Source of the DNA: an uncultured delta proteobacterium
Lineage (GTDB): Bacteria; Desulfobacterota; Binatia; JACPRU01
Assembly: GCA_963745025.1 (NCBI GenBank)
Contig: CAVUWD010000016.1
Span: 768,001-832,000 of the forward strand
Length of the DNA: 64,000 bases
Direction of reading: 5' to 3'
The position numbers and the translations under genes were made by a program. The first letter of the stretch is position 1, and each line of letters starts with the position of its first letter. Of this stretch, positions 1-64,000 are shown one piece after another. The notes under the pieces are model-generated. The model saw only the letters and a program-made list of their open reading frames with translations. It had not been told where the DNA came from and did not search any database.

Positions 1-1268
<1,268 letters not shown>

Positions 1269-1272
<4 letters not shown>

Positions 1273-2263
1273 CGTGGCTGCGCTTCCTTCGGCACGCGCC
1301 GCTTGCGCGCGGCGGCGGGCGCGGCCACGACTTCCACGGTCGTCTCCGGCGGCCGCAGCTCGAGCACTTCGAGGCCTTGCGGCACCGTCGCCTCGATTCG
1401 CTTGGCGTGATAGCCCGGCGCCATTCCGTCGAGGTCGACGTAGAAGTTCTGCGACGACAGGCGCAACTCCCGCACCAGCCGCTGCGGACCGCGGATCGTC
1501 ACATCCACTTTCCGTGGCCGCATGTGATAATCGGGCGGGGGGTTCGTGCACCAATCTCCACGTTGCGAAAATCCTGAGTGGTCACCAGCTCCTCGAGGAG
1601 ACCCCGCACGAGGACGCGATCGGGCGACAGCCGGATCAGTTCCGCGGGGCGCTCGAGCGCGACCGTCTCGTCGAAATTGCCGCTTGTCGGGGCAAGATGC
1701 AACGGCCCGGCCGGGATGTTGCGCAGCGCCTCGACCTGGGCGGCGGGGCCGGTGACCGAGACCTCGGCGGGACGGATTTCGCTTTCGACCACGCGGTAGC
1801 CGGCGGGCACCACCGCCGTCAGGTTCGTGACGACAGGCAGCCTGCGCTCGATGATTCGCTCGACTTCGAGCGTGACCTGCACGGGGCTCAGTCGCGTGAC
1901 GGTCACGCCGCGCGGCAGGTTCAGCATGTCGGTATCGATCTTGAATGACGTGTGTCCGGTCGCCACGTTGCCGAGTTCGATCGCAATTTGCTGCCGGTGC
2001 TCGTCGATCGTGCCGAGGATCGTTCGCGGTCCGCGTAGTCGCACGTCCACCGACTCCGGGATCGGGCTGGTGATCATCAGCTTCGGCGGCAGGTTGCGAA
2101 ACTCGAGCGGCACGATGATGGATCGGTCGGCCTCGCGTGCGCCGAGGTTGACGAAGCCCCAAAGGCCGATCGCGAACGCGATCGAGCCGAGCTTCAGCAG
2201 CCAGTTGTGCACGATCTTGCGGGCGACCGTCTGCCCCAAGCCGCGCCAGTCGGGACTTTTCAT
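1269..2263 (-). CDS. cdaR: CdaR/YbbR-like diadenylate cyclase regulator (one frameshift near 1540)
   Basis: [22 protein letters not shown] helix followed by YbbR-type repeats ([25 protein letters not shown]); lies between cdaA and glmM. Confidence 0.85.
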
Positions 2264-2283
2264 CGGTTTCGGTCCGCTCCGGC

Positions 2284-3037
2284 TCAGATCGCGGACAACT
2301 GCTGCAGGGTATTGCGCAGCGTGCCGGCGTCGAGATCGCGAATGATCTTTCCCTCGCGCACGAGCGAAATCTTCCCCTCCTCCTCCGACACGACCACGAC
2401 GACGGCGTCGGTTTCCTCGGTGAGGCCGATGGCGGCGCGGTGCCGTGTGCCGAGTGTCCTCGAGACGTTCGGATTCCCGGTGAGCGGCAAGAAGCAGCCG
2501 GCGGCGGTGATTCGGCCGTGCTGAATGATCACCGCACCGTCGTGGATCGGCGACGTCGGCGAAAAGATCCGACTGCAGGAGCTCGCGACTGACCCGCGCG
2601 TCGAGCGGTGTGCCCACCTCGATGTACTCGTTCAGGTTCGACATCGCGCTCGAACACGATGAGCGCCCCGATCCTCTTGCGTCGCCAGGAGCACGGCCGA
2701 GCGCACGATCTCCTCGAGCACCTGCCCCTGGGCGACTCGCTCCCCCGCGGAGAACGAGCGCCGCGCACCGACCTGGGTCAGTGCGCGGCGGATGTCGTTC
2801 TGGAAGATCACGACGACGACGAGGATGATCGAGGCGAGAAAGTTGGACAGCACCCAGTTCAGCGTGTTCAGCTCGAAGTACTGCGAGGCGAGGTAGGTCG
2901 CGAAGACGATCAGGAAGCCGATCAGCATCTGGGCCGCGCGCGTGCCGCGGATCAGGTTGATCACGTGGTACGCGATGAAGGCGATGATCGAGATGTCGAC
3001 GACGTCCGAGATCCGCCAGAGGAAACGTCATTGTCGA

Positions 3038-3041
<4 letters not shown>
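2284..3041 (-). CDS. cdaA: Diadenylate cyclase CdaA (frameshifted)
   Basis: LIRGTRAAQML TM region, IFQNDIRRAL, HDGA, GCFLPL, GTRHRAAIGLTEETDA motifs. Confidence 0.92.
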
Positions 3042-5781
<2,740 letters not shown>

Positions 5782-5865
5782 ATTCTCCTCCACCGAGAAC
5801 CGTAACACATAGCATTTTCTGCGGCAACGCATGGCATCGCCGCATGGCATCGCCCGGGATGTCAC

Positions 5866-7212
5866 TCAGCGCACGCGGCGGACCTCGACGACGAGAACGC
5901 GACGCGTCGCGGAGGCAACCGACGCGCGTTCGTCGCGTGCCAGACCGGGCACCCAGAGGATCGCGCCGCCGCTTTCCAGAACGAGCCACGAGCAGCGCTC
6001 CACCCGGGGCACCTTGGCATCGACGAAGACGTCCTGGAGCTTCTTCGTTCCGCCGAGACCGAGCGGACGCAGCCGATCGCCCGGGCGCGGATTGCGCATC
6101 CGGATCCGCGCTCCGTCGAGCGCGGTGAGATCGAAGACCGCACGCCACGGTCCGGGACGCACCCGACGCGCCGACGTTCGCGTCTCGACCCGCCAGCCGG
6201 GGACGCTCACCGTACCCTCGCGCGGCAGCGTCTGCGCAAAGCCGCGCGCGTGCGTCGCGGGCAGGTTCCAATGCAACCGTCCCCCGCTGCGCGTCACCGA
6301 TCCACCGGGGAGAGCGACGCTCTTGCCGTCTCCACGCTCCGCCGCCAGATCTCGCAGCCGCTCCACGTGATGGAGCTCGATGGCGCGGAGATTACCGCGC
6401 GAAGACACGAGCCAGCGGCGGAGCATCCGACGCTGGAGCGCGGCCGGCGCGCGACGCAGGAGCGCGCACTCGAGACCAAGCGCCGGGTCACTGCGACTGC
6501 GTCGCCGCGCTGAGCCCTCCAGCACGGCTTCGTCGTCTCGCGAGAGCTCGGCCAGCCGTGCGAGGGCGACCCGGATGGCGGGATTGAAGTCGCGCTCGAG
6601 AAGCGGCAGCAGACGATGGCGGATACGGTTGCGCGTGAAGCGACCGACCGCGTTCGAGCGGTCGACGCGGTAGCGACGCTTCCGCTTCTGCAAGTAGGCC
6701 AGCACCTCGGTGCGGGAGACGTCGAGAAACGGCCGGATCACGCCATCGGCACGCTTCGGCTGGATGCCGCCGAGGCCGCCGATGCCCGCGCCGCGAATGA
6801 GACGATGAAGCACGGTCTCGGCCTGGTCGTCGAGCGTGTGCCCGGTGGCGATACGGCGGAATCGCTCGCGGGCGGCGACTGCGAGCAATGCCTGATACCG
6901 CGCCTCGCGCGCCCGCTCCTCGAGATTCGCCCGTCCCGTGATCCTCGCGTCGACGGCGTGGAACTCGCAGCCGAGACGCGCGGCGAGGCACGCGACGAAG
7001 GCTTGGTCGCGATCGGAATCGCGCCCGCGCAGGTGGTGATTGACGTGAGCGACGCCCACCCGCCGCGACCCGCCATCCAGCTCGGTCAGCGCGGCGAGGA
7101 GCGCGACGGAGTCTGGCCCACCCGATACCGCCACCAGCACCGAGTCATCCGCCTCGAGAAGCGAATGGCGCCGGATCGAGCGTGCGACCTTGCGGAGAAC
7201 CGGGTCGTTCAT
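5866..7212 (-). CDS. tilS: tRNA(Ile)-lysidine synthetase
   Basis: VAVSGGPDS, ATGHTLDDQAET, IRPFL, C-terminal GDRLRPLGLGGTKKLQDVF. Confidence 0.93.
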   Translation of the reverse strand: MNDPVLRKVARSIRRHSLLEADDSVLVAVSGGPDSVALLAALTELDGGSRRVGVAHVNHHLRGRDSDRDQAFVACLAARLGCEFHAVDARITGRANLEERAREARYQALLAVAARERFRRIATGHTLDDQAETVLHRLIRGAGIGGLGGIQPKRADGVIRPFLDVSRTEVLAYLQKRKRRYRVDRSNAVGRFTRNRIRHRLLPLLERDFNPAIRVALARLAELSRDDEAVLEGSARRRSRSDPALGLECALLRRAPAALQRRMLRRWLVSSRGNLRAIELHHVERLRDLAAERGDGKSVALPGGSVTRSGGRLHWNLPATHARGFAQTLPREGTVSVPGWRVETRTSARRVRPGPWRAVFDLTALDGARIRMRNPRPGDRLRPLGLGGTKKLQDVFVDAKVPRVERCSWLVLESGGAILWVPGLARDERASVASATRRVLVVEVRRVR

Positions 7213-7308
7213 GGGCGTCTCCAGAGTCCTCTGGCGCGGCCGAGGAGGCAAGGATGGCAAGGATGGCGGCTTGCGGGATTCGCTGCGGGGCGGTATTTTC
7301 CCTCGATC

Positions 7309-7968
7309 GTGCGCGTGCTTTTGTTGTCGCTGCTGTTGAGCGTTCCGGTCATCGCCGCGGAGAACCCGGAGCTCCCGGCCGGCCTTCCACCGACGCGAAG
7401 CGCCGACGAGCGCCGCGCGGTGCTCGAGCTGATGAAGCAGAACCGTCAGAAGTACGGCGAGGATGCCGCTCTTCTGCAGGGCTTGCTGCTTACCCACGCG
7501 CTACAGGGTGAAGCCGTCCTGACCACGGAATCGACGATCGTCGGGTTCGAAGAGCACGAGGGCCACAAGTACGTCACGTTCCGCCTTGCCAGTGGCATCG
7601 TCCTCAACGACAAGTCGCTCGATCGCGAGCAACGGCTCGAGCGCATCTGGCACCTCATCCTCGAACGAACCCTCCTCCGCTATCCGAAGTTCAGCGCGCC
7701 CGCCGACGGTGTGGCGATCGAGATCGAGTACAGCCATCGCCCGTACCAACAGCTCGACGACCTCTACAACGAGACCGACGATACCGGCACGGTCGAGCGC
7801 GCGAAGTTCTACATGCTTTCCTCCGACCTGACCGAGCTTCTCGCTCACCAGCTCGGAACGCAGGACTTCCTCGAGCGCTCGCGCGTCTTGGTCGACAATC
7901 AACCGGCAAAGCTCCGGCTCATGGAAGTGTCGCTGCCGCCGCGACCGCCGACCGCCGAGCGTCGCTGA
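7309..7968 (+). CDS. Hypothetical secreted protein, divergent from tilS
   Basis: GTG start, signal-peptide-like VRVLLLSLLLSVPVIAA, globular composition, ~219 aa. Confidence 0.7.
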   Translation: MRVLLLSLLLSVPVIAAENPELPAGLPPTRSADERRAVLELMKQNRQKYGEDAALLQGLLLTHALQGEAVLTTESTIVGFEEHEGHKYVTFRLASGIVLNDKSLDREQRLERIWHLILERTLLRYPKFSAPADGVAIEIEYSHRPYQQLDDLYNETDDTGTVERAKFYMLSSDLTELLAHQLGTQDFLERSRVLVDNQPAKLRLMEVSLPPRPPTAERR

Positions 7969-8144
7969 TCGGGCGGCGACCGCCCCAGCGCACGACCCGC
8001 CGCGCCTCGACTCTCGAAGCATCCTCCCGTTCCGCCGCCGAGCGCCAGTCCTTCAAGAGCTACGGAGCGCTGCTCGAGTGCGCCTAGCCACTCGAGCCGG
8101 CAAGCCCCTGGACAGACGCACGAGCGTCCGGTAGCCCACTGATT

Positions 8145-8191
8145 TCAAGCGCGGCGGCGTAGCTCAGGTGGCTAGAGCGAGGGTCTCATAA
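8145..8191 (+). repeat. Orphan 5' half of tRNA-Met plus 8 bp of leader (left junction of element A)
   Basis: 47 bp tcaagcgcggcggcgtagctcaggtggctagagcgagggtctcataa identical to 13584-13630; diverges right after the anticodon loop. Confidence 0.95.
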
Positions 8192-8326
8192 GACAACCCG
8201 AGCCGCGCCGCTCGTGTATCACCGAGAGATATTGAGAGCGATAAGCCGCAATCTATCAGGCTTTCCGCTCCGTCGATAAATACCGCGTCACTTCTCATCG
8301 CACTCGATATTCGCGCTTATCAGTGT

Positions 8327-8341
8327 CGAACAACTACCCGA
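8327..8341 (+). repeat. Putative integrase arm-type site of element A (second copy 13528-13542)
   Basis: cgaacaactacccga occurs inside both ends of element A in direct orientation. Confidence 0.6.
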
Positions 8342-8398
8342 TCGGGGCGAACTAGAGCCGGGGGGTCGCTGGCTCCAAGGTAGGCAATCGTTGCCTGC

Positions 8399-8698
8399 TT
8401 GACGCAGCGGGCTCCTCTGCGGTTCTATTGCCCGTTGAGCCTTCACTTCCTTCGCGCCGAGCACCATGAAGTTTCTCGGTCAACCGCCGAGCAACGACTC
8501 TGGACTGCGGCCCTCCGCGACGCACTGAAAATCTGCCGCGGCGAAACGCCCGCTTCGAACGACGACAGGCGAAGAGCTATGGCCTGGATCGCTCGCAGGT
8601 CGGACGACGTGGCTAGTTTCGACTGGTGCTGCCGCGCGCTTGGGATCGAGCCTGCCGCTGCGCATGCCTGCCTCGGTGAGCAATGGTCCAAGGCGTAG
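8399..8698 (+). CDS. Small helical hypothetical protein (start uncertain)
   Basis: EQRLWTAALRDA...AMAWI...SFDWCCRALGIEP looks like a conserved uncharacterised family. Confidence 0.55.
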   Translation: MTQRAPLRFYCPLSLHFLRAEHHEVSRSTAEQRLWTAALRDALKICRGETPASNDDRRRAMAWIARRSDDVASFDWCCRALGIEPAAAHACLGEQWSKA

Positions 8699-8770
8699 GC
8701 AAGGACCACCTATACCTGTCCAACCGACCGGTCCTCGCGCCTTCCGAACCTTCCGCCAGGCTGTGCTGTC

Positions 8771-9073
8771 CTAGTTCGGCCCGGAGTGTCCTAGTTTGAC
8801 GGGTGGAGTGTCCTGCTTTGCGAGGCGGGGATCGTCGCTAGCGATACATAACGCCCAGCTCTCTGCACCACGTGCGGCTTTCGTCGGGCACTTGCTGTCC
8901 AGGTATTTACGCATCTGCGTCTGATCGGCCATGCACTTTTCCGCCGAATCGTAACTGCTCCTGATATCCCACTTCGATAACGGTACGCTGAGAACGACTT
9001 TCGCCTTGTGGATAGGAGGCGTCGTTAAGTACCACCCGAGAAGGGCGAGCGCGGCGACGTGGCGACGGATCAT
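8771..9073 (-). CDS. Small secreted hypothetical protein
   Basis: Signal-like MIRRHVAALALLGWYL; SYDSAEKC and CIASDDPRL motifs. Confidence 0.65.
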   Translation of the reverse strand: MIRRHVAALALLGWYLTTPPIHKAKVVLSVPLSKWDIRSSYDSAEKCMADQTQMRKYLDSKCPTKAARGAESWALCIASDDPRLAKQDTPPVKLGHSGPN

Positions 9074-9645
9074 GCCGACAAGCCTAGCACTCGAGCTGGG
9101 TTTCGTCTCCTCAGAACAAACCCCTATCCGGTAGGTTCACGGGCGCGGTATCCCAATTTGCCCAGCGGGTGTCCTACTTAGGACAGCCCCAGGCTGAGCG
9201 CGTCGCTCCGTGGGCGATTGAAGCCGGAGCGGCACGCCGAAGGTGCTGCCGCCGATCACGGTCAACGGAGTAGGTTTTCGCCGCCTCAACATTGCTCGAG
9301 ACGGCGGAGGGCGGGTTGCTGGTGCGCGGGTAGCGTCGCAGATTTTCGACCGCATGAGGGGTTTCCCTTATTGGCGGAACGCACCACCTGCGGTAAAGCG
9401 ACGCCACTTCTGCCCTGGCGGGGGGCAGGATGACAGAGCGATCCGCTCATCATGCCCCCCGCCACCCCGCCCGCGTAGTTGAAGAGGCGGGCAACCCTTA
9501 CCTTTTATCACCGAGGCACGACAGCATGATCCTCGTCATCTCCATCGGCCTGGGCCTTCGCGATTGCTTCCGAACCTTGCGTCCGCGAACCCGCCGCGCG
9601 AGCGACGCTCCGCGAACGAGTGAAACCGGGGCGGCGCCATGAAGA

Positions 9646-10038
9646 ATGCTACCGCCTCACGTCGTAGAGGTCGCCTACGGGCTCTACTCGTGCGAGCGCG
9701 GCTACTTCATCCGGCAAGGCCAGTGCATCCCGTTCGAAGAGATCCCGCACGGACCCGTCGTCGAGGTCTCGAGCCTGCCCTCGGCCGGCGACGGGGCGCC
9801 AGGAACTTGTCCGAGCGGCGGCTGCGGCTCTTTCGCGGCGCCCTCCTTTGACCTTGGCGGCCATCGGAGATTCTATCTCGCGAGCCAACGCGACGAGTGC
9901 GCCCGCGATCACCGAGAGCAGCAGCCACCCGAGCCACGTCGAGCACCCGCCGCAGGCGAGGGTCTTCCGGTAATAGAGCCCACCGCGGCCCGCGGCGACG
10001 TAAGGCCCGCCATCGGCCCGCTACTGTGTCCCACCTAG
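9646..10038 (+). CDS. Hypothetical Cys-containing protein (boundaries uncertain)
   Basis: YSCERGYFIRQGQCIPFEE...CPSGGCG looks coding; the 3' part is doubtful. Confidence 0.4.
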   Translation: MLPPHVVEVAYGLYSCERGYFIRQGQCIPFEEIPHGPVVEVSSLPSAGDGAPGTCPSGGCGSFAAPSFDLGGHRRFYLASQRDECARDHREQQPPEPRRAPAAGEGLPVIEPTAARGDVRPAIGPLLCPT

Positions 10039-10311
10039 GCCGGGCGGTAGTGATTTTGGCACCGGTGTCCCGCTGGCGCGTGCTCTGGCCTTGTCCATCT
10101 CGTCTATCGTGTCACGAGCGGCGTTAGGCGTGGGCTTAGGCGTGCCCGGTCTTTGCCGACGTCCGGAGCCCGCAGGGGATTGCCCAATTCCGCTTGAATT
10201 AGTGAAGGTTCCGGGCGCCTCCGGAATCTGAGCGAGGGCGACGCCCCGTGAAGGCGTGTTGGCAGCCGCCAGCGTGAGCACCATTGCCAGTGGGACACTT
10301 TTGAATCTCAT
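10021..10311 (-). CDS. Small secreted protein, tandem paralogue 1
   Basis: Signal peptide then AQIPEAPG...ARDTIDE...RASGTP; GGAGG before the ATG. Confidence 0.7.
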   Translation of the reverse strand: MRFKSVPLAMVLTLAAANTPSRGVALAQIPEAPGTFTNSSGIGQSPAGSGRRQRPGTPKPTPNAARDTIDEMDKARARASGTPVPKSLPPGLGGTQ

Positions 10312-10380
10312 GGTTGCCTCCTTCTCCCACGCGCGAGGCGTGGCTTGCTCGAAGCCGTCGCCGAACATCGCGTTGCTCAG

Positions 10381-10701
10381 TCAAAACTTTGGTGTCGGCT
10401 CTGGCTCCGGTGTACCGCTGGCCCGTTCCCTGGCCCTTTCAAATTCGTCGATCGTGTCACGAGCGGGGTCGGGCGCGGGTTCGTTGGATTTAGGCGTCGC
10501 CCATTTTTTTGGAGGGCGCTTTGTCTTGAAATCGCCGCCGCCCTCGCCGTCGTCACTCAACCCGCCCCCGGCTGAATCTGAGAAGCTTCCGGGCGCCTCC
10601 GGAATCTGAGCGACGGCGATGCGCTGTGAAAGCGGGTTGAGCGCCGCAAGGGCGACCATCGTTGCCAGTAGATAGAAACGCCCCACACTCCTGAATCTCA
10701 T
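10381..10701 (-). CDS. Small secreted protein, tandem paralogue 2
   Basis: Signal peptide then AQIPEAPG...ARDTIDE...RASGTP; GGAGG before the ATG. Confidence 0.7.
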   Translation of the reverse strand: MRFRSVGRFYLLATMVALAALNPLSQRIAVAQIPEAPGSFSDSAGGGLSDDGEGGGDFKTKRPPKKWATPKSNEPAPDPARDTIDEFERARERASGTPEPEPTPKF

Positions 10702-10797
10702 CGTAAGATACCTCCCCCCCACGTGCCAGGCGTCGCCTGCTCGAAGCCGTCGCCGAACATCATGGCACCTATCACTTCCCCCGGTTCTTCTCGCGGA

Positions 10798-11335
10798 TCA
10801 CTGCTCCGCTACGGGGACCACGTCCCACGTGATCCGATAGTCCGGCGCGTCCCAGCCGAGCACCTCGAAGGAGAACGTGCCCTGCGCGCCAGGGACCAAG
10901 GTCGACGGCGCCACAGCCTGACACCGGCGCCCATACTCGATACAGATCTGCACGCCGTAGACGGGGAACTCGGCGCCGTTCGCCACTGTGCCCTCGAACA
11001 ACCGGCCGTTTCGGTACTGCTTCACCACCCATGCTCTGGATAGCGACCGCGGTGATCTCCCTGCGGCGCTCAAGTTCCTTTTCCCTCGCCGCGTCTGCCG
11101 CTGCCCTGGCCGCCTCCTCTGCCGGCGGCGCTGGCGTAGGCGTCGCCAAGAACTCGCCCGGTTTCCACGATGAGCCAGCCTCGCCGCCGGTACTCGGCCG
11201 CACGCTCCCGACCGGAACACAATCCTCCGGCGGCGTCGGCCCGACGTACAGGCTGCCGTCGCGCTTCTTGCACTTCGCCATCTCGGCGTTGGCGATCGTG
11301 GCCGCCGCGAGCACTATCGTCACGAGCCCCTTCAT
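10798..11335 (-). CDS. Secreted hypothetical protein (DUF4124-like N-terminus, beta-sandwich-like C-terminus; frameshift near 11030)
   Basis: MKGLVTIVLAAATIANAEMAKCKKRDGSLYVGPTPP continues as FEGTVANGAEFPVYGVQI...LVPGAQGTFSF in another frame. Confidence 0.55.
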
Positions 11336-11693
11336 GGTGGAGTGCCTCATCGAAGGGTTCGGTGGCCTCCTTCTCGCGCAGCCTCGCTCCAAGAAAGGTA
11401 AGAGCATGGCGACCACCAAAAGCTAGTCCCGACGAGGTTCCCAGAGCCCTTGCTTGCCGCGCTCCCAATCGAGTACCCAGCCGGCGACGCTACCGGGCTT
11501 TGTCTCGGGCGCCAGTATTTCGCTCTGGATCTCGCTCAAGCTCCTGCCTGCCTTCCACAGCGCGAATGCCGGCTCCTTGCTCTATCTCCCTTGGGCATGA
11601 CCGACCTCCAGTCCTCTCGGATCTACGGGGTGCCGAGACGGAGTCGGTTTAGCTCATCCGGCACGACAAGCTCAAAGACTTGCCCGGCCACGT

Positions 11694-12900
11694 TTAGACG
11701 TTCAACTGCACGCCCGCAGACCGCACGCGCCTCTGCGGCGGGAGATTCTGCTCGCTAGGCCGGATCGTGCCGACCTTCATCCCATTGGCAAGCGACGCCA
11801 GACGCTCGGACTCGCGAGACAGCGATAGACCCATCGACAGCAAGCCCGCGAGCGCGGCGACGTTCAGAACCTTGCAGTCGAGCGCCTCGTTCCGCGCCCG
11901 CGTCTTCACCCAGATCCGCCGCGGATGCCCGTGGTGGTATTTCGTGATGACCTTCTCGCTCGTCAGTTGCTCGAAGTACTCGACGTCGTAGTGATCGGGG
12001 AAGTGAAAGCTCGCCGGCTGCCCGATCGGCAACCGCAGGCGCGCGAAGATCAGCTCCTTCGCGGAGTCCACGCCGATCAGGAAGAGCGGCACCTTGCCGA
12101 CGTTGTTTCGCGTCGGCTTCCGCGGCCAGACCGGCCTCGATCCGCCCACACCTTTCGTCGCCCACACGCGCCGGCCGAAGCGCTCGCGAGCGAAGCTGTA
12201 CACGGCCTGGGTGAAGTCGCCCATCGCGTCGCAGCACGCCGCCGCGACCGGGAGCACGCCGCCGTCCGCGCGCCTTCTCTGTTCAAGCAGTAGCGCGTCG
12301 AGATCCCGCCACGATGTGTTCGTCGACGGATCGCCGCGGATCGTTCTGAAGTCGAGCGACCAGCATTGCTCGGACGAATCCCACCCGCAGAACTCGACCT
12401 CGAGCCTGTCGTCCTGCGTGTCGATTCCGGCCGTGATGACCACCACACCAGCAGGAACTTCTGGGCCATAGAGTGCTCGCGCCGGGAAAGCAGGCTCGTC
12501 TCGTCGAATTGCTCGCCCTTCTCCTCGTAGGTCTCCCCGAGACTCAACGTCACAAACGTTTTCAACTGTTCCGGGTAGTCCTTCGCCTGCAAGAACATCG
12601 TCGCGAGCTCGGCGAGCTTCACCCACGGCGAGTACAGCGCCGAGAGATGAAAACCGGCCGTGCCGTTGAAAGGCCGCCGCACGCCACGTCCCGAGGTGCA
12701 CCGCGGCGAGCCGCTGGTCGTCGTTCCACTTCGCGCCGCAGGACTCGCAGCGGTAGGTGGCCGTCTCGGGCAGGTGGTTGCCGCTCTCGCTCTTGTCCCA
12801 CTTGATCTGAGCCCATCGAAGCGCCTGCTCGTGCACGCAGGCGCCGCACGGCACGTGATAGCGTCTCTGGTCGCTTGTCTCGAAGGCCGCCTCGATCCGG
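11694..12900 (-). pseudogene. Lambda GpA-like terminase large subunit, C-terminal part
   Basis: RIEAAFETSDQRRYHVPC, GFHLSALYSPW, ITAGIDTQDDRLE, LIGVDSAK, YFEQLTSE, RNEALDC; N-terminus missing. Confidence 0.9.
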
Positions 12901-13038
12901 GCGGATGAGGTGGACCACTTCAGGCCGAGCGCGGGCAGCGAGGGCGATCCGATCGAGTTAGCCAAGCGGCGCACGTCGAATTTCTGGAACAGAATGCACA
13001 TTCTGACGAGCACGCCGACGATCAAAGGCGAGAGCCGG
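12897..13038 (+). pseudogene. Inverted fragment of the same terminase (Walker B region)
   Basis: Plus strand encodes ADEVDHFRPSAGSEGDPIELAKRRTSNFWNRMHILTSTPTIKGESR, which normally precedes IEAAFE. Confidence 0.85.
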
Positions 13039-13164
13039 TCGGGACAGCGGGCGAAAAGAGACCTTCGGAGGGTGCGGAAGAGATCCTCGCGCAGGATCTC
13101 GACGTAGATGATCACGGTGCCGCTCCCGACGACCGCTCGCTCATGGAACACGCCGTCATCGTCG

Positions 13165-13581
13165 ACACAAAAAAGGCCGGGATATCTACCTGCCCGCGGA
13201 AGTACGCGCCGTGCTCGAGGTGCAATGGACCGAACGCCAGGCGAATTACCCGGCCTGCTCGCTCGTCTTCCACCATGGCGGCGAACGGATCTTGTCGTTC
13301 TACAAGGCCTGGTATAAGGCCTGCGATTCGGCAGGGGTCGGGAAGAAAGTACCGCACGACTTCCGACCGGAGCGCGGTCCGGAACATGGTCCGGGCGGGA
13401 ATCGCGGAGCGGGCTGCGATGGAGATGGCAGGACACAAGACGAGGGCGATCTTCGACCGCTACCACATCGTCAGCAACGGCGATCTAACGGGAGGCGGCG
13501 AAGCGCCTGGATGCGGCTTTGAGCTCGCGAACAACTACCCGAGGCACCGAAACGACAGGCGAGCCCGAAATTATCCACTAA
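13165..13581 (+). pseudogene. Tyrosine integrase C-terminal remnant of element A
   Basis: FYKAWYKAC...PHDFR / SAVRNMVRAG...AGHKTRAIFDRY catalytic motifs across frameshifts; stops 10 bp before the tRNA. Confidence 0.88.
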
Positions 13582-13591
13582 AATCAAGCGC

Positions 13592-13665
13592 GGCGGCGTA
13601 GCTCAGGTGGCTAGAGCGAGGGTCTCATAATCCCTAGGTCCGTGGTTCGAGTCCACGCGCCGCCA
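13592..13665 (+). tRNA. tRNA-Met (CAT), probably elongator
   Basis: Cloverleaf GGCGGCG-TA-GCTC...GAGC-G-AGGGT-CTCATAA-TCCCT...CGTGG-TTCGAGT-CCACG-CGCCGCC-A; paired G1-C72 argues against initiator; Ile2 not fully excluded. Confidence 0.93.
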
Positions 13666-14440
13666 TGATTTTTCCACCGTCTTTGCTGCATCTTTTTCCG
13701 TAGCGTCGCCGCCCGAAAGATGACTGAGTTGGTTAGGTTGCGCGGGGGTTGCGGACGGTTGCGGCCCCTCGGCCGCCTTCGGAGGGGCGATCGAGTCGAG
13801 CCGGTCCGCGCCGCTGCGGTCGCTCGTCGGGATCCACCGGCCGTAGATGTCGACCGTAATTTGGATCGAGGAGTGCCCGAGCTGGTCCTTCACCCACGCG
13901 AGGCTTCGGCCGTCCTGAATGTGCAGGACGGCGAACGTGTGCCGCAGGTCGTGAATCCGCCGATGCCGGAGCCCTAGCTTTCGGAGAAGCGGCGCCCACA
14001 CGTTTCGCCGGAAGGCATCGCCGTCGAGGCGGCCGCCGTCCCGGTCGATGAACACCCACGCGGAAGGATCGAGCGCGCGGGCGCACTCCGCGGCGGCTGC
14101 CTCCCGGGCTCTTGCGGCCTCGGCCTTGAGCACCTCGGCGAGCCCCGCGGACATCTCGACCGAGCGGGCCTTCCCGCTCTTCGGGGTTGTCATCCGCCCT
14201 CCGGTGAAATTCCGCTCCACGCGAAGCGTCCGGTTGTGGAAGTCGAGATCGCCCCATTGGAGCGCAATCGCCTCCCCGAGGCGGAGCCCCGTCCGCGCGA
14301 GCGTGAGGATGAACGGGAAGAAGTGCCGGCGCGAGTCAGGCTTCCCGAGCTTCGTCGGCCAGTCGCGCGAGAGAGCGAGCGCGGCCGAAAGCTCCTCGGC
14401 CGAAAGCGGGTCGGCCTGCTTCTTGATGTCGTCGCGAGCC
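13603..14440 (-). pseudogene. Tyrosine integrase of element B, catalytic domain only; 3' end runs antisense through the tRNA
   Basis: LARTGLRLGEAIALQWGDLDF, TPKSGKAR, IHDLRHTFA, LGHSSIQITVDIY; N-terminal domains absent. Confidence 0.9.
13736..13764 (+). repeat. Putative arm-type sites of element B (GGTTGCG x3; 20 bp copy at 15158-15177)
   Basis: ggttgcgcgggggttgcgga identical at 13736-13755 and 15158-15177; units spaced 10-11 bp apart. Confidence 0.7.
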
Positions 14441-14518
14441 CGCAGCGCCGCACTTCATGCAGAAGTTGGCGCTCGTCGGTATTGGAGCACCACATTTGTC
14501 ACAAGGGTTGAAAGCCAC
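14440..14518 (-). pseudogene. Zinc-ribbon gene 5' fragment joined to the integrase remnant
   Basis: CDKCGAPIPTSANFCMKCG followed by an abrupt switch to integrase sequence. Confidence 0.6.
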
Positions 14519-14544
14519 CGATTGGAGCCTCGTCGCCTCGCGGG

Positions 14545-14742
14545 TCAGCTCGGGGCCGCGGGGCGCTTACGCATCGAAGTCTCGACGCGGACTACGTCCG
14601 ACAGGCGCGTCCCGCTTTGCATACCGGAACGTAACGCACCACAAGCCGGACAAAATTGATCGCGATCCATCATACCCCGATGGATGCAAGAGGGCTTTCG
14701 CTGTAGTTCCAGCCAGCGTGAAATGAATGTTCGGAGCTTCAT
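14545..14742 (-). CDS. Small hypothetical protein with CxxC
   Basis: 65 aa, strong AAGGAGGTG ribosome-binding site, FCPACG. Confidence 0.5.
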   Translation of the reverse strand: MKLRTFISRWLELQRKPSCIHRGMMDRDQFCPACGALRSGMQSGTRLSDVVRVETSMRKRPAAPS

Positions 14743-14887
14743 GCTGTCACACCTCCTTTGCTAACGGCTCAGGCCACTCTGGCCGTTCCAGCGAATTCAG
14801 CATATTGCGCTTTTGGCTGCCGGGCCTTGTTGCGAATTGACAATCCATTGTCTAAACGCGCCAAGGTAGCACGCGTTGAAGCACGCA

Positions 14888-15076
14888 ATGTCGAAACAAA
14901 TCGTTTTCACCGCGCCCCCTCGGTGCTCTTGCGGAGCGCCTGCGGATCGGTCGAAGCTCACGATCTGTGATGCCTGCGCTCGAAATCTACTCGATCAAGC
15001 CCGGTCCCGACGGGCTCGCGCGCATCACAACACGCCGACTCGGCGAGACCGTTCAGGCGAAAATCTGATGACTTAG
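14888..15076 (+). CDS. Small putative zinc-finger protein
   Basis: RCSCG...ICDAC; divergent from the 14742 ORF. Confidence 0.45.
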   Translation: MSKQIVFTAPPRCSCGAPADRSKLTICDACARNLLDQARSRRARAHHNTPTRRDRSGENLMT

Positions 15077-15249
15077 GCTGGTTCTTCGACGGTGGGCAAA
15101 CTTTTTAGCAATCCTGCGCCTTAGACCTTTCTCGGCGCCTCTCAACGCGTGGCTCCTGGTTGCGCGGGGGTTGCGGATTTGTGGCTCTCGGGGCCCCTCG
15201 ACGGCGAAAAAAGCCTAGAAAACTCCGCGATGGCGGGCAGTTTTTCGCC

Positions 15250-15293
15250 TCTCATAATCCCTAGGTCCGTGGTTCGAGTCCACGCGCCGCCAT
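15250..15293 (+). repeat. Orphan 3' half of tRNA-Met (right junction of element B)
   Basis: tctcataatccctaggtccgtggttcgagtccacgcgccgccat identical to 13623-13666. Confidence 0.95.
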
Positions 15294-15435
15294 TTACTCT
15301 TCTCCGGCAGCTCGACTGTGCTTCCGCATCGGCGCCAGCTGCCACGCCGCCGATGCGCGCGATCAGTTCGCCCCTCTTGAAGCCGTCCCCGTGCGCGGCA
15401 CCCTCCGGGCGGATCTCCGATGGACGAACTATCGA

Positions 15436-16137
15436 TCAGCGCCGCCCGCCCCAGCGGTTCCAGTACGTCACGTCGGTGGCGGGGAACCGCCGTGCCGGCC
15501 GGACATCCCCGCCCTTCAGCCACGCGACCGGTAGCAGCGCCGCCTGCGTATAGCTCTCCGGAATGCCGAGCACGTCGGCCGTCTCCTGCTCGTGAAGGAG
15601 TGTGAACGTCGTCCACGCCGAAGCAATCCCCCGCGCGCGCAGCGCGAGCATCAGCGACCAGGTCGCCGGAAGGATCGAGCCCCACATCGATGCCTGTGTG
15701 AACACGTCCTCGTGCGCGAATCGCCCCGCGATGCACGGAATCAGGTGGACCGGGACGCGATGGAGGTTCTCGATCAGGTGCACCGCCGACTTCACGATCG
15801 CGGGCAGTCGTCGCTGACGAGGATCGTCGGCCGCGTACTGCCGCGCGACGCTCATGCCGGTTCGCGAGAGCCCCGTCTTTCCCTGGAGGTAGAGCTCGGA
15901 GCCCTTGCGGTAGATGTCCGCGAGCTTCGCGCGAAGACCGGCGTCCGTGACGACGAGGAATCGCCAATCCTGCGAGTTCGCTCCCGTCGGCGCCTGCAAC
16001 GCGACGTCGATCGCCTCCTCGATCAGCGCCTCGGGCACCGGCCGCGCGAGGTCCAGCCGGAGCCGAACGCTGCGCGTCGTCTTCATCACGTGATCGACGC
16101 TCGCGACGTCGATCCGACCGACAGTTTCGTTCGTCAT
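15436..16137 (-). CDS. Nitroreductase family protein
   Basis: TTRSVR, ALQAPTGANSQDWRFLVV, LMLALRARGIASAWT. Confidence 0.88.
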   Translation of the reverse strand: MTNETVGRIDVASVDHVMKTTRSVRLRLDLARPVPEALIEEAIDVALQAPTGANSQDWRFLVVTDAGLRAKLADIYRKGSELYLQGKTGLSRTGMSVARQYAADDPRQRRLPAIVKSAVHLIENLHRVPVHLIPCIAGRFAHEDVFTQASMWGSILPATWSLMLALRARGIASAWTTFTLLHEQETADVLGIPESYTQAALLPVAWLKGGDVRPARRFPATDVTYWNRWGGRR

Positions 16138-16331
16138 CTCTGCTCCTTCCTCGGCGGCGCCGCTGCGCGAGAATCAGTCGTCGCCCCAGATCCCTCTGAT
16201 GGACGCATTCCGTGGTGTGAGACCGGTTTCATCGCCTTGCCACCGCGACGTCGTTGACCGCGAGGCGAAAAAAGCCTTCGTGGAAGCAGATGGGTTCGAA
16301 GTCCCCGGGCACTCCGCGCCGTCACGCCGGG

Positions 16332-17537
16332 TCAGATCGCCTGCCGCGCGCGGAGCCCGGCGATCTCGTCCCAGCCGTAGCCGAGCTCGAGGAGGATCTC
16401 CTCGGTGTGCTGGCCGTGCTCGGGCGGCGTCCCGGTGGGCTCGAGCGGCGTGTCCTCCATGGTGATCGGGTTCCCGGCGAGCGTCACCTCGCCCGCCTCC
16501 GGGTGGTGGATGGTCGTGAGATAGCCGTTGAGCCGCGCCTGCTCGCTCGCCAGAATGTCGAGGTAACCTTCGACGCGCGTGGCCAGGATGTCCGCGCCGT
16601 TCAAGAGCTCGAGCCACTCCGCCGTGGTGCGGGTCGGGAAGATCCCGTCCAGGACCTTCTCGATCTTGTCACCGTAAAAGTTCCGGGTCACGTTGTCGCA
16701 CTGCGGATCGTCCCGCAGATGCTCGATACCGAGGAGCTTGCAGAAGGTGGGCCAGCGCTTGTCGTCGCATCCGGCAAGGCAGAGCCAGCCGTCCTTGGTG
16801 CGGAACGCACCCCAGACGCCGTGGAGAAGCTGGTGGCCGCGGCCGGCGCGCGGCGTCTCCCTGCCGGCGAACGACGCGTAGGCGAGCTCGAAGGCCTGCA
16901 TGGCAATCACCGTCCCATAGATGCTCGCGCCGACCTTCTGGCCCTTCCCTGCGCGTTCGCGCGCGTAAAGCGCCGCCAGGACGCTGGCGGCGAGGGCCAG
17001 GGCGGCGTTCGTGTCGGCGACCGTGGCGCCGGCCGGTAGAGGCGGATTTTCCGCAAGGCCGGTCTTCCCCATCAGGCCGCCCGCCGCCTGCGCGAGCGTG
17101 TCGCGGCTCGGGCGGAGCTTCCACGGGCCCGTCGGTCCCCACGACGAGCCCTGCGCGTAGACGAGGCGCGGGTGGCGGACGGAGAGCTCTTCGTACGAAA
17201 AGCCCAGTCGATCGAGGACCCCCGGCCGGTAGTTCGTGAGGAGCACGTCGGCGCGCGCGAGGAGCCGCCGGAGGATCTCCTTCCCCTCTTCCATCTTGAG
17301 GTCGAGCGTGATGCTCCGCTTGCCGCGATTCATAGCGAGAAAGTACGGGCTCACGTGCCCGGCGCGCACGCCCGGGAAGAACGTATCGGCGCGCAGGAAG
17401 CGCGAGAGGTCGCCGGTCTCGCGGTTCTCGACCTTCACGACGTCGGCGCCCATGTCAGCGAGGTACAGCGCGGCGTACGGTCCCTGTATCTCCTGACCGA
17501 TCTCGACGACTTGGATGCCCGCAAGCGGTCCCGCCAT
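16332..17537 (-). CDS. CaiB/BaiF family III CoA transferase
   Basis: GPLAGIQVVE, LADMGADVVKVE, NRGKRSITLDLK, GQHTEEIL. Confidence 0.92.
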   Translation of the reverse strand: MAGPLAGIQVVEIGQEIQGPYAALYLADMGADVVKVENRETGDLSRFLRADTFFPGVRAGHVSPYFLAMNRGKRSITLDLKMEEGKEILRRLLARADVLLTNYRPGVLDRLGFSYEELSVRHPRLVYAQGSSWGPTGPWKLRPSRDTLAQAAGGLMGKTGLAENPPLPAGATVADTNAALALAASVLAALYARERAGKGQKVGASIYGTVIAMQAFELAYASFAGRETPRAGRGHQLLHGVWGAFRTKDGWLCLAGCDDKRWPTFCKLLGIEHLRDDPQCDNVTRNFYGDKIEKVLDGIFPTRTTAEWLELLNGADILATRVEGYLDILASEQARLNGYLTTIHHPEAGEVTLAGNPITMEDTPLEPTGTPPEHGQHTEEILLELGYGWDEIAGLRARQAI

Positions 17538-17695
17538 GGAGAGCTCCTTTCGCAGAACGCGCGCGACCGCGCGCGGTCGAAATCTATGAGAATCTTCGCC
17601 TCGCGATCAACTATTCGACTGTTGTATTTGGTACTCGTATCAGCATCGGACCGCGGGGCGAAACGGCCGAAGCAAACGCCGCAGGGGGAGAACTC

Positions 17696-18808
17696 ATGAG
17701 GATCGGCATCCAGATGCTCTTTCAGAATCCCGGCACGATGACGGACGCCGAGCTCTACGTCCGCGAGCTGAAGGTCGCCGAGCTCGCCGAACCGCTCGGC
17801 TTCGATACGCTATGGAGCGTCGAGCACCACTTCGACGACTACTCGATGTGCCCCGACAACATGCAGTTCCTCTCTTGGCTTGCCGGGCGCACTTCGCGAG
17901 TCGGTCTCGGCACGGCCGCCGTGATCCTTCCTTGGAACAACCCCCTTCGCGTGGTCGAAAAGATGATCCTGCTCGACCACCTCTCCCACGGTCGCGCGGT
18001 CTTCGGCATGGGCCGCGGGCTCGCCAAGATGGAATACCGCGGCATGATGGTCGACATGAACGAAGCCCGAGAGCGATTCGACGAGTCCGCGAAGATGATT
18101 CTCGCGGGTCTGGAGTCCGGGTACGTCGAGGGGAACGGCCGCTTCTACAAACAGACACGGACGGAGGTCCGACCGCGACCGCTACGGAGCTTCGCGGGCA
18201 GAACCTACTGCGTCGCCATGTCCCCCGATTCGGTGCTCGTGGCCGCCGAGCTGAAATCGGTGATGATGGTATTCTCGCAGTTCAGCGCCGAGACCGTGAA
18301 GCCGACGTTCGACAACTATCGACAGCACTTCGAGAAGTGTCACGGTGTGACGGCGCCGCCTCCGCTCTTCGTGGACTTCATGTACTGCGACGAGGACGCC
18401 GCGCGGGCCGCAGAGAAGAGCCGGAAGAACATCGCCGCGTACCTGAAGACGGTCTTCCAGCACTACGAGATGTTCGCCGAGCATTTCGGCAAGGCTCGTG
18501 GCTATGAGGCGTATGCCAAGAGCACCGAGATGATGAAGGCGGCAGGTCTCGAGAAAACGCTCGAAACCTACGTCGAGGCGCAGGCATGGGGAACTCCTCA
18601 GCAGATTCTCGATCGCTTGGAGAGGCGCCGCGCGATCCTCGGTGATTTCGAGATGAACATCTGCCCGAGCTTCTCGGCCCTGACGTTCGAAGAGATCGAG
18701 CGGAGCCTTGGTCTGTTCGCGCGGAAAGTCATGCCCGAGCTGCGGGACTGGGACGTAAGGAGCACGGCGCGACGCGACGAATCCACGGCCGCAGCAGCGG
18801 CCAAGTAG
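17696..18808 (+). CDS. Luciferase-like (LLM) flavin-dependent oxidoreductase
   Basis: AEPLGFDTLWSVEHHF, LDHLSHGRAVFGMGRG. Confidence 0.9.
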   Translation: MRIGIQMLFQNPGTMTDAELYVRELKVAELAEPLGFDTLWSVEHHFDDYSMCPDNMQFLSWLAGRTSRVGLGTAAVILPWNNPLRVVEKMILLDHLSHGRAVFGMGRGLAKMEYRGMMVDMNEARERFDESAKMILAGLESGYVEGNGRFYKQTRTEVRPRPLRSFAGRTYCVAMSPDSVLVAAELKSVMMVFSQFSAETVKPTFDNYRQHFEKCHGVTAPPPLFVDFMYCDEDAARAAEKSRKNIAAYLKTVFQHYEMFAEHFGKARGYEAYAKSTEMMKAAGLEKTLETYVEAQAWGTPQQILDRLERRRAILGDFEMNICPSFSALTFEEIERSLGLFARKVMPELRDWDVRSTARRDESTAAAAAK

Positions 18809-18842
18809 CAGGCCCGGCCCGTGATCGACCGAGCCCGATTCC

Positions 18843-19823
18843 TCAGCGGGCCGCGAGCGCGCAGCGGAGGCGCGCCTCCGCCCCGAGGCCGTGCTCGGCG
18901 CGCACCTCGACGCGCACGTCGACGATCTCCTCGGCACCCTCGCGGCGACGCGCCTCGACCCGGGAGCGCGTGCGGATCGTATCGCCGATCGAGATCGGCG
19001 CGAGCATGCGCAGGCGCCGCTCGCGGATCATCCCCGCCGGCCCGGTCCAATCGGTCACCACACGGTCGACGAAGCCGTGAAAGAACATCGTGTTCAGAAA
19101 CGCGTCCCCCACCCCCTGGGCGCGCGCGTAGTCGCGGTCGTGGTGGCCCGGAAAGTAGTCGCGCGTGGCCGCGGCGCCGTGTACGCAGAGACGGAGCGTC
19201 ACGGGCAGGACGACCTCCGGCAGGAGCTCGGCGCCCGAGCCGTGCTTCTCCTCTTCGGGCACTCGAGCAGCGGGGCTCGGCACGCCATCGCTGGCGACCG
19301 TGTAACGGAAGAGCACGTTCGCGTGGCGGGCGACCATTTCGCCGCGCTGGTTTCGGTAGAGAACGTCTGTCGAGATGAAGTGACCGTGTCCGAGAACGGT
19401 CCGCTTCTCGGGGCTCACGTCGCTCACGGCCTCCTCGACCGAGAGGCGGTCGCCGACCAGGATCGGTGCCAGGAACTCACTCTTGGTGGAGACGTTGATG
19501 ATCGTGTTCCCGGGAAGCGGCACCTGCGTCGCCAGCGTCGGTGGATAGTCGATTCCGTCCGGGCGCCAGAGGGGCGGCATCGACCAGACGAACAGCATTC
19601 CCGGAGGAGCCGGAATCGCACCAAACCGCGCGCGCGCCAGGGCTTCGTCCCAGTAGAGCGGATTCCGGTCGCGCACGAGCGCGCAGAAATGCTTGATCGC
19701 CGGCCAGTTGACCTCGTCTTCGCAGGCACGCGGCTCGATCCGCCGGCCGATCCACGACTGCGCCTCCTCGCCGCTTCCGTAGACGAGCGCGAGTCCCGTT
19801 TCGGTCTCGTCGAGCTCGCTCAT
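18843..19823 (-). CDS. Double MaoC/hot-dog (R)-hydratase-like protein
   Basis: IKHFCALVRDRNPLYWD...APPGM and DYFPGHHDRDYA...FLNT. Confidence 0.85.
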   Translation of the reverse strand: MSELDETETGLALVYGSGEEAQSWIGRRIEPRACEDEVNWPAIKHFCALVRDRNPLYWDEALARARFGAIPAPPGMLFVWSMPPLWRPDGIDYPPTLATQVPLPGNTIINVSTKSEFLAPILVGDRLSVEEAVSDVSPEKRTVLGHGHFISTDVLYRNQRGEMVARHANVLFRYTVASDGVPSPAARVPEEEKHGSGAELLPEVVLPVTLRLCVHGAAATRDYFPGHHDRDYARAQGVGDAFLNTMFFHGFVDRVVTDWTGPAGMIRERRLRMLAPISIGDTIRTRSRVEARRREGAEEIVDVRVEVRAEHGLGAEARLRCALAAR

Positions 19824-20248
19824 CGGCTCTCCTCGTCGCTCGCGGCGATCGGCCGGAACTGCGGGACGCGGAAGCCGCCCGCTCGCTCCTCGAAGACGAC
19901 CGCGACCCGCAGGTCGACCCGCACTCGCGCGGGCTCGATTCCGACGATGTTCGTCATCATCTGCGGGCCCTCGTCGAGGCGCACCACGGCGAGAACGTAC
20001 GGCACATCGCCAGCGTAGGATTCGAATGGCGCCTGGTGGACGATCGTGAAGGTGACGACCCGGCCCTTCCCTTGCGACTCGACCCACTCGAGATCGGTCT
20101 TCCAGCAGCGCGGGCACCAGGCGCGCGGATAATGAATGAAGCTCGTGCAGGCCCGGCACCGTTGCAGAAGCAAGCGCCCCGCTCGCGCCCCGTCCCAGTA
20201 CGGGCGGGTCGTCTCGTTCACCCGCGGAAGCGGCTTTGCGGCGCTCAT
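19820..20248 (-). CDS. DUF35 Zn-ribbon/OB-fold protein
   Basis: PYWDG...QRCRAC...YPRAWCPRC...PYVLAVVRLDEGP. Confidence 0.9.
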   Translation of the reverse strand: MSAAKPLPRVNETTRPYWDGARAGRLLLQRCRACTSFIHYPRAWCPRCWKTDLEWVESQGKGRVVTFTIVHQAPFESYAGDVPYVLAVVRLDEGPQMMTNIVGIEPARVRVDLRVAVVFEERAGGFRVPQFRPIAASDEESR

Positions 20249-21417
20249 GGCCTCCGCCCGAAAATCAGCGTGCAGTGCTCCGCCATCATGCCTCCGTAGG
20301 TATGGACGAGGACGACGTCGGCGTCGGCGACTTGGCGGTCGCCGGCGAGACCCATCGTTTGCAGTGCGCCCTCGATGATCATCGACATGCCGGAGGCGTC
20401 TCCCGTGTGGCCGAACGAGAGCAGTCCGCCATAGGTGTTGATCGGCAGAGCGCCCCCGGGTGCGCCCCGGCCGTCGAGAAAGAAGCGGCCGCCCGCACCC
20501 GCAGCGGCGAGGCCCGTTTCCTCGAGGAACATGATCGGGTTGATCGTGAACGCATCGTAAATCTCGGCGACGCGAACGTCGCTCGGCTCGAGCCCCGCGG
20601 AGGCATACGCCTGCCGGGCCGCCTCTCCCGCGCTCATCGTCGCAAAGTCGCGCGATTGGCTGATCGGCCCGTGGTCGTGATACTCGCCGAAGCCGAGGAC
20701 GTACGCCGGTTGCGAGACGATCGAGCGCGCGATGTCGCCGCGCGAAACGAGGAACGCCGCTCCTCCTTCGCACGGGACCGAGCAGTCGAGCATGTGAAAC
20801 GGCTCGGCGATCGCCCGCGAGCCGAGAACGTCGCCGATCGTCAGGCGACCCTTCGAGCGCATGATGGCGTCGGGGTGGCGAAGCGCCCATTCGCGGCTCG
20901 AGACGGCCACCGCAGCGAGCGCCTCACGAGTGGTGCCGCGATCGTGCATGTGGCGCCGTGCCGCGAGCGCGTAAAGCGCCGGGATGAACGTGCCGTAGAT
21001 GAACTCGAAATCGGGATGGCTCACCATTCGCGCCATCGCCTCGGCGCCCCCCGCGCCGACTTTCGGAAACTTGCCGGCGGCCGCGCACAGCACGGCGTTC
21101 GCCCGCCCGCTCGCGACGGCGAGGGCGGCGCGAGCGGCCATCAGGGCGTAGGTCGCGCCGCCGGCGTTCAGTGTCTCGGAGAAGATCGGGTGGAGGCCGA
21201 GCGAATCGCCGAGGTTCTCGTGAACGAAGAGGTCGGCGCCGGTGCCCGTCGCCATGCCCGCCGGCGCGACGAGGAGGCCGTCGACCAGCGACGGGTCGAT
21301 TCGCCACTCGTCGAGGAACGCTCGAACTACGCGCTCATAAAGGTCCAGAACGTCGAGCTCGGGAAACCGCCCCGGGCGGATCTCGGTCGCCGCAGCAATG
21401 GCAGGCTCGCGATGCAC
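20245..21417 (-). CDS. Thiolase-superfamily (SCP-x/Ltp2-like) protein
   Basis: DCSVPCEGGAA, EIYDAFT, PINTYGGLLSFGH; lacks the usual N-terminal catalytic Cys. Confidence 0.88.
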   Translation of the reverse strand: MHREPAIAAATEIRPGRFPELDVLDLYERVVRAFLDEWRIDPSLVDGLLVAPAGMATGTGADLFVHENLGDSLGLHPIFSETLNAGGATYALMAARAALAVASGRANAVLCAAAGKFPKVGAGGAEAMARMVSHPDFEFIYGTFIPALYALAARRHMHDRGTTREALAAVAVSSREWALRHPDAIMRSKGRLTIGDVLGSRAIAEPFHMLDCSVPCEGGAAFLVSRGDIARSIVSQPAYVLGFGEYHDHGPISQSRDFATMSAGEAARQAYASAGLEPSDVRVAEIYDAFTINPIMFLEETGLAAAGAGGRFFLDGRGAPGGALPINTYGGLLSFGHTGDASGMSMIIEGALQTMGLAGDRQVADADVVLVHTYGGMMAEHCTLIFGRRP

Positions 21418-21507
21418 TGGACGCTGTTCTTACATAGCTTCGCGATTCAGCACGAGCCCGGTGGCCGATTCAGTGCCGACTCGTCGATCGAGTCGAGTCC
21501 TGCCCGG

Positions 21508-21891
21508 CTATGGGCAGGTCGCGGCGACGTGTCGCATCGAGCTCACGCGGATGTGCTCGTGCCCGGCTTCGCTCTCCCCCTTCTCCGCCGCCCCTGAAGC
21601 TTTCTCCACCTTTTCGGCCTGCTTGGAGGAGACCTTCTCCCCCTTCACTTCCACCTTGTGACCGACATGATCCTTCAGATCCTTGCCACCGACGAGCTCG
21701 TACTCTTCGCTGCCGCCGTTGACGTTCGTCAGCTTGAACTCATTCGGCGCGTCTCCCTTCGCGAGACATCCGATGTAGGTTTCCGCCGACGACTTCTGAC
21801 CCGTCGAAGGGCCCGCCGTTTCCGCCGCCCACGCCCCGGTGGCGAGCATCAATCCCATCGTGATACCTATCGCGAGCATCGTGTTCTTCAC
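21508..21891 (-). CDS. Secreted hypothetical protein (OB-fold-like)
   Basis: Signal peptide; GCLAKG...DLKDHVGHKVEVKG...VAATCP. Confidence 0.7.
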   Translation of the reverse strand: MKNTMLAIGITMGLMLATGAWAAETAGPSTGQKSSAETYIGCLAKGDAPNEFKLTNVNGGSEEYELVGGKDLKDHVGHKVEVKGEKVSSKQAEKVEKASGAAEKGESEAGHEHIRVSSMRHVAATCP

Positions 21892-22165
21892 TGGTTGTCC
21901 TCCTATTGGTGAGAATCACTACGCGCCGCTCGAGCATCGCGACGCTATCACCGGCTATGGGCGCTGGTTCCGCGCCTGTCAATCGGCGATTTCGGGACCG
22001 TAGAGAGCACGTTAGAGGAGGCAACTAGCGGCTACCCGGCCGACGTGTCTTGAGCCTGACTCGAAGGTCAACAGCCCCACGGCGCGGGAAACCATTGCGT
22101 TGTCGGCGCTGTTGATATCGTCTAAGGAAGCGCGGCCCGAGCCGGGCCCCGTTTCCGCTACTCGC

Positions 22166-22992
22166 ATGACTACGACCCCCCATAGCCGAGACTTGCATGT
22201 GCGCTTCGAAACCGTGCGCATGGCGTTCGGTGAGCGAATCGTGTTCGAATCGCTCTCCTGCGGCTTCGCACGCGGCAAGATCTCGGTGATTCTGGGGGGA
22301 GCGGTTCGGGCAAGAGCACGATCCTCAAGCTGATCGGCGGCCTCGTCCGGCCCCAGGCCGGGGCGATCTTCGTCGACGGGGACGACGTGGTCGGTCTCTC
22401 CGAGCGGCGGATGTACGAGGTCCGCCGCAAGCTCGGCATGATGTTCCAGGCGGGAGCGTTGCTCGACTCGCTCAGCGTGTTCGACAATCTGGCGTTTCCG
22501 TTGCGCGAGCACACCAAACTCTCCGAGGCAGAGATCGCCGCCGAGGTGCACGAGTGTTTGACCGCGGTCGGCATGTCGAACGTCGGGGACCTCCTGCCCG
22601 GTCAGCTGTCGGGAGGAATGCTCAAGCGCGCGGCCCTCGCTCGCGCGATCATCCGCAAGCCCGCCGTCCTGCTCTGCGACGAACCGTTCTCGGGATTGGA
22701 TCCCGCGTCCACCAAACGGATCGAGCTGCTGCTCGTGCGTATGAACCGGGATTTCGGTGTCACCATGCTGGTCGTCTCGCACCACATCCCCTCGACGATG
22801 CGCATGGCGAATCGCATCCTTCTCCTGCTTCCGCACGCCCCGATCGAGGGATCGCCGAACGAGCTTCGTGCCAGCGCCGATCCACGGGTCACGAGCTTCC
22901 TCACGGAGGAGGCCGGGCCCGCCGACGCGGCCGACGAGCCGGACGAGCTCCCGGCGGGACGGGCACTGCACGCCAAGGGTGGTCGATGGTAA
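22166..22992 (+). CDS. mlaF: Mla ABC transporter ATPase (frameshift in G-run near 22300)
   Basis: Walker A split by frameshift; FQAGALLDS, LSGGMLKRAALAR, DEPFSGLDP. Confidence 0.88.
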
Positions 22993-23771
22993 CCCGCGTC
23001 CAGCCCGTCGGAGACTTGGGCTTTCTGGCGATTCGCTTCGTCGACGACCTCGGCAAGCTCGCCGTCTTCACGCTGCAGATCCTCTTCGCGCTCGTCACGC
23101 CTCCGCTCCGCGTGCGCGCTTTCGTGACGGAGATCTTCAAGCTCGGCGTGCTCTCGCTGGTCATCATCTGCGTGAGCGGACTGGCGGTCGGCATGGTGCT
23201 CGGCCTGCAGGGCTACAACACGCTCGTTCGCTTCGGCGCCGAGAACTCGCTCGGCGCGGTCGTCGGCCTGAGCCTGATTCGCGAGCTCGGGCCGGTCCTG
23301 ACGGCGCTCCTCGCTACCGGCCGCGCCGGCTCCGCGACCGCGGCCGAGATCGGCACGATGGTCGCGACCGAGCAGCTCGACGGCCTGCGCATGATGTCGA
23401 TCGATCCCGTCCATCTCGTCGTGACGCCGAAGGCGACGGCGATGCTCGCGGTCATGCCGCTTCTCTCCGCGCTGTTCATCGTCTGCGGGCTCTTCGGCGG
23501 CTACGTCGTCGGCGTCGGGTTGATGGGGCTCGACGGCGGCACCTACATGTCGAGTCTCCAGTCCGCCGTCGACTTTCACGACGACGTACTCGGGAGCCTC
23601 TTGAAGGCGATCTGTTTCGGCGTCCTCGTCGGGCTCATCGCCACCTATCGCGGCTACACCAGCGCGCCGACCTCGGCGGGCGTCAGCGCCGCGACGACCT
23701 CGACGGTCGTCGTGGCCTCGGTCAGCATCCTGATCTTCGACTACTTCATCACGGCTCTCTGGGGGGTGTGA
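22986..23771 (+). CDS. mlaE: Mla permease
   Basis: IRELGPVLTALL, GRAGSATAAEIGTM, TEQLDGL. Confidence 0.92.
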   Translation: MVTRVQPVGDLGFLAIRFVDDLGKLAVFTLQILFALVTPPLRVRAFVTEIFKLGVLSLVIICVSGLAVGMVLGLQGYNTLVRFGAENSLGAVVGLSLIRELGPVLTALLATGRAGSATAAEIGTMVATEQLDGLRMMSIDPVHLVVTPKATAMLAVMPLLSALFIVCGLFGGYVVGVGLMGLDGGTYMSSLQSAVDFHDDVLGSLLKAICFGVLVGLIATYRGYTSAPTSAGVSAATTSTVVVASVSILIFDYFITALWGV

Positions 23772-23775
23772 ACGA

Positions 23776-24282
23776 ATGACCCGGTCGCCCATGCGTGATC
23801 TCCTCGTCGGACTCTTCGTGCTCGCCGGTCTCGGCGCGCTCGCCTATCTGTCGTTCAGCGTCGGCGGACTCTCGTACGGCGGGCCTGGAGGCCTCACGCT
23901 TTACGCGGCCTTCGACCAGACCGGCGGCCTCAAGTCGCGGGCTCCGGTAGTCATCTCCGGTGTGAAGGTCGGACAGGTCAAGTCGATCACTCTCGACAAG
24001 AGCTATCGCGCCCGCGTCGAGCTCGACCTCGACTCGCGATTGAAGATTCCCACCGACACGACCGCGTCGATCGTCACCGCGGGAATGCTCGGCGATCGCT
24101 ACGTCTCGCTGCAGCTCGGGGGCGAGGAGCAGTTCCTCAAGCCCGGCGAATCGCTCACCTTCACCGAATCGGCGGTGATCCTCGAGCGTCTGATCGGCAA
24201 GTTCATGTATGGGCGCACCGGCGGTGGCGCTGGCAGTGGCACCGACAACGGCGGGGGCAGTGCGGAAAAGAAGGGATCGTGA
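23776..24282 (+). CDS. mlaD: MCE-domain protein
   Basis: GGLKSRAPVVISGVKVGQV, TAGMLGDRYV. Confidence 0.92.
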   Translation: MTRSPMRDLLVGLFVLAGLGALAYLSFSVGGLSYGGPGGLTLYAAFDQTGGLKSRAPVVISGVKVGQVKSITLDKSYRARVELDLDSRLKIPTDTTASIVTAGMLGDRYVSLQLGGEEQFLKPGESLTFTESAVILERLIGKFMYGRTGGGAGSGTDNGGGSAEKKGS

Positions 24283-24286
24283 ACAG

Positions 24287-25099
24287 ATGAAGGGGGTGGC
24301 GAAGTGGGTTGGAAACGGCTCGTACCTGTCGGTCTTCCTTGCGTTGACTCTCGCATCCACGGTTCTGGCAGAGACGCCGGAGCCCCACCCCGGAACGCGG
24401 CCCATGCCGCTCCCACCGTTGACAGCGGCGGAGGCGCCTGTTGCCGCTGAGAGCGATCCCCTGGAATCGCTCAACCGGAAGATCTTCTGGTTCAACGACA
24501 AGCTCGACGTCTACGTCCTGGAACCGGTGGCGAAGGGCTGGGACTTCGTCATGCCGAATCGGGTTCAGACATGTGTGTCGAACTTCTTCTACAATCTGCG
24601 CTTTCCCATCGAGACGCTGAACGACCTCCTCCAAGGTAAGGTCCAGTATGCGGTCTCAGACGTCGGTCGCTTCTTTGTGAACACCACCGTCGGCATCGCC
24701 GGCTTCTTCGACCCCGCCACGTCGCTCGGGATGGAGCTTCACTGGGAGGACTTCGGGCAGACGCTCGGCTGGTGGGGCGTCGGTACCGGGCCCTATCTCG
24801 TGCTCCCCATTCTCGGGCCCTCGGACATTCGTGACGGTGGCGGACTGATCGTCGATACCGCCTCGAGCATCACGCCGTTCTTCGTGAGCAGCTACTATCT
24901 CCTGGCCGCCCGGACGGTGGACATCGTCAACACCCGGGCCGTCTATGCCGACACCATCCGCCGGGCGAAGGAAGCGTCGTTCGACTACTACACCTTCGTG
25001 CGCAACGCCTACCTGCAGCGCCGGGCTGGCCTGGTCAACGATGAGGCGCCAGCCACGGAGAAGGGCCAGGAGGAACTGTACCACCCCGAAGGCGATTAA
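24287..25099 (+). CDS. mlaA: VacJ/MlaA family protein
   Basis: DPLESLNR, EDFGQTLG, GPYLVLPILGPS. Confidence 0.92.
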   Translation: MKGVAKWVGNGSYLSVFLALTLASTVLAETPEPHPGTRPMPLPPLTAAEAPVAAESDPLESLNRKIFWFNDKLDVYVLEPVAKGWDFVMPNRVQTCVSNFFYNLRFPIETLNDLLQGKVQYAVSDVGRFFVNTTVGIAGFFDPATSLGMELHWEDFGQTLGWWGVGTGPYLVLPILGPSDIRDGGGLIVDTASSITPFFVSSYYLLAARTVDIVNTRAVYADTIRRAKEASFDYYTFVRNAYLQRRAGLVNDEAPATEKGQEELYHPEGD

Positions 25100-25123
25100 G
25101 TGTTCAAAGGACTGCGGAGGAAG

Positions 25124-25750
25124 ATGGCCGTGAAATCACGTCGATTCTGGTCGATGTCGGGGCTCTTGGTCGCGTTGTTCGTGATGCTCGCGCGAACGGC
25201 GCCCGCCGCGGACTCGCCGCGCGACGTGGTGCGCCGGATGAGCGATGCGGTCATCGCGGTGCTGCAGGAGAAGAATCTCTCAGCCGACGCGAAGCGCGAC
25301 AAGATACGCGGCATCGTTGAGGGCTACGTCGACTTCGAGACGATGGCGCGCCTGGTGCTGGCGCGCAACTGGAACGGCCTCGACGACTCCAAGCAGGGGG
25401 AGTTCACCGAGGAGTTCAAGCGGCATTTGTCGGTGACGTACGGAAAGAACGTCGAGACGTACAACAACGAGAAGGTGCAGATCACGGGCGACCGTGACGA
25501 GGGTCGCGGCGATTGGACCGTGCAGACGAAGATCCTTCATCCGCAGGGCGGCGGCGACGACATCCTGGTCGATTACCGCCTGCGTCAGTTGAGCGGCGAG
25601 TGGAAGGTCATCGACGTCGTCATCGAGCGAGTGAGCTTGGTGTCGAACTTCCGCTCGCAGTTCCAGGAAGTGATGGCGAACGGCGGCATCGACCGGCTGC
25701 TCAAGTTGCTGCGCGAGAAGAACGCTGCCGGGCAGCCGTTGAAATCGTAG
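25124..25750 (+). CDS. mlaC: Periplasmic phospholipid shuttle
   Basis: DFETMARLVL, VDYRL...WKVIDVVIE...NFRSQF. Confidence 0.9.
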   Translation: MAVKSRRFWSMSGLLVALFVMLARTAPAADSPRDVVRRMSDAVIAVLQEKNLSADAKRDKIRGIVEGYVDFETMARLVLARNWNGLDDSKQGEFTEEFKRHLSVTYGKNVETYNNEKVQITGDRDEGRGDWTVQTKILHPQGGGDDILVDYRLRQLSGEWKVIDVVIERVSLVSNFRSQFQEVMANGGIDRLLKLLREKNAAGQPLKS

Positions 25751-25759
25751 GACCCCTTC

Positions 25760-25812
25760 GGCTACCGGCTACCGGACAGAATCCGCGAAGTCCTTGTCTG
25801 TAGCCCGTAGCC
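25760..25812. repeat. Heptamer-armed intergenic palindrome (copy 1)
   Basis: ggctaccggctacc...core...gtagcccgtagcc between convergent genes. Confidence 0.75.
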
Positions 25813-26241
25813 CTACTTCTTTTCAGCGTTCCACGGGCCGACGCCCGAGATCCGTTCGGGAACGATGCGGGTGATGTAACCGGCGCGGCTGCGAATCGCC
25901 TCGGGCGGGAAGACCGCATCGGGGCTCATGTAGATTTTCGCCAGCCGCTGAAGAAGATCGGCCGCACCCCCTTCGGTGATGCGCGCGTTGCCGTAAACCA
26001 CGAGGTACTCGCGAAGCCCCATGGGATTGCGGCCGTGGCCGAGGAGCGAGAGCGCCACCCGCGCATCGCGGCGGACGTTCTTCACCTTGTGCCACACCCC
26101 CATGTGACCGATGACGAATTCCTCGCCATCGATCCCTAGCCACACGACAGTGACCTGCGGGCTGCCATCGGCATTGAGCGTCGTCAGATGTGCGAGCGGG
26201 CCGGTCGCAACCAGATCGCGGACCGAAGAGGGGATCTTCAT
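25813..26241 (-). CDS. PPOX-class (probably F420-dependent) oxidoreductase
   Basis: LTTLNADGSPQVTVVW, KVKNVRRDARVALS. Confidence 0.85.
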   Translation of the reverse strand: MKIPSSVRDLVATGPLAHLTTLNADGSPQVTVVWLGIDGEEFVIGHMGVWHKVKNVRRDARVALSLLGHGRNPMGLREYLVVYGNARITEGGAADLLQRLAKIYMSPDAVFPPEAIRSRAGYITRIVPERISGVGPWNAEKK

Positions 26242-26636
26242 GGCATCGGTTTCTCCTTCTCCGCTTCGGCGGTCACGACGCGCACGCGATACGGGAGCAG
26301 CATCGCATAGACATCGTAGCCCTCTCGCGCGCGAAGGTTGAGCTCGCGCTCGAAAGACGGCTCGAGCGCCTTCGCGAGGGCCCCGCCGAGCATCGATCCG
26401 AGCGCGTTACCGAGCACCTCGAACGGGTGATCCGAGTTGGCCTTTTCCGGCGAAGCCCGTAGCGGCACCGTGACCACGTTGGTAACCGGGTTCACCGTGA
26501 TCGCGTCGCCGGGATTGCCGACCAAGCGCTTACTCCGCAGGTCCCCGGCTTGCCGGCGCGCATCGGCGACACCGTACAGGTGCCAACCGAAGACGAGGCA
26601 GACGACGATGCCGAGAACGACGAGCATCCGTGACAT
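26238..26636 (-). CDS. Hypothetical membrane-anchored protein
   Basis: N-terminal TM helix; stop overlaps the next start. Confidence 0.6.
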   Translation of the reverse strand: MSRMLVVLGIVVCLVFGWHLYGVADARRQAGDLRSKRLVGNPGDAITVNPVTNVVTVPLRASPEKANSDHPFEVLGNALGSMLGGALAKALEPSFERELNLRAREGYDVYAMLLPYRVRVVTAEAEKEKPMP

Positions 26637-26825
26637 GGAGAGAAGTCTATTGGCGGAAACGCGCCTTGCATAGCCCGCCGGTGCCTGACCCCGCGTCCGT
26701 GGCCACGAGAAAACCCCCTTGAGATCGCGGTCGATGCCCTCTCCGACTGGCTCGACGAGCGCTTCCCCTGCTGAACCGGCGCGACTATTCTCGGCCCAAG
26801 GACTTTAAGGACCCGGGGGAGATCC

Positions 26826-27473
26826 ATGGAGCCACTGCAACAGCTCGGTCTGGCGATGGGCACGGCGTGGACGTCAGGAATCAACCTCTACGCCACGGTT
26901 GCCGCCCTCGGTATCGCTCAAGCGTCCGGTCTCGTTCAGCTTCCGCCCGGCCTGGAGGTTCTCGCCAACCCGGCGGTCATCACCATCGCGGTCGTCATGT
27001 ATTTCATCGAGTTCTTCGCCGACAAGGTGCCGTTCGTCGACAGCGGCTGGGACGCCGTGCACACGTTCATCCGTGTTCCCGCGGGCGCGCTGCTCGCGGC
27101 GCGTGCGCTCGGGCCGACCAATCCCGCGCTCGAGGTCGTCGCGGCGCTCGCCGGCGGAAGCGTCGCGCTCGCGGCGCACGGAACCAAAGCCACCGCACGG
27201 CTGGCGATCAATGCCAGCCCCGAGCCCTTCACGAACTGGGCGGCGAGCATCGCCGAGGACATCGTCGCATTCGTGGGTGTCTGGGCCGCCTTCCAGCATC
27301 CCTACGTGATGCTCGTGCTGGTGATCGCGTTCCTCGCGCTGGCGATCTACTTGCTGCCGAAGACCTTCCGCGGATTGCGTACGCTCTTCCGAAAGATCAC
27401 CGGGCGGGACAAGACGGCTACCGGTGACCGGCTACCGGCTACCGGGAAAGACTCTGCTATGCCGTTCGGGTAG
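26826..27473 (+). CDS. DUF4126 family membrane protein
   Basis: SGINLYATV, EFFADKVPFVDSGWD, SPEPFTNW...ED. Confidence 0.85.
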   Translation: MEPLQQLGLAMGTAWTSGINLYATVAALGIAQASGLVQLPPGLEVLANPAVITIAVVMYFIEFFADKVPFVDSGWDAVHTFIRVPAGALLAARALGPTNPALEVVAALAGGSVALAAHGTKATARLAINASPEPFTNWAASIAEDIVAFVGVWAAFQHPYVMLVLVIAFLALAIYLLPKTFRGLRTLFRKITGRDKTATGDRLPATGKDSAMPFG

Positions 27474-27496
27474 CCGGTAGTCGGTCACCGGTAGCC
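27416..27496. repeat. Heptamer-armed palindrome (copy 2), overlaps the DUF4126 stop
   Basis: ggctaccggtgaccggctaccggctacc...ggtagccggtagtcggtcaccggtagcc. Confidence 0.8.
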
Positions 27497-27698
27497 ATTC
27501 AGGGCCGCATCTTCGGCCCAAGCGAGCCAATCTGCGCATCGTAACGGATCAGCGTGCAGGGTGCTGTCAAGGAGTCCCGTCCGCGGGTGGGGTTTGTGCA
27601 GGGTGCCGGAGCGATCGGCTGGCACGGCGATCCGCCGCGAATGTGACGCCGCGACACGCCGTCTTGCAGCGTGCGCTCCGTACTCGCACAATCGTCGC

Positions 27699-28538
27699 AT
27701 GCTCGTCGAGCCGGTTCCCGCCGCGACCGTCGTCCTGCTGCGCGATTCGTCTCGCGGACCGGTGGTCTTGATGGTCCGTCGGCACGCTCGCGCCGGCGAT
27801 TTCGCCGGCGCGAGCGTGTTTCCCGGAGGGCTCGTCGATCCCGGCGATGCGGATCCCGAGCTGGCACCTGCCGAGAGTAGCTTCTCGGTCGAGAAGGCAC
27901 TCGCCTGCCTCGGAGAAGCGCTGCCCGCAGCCGAGGCACGCGCGCTCTACGTCGCAGCCTGCCGCGAGCTCTTCGAGGAAGCGGGGCTTCTGCTCTCGAG
28001 CCAGGTCACGGACGCCGCCTTCGTTCGGCTCTGCGCGCTGCGATCGGGGCTACAGGCGGGAACCGAGAGCCTGCGGGCGGCGCTCGTGGGTGAAGGATTG
28101 GTGCTCGCGCTCGATCGCCTCCTGCCGTTCGCGCGCTGGATCACGCCGGAGCTCCAGCCGCGTCGCTGGGACACGCGCTTCTTCGTAGCCGAGGCTCCAC
28201 AGGGTCAGGTCGCGCAGTGCGACGGCACCGAGACCAGCGAGGCGGCGTGGCTCCGTCCCGCCGACGCCCTCGAGGCATATCGCGCCGGAAAACACTTGCT
28301 CGCCCCGCCGACGTTTCGAGTGCTCGAGGAGCTCTGCGAGTTCCGAACCCTCGCCGACGCCCTCGAGTCGTTGCGCGCGGCGGGACCACCGCGGCCAATC
28401 CTCCCGGTGACGCTGCATGGCGCTCCCACCCTGACCATGGTCTACCCGGGAGACCGCGACTACCCTCCCGGTAGCGGGGGCAGCGGTTTGAATCGGCTCA
28501 TCCTCGACGGCGGGCGTTGGAGGAGCGAGCGGAGCTGA
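27699..28538 (+). CDS. NUDIX hydrolase (NUDT19-like)
   Basis: PAATVVLLRD, VFPGG, RELFEEAG, WITP...RWDTRFF, LAPPT. Confidence 0.88.
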   Translation: MLVEPVPAATVVLLRDSSRGPVVLMVRRHARAGDFAGASVFPGGLVDPGDADPELAPAESSFSVEKALACLGEALPAAEARALYVAACRELFEEAGLLLSSQVTDAAFVRLCALRSGLQAGTESLRAALVGEGLVLALDRLLPFARWITPELQPRRWDTRFFVAEAPQGQVAQCDGTETSEAAWLRPADALEAYRAGKHLLAPPTFRVLEELCEFRTLADALESLRAAGPPRPILPVTLHGAPTLTMVYPGDRDYPPGSGGSGLNRLILDGGRWRSERS

Positions 28539-29169
28539 AGAGCTCGAGCTGCACGGCATGGATTGGCGCCGCGGGAGCTTTCCGCGGGACCTTGGGCGGC
28601 TCACGACGGATCGAGCGGCCGCCGGGAATGTCGGCGCCACTGCGCTCGAGGGAGTGGAGCAGTGACGATTCGCGGGCGTGGAAGCCGAGGGTGTGCAGCG
28701 AATGCGGCAGGTCGAGAAGCGTCATGTCGACGTGGTGGCAAACCTCGTGAAGCAGCGTGCGCAGGAACGTCCGCGGCTTGACCACGCGTCCGTGCGCGGC
28801 CGTGAACATCCACACCTTGATCTGCGATTCGCCGCCGTCGAGGCGAGTATACAGTCCGTGGAATTCGCTTTTCGCCACGCGCGGCCGTATGCGGAGCACC
28901 TTGACTCGCGGAGCGCGGGGCACACGGCGCGGGCTTTGCGCCGAAAGCCGCGCGCAGATCTCGTCGACCAAACGCTGCGCTGCCCTGCGGGTCCTCGCCG
29001 GCGACTCGCTGGCGATTGCCGCCACAAGCTCTTCGGCCGCCGCGCCGAGCACCGGCGCCGGCAGGAGCGGCAGGCCCCGGCGCTCATCCGAGCGATCGTA
29101 CTCGCGCTTTTGCTCCGCGCTCAGTCGGCGGTAGAAGTGCAAACGGCGCTGCGGCTCTTGCGGCTTCAC
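28498..29169 (-). CDS. Hypothetical HExxH zinc-metalloprotease-like protein
   Basis: TLLHEVCHH...HTLGF; GTG start overlaps the truA stop. Confidence 0.7.
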   Translation of the reverse strand: MKPQEPQRRLHFYRRLSAEQKREYDRSDERRGLPLLPAPVLGAAAEELVAAIASESPARTRRAAQRLVDEICARLSAQSPRRVPRAPRVKVLRIRPRVAKSEFHGLYTRLDGGESQIKVWMFTAAHGRVVKPRTFLRTLLHEVCHHVDMTLLDLPHSLHTLGFHARESSLLHSLERSGADIPGGRSIRREPPKVPRKAPAAPIHAVQLELFSSARSSNARRRG

Positions 29170-29924
29170 GACTCGTCCGCCGCGCAGGGTCCCGCGTAGG
29201 TCACGCGCATCAGGCAAAGCCCTTGGGGGGGCGCGGTCGGTCCCGCCCGGGTACGGTCTCGTTCCACGAGCAAGGCCTGAAAATCCTCGACCGAGCGCTC
29301 GTGACGACCCACTTCGACGAGCGTGCCAACGATCGTCCGCACCATGTGGCGAAGAAACGCGGTCGCAGTCACGCGGTAGACGATCTCACCGTCGTCGTCT
29401 CCGAGGTCGCTCTCGAGCACCCGCCGGATGGGGTTCTCCGCGTCACAGTCGGATGCCTGAAACGAGGAGAAATCGTGCTCGCCGACGAGCATCCTGGCTG
29501 TATGGCACATCGCCGCGACGTCGAGCGGCGTGTGTACGTGCCACGCATAGCGGGCGCTGAACGGAGACGGCCACGGAGCGTTGTGAATGCGATACTCGTA
29601 GCTCCGGCTCCGCGCGTCACGCCGCGGATCGAAATCGTCGGCGGCGCGGCGAAGATCGCGCACCACGATTCCACGCCCGCAGAGCGCGTTGACACCGCGG
29701 TGAAGCGAGGATAGCTCGATCGAGCGCTCCGTCGAAAAAGCGGCGACCTGCCCCCGGGCATGCACACCTGCATCCGTACGTCCTGCGGCTTCGAGCCGTA
29801 CGGCTTCGCCGAGGATCGTCGACAGCGCCTTCTCGAGCGCCCCCTGAACCGTCGGCCGGTCGGGCTGGATTTGCCAGCCGAAGTAGTCCGTGCCGTCGTA
29901 CTCCACGACCATCGCCAGGCGCAT
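29166..29924 (-). CDS. truA: tRNA pseudouridine(38-40) synthase
   Basis: YDGTDYFGWQ, GRTDAGVHA, FLRHMVR, TAPPQGL. Confidence 0.95.
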   Translation of the reverse strand: MRLAMVVEYDGTDYFGWQIQPDRPTVQGALEKALSTILGEAVRLEAAGRTDAGVHARGQVAAFSTERSIELSSLHRGVNALCGRGIVVRDLRRAADDFDPRRDARSRSYEYRIHNAPWPSPFSARYAWHVHTPLDVAAMCHTARMLVGEHDFSSFQASDCDAENPIRRVLESDLGDDDGEIVYRVTATAFLRHMVRTIVGTLVEVGRHERSVEDFQALLVERDRTRAGPTAPPQGLCLMRVTYAGPCAADES

Positions 29925-29938
29925 GTCGATCGGCGGCG

Positions 29939-30969
29939 TCAGCCACCGGGCGCTTTTGCCGGTGCCGGACCCCTACTCCTCAGCAAGAGACCCTCGACGA
30001 GTGCCACTGCTGCGAGCGCCCCTCCTTGCCGTACGTTGTCGCCCAGGAGCCAGAGATGGAGCCACTTCGGATCGCAGGCTTCCTGCCGCAAGCCAACGAC
30101 GAGAATTCCGTCCGTGTCCAGCGCATCCAAGGTGGTGAGTCGCTCGCTGCCACCGTCCGCAACCACTAAGGATGGCGTCTCGCGAAGGATCGAGCGCGCC
30201 TGATCGCCGAGCGCCGGCGACTGGAACTCGACCGACAGCGAAGCCGCCTGTCCGAAGAACATCGGCACCTCGACGACGTTGGCCGCGACCGGCGCGACGG
30301 CGCCGATCAACTGCGAGATCTCGGCACCGACCCGGCGAGACGTGCTTGCCGAATCGGAAGAGACGTCTGGCGCGCAGCGAAACGCCAGCTCCGGGAGAGA
30401 TGCGTCGCTCTCCGGCTCGCGCAGATTCAGCAGGGCGAGCGTCTCCTCGCTCAGACGCTCGACGCGCTTTCGTCCGAAGGCCGACGCGGAAACCAGAAAC
30501 GTGGCGATGGCACGCTCGATCCTTCCGAGCGGCGCGAGCGCACGCAGGGGCACGGCCACGAGCCGCGACAGGGGATCCGGCACGCGCACGCGAAGACCGC
30601 CGCTCGCTTGCCAAGCCGTCGGCGCGAGGTCGCCCACACCCAGCACGACCGGCACCCCGGCGTCACCTGTCGATTCCGGCGCCAGATCGATCGCCACCGC
30701 ACCCTCGGCTGCCAGCCGAGAGCCGACCTTCCGGCTGATCTCGGGCGTGGCGCAGAGAAACACGACGTCCACCTTCGGCGGCGCCTCGGGAAACCGCTCG
30801 ACTCGCCTGACTTCGCCGCGAAAGTCGACCTCTGAGCCCTCGGAATCCTCCGCGGCGTACAGCAGAAGATCGGCTACCGGGAAGCCGCGTTCGTCGAGCA
30901 GCGCTACGATCTCGCTGCCGACGAGTCCCGTGGCGCCGACCACCGCGACCCGGAATGCTCGCCCGTCGC

Positions 30970-30973
<4 letters not shown>
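29939..30973 (-). CDS. Aspartate-semialdehyde dehydrogenase-like protein lacking catalytic residues (Usg-like)
   Basis: [11 protein letters not shown] and DNVRQGGAL present; NPNC replaced by VPDP and the catalytic His region reads FFGQ. Confidence 0.75.
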
Positions 30974-32067
<1,094 letters not shown>

Positions 32068-32079
32068 GATCGCAGACTG

Positions 32080-32166
32080 GGCTACCGGATACCGGATACC
32101 GGTACCGGCTTCCGCAAGAGAGTTCACGGCGTCTTTGCGGTAGCCGGTAGTCGGAAGCCGGTAGCC
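32080..32166. repeat. Heptamer-armed palindrome (copy 3)
   Basis: ggctaccggataccggatacc...gcggtagccggtagtcggaagccggtagcc between leuA and leuB. Confidence 0.8.
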
Positions 32167-32175
32167 TTCCTGTCC

Positions 32176-33757
<1,582 letters not shown>

Positions 33758-33799
33758 GGTCTCTCTCCTCTTCTCGTCGTTGATGGCGGCTGTTCCTCG

Positions 33800-33837
33800 A
33801 AACAAAAAAGCTACGGGGGAGAGCCGCCCGTAGCTTT
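33800..33837 (-). terminator. Intrinsic terminator of the leu attenuator
   Basis: Minus strand aaagctacggg-cggctctcc-cccgtagcttt followed by a T-run, ~45 nt before the leuA ATG. Confidence 0.8.
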
Positions 33838-33885
33838 CGCCTCACCGGTCACGGGCGGGTTCTCCGCCCATGACGTCCTTCCGGC

Positions 33886-33981
33886 TTATCCGCTGACAGC
33901 GCGGTCGGACGCGACGGGCGGGAGGCTAAGCAGCCCTCCGAGCCCGAGAAGCAGCAATCCGATCGCCTTTCCGGTCCGCAT
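33886..33981 (-). CDS. leu operon leader peptide MRTGKAIGLLLLGLGGLLSLPPVASDRAVSG
   Basis: 31 aa with 8 Leu, including 4 consecutive codons (TTG CTG CTT CTC); lies between promoter and terminator. Confidence 0.8.
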   Translation of the reverse strand: MRTGKAIGLLLLGLGGLLSLPPVASDRAVSG

Positions 33982-33991
33982 TTCGCATCCA

Positions 33992-34020
33992 GCATTACTG
34001 GCCTATGCGCGGCTTGTCAA
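33992..34020 (-). promoter_or_regulatory. Putative sigma70 promoter for the leu leader
   Basis: TTGACA-17 bp-TAATGC on the minus strand. Confidence 0.6.
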
Positions 34021-34833
34021 GGAGAGGCGGCTCCGCTGCGGTTTACCAAGCTCGTGGGCCCGCGATTCACGCGGCGCAGACGCCGTGCGCGCCGCACGAG
34101 CCACCAAACGGGCCCGGAGACGAGGTACAAGGAGATCGAGGAGAAGAGCGCGAGCTGGGGCTCGGCGATCACCAGCTTGAACGCGACGATGATGGCGATC
34201 AGCAGCCAGAACGGCTGCCGGTTGTGCCAGTGGACGTCCTTGAAGCTGTAGTACGGAACCTCGCTCACCATCAGGCCCGCGAGCGAATAGATCAGCAGCA
34301 GCAGGATGATGTGCTTGTGCGTCGCGCCCTCGCCGCCGAAGAAGTAGTAGAGCAGCACGGTCGCAACGATCATGTCCGCCGCGGCGGGGATCGGCAGGCC
34401 GACGAAGGCCCGCTTCTCGACCGACTCGACCTGAACGTTGAACCGGGCCAGACGCAGCGCTCCGCAGGTCACGTAGAGCGAGGCGGCGAGCCAACCCCAC
34501 GTTGCCCATGGCTCGAGCGCCCACTTGTAGACCAGGATTCCCGGAGCGACACCGAACGCGACGAGATCGGAGAGCGAATCGTATTCGACGCCGAAGCGGC
34601 TGGCGGTTCGCGTCAGCCGCGCGATCCGGCCGTCGAGGCCATCGAACAGCGTGCGCGACGAGGATCATCACCGCGGCGAGCTCGTAGCGGTCGGCGAAAG
34701 TCGAGATCATCGAGTAGAATCCCGCGAAGAGCCCGCCGGTGGTGACCAGATTCGGCAGCAGGTAGACGCCGCGGCGAAGCGGGCTGTCGTACCCGCCGCG
34801 TCCGCCAAGCACGTGCAGCGGTTCTCTCGTCAT
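34017..34833 (-). CDS. pssA: CDP-diacylglycerol-serine O-phosphatidyltransferase (frameshifted)
   Basis: YLLPNLVT, DGLDGRIAR, ALRLARFN, FVGLPIP; adjacent to psd. Confidence 0.9.
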
Positions 34834-35467
34834 ACGAGATACTCCGCGAGGATCCCCGAGCCCGCTCGCACCCGCTCTCCGACGCGAACGCAGATCCGCG
34901 CCGAACGCGAAACGTAGACGTCGACCCGCGAACCGAACATGATCAAGCCGAAGCGAGCACCCCGCTCCACCCGTTGCCCCGGACGCAGGCGGCAGATGAT
35001 GCGCCGCGCGAGCAAGCCAGCGATCTGAACGAGCACGAGCACTCGTCCGCGTTCATCGCGCAGCACCACCTCGTTGCGCTCGTTCTCGATCGAAGAACGC
35101 TCGTTGTGAACGCCGCGAGGAACCGCCCGGGGGTATGCCTCACCGACAGCACCTCGCCGGCAACGGGCGCACGGTTCACGTGCACGTTGAGCGGCGACAT
35201 GAAGATGCCGACGCGCTGAAACGCCTCGCCGGGAAGCGTCTCGGCATGAGCCTCAGCGTCGACGGCGACGACGCGGCCGTCGGCCGGCGACAAGACGCGA
35301 TCTTCGCCGATCGGAATGTCGCGCTCGGGATCGCGAAAGAACGCGGCAACCGCGAGCGTGAGAATGAGCATGCAGAACCCGACCCACCAGAAGCCGAGCA
35401 GGTTGGCGACGAACGTCGCCAACCCGAGCGGAATCACGAAGGGCAGGCCTTCCCGGGCGAATTTCAT
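34830..35467 (-). CDS. psd: Phosphatidylserine decarboxylase (frameshift near 35100)
   Basis: FFRDPER, SPADG, FMSPLNVHVNRAP, FGSRVD. Confidence 0.92.
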
Positions 35468-35475
35468 GGGCAAGA

Positions 35476-35534
35476 GCTACGGGCTACGGGCTTCGCGAAG
35501 CGACCGCGAAGGCTTTGCCTGTAGCCCGTAGCCC
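35476..35534. repeat. Heptamer-armed palindrome (copy 4)
   Basis: gctacgggctacggg...gtagcccgtagccc between ilvC and psd. Confidence 0.75.
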
Positions 35535-35535
35535 A

Positions 35536-36555
<1,020 letters not shown>

Positions 36556-36559
<4 letters not shown>

Positions 36560-37091
36560 GCCACCTTCTCTTTCGCCGGACGGGCCCCGTGCTCCGCCGG
36601 TCTCGGTTCCCGCGCACCATCGCCACACGACCCGTGCGCGCGATCTCCAGGATGCCGATCGGCTGTCAGCAGCTCGATCATCGCCGTCGATCTTCTCCTC
36701 GGCGCCGGTGACCTCGATGATGTACGACTTCGACGCGACGTCGATGATCTTCGCGCGGAAGATGTCGACGATGTTCATCACCTCGCCGCGCGTCCGCTCG
36801 TCCGCCGTCACCTTGATGAGCACGAGCTCGCGCTCGACGTGCGCCGCGCCCTTGAAGTCGATGACCTTGATGACGTGGACGAGCTTGTTGAGCTGCTTGG
36901 TGATCTGCTCGAGGACCTGATCGTCGCCGCGGGTGACGAGCGTGATGCGCGACACCGTCGGATCGAGCGGTTCGGCGACGCGACAGGCTCTCGATGTTGA
37001 AGCCGCGGCCGCTGAACAGCCCGGCGACACGGGCCAGCACGCCGAACTCGTTCTCGACGAGAACGGAAAGTGTATGCTGCTGTTTTGTCAA
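36556..37091 (-). CDS. ilvN: Acetolactate synthase small subunit (frameshifted)
   Basis: [50 protein letters not shown]. Confidence 0.92.
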
Positions 37092-37109
37092 CCCTGGTCC
37101 GGAAGTCCT

Positions 37110-37364
37110 CTAGCGCGAAGCCGCCTGCACGGTCTTGACGACCTCACCTCGATGGGCGGCGAGGATCGCCATCATGCGATCCTTGCCAACGAGCTTGACC
37201 TTCTGAATGCGCTTCTTTTCCAATTCTTCTTCCGGGGTCAGGTAGTGTTTGTGGTTGAGCTTGTCGAGCTTCTTCTTGAGATCCTGGTGCTCCGCGTAGA
37301 GGCTTCTCAGCTCGGGCAGCTGGTCGGCCAGAGAAAGAATTTCTTCTTCTTCTCTCTTTTCCAT
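37110..37364 (-). CDS. DUF465/YdcH-like small protein
   Basis: LYAEHQDL...LTPEEELE...KLVGKDRM. Confidence 0.75.
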   Translation of the reverse strand: MEKREEEEILSLADQLPELRSLYAEHQDLKKKLDKLNHKHYLTPEEELEKKRIQKVKLVGKDRMMAILAAHRGEVVKTVQAASR

Positions 37365-37397
37365 GTCCCTCTTCCCTCTTTCCGCGTTGTTTTGGAT

Positions 37398-38129
37398 TTA
37401 TGACACCGCGTTTTCCATTGTCAACGAGGCGCGTTGGAGGTTCCGCTCGGCCGCGGGGGCATGCACGTAGACGGGCAGCAGCGCCTCGACGCGATCGGCT
37501 TCGCCGCGCGCGAGCCGGCGCTGTCCGAGGAGCGCAACCACCCCTCCCCGCGGGTAGATCTCGCCGAACGAGGCGACTTCGACGCCCTCGCCGCGAAGCT
37601 CGGCGAAGACTGCGGGATAGCGCTCGGGTGCGTCCCCGACGACGAGCGAGCGCCCCTCGCCGCGAAGCGCTCCGACGACGCGCTGCGCTGCCGCCTCCGG
37701 CGACAGCACCAGGTCCTCGCAGACCCGCACCAGCTCGCGGCCCGACCGCCGAAAGATCGCCACGTAGGTCTCGCCGCGCCGCGCGTCGGTGACCGTCGCG
37801 ATCGTGGCGAAGTCGGTCGGCGCCGCCGTGGCCAGCGCCTCGAGCGTGCTGATTCCGGCGACGCGAGAGCGACCCGCAAACGCGATTCCCTTGGCGAAGC
37901 CCAGGCCCACTCGCAGGCCCGTGAAGGAGCCCGGCCCGGTCGAGATGGCGACTCCGTCGACTTCTCGGAGCCTCACCCCGCTTTGCTCGAGCACGCGTGC
38001 GACCAGGTCCGGGAGCCGCGCGGCGTGTCCGCTGCTCGAACGCTCGGCGATTTCGCCGAGGATGCGTTCGTCAAGGACGACGCCAACCGTGCTCACCGCA
38101 GTCGCCGTCTCGATGCCGAGGACGATCAT
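37398..38129 (-). CDS. tsaB: t6A biosynthesis protein TsaB
   Basis: LGIETAT, GPGSFTGLRVG, DARRGETY. Confidence 0.92.
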   Translation of the reverse strand: MIVLGIETATAVSTVGVVLDERILGEIAERSSSGHAARLPDLVARVLEQSGVRLREVDGVAISTGPGSFTGLRVGLGFAKGIAFAGRSRVAGISTLEALATAAPTDFATIATVTDARRGETYVAIFRRSGRELVRVCEDLVLSPEAAAQRVVGALRGEGRSLVVGDAPERYPAVFAELRGEGVEVASFGEIYPRGGVVALLGQRRLARGEADRVEALLPVYVHAPAAERNLQRASLTMENAVS

Positions 38130-38135
38130 AAGGAC

Positions 38136-38212
38136 GGCTTCCGACTTCCGGCTTCCGGCTTCCGGCAAAGCCTTCTTGGCGTCTTCTGCGGTAGCCGGCA
38201 GTCGGTAGCCGG
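38136..38212. repeat. Heptamer-armed palindrome (copy 5)
   Basis: Four ggcttcc/gacttcc units...gcggtagccggcagtcggtagccgg between rseP and tsaB. Confidence 0.8.
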
Positions 38213-38223
38213 TGGACTCTTGG

Positions 38224-39309
38224 TCACCCCTGAATCCACCTGTAAATGTCGTTGTACACCGCGAACAGCATCAAGCTGACCAGCAGGAAGAGACCGACCT
38301 GCTGCGCGACCTCGCGCACGCGCGCCTGCACGGGACGCCGCATGACCGCTTCGGTGGCGAAGAAGAACAGGTGTCCGCCGTCGAGCACGGGGATCGGCAA
38401 TAGATTCAGGACGCCGAGGTTCACGCCGAGGAACGCCATGAACTCGAGCAGGCTCTTGAGCCCGCTCTGCGCGCGCTCGCCCGCGATGCGGGCGATGGTG
38501 ATCGGTCCGCCGAGCTCATGCGCCGAGATCCTGCCTTGCGCCATCTTGACGAGCGAGAGCACGATCAGCTCGGAATAGAAGTAGACCTGCTTCGCCGCGA
38601 GCCAGGGAGCCTGGATCGCCGCCACGGCCTGGGTGTCCGCGGCTCGCTCGATGCCGATGCGGTACGCCTCCCCGACGGTTTCACCGAAGATGTTGAGGGT
38701 GGCTTGCTTCTCGGGGACGACCGTCACGTCGACGACCGCATCGCCGCGCTTCACCTTCAGCGCCATCGCATTGCCCTTGCTGCCGACGGTGTGCTCGACC
38801 AACTGGTCCCAGGTCGAGATCTCCTCGTCGTTCACGGAAAGGATCCGGTCATTGGCGAGGAGGCCGGCCTTCTCCGCGGGCAAACCATGGATGAGGGCTC
38901 CGACGGCCGGAAGATTCGATGGGACGGGGATCCCGTAAAACAGGGCGACGACCACCAAGCACGCCCAAGACGAGGCGAGATTCGAGAACGGCCCGGCGAA
39001 GACGATCGCAAACCGCTTGTAGAGCGGCTGTTGGGCGAAGGATCGCGCCTGATCGGCGACGTCTTCGCTCGCTTCGCCATCGTCGTCCTCGCCGAGCATC
39101 TTTACGTAACCGCCGAGCGGGACGAGGCTGACGACATATTCGGTCTCGCCGACGCGGGTGCCGACGATCTTCGGGCCGAAGCCGAGCGAGAAGCGAAGCA
39201 CCCGCACGCCCGAGGCCTTCGCGACCAGGAAATGGCCGAGCTCGTGGACGAAGATGAGAACGCCGAGCACGAGCACGGCGGCCAGGATGTAAACTACGAA
39301 AGTGCCCAT
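38224..39309 (-). CDS. rseP: RIP metalloprotease
   Basis: HELGH, PLGGYVKM, PDZ region, NLLPIPVLDGG. Confidence 0.93.
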   Translation of the reverse strand: MGTFVVYILAAVLVLGVLIFVHELGHFLVAKASGVRVLRFSLGFGPKIVGTRVGETEYVVSLVPLGGYVKMLGEDDDGEASEDVADQARSFAQQPLYKRFAIVFAGPFSNLASSWACLVVVALFYGIPVPSNLPAVGALIHGLPAEKAGLLANDRILSVNDEEISTWDQLVEHTVGSKGNAMALKVKRGDAVVDVTVVPEKQATLNIFGETVGEAYRIGIERAADTQAVAAIQAPWLAAKQVYFYSELIVLSLVKMAQGRISAHELGGPITIARIAGERAQSGLKSLLEFMAFLGVNLGVLNLLPIPVLDGGHLFFFATEAVMRRPVQARVREVAQQVGLFLLVSLMLFAVYNDIYRWIQG

Positions 39310-39355
39310 CCGTTCCGAATCCCCCCGGTGCCGTCGTTTTGCAGCCGAAAAGCTG

Positions 39356-40174
39356 CTAGCCGCCGGCGCGTACAAAGTTCACGTAATAGTAGACCAAGAC
39401 CACGGGAAACACGAGGCTGTCGGTGCGGTCGAGCACGCCACCGTGTCCGGGCAGAAGCCAACCGGAATCCTGGGCCCCGAAGGCGCGCTTCAAGAGCGAC
39501 TCGCAGAGGTCGCCGAGCTGGGCCAGGAGCCCGGTCACGAGAGAAAGCAGGAGGACCTCTCCCCACGTCAACATCGGCAGCAGGAGCACCTTGACGATTC
39601 CGCCGGCCAAGACGTTCCCGCCAACCGCCCCGGCAGACCCCTCGAGGGTTTTCTTGGGGCTGACCGAAGGTATGAGCGGATGCTTTCCGAAAGATCGCCC
39701 GACGAAGTATCCGCCCGAGTCGCCCCCCATCGCCACGGCGAGCACGAAGAGCACCCATTTGGGGCCGCTGTCGGCTGGATTGACGCGCAGCCAGATGAAA
39801 TGCGGAATGAATGCGCCCGCATAGAGCGCACCGATGAGCACGTGACCGAGGCTCGTCACGGCTCCTGCCGGGTCATCGCCGACGATCAAGCAGCTGATCA
39901 AGCCGATCGTCACCACGGCCATAAGGCCGGCCACCACCACCATCGCGCTTTCCGGCGGATTGCCGGCCATGCCGACCGCGAGCAGCGCTCCGGAGATGAT
40001 GCCCAGCCGCCGCAGCGGCGGCCGCGTCGGGAACGCCATCTGAAAGTACTCGACCAACGCGACCAACGTGAAGAGTAGGACGACGCCGCGGAAGACGACG
40101 AAGGGTGCCCAAAACACCAGCCAGAGAAGGAAAGGAATCGCGACCGCCGCGGTCGCGAGTCTCGCCGGCAGCAT
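39356..40174 (-). CDS. cdsA: Phosphatidate cytidylyltransferase
   Basis: SPKKTLEG, GDLCESLLKR, PGHGGVLDR. Confidence 0.94.
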   Translation of the reverse strand: MLPARLATAAVAIPFLLWLVFWAPFVVFRGVVLLFTLVALVEYFQMAFPTRPPLRRLGIISGALLAVGMAGNPPESAMVVVAGLMAVVTIGLISCLIVGDDPAGAVTSLGHVLIGALYAGAFIPHFIWLRVNPADSGPKWVLFVLAVAMGGDSGGYFVGRSFGKHPLIPSVSPKKTLEGSAGAVGGNVLAGGIVKVLLLPMLTWGEVLLLSLVTGLLAQLGDLCESLLKRAFGAQDSGWLLPGHGGVLDRTDSLVFPVVLVYYYVNFVRAGG

Positions 40175-40214
40175 CGCGGGTTCCCCGTCTTACGTCACGC
40201 GGCCGGTCGCGTCC

Positions 40215-40976
40215 CTAACGAGCCGCACCGATCCGCTCTCGGTCGATCTGCTCGTCGGTCAGACCGAACCGCCGCTCTCGGCCTTGGTAATGCGACAGCG
40301 CCGCGACGAACTCGGCCTCGCCGAAATCGGGCCAAAGGGTCGGCGTCACGAGGAGCTCCGAGTAGGCGATCTGCCAGAGCAAGAAGTTCGACACCCGCAT
40401 TTCACCGCTGGTGCGGATCAGCAGGTCGGGGTCGGGAATCCCTGCCGTCGAGAGATGCTCCGAGACGGTGGCCTCGCAGATTTCGTCGGGCTGAAGATTG
40501 CCCCGACGCACCTCGCGCGCCATCGCTCGCATGGCACTGGCGATCTCCTCCCGACCGCCGTAGCTGACCGCGAGGACCACGGTCATGCCGGTGTTGTTGC
40601 GGGTCGCCTCGATGTTGCGGCGCAGCGCCTCCTGAACCGCCCGTGGCAGGCGCTTCAGGTTACCGATCGCCAGCAGGCGGATCTGGTTCCGCATCATCTT
40701 GCCGAGCTCCGTCGCGAGGTATCGCCGGAGCAAGCTCATCAGCCCGTCGACCTCTTCGCGCGGCCGGCTCCAGTTCTCCGTCGAGAACGCGTAGAGCGAT
40801 AGATAGGGGATGCCGAGTCGGCGGGCCGTTTCGACGACGGCGCGCACCGCTTCCTTCCCGCGACGGTGCCCCTCGATACGTGGCAGTCCGCGGCCCCGGG
40901 CCCAACGCCCATTGCCGTCCATGATGATCGCGACGTGTCGGGGGAGGCGGTTGGAGTCGAGATCGACGAGAGACAT
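40215..40976 (-). CDS. uppS: Undecaprenyl diphosphate synthase
   Basis: HVAIIMDGNGRWA, AFSTENW, RTSGEMRVSNF. Confidence 0.95.
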   Translation of the reverse strand: MSLVDLDSNRLPRHVAIIMDGNGRWARGRGLPRIEGHRRGKEAVRAVVETARRLGIPYLSLYAFSTENWSRPREEVDGLMSLLRRYLATELGKMMRNQIRLLAIGNLKRLPRAVQEALRRNIEATRNNTGMTVVLAVSYGGREEIASAMRAMAREVRRGNLQPDEICEATVSEHLSTAGIPDPDLLIRTSGEMRVSNFLLWQIAYSELLVTPTLWPDFGEAEFVAALSHYQGRERRFGLTDEQIDRERIGAAR

Positions 40977-40998
40977 AGGTGAGATTGGCTCCAGGTCG

Positions 40999-41048
40999 CC
41001 GGCTACCGCAAAGCCTTCGTGACGTCTTTTCTGGAGGTCGGTAGCCGG
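40999..41048. repeat. Heptamer-armed palindrome (copy 6)
   Basis: ccggctacc-gcaaagccttcgtgacgtcttt...ggtagccgg between frr and uppS. Confidence 0.7.
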
Positions 41049-41049
41049 A

Positions 41050-41611
41050 TCAAACTGACAAAACCTCCTCCTCCTTGCTCTTGAGGACCTTGTCGACGCG
41101 CTCGAGATAGTCCTTGGTGGCCGCCTCGATCTTGTCGCGTGCGCGCCGGTTGTCGTCTTCGGTCAGCTCCTTCTCTTTGAGCATCTCCTTCAGCAATTCG
41201 AGTGCGTCATGGCGATGCGCCGCGCACCGACACGCGGAAATCCTCTGCCACCTTGTGCAGATGCCGGACGATCTCCTTGCGACGCTCGTCGGTCAATTCG
41301 GGAATCGGGATCCTCAGGATCTTGCCGTCGCTCATCGGATTCAGCCCGAGGTCCGATTGCTGGATCGCCTTCTCGATCGCGATCAGGGCCGTCTTGTCAA
41401 AGGGTTGTACGACGAGGAGCCGCGGCTCGGGAGCGGAGAGTGTGGCGAGCTGGATGAGCGGCGTCTTGGCGCCGTAGTAGTCCGCGTGAATGCCTTCGAG
41501 CAGCGCCGTGGACGCGCGGCCGGTCCGCGTGCGAGCCAGCTCGCGCCGGAACGCCGCGACCGTCTTCTCCATCTCTTTCTTGAGATCGTCGAGAACTTCC
41601 TGATCCGTCAT
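41050..41611 (-). CDS. frr: Ribosome recycling factor (frameshift near 41225)
   Basis: RTGRAS, DYYGAKTPL, SDLGLNP, PELTDERRKE. Confidence 0.93.
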
Positions 41612-41621
41612 GATCGCCTCA

Positions 41622-42441
<820 letters not shown>

Positions 42442-42459
42442 CGACTCACTCTAACCTGT

Positions 42460-43068
42460 TCAAGCGCTCTCGCCCAACTGGAAACGTGCGAAGCGGCGAA
42501 CATTGATGTTCTCGCCGAGCTTGGCAATCGCCTCGCTGACCACGTCCTTGACGGTCCTCTCGGGATCGCGAATGAAGGGTTGCTCGAGGAGGCAGACGTC
42601 GGAGAGAAACTTGTCGACCTTGCCATCGACGATCTTCTCGATCACCTTCTCGGGCTTCCCCGAGCTCTTCGCCTGCGCGCGATAGATCTCGCGCTCCTGC
42701 TCAACGACCTCGGCCGGGACCTCCTCGCGGCGGACGTAGCGGGGCACGCCGGCGATGCCGCGGCGACCTGCATGGCCAGTTCCTTCACCAGGTTTTGGAA
42801 GTCGGGGGTCTTGGCGACGAAGTCGGTCTCGCAGTTGACCTCGACGAGCACGCCGATCTCTGCCGCCGGCGTGGATGTACGTCCCGACCAGCCCCTCGCT
42901 CGTCGCACGGCCTGCCTTCTTGGCCGCGGCCGCCAACCCCTTCTCGCGGAGCCAGCGCACGGCCTTCTCGAGGTCTCCGCTGGCCTCGGCAAGGGCCTTC
43001 TTGCAGTCCATGAAGCCCGCGCCGGTTTTCTCGCGGAGCTCCTTGACCGCTTCGGCTCGGATCTCCAT
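42460..43068 (-). CDS. tsf: Elongation factor Ts, short form (frameshifted)
   Basis: [42 protein letters not shown]. Confidence 0.94.
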
Positions 43069-43849
43069 CAGTGCGCTTCCCCCTCCACCGTGCTCGGGGC
43101 TGGCGATGGCTCCGCAGCCTCCTCGCCCTCTTCTTCGTCCTTGCCGCGGCTGCGCTCCTCTGCGAGCGCCTTGCCTTCGAGCACCGCGTCGGCGATCGCC
43201 GCCGCAGAACAGACGGATGGCGCGGATCGCATCGTCGTTGCCCGGGATCTTCTAGTCGATGAGATCGGGATCGCAGTTGGTGTCGACCACCGCGACCACG
43301 GGGATGGCCGAGCTTGTTCGCCTCGCGCACCGCGATCTCTTCCTTCTTCGGGTCGATCACGAACATCGCATCGGGGAGCTTGCTCATGTTCTTGATGCCG
43401 CCCAGCGCCGTGAGCAGCTTGTCGCGCTCCCGACGGATGCCGAGCATCTCCTTCTTGGTGAGCGCCTCGGCCATCTTCGGATCCTCGAGCATCTCTTCGA
43501 GCTTCTTCAGCCGATCGATCGACTGCTTGATGGTCTGGAAGTTGGTGAGCATGCCGCCGAGCCAGCGGTTGTTCACGTAGAACATGCCGCAGCGCTCGGC
43601 CTCTTCGCGGATGGCGTCCTGGGCCTGCTTCTTCGTGCCGACGAACATGAGGGTCCCGCCGTCGGCCACGACGTCGCGGACGAAGGTGTAGGCGTCGCGA
43701 AAGAGCTTCACCGTCTGCTGCAGGTCGATGATGTAGATGCCGTTGCGGGCCCCGAAGATGTACGGCTTCATCTTCGGGTTCCAGCGGCTCGTCTGGTGGC
43801 CGAAGTGCACTCCGGCCTCGAGCAGCTGCTTCATGGTCACTTCGGCCAT
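43068..43849 (-). CDS. rpsB: 30S ribosomal protein S2 (frameshifted)
   Basis: [29 protein letters not shown]. Confidence 0.96.
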
Positions 43850-43932
43850 ACGGTCTCCTCGCGGGTTTTCTGCGGAATCACCTTAATCGAAGTAAAGTAT
43901 CAGAACGATCGCGGGGTTGCAACGCGAGGATC

Positions 43933-43982
43933 GGCTTCAGACAGGGACTTCGCGGCTGCCTTTGCTGTAGCCAGTAGTCGGC
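43933..43982. repeat. Degenerate heptamer-armed palindrome (copy 7), downstream of rho
   Basis: gacagggacttcgcgg core resembles the reverse complement of the copy 1 core; gtagccagtagtcgg arm. Confidence 0.55.
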
Positions 43983-43985
43983 TCG

Positions 43986-45328
43986 TCACTGGTTCATCGA
44001 GGTCAGGAACTCCTGATTGTTCTTGGTGCCTTGCATCTTGTCGAGGAGGAACTCCATGGCCTCGACCGTGTTCAGCTGCGAGAGGAGCTTGCGCAGGATC
44101 CAGACGCGGTTCAGGGACGTCCCGCGGGAGCAGCAGCTCCTCCTTGCGCGTGCCGGAACGGTTGATGTCCATGGCCGGGAAGATGCGCTTGTCCATCAGC
44201 CGGCGGTCGAGGTGGATTTCCATGTTGCCGGTGCCCTTGAACTCCTCGAAGATGACCTCGTCCATGCGGCTGCCGGTGTCGACCAGCGCCGTGCCGATGA
44301 TGGTGAGGCTGACCCGCCGTCCTCGATGTTGCGCGCCGCGCCGAAGAACTTCTTCGGCTTGCGGAGCGCGTTCGAGTCGACGCCGCCGGAGAGGATCTTG
44401 CCGCTCGGCGGCACGACGGTGTTGTAGGCGCGCGCCAGGCGCGTGATCGAGTCGAGCAGGATGACGACGTCGTTGCCGTGCTCGACCAGACGCTTGGCCT
44501 TCTCGATCACCATCTCGGCGACCTGCACGTGGCGCGTCGGCGGCTCGTCGAAGGTCGAGCTCACCACCTCGCCCTCGACCGAGCGCTGCATGTCGGTCAC
44601 CTCTTCGGGACGCTCGTCGATCAGCAGCACGATCAGGATCGACGTCCTTGTGATTGGCGGTGATGCCGTGGGCGATGTTCTGCAGCATCATCGTCTTGCC
44701 GGTGCGCGGCGCCGCCACGATCAGGCCGCGCTGGCCCTTGCCGATCGGCGTGAGCAGATCGATCATGCGCGTGGTGTACTCCTCGGGATCGTGCTCGAGA
44801 TGCAGCTGCTCGTGCGGGTAGAGCGGCGTCAGGTTGTCGAAGAGGATCTTGTCGCGCGCCTTCTCCGGCTCCTCGTAGTTGATCGCCTCGACCTTGAGCA
44901 GCGCGAAGTAGCGCTCGCCCTCCTTCGGCGGGCGGATCTGTCCGGAGACGACGTCGCCGGTGCGCAGGTTGAAGCGGCGGATCTGGCTCGGCGAGACGTA
45001 GATGTCGTCGGGACCCGGCAGGTAGTTGTAGTCGGGCGCGCGCAGGAAACCGAAGCCGTCGGGCAGGATCTCGAGCACGCCTTCGCCGTAGATGAAGCCG
45101 TTCTGCTCCGTCTGCGCCTGGAGGATGGAGAAGATCAGCTCCTGCTTCCGCAAACTCGAAGCCGCCTTCGATGTCGAACTCCTTGGCAATCGCGGCGAGC
45201 TCGTGGATCTTCTTTTCCTTGAGCAGCTTCAGGTTGAGGCCTGCACCGCCTCCCGCCGCCGGCTCTTCGATCACGTCGGGCATGGGAGTGTTCTCCTCTT
45301 GAACGTTGTTGCGACGCTGTCGGGACAT
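43986..45328 (-). CDS. rho: Transcription termination factor Rho (frameshifted)
   Basis: [47 protein letters not shown]. Confidence 0.96.
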
Positions 45329-45622
45329 CAAGTCTCCTGGAATCCGGCCGGGGATTGGCCAACTCGGACGACTGAGGGTCAGAGGAGCAGGAAATCTGCG
45401 GTGACCAGCGGAGTCAGATCGTTACGTAGTGAATCCCCGGAAAGCTGTCAACTCCGCTTTTCGGCGGGTCGTGGGTGATTTGGGCGACCGACGTCATGGA
45501 GGACAGGGACGGCTGCGGCATTGTCGGAATTGTTTTTCACAGTTGGCTTACGAGCGATGGAAGCAATTCCGGTAATGCCGCAACGTCCCCCTCACCATCT
45601 GTTCAGATCCCAAAATGACCCG

Positions 45623-46567
45623 CTAGCGTTTGCCGCTGCGCAGCTCTTCGAGGAGAGAGCGCATGTCGCGCGGCAGAGGAGCCTGCAGACGAACGAGCGT
45701 GCTCGTCACCGGGTGCGGGAAGCGGATCTCCGCGGCGTGCAGCGCTTGCCGCTGGAAGCTGCGGCCCGGCCCGCTCGCGGGAAGCGCTCTCCCCTTTCGA
45801 GTGCCGTAGAGGGGATCGGCGAGCACGGGATGACCCATCGCAGCCAGATGCACGCGAATCTGATGGGTCCGACCCGTCTCGGGCTCGAGGCGAAGAAGCG
45901 ACAGCGTCCCGAACGATTCGAGCACGGTGTAGCGCGTCCGCGCAGCGCGCGGCGAGCGACTGCGGATCGACATTCGCTTACGCTCGTGTGGATGGCGGCC
46001 GATCGCCCACTCGAGGGATCCCGCTGGAGCACGCGGCACGCCAAGGGAGATCGCCAGGTAGAGTTTCTGCACGCGCCGGTCGTGAAACGCCCGCGCCAAT
46101 GCTTCCTGCGCATGCGTTGTGCGCGCGACAAGCAGAATGCCGGAGGTCTCCTTGTCGAGCCGGTGAACGATTCCAGGCCGCTCCTCGGAGAGCGTGCGGG
46201 AGACGAGCTGGCGATGCAAGAGCGCGTTCACCACCGTGCCCCGCCACGCGCCAGGCGCGGGATGCACGACCATCCCGGCCGGCTTGTCCACGGCGAGCAC
46301 GTCGTCGTCCTCGTAGAGGATCTCGAGCGGTAGGTCTTCCGGCTCGGCGCGCGCGGGCGCCTCGGCCGGCGGGCGCACTTCGAGCGCCTCGCCGCCGGCG
46401 AGCGCGAAACCCGCCTTGCGCACCTTCCCGTCCACGCGAACGTGCCCGGCGTCGATCCAGCTCTTGGCCTGCGAGCGCGTTCGTGCCGCGCCGCTCGTCA
46501 CGAGAAAGACGTCGAGGCGAGTCGGCGCGGAGAGCGTAGGAACCCGCAGCGTGACCGGCTCGCTCAG
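45623..46567 (-). CDS. rluD: RluA/RluD family pseudouridine synthase
   Basis: S4 domain, DKPAGMVVHP, HRLDKETSG, TGRTHQIRVH. Confidence 0.88.
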   Translation of the reverse strand: MSEPVTLRVPTLSAPTRLDVFLVTSGAARTRSQAKSWIDAGHVRVDGKVRKAGFALAGGEALEVRPPAEAPARAEPEDLPLEILYEDDDVLAVDKPAGMVVHPAPGAWRGTVVNALLHRQLVSRTLSEERPGIVHRLDKETSGILLVARTTHAQEALARAFHDRRVQKLYLAISLGVPRAPAGSLEWAIGRHPHERKRMSIRSRSPRAARTRYTVLESFGTLSLLRLEPETGRTHQIRVHLAAMGHPVLADPLYGTRKGRALPASGPGRSFQRQALHAAEIRFPHPVTSTLVRLQAPLPRDMRSLLEELRSGKR

Positions 46568-47490
46568 ATCTTCAAGACCTCGCGGGCGCGCTCCGCGTCC
46601 CTGTGAATCTGTTCGACGAGCGCCTGCGGGGACGGGAAGCGCATCTCGCCCCGCAGCCGCCCCACGAGCGAGACGCGCAGCCGTTCGCCGTAGAGGTCGC
46701 CGTCGAAATCGAACAGATGCGCCTCGAGCGTGCGGCAGTGGCCTTGGCCGAAGGTTGGCTTCCGACCCACGTTCGCCACCCCGCTCCTCTGCTGCGCGCC
46801 CCATTCCACGCGCACCGCGTATACGCCGTCCGGCACGAGGATCGGCGAGCGCGAACGGACGTTGGCCGTCGGAAAGCCGAGGCCGCGTCCCCTGCGATCG
46901 CCGACGACGACGCGGCCTTCGACCGCGTAGGCCCGTCCGAGGAGTCGCGCCCCGAGCACCACGTCGCCCGCCGACAGACACTTTCGTACCTCGGTGCTGC
47001 TCACCGCGATTCCATCGACGGTGACCGGCCCGACGACTTCGACCTCGAAGCCAAATCGGCGTCCCGCGTCCTCTAGGGTGGCTGCGCTGCCGCCGCGCCC
47101 TCGCCCGAAGTTCACGCTGTGGCCGATGATCACCTTGACGACACCGAGGCGTCGCACGAGAACCCGTTCGACGAACTCGTCGGCTTCGAGCGCGGCGAAC
47201 GCGCGCGTGAAGTGCTGCAGGACTACCTTGGTGACACCCGCGTCACGCATCCGCGCGAGCCGTTCGCGCAACGGCGTCAGCGACGCCGGCGCTCGCTCCG
47301 GGAACAGCACCGCCGTGGGGTGCGGGAAGAACGTGATGACCACGCCGTCCCCATGACGCTCGGCCGCCTGGCGCACGACGCGTCCGAGAATTTCTTGGTG
47401 ACCGACGTGGACGCCATCGAAGTTGCCGAGCGTGGCGACCGGGGATTCGAGTCGGGCGCGAGACGCCTCGAGGTATCGAATGACTTGCAT
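46564..47490 (-). CDS. ribF: Riboflavin kinase/FAD synthetase
   Basis: GNFDGVHVGH, GFPTAN, LEAHLFDF. Confidence 0.94.
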   Translation of the reverse strand: MQVIRYLEASRARLESPVATLGNFDGVHVGHQEILGRVVRQAAERHGDGVVITFFPHPTAVLFPERAPASLTPLRERLARMRDAGVTKVVLQHFTRAFAALEADEFVERVLVRRLGVVKVIIGHSVNFGRGRGGSAATLEDAGRRFGFEVEVVGPVTVDGIAVSSTEVRKCLSAGDVVLGARLLGRAYAVEGRVVVGDRRGRGLGFPTANVRSRSPILVPDGVYAVRVEWGAQQRSGVANVGRKPTFGQGHCRTLEAHLFDFDGDLYGERLRVSLVGRLRGEMRFPSPQALVEQIHRDAERAREVLKI

Positions 47491-47517
47491 GAGGCGCGCG
47501 GGCGCGCCTGGCCCGCC

Positions 47518-48285
47518 TCAGGAGCTGAGCTCGGCGAGCTTCTGACGTCCCTTCTCGGCTTCCGGCGAAGCCCCGTGCTCGCTCACGAGCTTTTGCAGCA
47601 CCAGGCGCGCGTCGACCTTGTCGCCCAGCTCGGCGAAGGCCATCGCTTGCCGCAGCAGCGCCGCGGGCACTTTGTCGCCCTTCGGATAGCGCAGCAAGAC
47701 TTCGTTGAACTCCAAGATCGCCCGGTTGTAGTCGCGGTTCACGTAATAGGCCTCGCCGATCCAGTACTGGGCGTCGTCCGCGAGATCGGACTTCGGTGAC
47801 TTGCGGAGAAACTCGCGCAGCTTTTGGATCGCGCCGCCGTTGTCGCCACGACGCAGGAGATCGATGCCGTCGCGATATTCCGCCGGCGCCGATGGCGGAA
47901 CCGGCACGTTTGCCAGTTCGCCCTCCGGCCCGCTCGGAGTGGGAGCAACCGCGGCGGCGGTCTCAGTCCCCGCCGTCGTCGGAACCGTCGCGGCACCACG
48001 AGACTGCTCGACGGCCGCGATCCGCGCATCGAGGGCATCCAGCCGACGCATCAGATCGTCGAGCTTGCCTACCCCGGTGTTCTGATACTTGAGCGCCTCG
48101 AACTCGCCGCGCAACGAGTCGACGTCAACCTTCAGGCCGTCGACCATCGCCTTGGCGTCGGCCGCCTGCCTGCGCGCCTCGGTGACGTCGCCACGAACGA
48201 ATTGCACGTCGGCCTGAGTGGCGCATCCGAACGCCGCTGCGCCGAGCACCGCGAGCGCAAACCACTGCCGCTGAGCCGAGCGCAC
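47518..48285 (-). CDS. cpoB: Tol-Pal protein CpoB/YbgF
   Basis: Lipoprotein-like N-terminus, coiled coil, TPRs (AQYWIGE, YPKGDKVPAALL); follows pal. Confidence 0.88.
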   Translation of the reverse strand: MRSAQRQWFALAVLGAAAFGCATQADVQFVRGDVTEARRQAADAKAMVDGLKVDVDSLRGEFEALKYQNTGVGKLDDLMRRLDALDARIAAVEQSRGAATVPTTAGTETAAAVAPTPSGPEGELANVPVPPSAPAEYRDGIDLLRRGDNGGAIQKLREFLRKSPKSDLADDAQYWIGEAYYVNRDYNRAILEFNEVLLRYPKGDKVPAALLRQAMAFAELGDKVDARLVLQKLVSEHGASPEAEKGRQKLAELSS

Positions 48286-48287
48286 GG

Positions 48288-48803
48288 TTATTGGAGCACG
48301 ACGGAGTGCGCGCGCCGATTCCGCGACCAGCACGCCTCGTTGTCCTCGCGGCAGAGCGGCAACTCCTCGCCGTAGCTGATCGTCGAGAGTCGATCGGACG
48401 CGGTGCCGAGCGAAACCAGATAATCCTTCACGGCCTTGGCCCGCTTGGCGCCGAGCGCGAGGTTGTATTCCACGGTGCCGCGATCGTCGCAGTGGCCCTC
48501 GATCTCTACCTTCGCCTTCGGATTGTCCTTCAGCCACTGGGCGTTCGCCTGGAGAACGGAGCGGTCCTCCTGCCTCAGGTCGTAGCGATCGTAGTCGAAA
48601 TGAACGTCCTGCAGCGGGCCGCCTTCGGAGGGTCCCATGCCCTTCTTGAAGTTCTCGAGGCTACCGCCTGCGAGTCCGCCCTGGCCCATGCCTTCGGCCT
48701 CGGCTCCGACGCTGGGCTTCTTCTTCGCCGGACAACCGGTCAGCAGCAACGCCACCATCGCCACCGCACACAGCGCGACCGATCGTTCCCGCACTCTCTT
48801 CAT
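48288..48803 (-). CDS. pal: Peptidoglycan-associated lipoprotein
   Basis: LTGC lipobox, HFDYD, EGHCDDRGTVEYNLALG, NRRA. Confidence 0.94.
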   Translation of the reverse strand: MKRVRERSVALCAVAMVALLLTGCPAKKKPSVGAEAEGMGQGGLAGGSLENFKKGMGPSEGGPLQDVHFDYDRYDLRQEDRSVLQANAQWLKDNPKAKVEIEGHCDDRGTVEYNLALGAKRAKAVKDYLVSLGTASDRLSTISYGEELPLCREDNEACWSRNRRAHSVVLQ

Positions 48804-48846
48804 TCTCACCCCCCAAGACCTGAATAATTCGCACTCGCGGCGCGGC

Positions 48847-50163
48847 TCACGGCAGCCGCAGAGACCAAGATGGGCTGGTATCATCTCCACCGGACCTGGT
48901 CAATTGAACCTGGTGCTCACCCGTGGTGTCAGCGAGAAACAGCGCGGGCCGACCGACGCGCGTGGAGCTGAACACCACGTAGCGGCCGTCGGGCGAGAAC
49001 GAAGGGTCCTCGTTGTTGCCCTGCCCGCCGGTGAGCTGCCGCACCTGATTCGTCTTCAAGCTCAGCGTGAAGACGTTGAAGCCCTGATCGCGGCTCACGT
49101 AGGTGATCAGATCGCCCTTCGGCGACCAGTTCGGCGACGTGTTGTAGCTACCCTGGGAGGTGATCCGTCGTGGCGCCGACCCGTCGGCGCCCATCACGTA
49201 GATCTGCGGCGAGCCGGTGCGCGCGGACACGAATGCGATCTGCCTTCCATCGGGCGACCATGTCGGCGAAACGTCGATCTCGGGACCGTTCGTGAGCTGC
49301 TTCAACACGCGCCCTTCACCGTCCAGAAGAAAGATGTCGGAGTTCCCGCCTCGCTCCAAGCTGATCGCGATCATCCGCCCGTCCGGTGACCAGCGGCCGC
49401 CGAGATTCAGCCCACGCGCGCTCGAGATCTTTTGCAGCGATCGCCCCGTCGCGTCGGCCCGGTAGAGGCTCGGGTTGCCGTCCATGAAGGAGGTGAAGAG
49501 CACCGTCGCCACGTCCGGGCTCCACGACGGTGCGATGTTGATCGTCCGATTGTTCGTCACCATCGACACGTCGAAGCCATCGACCGACATGACGAGGATC
49601 TCCTTGGCGCGCCCGCCGCGGCGCGATGCGAAGACGATCCTCGAGTCGAAGGGCCCGCGCTCTCCGGTGAGGTACTCCATCACCTTGTCCGCAAAGCGGC
49701 GCCCCATCTGCGGCAGCAGGTCGGCGTTGCCGCTGTAACGCTCACCCCCGACTTGAGAGCGTTGCGCGACGTCGAACAGGCGAGCCTCGACCGAGAGCGT
49801 GTTGCCCGATTGCGTCGCCGTCCCCTTGATGACCGCCTTGGCGCCGAGCACCGACCAGTTCGCGAAATTGATCTGCGATGGGTCGGCCGGCGTCGGCCCC
49901 TCGATGTAGGCCTTGGAATCGAGCACTCGGAAATACCCGGACAGCGACAAGTTACGCGCGACGACTTCGGCAAAGCGAGCACCCGCCTCCTTGCCTCCGC
50001 CGGTATCCGCCAGCGGCGAGACGGCGATCTCGAGCCGCGTCGCGCCCGGGCCGACGATGCGGCCTGTCACTTGGCCGTGCGCCGCCCCAACGCCAACCAT
50101 CCCCACCAACGCCGAAGCGACCAGACCGATCCACGAGCATCGCCGCAAGATTCCACCTCCCAT
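48847..50163 (-). CDS. tolB: TolB beta-propeller protein
   Basis: TolB N-domain plus repeated P-x-W-SPDG motifs. Confidence 0.93.
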   Translation of the reverse strand: MGGGILRRCSWIGLVASALVGMVGVGAAHGQVTGRIVGPGATRLEIAVSPLADTGGGKEAGARFAEVVARNLSLSGYFRVLDSKAYIEGPTPADPSQINFANWSVLGAKAVIKGTATQSGNTLSVEARLFDVAQRSQVGGERYSGNADLLPQMGRRFADKVMEYLTGERGPFDSRIVFASRRGGRAKEILVMSVDGFDVSMVTNNRTINIAPSWSPDVATVLFTSFMDGNPSLYRADATGRSLQKISSARGLNLGGRWSPDGRMIAISLERGGNSDIFLLDGEGRVLKQLTNGPEIDVSPTWSPDGRQIAFVSARTGSPQIYVMGADGSAPRRITSQGSYNTSPNWSPKGDLITYVSRDQGFNVFTLSLKTNQVRQLTGGQGNNEDPSFSPDGRYVVFSSTRVGRPALFLADTTGEHQVQLTRSGGDDTSPSWSLRLP

Positions 50164-50206
50164 ACTGTGAATCGTTGCTCTAAAACACCATCGAAACAAG
50201 AAAGTC

Positions 50207-51136
50207 TCAGCCACCCGCCGCAAGCTGACCGGATACGAACTCGAGCGTGTAGTTGCCGAAGATCTGACGATATTTGTCCGGCGGCGCGGGGAGCGGGCTC
50301 GAGATGCTGATCGCGCGCATTACCGAACCGTCGAAGCTTGAATCGCCGGATTGATCCAGCACCCGCACATCGGTGATGTCACCGCCGTCTCCAATGCGAA
50401 AGCCGACCCGGATCGTCAGGTTCGGGTTCGCGCCCACCCACGTCCAGTTCTTCTTGATGATCGCTTCGACCTGATTCTTGTAGATGATGAAGTCGAGGCC
50501 CATGAGGACGCCCCCGCCGCCCCCGTCGCCGCCGGTGCCAAGCGCCGCTCCCTTGCCCTGCTCGACGCCGCCGAGGCCCGAGGCGTGCTTGCCGCTACCT
50601 TTCTCGCCGAGCTGGCGCACGGCGTCCTGGATCTCCTTATCGCGCGCGAGCTTGGCGAGCTCTGCTTTCGAAGGCTTGGGCTTCACCTCCGCGGGTGCGG
50701 GGTTCGGCTTCGGTGGCGGTGGCTTCCTTTCTTCGGGCTTTGGCTCGGGCTTCTTCGGCACGTCGGGCAGCTTGACGACCTTCTCCTCCGGTTTCGGCGG
50801 CTCGGGTTTTGGCTCCGGCCGTTTCTCTTCCGCCGTTTCCGGAGGGGGCACCGGCTTTGGCTCCTCCTTCGCAGCCGGAGCGGCCACGCCGCTCGGCGGC
50901 GCCTCGGGACGGATTTCTCCTTTTGGCAACCGCCCGCCGAGCGCGCTCGGATCGACGATCTTCACGGTATAGGCGACGACCGGCGGGGGCACGCGCATTA
51001 GGATCCCGCGTGGCCGGAGCGCCACCACCAAACCCGCCGCGAGGTGGAGGATCGCGGAGAGCACGACCATCCAGGGAAGCGCCGGTTCCGCCGTGCGATC
51101 CGCGATCCAGGCGTTCTGCCGCGGAGCTTCCTTCAC
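50207..51136 (-). CDS. tolA: TolA/TonB-like energy transducer
   Basis: TM SAILH motif, Pro/Lys/Glu linker, C-terminal SGDSSFD...PLPAPP. Confidence 0.82.
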   Translation of the reverse strand: MKEAPRQNAWIADRTAEPALPWMVVLSAILHLAAGLVVALRPRGILMRVPPPVVAYTVKIVDPSALGGRLPKGEIRPEAPPSGVAAPAAKEEPKPVPPPETAEEKRPEPKPEPPKPEEKVVKLPDVPKKPEPKPEERKPPPPKPNPAPAEVKPKPSKAELAKLARDKEIQDAVRQLGEKGSGKHASGLGGVEQGKGAALGTGGDGGGGGVLMGLDFIIYKNQVEAIIKKNWTWVGANPNLTIRVGFRIGDGGDITDVRVLDQSGDSSFDGSVMRAISISSPLPAPPDKYRQIFGNYTLEFVSGQLAAGG

Positions 51137-51137
51137 G

Positions 51138-51240
51138 GATCGCTCCCGTTGGTCGCGATCCCGGCTCCGACCGAGCAGCGTGCGGAGCGAAGAGTTCGCA
51201 TTGTCGATCGCTCCCGTTGGTCGCGATTCGGCTTCGACCG
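51138..51240. repeat. Two ~35 bp direct repeats with internal palindrome
   Basis: gatcgctcccgttggtcgcgat-n-cggct(c/t)cgaccg at 51138-51173 and 51206-51240. Confidence 0.75.
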
Positions 51241-51260
51241 GCGCATGCTACCGAGCTAGC

Positions 51261-51677
51261 TCATTTCTTCTCGGTTGGCAGCTCCGTGATCATCCCGAGG
51301 CTCTGCACGCCCGCACCCTTGACCGCCGCCATGACGCGCACCACTTCACCGTATGGAACCGAACGATCGGCCCGTAAAAAAACCTGCTTGTCCGGTTTCA
51401 GCCGGATCACCGCCTCGAGCTTGGAGCCGAGCTGGTCGATCGGGATCGCGTTGTCGTTCAGGTAGACCACGCCCTTCTTGTCGATCGTGACGACGAGCTG
51501 CTCCTCTTCTCCGGACAGCGCGCCCGCCTTCGCCTGCGGGAGCTCGACGGAAACCCCTTGCTGGAGAATCGGCGCGGTCACCATGAAGATGACGAGCAGC
51601 ACGAGCATTACGTCGACGAGCGGCACGACGTTGATCTGCGAGATGGAGGAGCTCTGCGATCGCGTCTCGAACGCCAT
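51261..51677 (-). CDS. tolR: TolR
   Basis: INVVPLVDVMLVLLVIFMVTAP, RADRSVPYG. Confidence 0.93.
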   Translation of the reverse strand: MAFETRSQSSSISQINVVPLVDVMLVLLVIFMVTAPILQQGVSVELPQAKAGALSGEEEQLVVTIDKKGVVYLNDNAIPIDQLGSKLEAVIRLKPDKQVFLRADRSVPYGEVVRVMAAVKGAGVQSLGMITELPTEKK

Positions 51678-51685
51678 GGGAGATT

Positions 51686-51742
51686 CGGCTACCGACTACC
51701 GGCTACCGCGAAAGAAGCCAAGGAGTCCTCGCCGCAAGCCGA
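51686..51742. repeat. Heptamer-armed palindrome (copy 8)
   Basis: cggctaccgactaccggctacc...gcaagccga between tolQ and tolR. Confidence 0.65.
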
Positions 51743-51753
51743 TCGCCTCTTCA

Positions 51754-52464
51754 TCAAATGAAGTGCCTCTCCGCGATGTTCAAGAACTCCGCGGAAAAGT
51801 TCTCCATGTCGGCGGTGAGAACGCGGATCTCGCGCGCGAAGTGATTGAACGCGACGACCGCTGGAATCGCCGCCGCCAAGCCGACGGCGGTCGCGATCAA
51901 TGCCTCGGCGATCCCCGGCGCCACGGCTTGGATGCTCGAGGTCTGCGCCGTGGTGAGGCCGCGGAACGCTGTCATCACGCCCCATACGGTTCCGAACAGT
52001 CCGACGAACGGAGCCGTGGACGCCGTGGTGGCCAGGAAGGTGAGCGCCTTCTCGAGGCGGGTGACTTCCTGCGTGGTGGCGCGGCGCATCGCACGCTCGA
52101 CGTTTTCGATCCCGCCGAGCTCCGTGCTCTCCGGGTTTTCGCTCCACGTTCCCGACTTCTTCGAGCTCGTGCGCGTCAGACGTTGCAGCTCCTGATAACC
52201 GGAGCGAAACACGTGCGCCACGGGGCTCTGCTTGAGCTCGATGCTCGCGTTGTTGATGCCGGCGAGGTTCTTCGCTTCCCAGAAAATCTCCAGAAAGCGC
52301 TCGCTCTGTCGCCGCGCCGCTCGCAGCTGGCGAAACTTGAAGAGGATGACACCCAGACTGCCGATCGAGAAGCCGAGCAGGAGCAGCAGAGCGAGCTGAA
52401 CGACCGGGCTCGCGCCGAAAACGATGCTCGCCAGACCCTGCTGTTGCCCGATCGTCGGATTCAT
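51754..52464 (-). CDS. tolQ: TolQ
   Basis: APFVGLFGTVWG, APGIAEALIATA, AAIPAV. Confidence 0.93.
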   Translation of the reverse strand: MNPTIGQQQGLASIVFGASPVVQLALLLLLGFSIGSLGVILFKFRQLRAARRQSERFLEIFWEAKNLAGINNASIELKQSPVAHVFRSGYQELQRLTRTSSKKSGTWSENPESTELGGIENVERAMRRATTQEVTRLEKALTFLATTASTAPFVGLFGTVWGVMTAFRGLTTAQTSSIQAVAPGIAEALIATAVGLAAAIPAVVAFNHFAREIRVLTADMENFSAEFLNIAERHFI

Positions 52465-52623
52465 GCGCCTCGGTAGTACAACGATTCTAGCCAGTCAACG
52501 CGAGCTCGCGAAACACGCCAAATTTCGCCGTCGGCGCGCCTTGACGGTCCGATCGGGACGTGAAATATCGCAACCGGGCTTGCCGGCGGGGATTCGTCCG
52601 TTACTTCAACGAAGTCGAGAGGA

Positions 52624-53637
52624 ATGATGGGCGTTCGCGTAGGAATCAACGGCTTTGGACGCATCGGTCGAAACATCCTTCGCGTGTGCCTCGCAGCGAA
52701 ATCGGAACTCCAGTTCGTCGCCGTCAACGACATCACTGATGCCGAGACCCTCGCTCATCTGCTGAAATACGACTCGGTGCACGGAACGTTGCGCGAAGCC
52801 GTGCGCGCTGACGGCGACACGCTGCGCGTGGGCGAAACGCAGCTTCGGGTGCTCGCGGAGCGCGATCCGGCGAAGCTTCCGTGGAAAGAACTCGGCGTGG
52901 ATGTCGTGCTCGAGTGCAGCGGGCGTTTCACCAGCCGCGACGAAGCGGCCGTTCATCTGAAGGCGGGCGCGCGCAAGGTCCTGATCTCGGCGCCGGCGAA
53001 AAAGGCCGACGTAACGATTTGTTACGGCGTGAACCACGAGGCCTACGACGCCGCCAAGCACCAAGTGATCTCCAACGCGTCGTGCACCACGAACTGTCTT
53101 GCCCCCGTCGCCAAAGTCCTGCATGCGGGCTTCGGCATCCGTCACGGCCTGATGACCACGGTGCACGCCTACACCAACGATCAGCGGATTCTCGATCTGC
53201 CGCACGACGATCTCCGCCGCGCCCGCGCCGCTGCCCTCTCCATGATTCCCACGTCGACCGGCGCGGCAAAGGCCATCGGGCTCGTGCTGCCCGAGCTCGA
53301 TGGGAAGCTCGACGGCATGGCCGTGCGCGTGCCGCTACCGAACGTGTCGATTGTCGACCTCACCGCAACCGTCGAAAAATCGACGACTGCGGACGACGTC
53401 AACGCGGCGATGAAGCGCGCGGCCGAGGGTTCCTTGAAGGGTATCCTCGAATACTGCGACGCGCCGCTCGTGTCGCGCGACTTCAACGGCAACCCGTGCT
53501 CCGCGATTTTCGACGCGACCCTGACGAAGGTGTCGGGGGGGATGCTGGTCAAGGTCTTCGCCTGGTACGACAACGAGTGGGGCTTCTCGAATCGCATGCG
53601 GGACGTCGCCTCGATGATCGCTTCGTCGCTCCGTTAG
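52624..53637 (+). CDS. gap: Glyceraldehyde-3-phosphate dehydrogenase
   Basis: [26 protein letters not shown]. Confidence 0.97.
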
Positions 53638-53667
53638 CCTCGGGAGGCGGACCGCCGTAGCGCACGA

Positions 53668-54849
53668 ATGGCCGCCCGTACGCTCGAGGAAGTGCCGGTC
53701 ACCGGCAAGCGCGTGTTCATCCGCGCGGACCTGAACGTACCGATCCGCGACGGACGAATCACCGACACCACACGCATCGACGAAGCCCTACAGTCGATCA
53801 AGTGGGTGATCGCCAACGGCGGCCGTCCGATCGTCGCGTCTCACCTCGGCCGCCCGAAGGGCAAGCGTGTCGCCGCGCTCAGCCTCGCGCCGGTCGCCGA
53901 GTATCTCGCCGAGGTGCTGCACGTCCGCGTGATCCTCGCCAAGGATTGCGTCGGCGACGAGACGCTCGCGCAGACCCGGGCGCTCGGCCCCCACGATCTG
54001 CTGCTGCTCGAGAATCTCCGCTTTCATGAGCAGGAGGAGGAGAACGAAGCTGGATTCTCGCAGGCGCTCGCCTCGCTCTGCGACGTGTACGTGAACGATG
54101 CGTTCGGCACGGCGCACCGCGCGCACGCCTCGACCGTGGGGATGGTCCGATTCGTGGCCAATCGGGCGATCGGCCTCCTGCTGCAGAAGGAAGTCGCCGC
54201 GCTCTCTCCGCTGCTCGGAAGCCCGGCCCGACCCTTCGTCGTCGTGCTGGGCGGCGCCAAGGTCTCCGACAAGATCGGCGTGATTCGCAATCTCCTCCCG
54301 CGCTGCGATTCGCTGCTGATCGGCGGCGCCATGGCCTACACGTTCCTGGCCGCTCAGGGCGTGGAGGTCGGCGACAGCTACGTCGTCACGGACGAGATCG
54401 GCGTCGAACGCGAGGTGCTCACCGAAGCCGCGCGCCGCAAGGTCGACGTCGTGCTTCCTGCAGATCACGTGATCGCGGTCGACATCGTGGCGAACGCGGC
54501 CCACCAGACGACGAGCGGCCCGGCGATCCCGCGCGGATGGAAAGGCGTCGACATCGGCCCCGCCACCGTGCGTCGATTCGGCGATCGCATCGCGCACGCC
54601 AAGACGATCTTCTGGAACGGGCCGCTCGGCGTCTTCGAGATCGAGCCGTTCGCTCGCGGAACGCTGGCGATCGCCACCGAGATTGCGCGCAGCGGCGCCT
54701 TCAGCGTGGTCGGCGGCGGCGACTCCGTCGCCGCCGTGATGCAATCGGGTCACGCCGAAGAAATCTCGCATATCTCGACCGGCGGCGGAGCTGCGCTCGA
54801 GTTCCTCGAGGGACGCGAGCTCCCCGGCCTAAAGGCGCTCGAGGGCTAG
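53668..54849 (+). CDS. pgk: Phosphoglycerate kinase
   Basis: DLNVP, SHLGRP, LENLRF, NDAFGTAHR, STGGGA. Confidence 0.97.
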   Translation: MAARTLEEVPVTGKRVFIRADLNVPIRDGRITDTTRIDEALQSIKWVIANGGRPIVASHLGRPKGKRVAALSLAPVAEYLAEVLHVRVILAKDCVGDETLAQTRALGPHDLLLLENLRFHEQEEENEAGFSQALASLCDVYVNDAFGTAHRAHASTVGMVRFVANRAIGLLLQKEVAALSPLLGSPARPFVVVLGGAKVSDKIGVIRNLLPRCDSLLIGGAMAYTFLAAQGVEVGDSYVVTDEIGVEREVLTEAARRKVDVVLPADHVIAVDIVANAAHQTTSGPAIPRGWKGVDIGPATVRRFGDRIAHAKTIFWNGPLGVFEIEPFARGTLAIATEIARSGAFSVVGGGDSVAAVMQSGHAEEISHISTGGGAALEFLEGRELPGLKALEG

Positions 54850-54854
54850 TTCCC

Positions 54855-55616
54855 GTGCCGCGTCGAGCCGTGATCGCCGGCAACTGGAAGATGCACGGCA
54901 CCGTGGTCGAGACGCGCGCGCTCCTCCGCGGCCTGCGAGCGCGGCTCGCCGCGGAATCGGCGGACCGCGAGATCGTCGTCGCCCCGCCGTACACGGCGCT
55001 CGCAGCCGCGGCCGAGGAGCTTCGCGGCTCGGCCATCGACCTCGCGGCGCAGAACGTTCACTGGGAATCCAGCGGTGCATTCACGGGCGAGATCTCCGCG
55101 GCCATGCTGCTCGAAGCCGGGTGCCGTTGGGTGATCGTCGGCCATTCCGAGCGTCGCCAGCGCTTTGGCGAGACCGACGCCAACGTCAACCGCCGTGCGC
55201 GCGCCGCGCTGGCGGCCGGCCTCCGCCCGATCGTCTGCATCGGCGAGACTCTCGGCGACCGCGAGGCGAACCGCACGATCGACGTCGTCCGCGGTCAGGC
55301 CCGAGCCGCGTTGCTGGATCTCGGGGTGGCTGATATACAGACCCTTTGCATCGCCTACGAGCCGGTGTGGGCGATCGGTACCGGTCGGACGGCGACGCCC
55401 GACCAGGCCGAGGAGGTTCATGCCGAGGTGAGGAGGATCGTGGCGGAGGTGGCAGGCACGCAGACGGCGAACCGGTTGCGAATTCTCTATGGAGGGAGCG
55501 TCAAGCCCGACAACATCGACTCGCTGATGGCCGAACCAGACATCGATGGCGCGCTCGTCGGCGGCGCCAGCCTGGATGTCGAGTCGTTCGCGCGCATCGT
55601 CGAATTTCAGTCGTAG
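54855..55616 (+). CDS. tpiA: Triosephosphate isomerase
   Basis: AGNWKM, GHSERR, AYEPVWAIGTG, YGGSV. Confidence 0.97.
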   Translation: MPRRAVIAGNWKMHGTVVETRALLRGLRARLAAESADREIVVAPPYTALAAAAEELRGSAIDLAAQNVHWESSGAFTGEISAAMLLEAGCRWVIVGHSERRQRFGETDANVNRRARAALAAGLRPIVCIGETLGDREANRTIDVVRGQARAALLDLGVADIQTLCIAYEPVWAIGTGRTATPDQAEEVHAEVRRIVAEVAGTQTANRLRILYGGSVKPDNIDSLMAEPDIDGALVGGASLDVESFARIVEFQS

Positions 55617-55625
55617 GAGAGCCCG

Positions 55626-56033
55626 TTGATCACCGTCATCACCATCATCCATCTGGTCGCGTGCGTTTTCTTGATCCTCGTCGTGCTGCTGCAGACCGGC
55701 AAAGGCGCCGAGATGGGCGCCGTGTTCGGCGGCGGTGGCAGCTCGACGCTCTTCGGCGCGAGTGGAGCGGGAAACTTCCTCACCAAGCTGACGACCGGCA
55801 CCGCGATCGTCTTCTTCCTGACGTCTCTGACGCTTGCGTACAGCTCGATCGCGCGTACGCGGGGCACCGTGTTCGATCGCTCGCTGCCCGAGCCGCCGCC
55901 GCTCAATGTTCCGGCTACCGCGGACAACGGACCGGCGGCGGAGAACAAGGCGCCGCAGGCGGCTGCGCCAGCCGAGCCGGCTCCACAACCTGCGGCCCCG
56001 GCCCAAGGCGAATCCGCGCCGGCGACCCAGTGA
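55626..56033 (+). CDS. secG: Preprotein translocase SecG
   Basis: VLLQTGKGAEMGAVFGGG...NFLTKLT. Confidence 0.93.
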   Translation: MITVITIIHLVACVFLILVVLLQTGKGAEMGAVFGGGGSSTLFGASGAGNFLTKLTTGTAIVFFLTSLTLAYSSIARTRGTVFDRSLPEPPPLNVPATADNGPAAENKAPQAAAPAEPAPQPAAPAQGESAPATQ

Positions 56034-56040
56034 AGGCTTT

Positions 56041-56123
56041 GCGAGGATGGCGGAACGGCAGACGCGCTAGTTTGAGGGGCTAGTGGGGTAACACCCGTGG
56101 GGGTTCAAGTCCCCCTCCTCGCA
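56041..56123 (+). tRNA. tRNA-Leu (GAG)
   Basis: GCGAGGA/TCCTCGC acceptor stem, CTAGT-TTGAGGG-GCTAG anticodon arm, long variable arm, GGGGG-TTCAAGT-CCCCC T arm; usual position after secG. Confidence 0.94.
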
Positions 56124-56336
56124 CTTCGTAAGACCTCGAGTTTCTTTCTCCATGGGTCCAATTGGGGTCCAATTCGGGCCCAGTAGAGCCGGATCGCTAG
56201 CCCGCGCCAGGACGCTCAGCTCGTCGTCTCGCTCCTTGTCGTGGAGCCACCTCGCGTAGTGCTTGCGGAGCGTTGCGTAGGCCACGCCCGTCTGCTCCTC
56301 GAGGCGCTCGATCCGCACCCCGGCCTTCAGAGCCGC
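56067..56336 (-). pseudogene. Extreme C-terminal remnant of a tyrosine integrase reading antisense into tRNA-Leu
   Basis: ALKAGVRIERLEEQTGVAYATLRKHYARWL resembles the final integrase box with catalytic Tyr; position next to a tRNA 3' end. Confidence 0.65.
56154..56185 (+). repeat. Putative arm-type sites, GGGTCCAATT x2 plus one degenerate copy, 11 bp period
   Basis: gggtccaatt-g-gggtccaatt-c-gggcccagta 30 bp after the tRNA. Confidence 0.6.
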
Positions 56337-57640
56337 CCGGGCGCTGCGTGCGCGTGCAAGCCGCCGCATCAGGTCAAAGAAGCGCCGCTGCCGCGCTTCG
56401 GGTTCTGATTGCGGAGTGGATCGCTGGGATCTGGCACACCGAGGAAATCGAACATGAGCGGCAGCCCCTCGGCGAGCGTTTCGTCGAGCAACAGCATCCG
56501 TCCGGCGATCTTGTCGCGGGCCGCGCGCGATGTGTCGTGCTCGGTGATGCCGAAGTAGCTTCGGAAGAACTCAAGGATCGGGAGTAGCGATACGGCCTTC
56601 CCGTGGGCGACGCCGTGCGCCTCGTAGACTGGGATCTCCCGCGCGCGGCAGCGCTCGGCAAACTCGAAACAGAGGCGGCTTTTCCCTGTCCCCGCTTCGG
56701 CAACCACGCCGACGACCTGCGCGTTTCCCCCAATGGCCTTCTCGAGAGCGGCCTCCAGAGCCGCCATCTCGCTCTGGCGGCCGACGAACTTCGAGAAGCC
56801 GCGCGCCCGTGACACCTCGAGGCGGGTGCGCATCCGACCCACTCCCTCGAGCTCGAAGACACCGACCGGCTGCGACAGACCACGCACCTCGTGCCGCCCG
56901 AGATCGCGCAGAGCGAAGAACCCTTGGCATATCTGAGCGGTCGCCTCCGCGAGATAGAGCCTGCCCGGCTCGGCGATCTGCTCCATCCGCGCCGCCAGGT
57001 TGGCCGTATGCCCGAGCGCCGTGTAGTCCATGCGGAGGTCGTCGCCGATCTTACCGACTACGACCTCTCCCGAGTTGAGACCCATCCGTACCGCGAAGCT
57101 GATCCCCTTGCCGATGCGCAGCTCGTCTGCGTAGTGGCGTAGCGCGTCGCGCAGGTGTAGTGCCGCGTAGCAAGCCCGCTGGGCGTGGTCTTCGTGTGCG
57201 ATCGGGGCACCGAACAGCGCCATGATGCCGTCGCCGCGATACTCGTTGACCGTGCCCTCGAAACGGTGAACACCTTCGGCCAGAATCTGAAAGAAACGAT
57301 CCATGATGCCGTGCCACTCCTCCGGGTCGAGCTCAGAGGCCAACTCCGTCGATCCTTTGACGTCGGCGAACAGGATCGTCACCTGCTTGCGCTCGCCTTC
57401 GAGGGAGCTGCGGGTGGTGAGGATCTTCTCGGCGAGATGTTTCGGGGTGTAGGAGCGGTGGTCCGGTGGCGCTCCTGGCTTCGCGACCTCAGCGAGCGGT
57501 TTCCCGCACTCGCCGCAGAACTTGATGCCGAGCGCGTTCTCGAAGCCGCATCTCGAGCACTTGACCTTCAGCACTGCCCCGCACTCACCGCAGAACTTTA
57601 TGCCGCTCGCGTTTTCGAAACCGCAGGATGGGCAGCGCAT
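56337..57640 (-). pseudogene. Double-zinc-ribbon / class III adenylate-guanylate cyclase / AAA protein, 3'-truncated
   Basis: CPSCG...FCGECG x2, ERKQVTILFADVKGST, GDGIMALFGAP, FVGRQSE, EAGTGKSRL; breaks off before Walker B. Confidence 0.88.
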
Positions 57641-57894
57641 GATTCTTGGCCCGAGGGCCGAGGCCGAGAGCTGATGCTCTCGAATAGACCCTTGGTGCGC
57701 TGCGCTTCAAGGGTGGTTGATCAGTAGTAAGGTCACCAGTCGGCTGGCAAGCCAACGAGATTCACCCTTAAACCGTTTGGCGAAGCTCGCCGGCGCCATC
57801 TTTTACGCAACTCGTGTCGATTCGTGACCCAACGTTGTCGGAGGCTGCAATCAGCTTGCGACCGGACGCTGGAAGAAACCGTCGAGGATGCCAT

Positions 57895-57976
57895 GAGGAT
57901 AGCTGGGATAAGCGGCCGAGTTGTAGAGCCTCAATATCCGACGCTGCCCAAACACGAGACGCCCCGTTTCTACGGC
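57895..57976. repeat. 82 bp direct repeat, copy 1
   Basis: Near-identical to 59806-59889 except for a short central segment. Confidence 0.9.
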
Positions 57977-58163
57977 CCACGGAAAGGGGAGCCCGCCCCT
58001 TGTAGGATGTTGATTCCGAGCGGGGTGAGCTCGTCGTCGGCGATGGCGTCTGCACCCATGAGAAAGCTGAGGTACTCGTGCGGTCCAGGGATCACCGCTT
58101 ACCTCCGTTGCAGCGGACGGCGCAGATGAAACCCGCCGCGCTTCGTCTGCCCTGCTGCCGAGC

Positions 58164-59489
58164 TCACTCCACTGCAAAGAGACGCCATTCCCCCGGGATA
58201 CCCTTGAGCGTACGGGTGCCGTGCTCGCGAAAGTCGAGGCCGGACCCTGCGACGAGATCCTTGACCGTGCTCGACACCAGGATCTCGCCCGGTGCGGCCT
58301 CCGCCATCACGCGCGCGCCAGTATGGACGGCGATGCCGGCAATCTTGTCGTCGACGCGCTCGCACTCTCCCGTGTGGAGGCCAATGCGGGTCTCGATACC
58401 GAGACTTCGCACGGCGTCGCGGATGCTCTTGGCACAGCGGATGGCGCGCGCGGGACCGTCGAAGGTCGCGAGGAAGCCGTCGCCGGCGGTGTCGACCTCA
58501 CGCCCTCGGTGGTGCTCGAGCTCATGGCGAACGATCGCGTGGTGGCGACCGAGGAGATCGCGCCACGCGCGGTCGCCCAGCGCTATCGCTCGCTCGGTCG
58601 AGCCAACAATGTCGGTGAAGAGGACGGTGGCGAGCACCCGTTCCACGTCGACGGTCGAGCGCGAGCCAGTCAGGAATTGTTGGATCTCGGCGACCAGCGC
58701 AGCGGTGTCACCCATCCACGGAGGGTGCTCGTCGCCGGGCAGCTCGACGTAGCGCGCCATCGGGATATCGCGCGCGAGCGCGCGTCCTGCCTGAACGGGG
58801 ATCAGCTGGTCGCCGGCGCGATGGACCACGAGGGTCGGTACCTGGAGCGTGCGCGCGACCGGCCGGACGTCGATCTCCGCCAGCCATGCCAGGTGCGCCG
58901 CGCCGGCACGTGGACTCACGCACATGCGCTCGTAGCGGCCCATGAACCTGCGGGCGCGTGCGTCGTCCCTCGCCGCGGGGACCATCAGATCGATGGTCGT
59001 ACCCTGTCCCCACGCGGTCGCTAGCGCGTGGCGGATCTTATCGATCGCCTTCCAAGAGTCGACACCTTCGGGATAGTCGAACGCCGCGGACGCCCGCGCG
59101 AACGTCGCGTAAAGGACGAGCGCCCGAACGCGCTGGGGATAGGTCGCCGCGAAGAGCATGGAAAGGGCGCCGCCTTCGGAGAATCCCATGACCGCCGCCC
59201 GCTCCGATCCCGCCGCCGCCAGGACGGCTCTGAGGTCGTCCATGCGCTCCTCGAGCGTCGAGTCGCCGACGTCGCGATCCGAGAGCCCCGTGCCACGCTT
59301 GTCGAAGAGGATCACGCGGCTGAAGGCCGCGAGCCTCCGCACCCAGTCGCCGTAGAGCGGATCCTCCCACGCGAAGTCGACGTTCGAGATCCAGCCCGGG
59401 ACGACGACGAAGTCGAGCGGCCCGTCGCCGACGACTTGGTAGGCAATGCTGATGTCGCCGCTCTTGGCGTAGCGGGTCTCGGGGCGCAT
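58164..59489 (-). CDS. Alpha/beta-hydrolase-class III cyclase fusion (LipJ-like)
   Basis: FDKRGTGLSDR, GFSEGG, TVLFTDIVGST, GDGFLATF, RIGLHTGE, LKGIPGEW. Confidence 0.92.
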   Translation of the reverse strand: MRPETRYAKSGDISIAYQVVGDGPLDFVVVPGWISNVDFAWEDPLYGDWVRRLAAFSRVILFDKRGTGLSDRDVGDSTLEERMDDLRAVLAAAGSERAAVMGFSEGGALSMLFAATYPQRVRALVLYATFARASAAFDYPEGVDSWKAIDKIRHALATAWGQGTTIDLMVPAARDDARARRFMGRYERMCVSPRAGAAHLAWLAEIDVRPVARTLQVPTLVVHRAGDQLIPVQAGRALARDIPMARYVELPGDEHPPWMGDTAALVAEIQQFLTGSRSTVDVERVLATVLFTDIVGSTERAIALGDRAWRDLLGRHHAIVRHELEHHRGREVDTAGDGFLATFDGPARAIRCAKSIRDAVRSLGIETRIGLHTGECERVDDKIAGIAVHTGARVMAEAAPGEILVSSTVKDLVAGSGLDFREHGTRTLKGIPGEWRLFAVE

Positions 59490-59805
59490 CGATATAGCTT
59501 AGCGCAGTCGCCGGCGGAGAACACCCCGAAGTACCGCCCGCATGACGGCCGAACGAGTGGCCGCTCAGCTGCGGCTGCGCCGAATGCTACCACGATCGAG
59601 AATCATCGCTCCCTCGTTTCTCGAGGGCGGATCGGTTCGCGGGTCGGGTGCCCCGGAAGGTGGATTCTGAACCGCGTGATTGCCGTCCGCAAAGTAGGCG
59701 ACCAGAGTATAGGTCTCTGCCCAACCGGGGCCGCACTCGATTGCTCGGATTGCCAACGCCAGATGGCGCAACGCCGTTAAAACGTTAAAGCCCTCAAGAA
59801 CTCAA

Positions 59806-59889
59806 GAGGATAGCTGGGATAAGCGGCCGACTGACGTAAAGCCTCAATATCCGACGCTGCCCAAACACGAGACGCCCCGTTTCTACGGC
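59806..59889. repeat. 84 bp direct repeat, copy 2
   Basis: See 57895-57976. Confidence 0.9.
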
Positions 59890-60343
59890 GTTTCGCGACT
59901 TCGGAAAGAGCTTGCCGCAGCGGTAGTCCTAGCCCGAGGAGCATCCGTGGAGCCGCGTCGGCGGGACGGCACGCTACAGTCGTGCAGGTGATCGGAACGA
60001 CCACCGTGGATCTGGTCCTACCCGGCATGGACCATCTCCCGAGCCTCTCGCAGACTCCCTTCGAGAGGAACCGGTCGCGCATCCGCTGACACGCCTCTCG
60101 ACCGTCAACCTGTAGACAGCGGTTCCCAAATCCGCCGCTCGTACTGGGGGCGCTGTGGGAAAAACCCGAGTGTCAGCCCACGGCCGATCGAAACCAGCGT
60201 GCCCTGCTTCCCGATAGGGCCTCCTCCCGGGGGGCCTGTTCCGGTGGCCGCTCGCTTCTCACGGGCGCTGCCGTAGCGCTTGGGCGCGCCAGCCGTTTGA
60301 TCGCCCGCGGCGGCCAAGGCACGATGGTTCTTGAGGTCACGGG

Positions 60344-61600
60344 ATGCTCGACGTTGCGATTACCGGGGTTGGCGTTCTCTCCGCGATCGGCCTTTCGGCG
60401 GAGGAGTTCCATCGCCAGCTGATGGCCGATGCTTCTGGGATTCGCCGAGCACCGTGGGCGGCGGACGTCGAGGGTGCTGCTGCTTGGCTGGCCACAGCCG
60501 CCGGGTTCGTGCCGCGCGACTGGATGGACGAGCGCGTCGAGGCGGGCACCGATCTCTTCACCCAGTTCGCCCTGGCCGCAACGGAGCAGGCGGTCCGGCA
60601 GGCGTGCCTCGGCGAGATCGATCCGCTTCGCACCGGAGTGGTCCACGGCACCAGCATCGGCGGCGCGCGGGCGTTGATGAAGGCGCAGTACCTCTTGGAC
60701 AGCCAGGGGCCGCGAGCGGTCCCGCGCAAGACCGAGATCCAGATGTACCCGAACATGGCGGCGGCACAGATCGCCATGCGCTACGGCCTTCACGGTCCGA
60801 GCCTGACCGTGACCACGGCGTGCGCGGCGTCGCTCGATGCGCTCGGTAACGCCGCCCGGCTGCTCGACGCGGGCCATGCGGACGTGTTGATCGCCGGCGG
60901 CACCGACGGCGGCACCAGCCTCGCGGGCGGCCGAGCCGATGGCGATTTCGTTCCCGCCACCTTCCACACGAGCAGGCTCTACGGCATGACGGCGCGCTCG
61001 GAAGATCCGCGGCGGGCCATGCTGCCGTTCGACGTCAAGCGGCATGGGATCGTGCTCGGGGAGGGCTCGGCGATGTTCATTCTCGAGCGGGGCGAGCACG
61101 CGCGCAGGCGCGGCGCTCGCGTGCTCGGATACCTGCGGGGATACGGCGCGCTCGCCGACGCCTACCATCCCTCCGCGCCGGACCCGAGCGGCAAATGGGA
61201 GGCTCGGGCGATGCAGCTCGCGCTCGCCGACGCCGGGATCGTGGCGGGAGAGGTCGACGCGCTGATCGCCCACGCAACCGGCACGCCGAAAGGTGATACC
61301 GCCGAGATTCGCGCGATCAACCACGTACACGGCGGCCGCTCGAAGCCGCTGCCGGTGGCCTCGATCAAAGGCCATATCGGTCACAGCGGAGCCGCTTCGG
61401 GGGCGATGGCCGTTGTGACCGGCCTGCTCGGCATGGCGGAGGGCCGCTTCACGCACACGTCCAACACCGACGAGCCCGATCCCGAAGCGCGGTTCGACGT
61501 GGTGATCGGACGGCCGAGGATGATCGAATACGCAACTCTTCAGGTGAACGCCTTCGGCTTCGGCGGCCAGAACGCCTCGATGATCGTGACTCGCGACTGA
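60344..61600 (+). CDS. Beta-ketoacyl-ACP synthase (FabF-like)
   Basis: TTACAAS, GEGSA, AHATGT, KGHIGH, NAFGFGGQNAS. Confidence 0.92.
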   Translation: MLDVAITGVGVLSAIGLSAEEFHRQLMADASGIRRAPWAADVEGAAAWLATAAGFVPRDWMDERVEAGTDLFTQFALAATEQAVRQACLGEIDPLRTGVVHGTSIGGARALMKAQYLLDSQGPRAVPRKTEIQMYPNMAAAQIAMRYGLHGPSLTVTTACAASLDALGNAARLLDAGHADVLIAGGTDGGTSLAGGRADGDFVPATFHTSRLYGMTARSEDPRRAMLPFDVKRHGIVLGEGSAMFILERGEHARRRGARVLGYLRGYGALADAYHPSAPDPSGKWEARAMQLALADAGIVAGEVDALIAHATGTPKGDTAEIRAINHVHGGRSKPLPVASIKGHIGHSGAASGAMAVVTGLLGMAEGRFTHTSNTDEPDPEARFDVVIGRPRMIEYATLQVNAFGFGGQNASMIVTRD

Positions 61601-61684
61601 CGCGTGTGCGAGCCGCACCAGGCCCTCGGCTGGCGGCGTCGTCTCCGTCATGGGCGCGGGTTCTTGCGGCGGCGCGACGGCCGG

Positions 61685-61960
61685 TCAACCATGACGATAC
61701 CCATAGAGCCACCGAGCCGTCCCCTCTCCGGTGTTCCGCACCGAATGCCGGGCATGCGCCGGGATGAGGACCTCTTCGCCGACCGCCGAAACGATGGTCC
61801 GCCCGTCGATCTGCATCTCGAGCTCGCCCGAGACGAGCATCACGAGCTCGTCGGTCGCGTGCACGAAGTCCTCCCAGCGCTGCCCCGGCCGATCCGCCCA
61901 GAGGCCGCACGAGAAGCCGCGCGCCTCCCAGTCCCGTGCGACGGACGCACGGCGCCTCGG
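61685..61960 (-). CDS. Cupin-domain protein (start unclear; absent from ORF track)
   Basis: Manual translation: WEARGFSCGLW...FVHATDELVMLVSGELE...GEEVLIPAHARHSVRN...WLYGY. Confidence 0.7.
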   Translation of the reverse strand, partial: PRRRASVARDWEARGFSCGLWADRPGQRWEDFVHATDELVMLVSGELEMQIDGRTIVSAVGEEVLIPAHARHSVRNTGEGTARWLYGYRHG

Positions 61961-61991
61961 CGCGGCAAGGAGAGTCGTAACGCCCTCTGGC

Positions 61992-62432
61992 TCACGGCTT
62001 CGGCTCAGGAGCGGTAAGATCCACGATCAGCAGCCAGGGCGAGCTCCCCGTATACGCGGCGAACGTGCCGGCGATCTTCGTTCCGGACGGCGCACCCCCG
62101 AGGCGGTCGACGTCCTCCGGCGCTCCCCGGATGGCGAACGACTGCGCCATGACCCGGGAGAGGTAACGATCGAACCCGGTTTCGCCGGGCGTCCCGTAAC
62201 GCGTGATCAGTAAAGTGTGCCGCCGACCCTGCGCGGTGATGTCGATCCGATCCAGGATCTCGGCGTCTTCGGGGGCGCGATCGAGGTAGCCTTCGATGAC
62301 GTAGAGGGACGGGCGCCGGAAGTCGGGGAGCGACGCCGAAAAGGCGAAGGAAATCGTGTGGCCTGCGCCGAGGAGACAGGCCGCGAGGAGCATGCCGGGG
62401 ACGCGCGGAATAGTCCGTTTCGTCGTGAACAT
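61992..62432 (-). CDS. Secreted hypothetical protein
   Basis: Signal-like LLAACLLGAG then globular sequence. Confidence 0.6.
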   Translation of the reverse strand: MFTTKRTIPRVPGMLLAACLLGAGHTISFAFSASLPDFRRPSLYVIEGYLDRAPEDAEILDRIDITAQGRRHTLLITRYGTPGETGFDRYLSRVMAQSFAIRGAPEDVDRLGGAPSGTKIAGTFAAYTGSSPWLLIVDLTAPEPKP

Positions 62433-62474
62433 GGACAGATGGCCTCCGCTGAGTTGAATACCGAACACGCGGCG

Positions 62475-62525
62475 GCAGAATTTCCGGCCCTCCCGATTCT
62501 CGCTACCGCAGGATGAGCATCGCAT
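62475..62525 (-). pseudogene. 5' stub of another zinc-ribbon cyclase-type gene
   Basis: MRCSSCGSENREGRKFC, similar to MRCPSCGFENASGIKFC at 57640. Confidence 0.55.
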
Positions 62526-62769
62526 TGAAGGACAGCTTGCCTCAGCAGGCGATAGTCCCTGCGGGTAGTTTCGCGCAAGCGCGCGGCGGTTCCGACGAAG
62601 GCCCCTCACGGAGAGGAGCGGCAGGCCTCATCAGAACCTACCTGCTTTTCACTCATGAAGGACAGGAAGCGCGAGTCGCGTCTTACCTATAGACGACGCA
62701 GTCAGGCGGACACAGCGGCTCGGCACAAACGGTAAAGCGCGATCGGTCGAACCGACCCGCAGCTTGCAC

Positions 62770-63180
62770 GGAATTCTTGGGCAAAGAGGACGTGCAGCGG
62801 GCGCCAGCGGCGCAGCTTCAGGCCGGTGGCGATGGCCTCGCGGATGATCGCCGCTACGGTTTTCCAGTCGAGCTCGAAATGCGCGGCCACCTCCGCCGAC
62901 GAGAGCTTGCGGGCGAGCAGCGCCACGGCGCGGGCCAGAGAGGTCGTCACGCGGGCCCAGCGCGGCGCCCACGGCAGCGCCGAGCGCGCACACGGTAGGG
63001 CCGGTAGACGAGGATGAGCGGCCAGTCCCGCAGCGGCTCGCCTGGCCACAGCCGCTGCACCGCAGCCGCCGCCGGCCGAGGCGCGCGATCTTGACCACGA
63101 TCACCTCGCTCTCCTCGCGCACCGCCACCATCGATGGGCCTTGAGGCCCAACCCCTTCCTGATACACGTCTCCACCAGCA
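62770..63180 (-). mobile_element. ISL3-family transposase fragment
   Basis: RLRCSGCG, LVYRPYRV, LPWAPRWARVT...VAAHFELDWKTVAAII; internally deleted. Confidence 0.75.
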
Positions 63181-63331
63181 CCGCACCGCCCCTCCTCTCG
63201 TTTTCGACAACGAGAGAATACCAAGGGCGGGTTGGTGGCCTTAGCTGAAGGTCGCGTTGACACGTTCGCCCATTTGAATGTGGTTCGGTCCACGGCGCAT
63301 ACTTCCGTCCCTCGAGAGGGGGTGCACCACG

Positions 63332-63426
63332 ATGAAGATCAAAGCACTGGGGCATGTGGTGTTGCGGGTGACCGACCGCGAGCGCGCCGAGCGCTTTTAT
63401 GGCGGCCTGCTCGGACTGCCGCTCTG
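63332..63426 (+). pseudogene. VOC/glyoxalase gene 5' fragment interrupted by an IS3 element
   Basis: MKIKALGHVVLRVTDRERAERFYGGLLGLPL ends at the IS terminal repeat. Confidence 0.7.
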
Positions 63427-64000
63427 TGGACCTACCCCGGTTTCGTAGACGGTTACGGGCTTGGGTTGAGCCCCCGCTCTTGATCCTCTTCTTCACGTCG
63501 ATGAAATCGATCTTGGTTTTCTAAGGGGAGCCTGAGGGGGATTTTTCCCCGGAGTGCAGACGATGCGGGTTGTACCAGCCTTCGATGAACTGGAACACCG
63601 CGATGCGCGCCTCGACCTGCGAGCGGAAGCGGTTGCGATCGAGAAGCTCGCACTCGAGCGTGGCGAAGAAGCTCTCGCACATCGCGTTGTCGTACGCGTC
63701 GCCGACCGATCCCATCGAGGGCCGCACGCCGGCTTCCCCGCAGCGTTTACCGAAGGCGACCGAGGTGTACTGGCAGCCCTGATCGGAGTGATGGATCACC
63801 TCGTTCGGCCGCCGCTGGAACAGCGCCATGTCGAGGGCCTGGAGAACGAGCTCGGTCCGCAGATGGGTCTCCATCGCCCAGCCGATGACTCTGCGGCTCC
63901 ACGCATCGAGAACGACGGCGAGATAGAGGAAGCCCGTCCACGTCGGGATGTAGGTGATGTCAGCGATCCAGAGACGATTCGGAACCGCGGCGACGAAGTT
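63427..64000 (-). mobile_element. IS3-family element, 3' part of OrfB plus terminal inverted repeat
   Basis: WIADITYIPT, HHSDQGCQY, GDAYDNAMCESFF; end reads TGGACCTACCCCGGTTTCGTAGAC. Confidence 0.9.

What the first reader, a model, noticed from the sequence alone, without database searches (positions are those of the whole stretch)
8145..15293. tRNA-Met rebuilt from two mobile elements: opposite-geometry double integration at one anticodon loop
Seen: an orphan 5' half (8153-8191), an intact tRNA (13592-13665) and an orphan 3' half (15250-15293). All three share only the loop core tctcataa. Joining the two orphan halves at that core gives a perfect tRNA. Two different tyrosine-integrase remnants point inward at the intact copy. 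Inference: element A supplied a new 5' half and element B a new 3' half, so the working tRNA contains no original host DNA and both host halves are stranded. Established: most tRNA-targeting islands replace the 3' part, and tandem arrays usually stack on that side. The site stays reusable from both sides. With both integrases decayed, the inner ends of both elements would be locked in if this is the only elongator tRNA-Met.
Basis: partly seen in the sequence, partly recalled or inferred. Interest (0 to 1): 0.85.

Follow-up and report, generated by a model that had tools for sequence, protein, structure and literature searches.

The report
tRNA-Met sandwiched between two decayed islands
The genome's apparently only elongator methionine tRNA gene sits between two broken mobile elements that entered the same anticodon-loop site from opposite sides, so the working gene is built from element-borne halves while both original halves lie stranded nearby; this is a neat, recurring combination of known integration modes, not a new mechanism.

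Summary
The intact tRNA-Met(CAT) lies at 13592-13665. An exact 47-bp copy of its leader plus 5' half lies at 8145-8191. An exact 44-bp copy of its 3' half lies at 15250-15293. The two copies overlap only in the loop core TCTCATAA.

The stranded 5' half keeps the ancestral tilS-side flank, as in a same-genus relative whose single tRNA-Met is intact. Element A (8192-13583) is a prophage stump: a broken gpA terminase and the last ~30% of an integrase reading into the tRNA's 5' end. Element B (13667-15249) holds the C-terminal half of a different integrase converging on the tRNA's 3' end. Each element carries its own private repeat near both of its ends.

Of 29 loci with IntA's nearest relatives, 16 show the same reversed geometry. 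Displaced 5' halves were found in 3 of 9 cases checked. Reversed geometry is already known: 159 of 3919 Islander islands. Integrases on both sides of one tRNA recur at 3-4 of 39 related places. Overall this is a modest new variant of a known kind.

The parts
5869..7497 (-). tilS (tRNA-Ile lysidine synthetase). This is the conserved left neighbour of the tRNA-Met locus.
   Evidence: Pfam ATP_bind_3 6.9e-47, TilS_C 2.4e-14, TilS 8.1e-12. tilS and this tRNA-Met lie on one contig in G001, G002, G006, G007 and several more distant class members.
8145..8191 (+). Stranded host 5' half of tRNA-Met (tRNA positions 1-39 at 8153-8191) with 8 nt of native leader. It ends with the core TCTCATAA and forms attL of element A.
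   Evidence: 47/47 identity to 13584-13630. Window 8105-8191 matches the region upstream of and into the single intact tRNA-Met of G001 at 91%.
8192..8341 (+). Left arm of element A. It ends with the 15-nt motif CGAACAACTACCCGA (8327-8341).
   Evidence: 71% identity to the sequence that follows the orphan 5' half in G007. The motif is exact only at 8327 and 13528 in the whole genome, and G007 has two tandem exact copies at the homologous place.
8342..11696 (.). Cargo or remnant region of element A. It holds ORFs with no family match, including two paralogous small ORFs (10024-10380 -, 10384-10797 -) and a 216-aa ORF (10775-11422 -).
   Evidence: No Pfam or PHROG hits. Repeat families D1, D2 and D5 show the duplication. 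10391-10762 has a 69% match inside the B-like element of G006.
11697..12905 (-). Remnant of a gpA-type terminase large subunit. It lacks the N-terminus and is split between two reading frames.
   Evidence: Pfam GpA_nuclease 1.5e-65 (profile 71-284) and GpA_ATPase 4.8e-19 (only profile 178-247 of 247) in one frame. GpA_nuclease profile 1-67 falls in another frame. phrog_15 terminase 1.7e-101.
13184..13520 (+). IntA remnant: the C-terminal ~112 residues of a tyrosine integrase with one frameshift near 13366-13368. It reads towards the 5' end of the tRNA.
   Evidence: tblastn aligns 13184-13366 (frame 2) and 13368-13520 (frame 3) to residues 235-346 of the 369-aa L028 protein at 61-69% identity. 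L028 and both L034 proteins have Pfam Phage_integrase plus SAM-like domains.
13528..13591 (+). Right arm of element A. It holds the second copy of the 15-nt motif (13528-13542) and the element-borne tRNA leader (13575-13591), which matches the native leader at 14 of 17 positions.
   Evidence: (D3, D17).
13592..13665 (+). Intact tRNA-Met(CAT). Positions 1-31 come from element A, the core 13623-13630 is shared, and positions 40-74 come from element B.
   Evidence: ARAGORN. It is the only CAT tRNA in the assembly that is neither initiator-like nor Ile2-like.
13714..14454 (-). IntB remnant: the catalytic C-terminal half of a different tyrosine integrase. It converges on the 3' end of the tRNA. The N-terminal ~180-200 residues are absent.
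   Evidence: Pfam Phage_integrase 2.7e-22. phrog_1 integrase 3.6e-43. tblastn to residues ~180/240-410/441 of 437-454-aa open frames. 64% identity to the G006 copy.
13736..13755 (+). Element B arm motif GGTTGCGCGGGGGTTGCGGA, left copy.
   Evidence: Exact only here and at 15158 in the whole genome. G006 has a 2-mismatch copy at the homologous place.
14339..14760 (-). Zinc-ribbon ORF pieces in two frames inside element B.
   Evidence: Pfam Zn_Ribbon_1 1.4e-07 for 14339-14566. No hit for 14548-14760.
15158..15177 (+). Element B arm motif, right copy.
   Evidence: (D12).
15250..15293 (+). Stranded host 3' half of tRNA-Met (positions 32-74 plus 1 nt). It starts with the core TCTCATAA and forms attR of element B.
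   Evidence: 44/44 identity to 13623-13666. Synteny with G001 resumes 154 nt further on, at 15447.
15439..16137 (-). Nitroreductase-family gene, the right host flank.
   Evidence: Pfam Nitroreductase 3.2e-17.

Best explanation
Two unrelated integrative elements, each driven by its own tyrosine integrase, recombined with the same attB: the anticodon loop of the host's single elongator tRNA-Met gene next to tilS.

Element B used the classic geometry. Its attP carried a copy of the tRNA from the loop to the 3' end. Integration therefore left an intact gene at its left junction and pushed the host's own 3' half to its far end (15250-15293).

Element A, a phage with a gpA-type terminase, used the reversed geometry. 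Its attP carried leader plus tRNA positions 1-39. Integration therefore left an intact gene at its right junction and pushed the host's own 5' half, with its native upstream region, to its far end (8145-8191).

After both events the expressed gene consists of an A-borne 5' part, the shared 8-bp crossover core and a B-borne 3' part. Both elements then decayed. A shrank to 5.4 kb with a truncated, frameshifted integrase. B shrank to 1.6 kb with an integrase lacking its N-terminal half.

Shown: the repeats, the flank homologies, the integrase remnants and their orientation, the private arm motifs, and the same geometries in relatives.

Inferred: the order of events (unknown), that the 15-nt and 20-nt motifs are arm-type integrase binding sites, that the A-borne upstream region drives transcription, and that the integrases are now inactive.
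For: - Exact 47-bp and 44-bp partial copies overlap only in TCTCATAA.
- Same-genus G001 has one intact tRNA-Met. Its upstream flank matches the flank of the orphan 5' half (window 8105-8191, 91%), in line with tilS synteny over 2283-7983. The intact copy's similarity to G001 extends only 5 nt upstream of the tRNA (13587).
- G007 has an orphan 5' half, and no tRNA by ARAGORN on that contig. It is followed by a homologue of A's left arm, including the motif.
- G006 has an IntB homologue (64% aa) directly after its tRNA-Met and a displaced 3' half 3.4 kb on. G002 has a stray 3' half on another contig.
- Motif A (15 nt) is exact only at 8327 and 13528 in 5.65 Mb. Motif B (20 nt) is exact only at 13736 and 15158. 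So the end at 8192 pairs with the end at 13591, and the end at 13667 pairs with the end at 15249.
- Of the 29 best loci for an IntA piece in 401 genomes of the class, 16 have a tRNA just past the integrase stop in the same orientation, 7 are convergent and 6 have no tRNA.
- Displaced 5' halves ending just past the anticodon loop were found in 3 of 9 such cases fetched: G319 (two, in tandem), G074 and G316.
- Of the 29 best IntB loci, 16 are convergent (classic), 12 have no tRNA, and 1 has a distant co-oriented tRNA.
- In G000 itself this is the only 5' fragment, against 26 rows of 3' fragments.
- Islander Table 1 lists 159 islands with a 5' tDNA fragment against 3760 with a 3' fragment, and 2083 anticodon-centred sites (passages seen).
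Against: - No relative with an empty 3' side was found. G001 carries a different Phage_integrase fragment right after its tRNA. The ancestral status of the orphan 3' half therefore rests on position, on synteny resuming at 15447, and on the family's geometry.
- Both orphans are still 100% identical to the intact gene although both elements are heavily deleted. This needs either recent integration followed by fast deletion, or gene conversion.
- One cargo ORF of A (10391-10762) has its only relative inside the B-like element of G006, so the contents of A may be mosaic.
- The genome is a metagenome-type assembly (92.65% complete, 7.6% contamination). No independent contig bridging any of the four junctions was found.
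- No sigma-70-like promoter was detected upstream of either copy.
- Expression of the intact tRNA is not shown.
Confidence: 0.85

Rival explanations
1. One composite element spanning 8192-15249, carrying its own complete tRNA-Met, inserted into the host tRNA's anticodon loop and split it without repair. The internal tRNA would be cargo that compensates for the loss.
For: The outermost junctions share only the 8-bp core, like a short att core or target duplication. Phages often carry tRNA genes (general knowledge).
Against: The end at 8192 shares its private motif with 13528, and the end at 15249 shares its motif with 13736. The two outer ends do not share a motif with each other. Both integrase remnants abut the internal tRNA and point at it. 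B-like and A-like elements occur singly at this tRNA in G006 and G007. An internal tRNA 100% identical to both host halves would be a coincidence.
Confidence: 0.04
2. Assembly artefact: a metagenome bin joined pieces of different strains or elements through the shared tRNA sequence.
For: The genome has 7.6% contamination by marker genes. No bridging contigs were found in four public runs.
Against: The repeats are only 44-47 bp and the contig is 1.14 Mb. Synteny with G001 continues on both outer sides. The same junction types exist in other assemblies: G007, G006, G319, G074, G316. That a 44-47-bp repeat is too short to mislead an assembler is inference, because the assembly method is unknown.
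Confidence: 0.05
3. Local duplication or rearrangement of tRNA pieces by processes other than site-specific integration, such as replication slippage or illegitimate recombination.
For: None specific.
Against: Both fragment boundaries fall exactly in the anticodon loop, the documented crossover class. The intervening DNA holds integrase and terminase remnants.
Confidence: 0.02

Closest known systems
Classic tRNA-targeting genomic islands and prophages with an anticodon-loop crossover (Islander 'A' sites with a displaced 3' tDNA fragment)
   Same: Element B has a tyrosine integrase next to the regenerated tRNA. It has a co-oriented displaced 3' fragment starting in the anticodon loop at its far end. 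Its relatives show the same arrangement at Ala, Arg, Lys, Met and Thr tRNAs.
   Different: Only 1.6 kb is left. The integrase lacks its N-terminal half. No cargo of known function remains.
Reverse-orientation integrative elements that displace the 5' part of the tRNA gene (Zhao & Williams 2002, J Bacteriol 184:859; Islander 'islands with 5' tDNA fragment')
   Same: Element A has its integrase 3' end facing the tRNA 5' end, a displaced 5' fragment that keeps the native upstream flank, and an element-borne leader.
   Different: I could not read Zhao & Williams. I saw only its title and how PMC6563490 cites it, so any comparison of details is recalled. Here the element is a terminase-bearing phage stump. 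Its integrase family includes both geometries at 55-65% identity.
Tandem arrays of islands at one tDNA (Islander: 125 tandems of 2 or more)
   Same: Repeated use of one attB, with one displaced fragment per element. G319 shows a true tandem of two elements on the 5' side.
   Different: Here the two elements lie on opposite sides of the regenerated gene instead of stacking on one side, so neither half of the working gene is the host's original.

Membership tests
Classic 3'-fragment tRNA-integrating element (element B) | Tyrosine recombinase gene adjacent to the regenerated tRNA | tested here: met
   Pfam PF00589 E 2.7e-22 on 13606-14454(-). phrog_1 3.6e-43.
Classic 3'-fragment tRNA-integrating element (element B) | Co-oriented displaced 3' tRNA fragment downstream, starting at a recognised crossover sublocation | tested here: met
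   44/44 copy at 15250-15293, starting with the anticodon loop.
Classic 3'-fragment tRNA-integrating element (element B) | A related genome with the site unoccupied on that side | tested here: inconclusive
   G001, G002 and G006 all have something on the 3' side of this tRNA. In G001, synteny resumes at window 15447.
Classic 3'-fragment tRNA-integrating element (element B) | Complete integrase (arm-binding or core-binding N-terminal part plus catalytic domain) | tested here: not met
   Only residues ~180/240 to the end of 437-454-aa homologous frames align. Nothing upstream of 14454 aligns. It is a remnant, not a live element.
Reverse-orientation (5'-fragment) tRNA-integrating element (element A) | Co-oriented displaced 5' tRNA fragment upstream, ending at a recognised crossover sublocation | tested here: met
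   47/47 copy at 8145-8191, ending with the anticodon loop.
Reverse-orientation (5'-fragment) tRNA-integrating element (element A) | The displaced fragment, not the intact gene, keeps the ancestral upstream flank | tested here: met
   Window 8105-8191 matches G001's tRNA upstream region at 91%, next to tilS synteny. The intact copy's similarity to G001 extends only 5 nt upstream of the tRNA (13587).
Reverse-orientation (5'-fragment) tRNA-integrating element (element A) | Integrase of the element lies at the tRNA-proximal end, and its relatives show the same geometry | tested here: met
   IntA remnant at 13184-13520(+). 16 of 29 best relatives' loci are co-oriented with a tRNA just downstream. 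Displaced 5' halves were found in 3 of 9 checked.
Reverse-orientation (5'-fragment) tRNA-integrating element (element A) | The element supplies a promoter for the regenerated tRNA | tested here: inconclusive
   The consensus scan finds no sigma-70-like site upstream of either copy. The A-borne leader matches the native one at 14 of 17 positions. No RNA data were available.
Prophage (element A) | Phage structural or packaging genes | tested here: met
   gpA terminase remnant, Pfam 1.5e-65 and phrog_15 1.7e-101. This is the only phage gene found. Six other ORFs had no PHROG hit.
Elongator tRNA-Met (as opposed to initiator or tRNA-Ile2) | Paired 1-72 end (not initiator-like), and not the lysidine-type tRNA-Ile(CAU) | tested here: inconclusive
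   ARAGORN draws a G1-C72 pair. C20:239914 has a C1/A72 mismatch. C20:147838c best matches features annotated tRNA-Ile in E. coli genomes (81.8% over 65 nt), whereas ours has no E. coli match. The identity rules themselves are recalled, not tested.

The most novel reading that the evidence does not exclude
In this bacterial class, single-copy essential tRNA genes may be routinely overwritten piece by piece, promoter-proximal half included, by integrative elements. One integrase family switches easily between 3'-replacing and 5'-replacing attP layouts. If so, the sequence and the upstream control region of a tRNA gene can be of wholly mobile origin, and tRNA genes could be homogenised horizontally across genera.

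Support so far: integrases or their remnants lie on both sides of one tRNA at 3 clear places and 1 weak place among 39 related places. G319 has two intact family members flanking its tRNA-Arg, with two stray 5' halves and one stray 3' half. Geometry is not clustered on the family tree.
Probability: 0.4. Interest if true: 0.55.

Novelty: new variant of a known kind. Interest (0 to 1): 0.4.

Why it matters
It gives a clean, sequence-level example that an essential single-copy tRNA gene can end up containing none of its original DNA outside an 8-bp core, and can sit behind a foreign leader, without being lost. That matters in three ways. First, tRNA gene trees and synteny need care, because the gene may be xenologous in both halves. 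Second, island-mapping software has to consider fragments on both sides of one tDNA. Third, for integrase engineering, closely related integrases here work with the tRNA-like extension on either arm of attP. It does not reveal a new recombination mechanism.

Tried and rejected
- **Six-frame Pfam scan.** I then scanned individual open frames.
- **Promoter scans.** Consensus scans upstream of the orphan and of the intact copy found nothing. The promoter question stays open.
- **E. coli comparison of the tRNA.** It gave no match. The other CAT tRNA did match tRNA-Ile features.
- **Public runs.** 20 holders were listed, all with small shares (0.20 or less), and no RNA holder was listed. I laid the contigs of X1-X4 on 6500-17000. 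Short pieces with zero differences lie inside A, B and the flanks, but no contig bridges any of the four junctions. The only listed joint (10990 to 14078, side 21, one contig, depth 2) is too weak to read. There is therefore no evidence either way on excision products or misassembly.
- **Integrase tree.** 20 of 29 sequences were kept. Seven were dropped because they did not span reference residues 215-335, and two because my frame pick gave no hit. The tree did not resolve whether reversed geometry arose once: 5 changes, as low in 63 of 500 shuffles, and only 3 starred branches.
- **Displaced 5' halves.** None was found for 6 of 9 reverse-geometry relatives (G189, G226, G133, G289, G060, G002). 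In four of these the contig ended after 2.6-16 kb.
- **Literature.** Zhao & Williams 2002 and Williams 2002 are not held. I saw only citations of them. Searches for an explicit description of islands on both sides of one tRNA, or of a tRNA rebuilt from two elements, found nothing relevant (and passages). Subscription papers and supplements are not covered, so this is not proof that it is unpublished.
- **My notebook entry 2** gave 17 convergent and 11 empty IntB loci. The recount is 16, 12 and 1.

Full report
**1. The observation**

ARAGORN finds two tRNAs in the window. One is tRNA-Met(CAT) at 13592-13665. I ran blastn of this tRNA with 30-nt flanks against the whole assembly (20 contigs, 5,646,070 bp; the window is C16:768001-832000).
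- It returns the gene itself.
- It returns a 47/47 match at window 8145-8191: 8 nt of leader plus tRNA positions 1-39.
- It returns a 44/44 match at 15250-15293: positions 32-74 plus 1 nt.
- Nothing else exceeds 21 nt.

The repeat finder gives the same pairs. It also shows that the 5' repeat continues upstream at 95% identity over 56 nt (8136-8191 against 13575-13630, D3 and D4). The two partial copies share only TCTCATAA (13623-13630), the anticodon loop plus one stem base.

**2. What lies between the copies**

*Left interval, 8192-13583 (element A).*
- It holds a gpA-type terminase large subunit on the minus strand.
- That gene lacks the first ~177 profile positions of its ATPase domain, and its domains are split between two frames. 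Pfam gives GpA_nuclease 1.5e-65 and GpA_ATPase 4.8e-19; phrog_15 gives 1.7e-101.
- On the plus strand there is the tail of a tyrosine integrase. 13184-13366 and 13368-13520 lie in different frames and align to residues 235-346 of a 369-aa homologue at 61-69% identity.
- That homologue, and two others, have Pfam Phage_integrase plus SAM-like N-terminal domains.
- The remaining ORFs of A have no Pfam or PHROG match.

*Right interval, 13667-15249 (element B).*
- It holds the catalytic half of a different integrase on the minus strand. Pfam Phage_integrase is 2.7e-22 and phrog_1 is 3.6e-43.
- It aligns only to residues ~180/240 onward of 437-454-aa homologous frames. Nothing upstream of 14454 aligns.
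- A zinc-ribbon ORF is broken over two frames.

Both are dead by truncation.

**3. Which copy is ancestral**

The real left neighbour is tilS (5869-7497, minus strand).

*The 5' side.*
- In same-genus G001, synteny runs through window 2283-7983.
- It is followed by a single intact tRNA-Met whose upstream region matches window 8105-8191 at 91%. That is the flank of the orphan 5' half.
- The intact copy's similarity to G001 extends only 5 nt upstream of the tRNA, to 13587.
- tilS and this tRNA are neighbours on one contig in G001, G002, G006, G007 and several more distant genomes of the class.
- So the locus tilS / tRNA-Met is old, and the orphan 5' half marks its original place.

*The 3' side.*
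- The evidence here is weaker. G001 has a different Phage_integrase fragment directly after its tRNA (1.1e-27), so its site is not empty.
- Synteny with G001 resumes at window 15447, which is 154 nt past the orphan 3' half.

**4. Two elements, not one**
- A 15-nt motif is exact only at 8327-8341 and 13528-13542 in the entire genome.
- A 20-nt motif is exact only at 13736-13755 and 15158-15177.
- Each interval thus has its own private repeat near both of its ends, in direct orientation. This is what the P and P' arms of one attP would leave. That they are arm-type integrase sites is inference.
- G007 has an orphan 5' half, and no tRNA by ARAGORN on that contig. It is followed by a homologue of A's left arm, with two tandem exact copies of motif A.
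- G006 has an IntB homologue (64% aa, one internal TGA) right after its tRNA-Met, a 2-mismatch copy of motif B at the homologous place, and a displaced 3' half 3.4 kb away.
- G002 has a stray 3' half on another contig.

These singly occurring relatives argue against one composite element that carries a cargo tRNA.

**5. Geometry in the integrase families**

*IntA.*
- A 68-aa piece of IntA hit 110 of 401 genomes sampled from the class.
- Of the 29 best loci, 16 have a tRNA just past the integrase stop in the same orientation: Met 4, Arg-CCT 5, Leu 3, Ser-TGA 2, Cys 1, Thr 1.
- A further 7 are convergent and 6 have no tRNA in the locus.
- For 9 co-oriented cases I fetched DNA on the element side. 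Displaced 5' halves of 40-44 nt, ending just past the anticodon loop, were found in 3: G319 (two, 5 kb and 34 kb upstream, a tandem on the 5' side), G074 and G316.
- None was found in the other 6, four of which were cut short by contig ends.

*IntB.*
- IntB hit 142 of 401 genomes.
- Of its 29 best loci, 16 are convergent on a tRNA 3' end, 12 have no tRNA, and 1 has a distant co-oriented tRNA.

*Within G000.* A scan of all 52 tRNAs against the genome gives 26 rows of 3' fragments, 10 internal matches and a single 5' fragment, which is this one.

**6. The sandwich recurs**

I looked on the far side of the tRNA in the 39 distinct tRNA-bearing places among these loci.
- An integrase or its remnant lies on both sides in G319 (tRNA-Arg), G246 (tRNA-Arg) and G211 (tRNA-Thr; here an IntB-family gene on the 3' side and an IntA-family gene on the 5' side).
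- There is a weak further case in G133 (tRNA-Leu).
- In G319 both flanking integrases are full length, 379-aa and 392-aa frames from the same family.
- The matching stray 3' half in G319 lies on another contig.

On a tree of 20 family members the geometry label needs 5 changes and is not significantly clustered (63 of 500 shuffles). Only 3 branches are well supported, so the number of switches is unresolved. Integrases 55-65% identical use either layout (blastp table).

**7. tRNA identity and copy number**
- The assembly has three CAT tRNAs.
- C20:239914 has a C1/A72 mismatch, so it is initiator-like by a recalled rule.
- C20:147838c best matches features annotated tRNA-Ile in E. coli genomes (81.8% over 65 nt). 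It also has C4-G69 and C5-G68, a recalled TilS determinant.
- The window's gene has G1-C72 and no E. coli match.
- By elimination it is the sole elongator tRNA-Met in an assembly that is 92.65% complete.

**8. Mechanism and consequences**

Both elements crossed over in the anticodon loop, the class that Islander calls 'A' sites (2083 of 3919 islands; passages seen). What differs is which arm of attP carries the tRNA-like extension.
- In B it is the arm that rebuilds the 3' part.
- In A it is the arm that rebuilds the leader and the 5' part.

The intact tRNA still holds a full attB, so it remains a target from both sides.

Recombination between 8145-8191 and 13584-13630, or between 13623-13666 and 15250-15293, would remove A or B precisely and leave an intact tRNA. 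This holds whether a related integrase acts in trans or homologous recombination does it (inference). Only imprecise deletions that touch the tRNA are excluded.

What drives transcription of the intact copy is open. No consensus promoter was found upstream of either copy. The A-borne leader matches the native one at 14 of 17 positions. No RNA data exist.

**9. Unresolved points**
- Both orphans are still 100% identical to the working gene, although both elements have lost most of their DNA. G006's orphan, by contrast, is only ~90% identical. Recent integration with fast deletion, or gene conversion, could explain this. I cannot tell which.
- One ORF in A (10391-10762) has its only detected relative inside G006's B-like element, so A's cargo may be mosaic.
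- No independent contig bridges the junctions, and the genome is a bin with 7.6% contamination. Misassembly therefore cannot be excluded formally. The same junction types in five other assemblies make it unlikely.

**10. Comparison with what is known, and verdict**
- Displacement of the 5' part is documented but uncommon. Islander lists 159 islands with a 5' fragment against 3760 with a 3' fragment, and 125 tandems.
- PMC6563490 cites Zhao & Williams 2002 and others for 5'-distal recombination (passage seen).
- I found no explicit description of one tRNA regenerated from two elements of opposite geometry in seven searches. The key older papers and all supplements were out of reach.

The elements are ordinary members of known kinds, and both are dead. 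The two-sided arrangement is a predictable but seldom-noted variant of tandem site reuse, and it recurs in this class. My scores: interest 0.4; novelty, new variant of a known kind; confidence in the explanation, 0.85.

Noticed in passing
window 5869-8191, and relatives: tilS, whose product must tell tRNA-Ile2(CAU) from tRNA-Met(CAU), is the divergently oriented neighbour of the elongator tRNA-Met gene. The pairing is kept on one contig in many genomes of the class.
   Followed up: partly
window 13592-13665: ARAGORN draws a T.T mismatch at the loop-closing pair of the anticodon stem. The same stem-loop sequence is present in all tRNA-Met copies aligned from five other genomes, so it looks like a conserved feature and not damage.
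   Followed up: no
window 13603-13713: The IntB reading frame stays open about 110 nt beyond where its homologues end. It runs antisense through the 3' half and anticodon loop of the tRNA before its stop at 13603.
   Followed up: no
window 10024-10797: Two adjacent paralogous small ORFs with signal-peptide-like starts (repeat families D1, D2, D5 at 79-91% identity). They have no family match. One has a 69% DNA match inside the B-like element of G006.
   Followed up: partly
G000 C8:51485-51531, C8:101608-101652, C8:149678-149721, C8:150319-150362, C7:133288-133334, C7:108191-108233, C19:28546-28587, C15:18130-18164: Eight dispersed 3' fragments of tRNA-Thr(CGT), far from that tRNA (C14:21439). 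They may be attP sites of extrachromosomal or mis-binned elements, or a repeated element.
   Followed up: no
G000 C16:632434-636922 (outside the window): tRNA-Arg(CCT) is followed by two exact 3' fragments at 634168 and 636881. This is a classic tandem of two small elements on the 3' side.
   Followed up: no
L013 (G001:C4) 9883-13100: G001 carries a different Phage_integrase fragment directly after its tRNA-Met, plus about 3.2 kb absent from the window, with no detectable displaced 3' half. G001 also lacks most of the nitroreductase gene (window 15636-16314).
   Followed up: partly
L034 (G319:C9:127099-130293), G319:C9:95036-100008 and G319:C26:15880-15923: This is a live-looking counterpart of the finding. 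Two full-length same-family integrases flank a tRNA-Arg(CCT), with two stray 5' halves upstream and one stray 3' half on another contig.
   Followed up: yes
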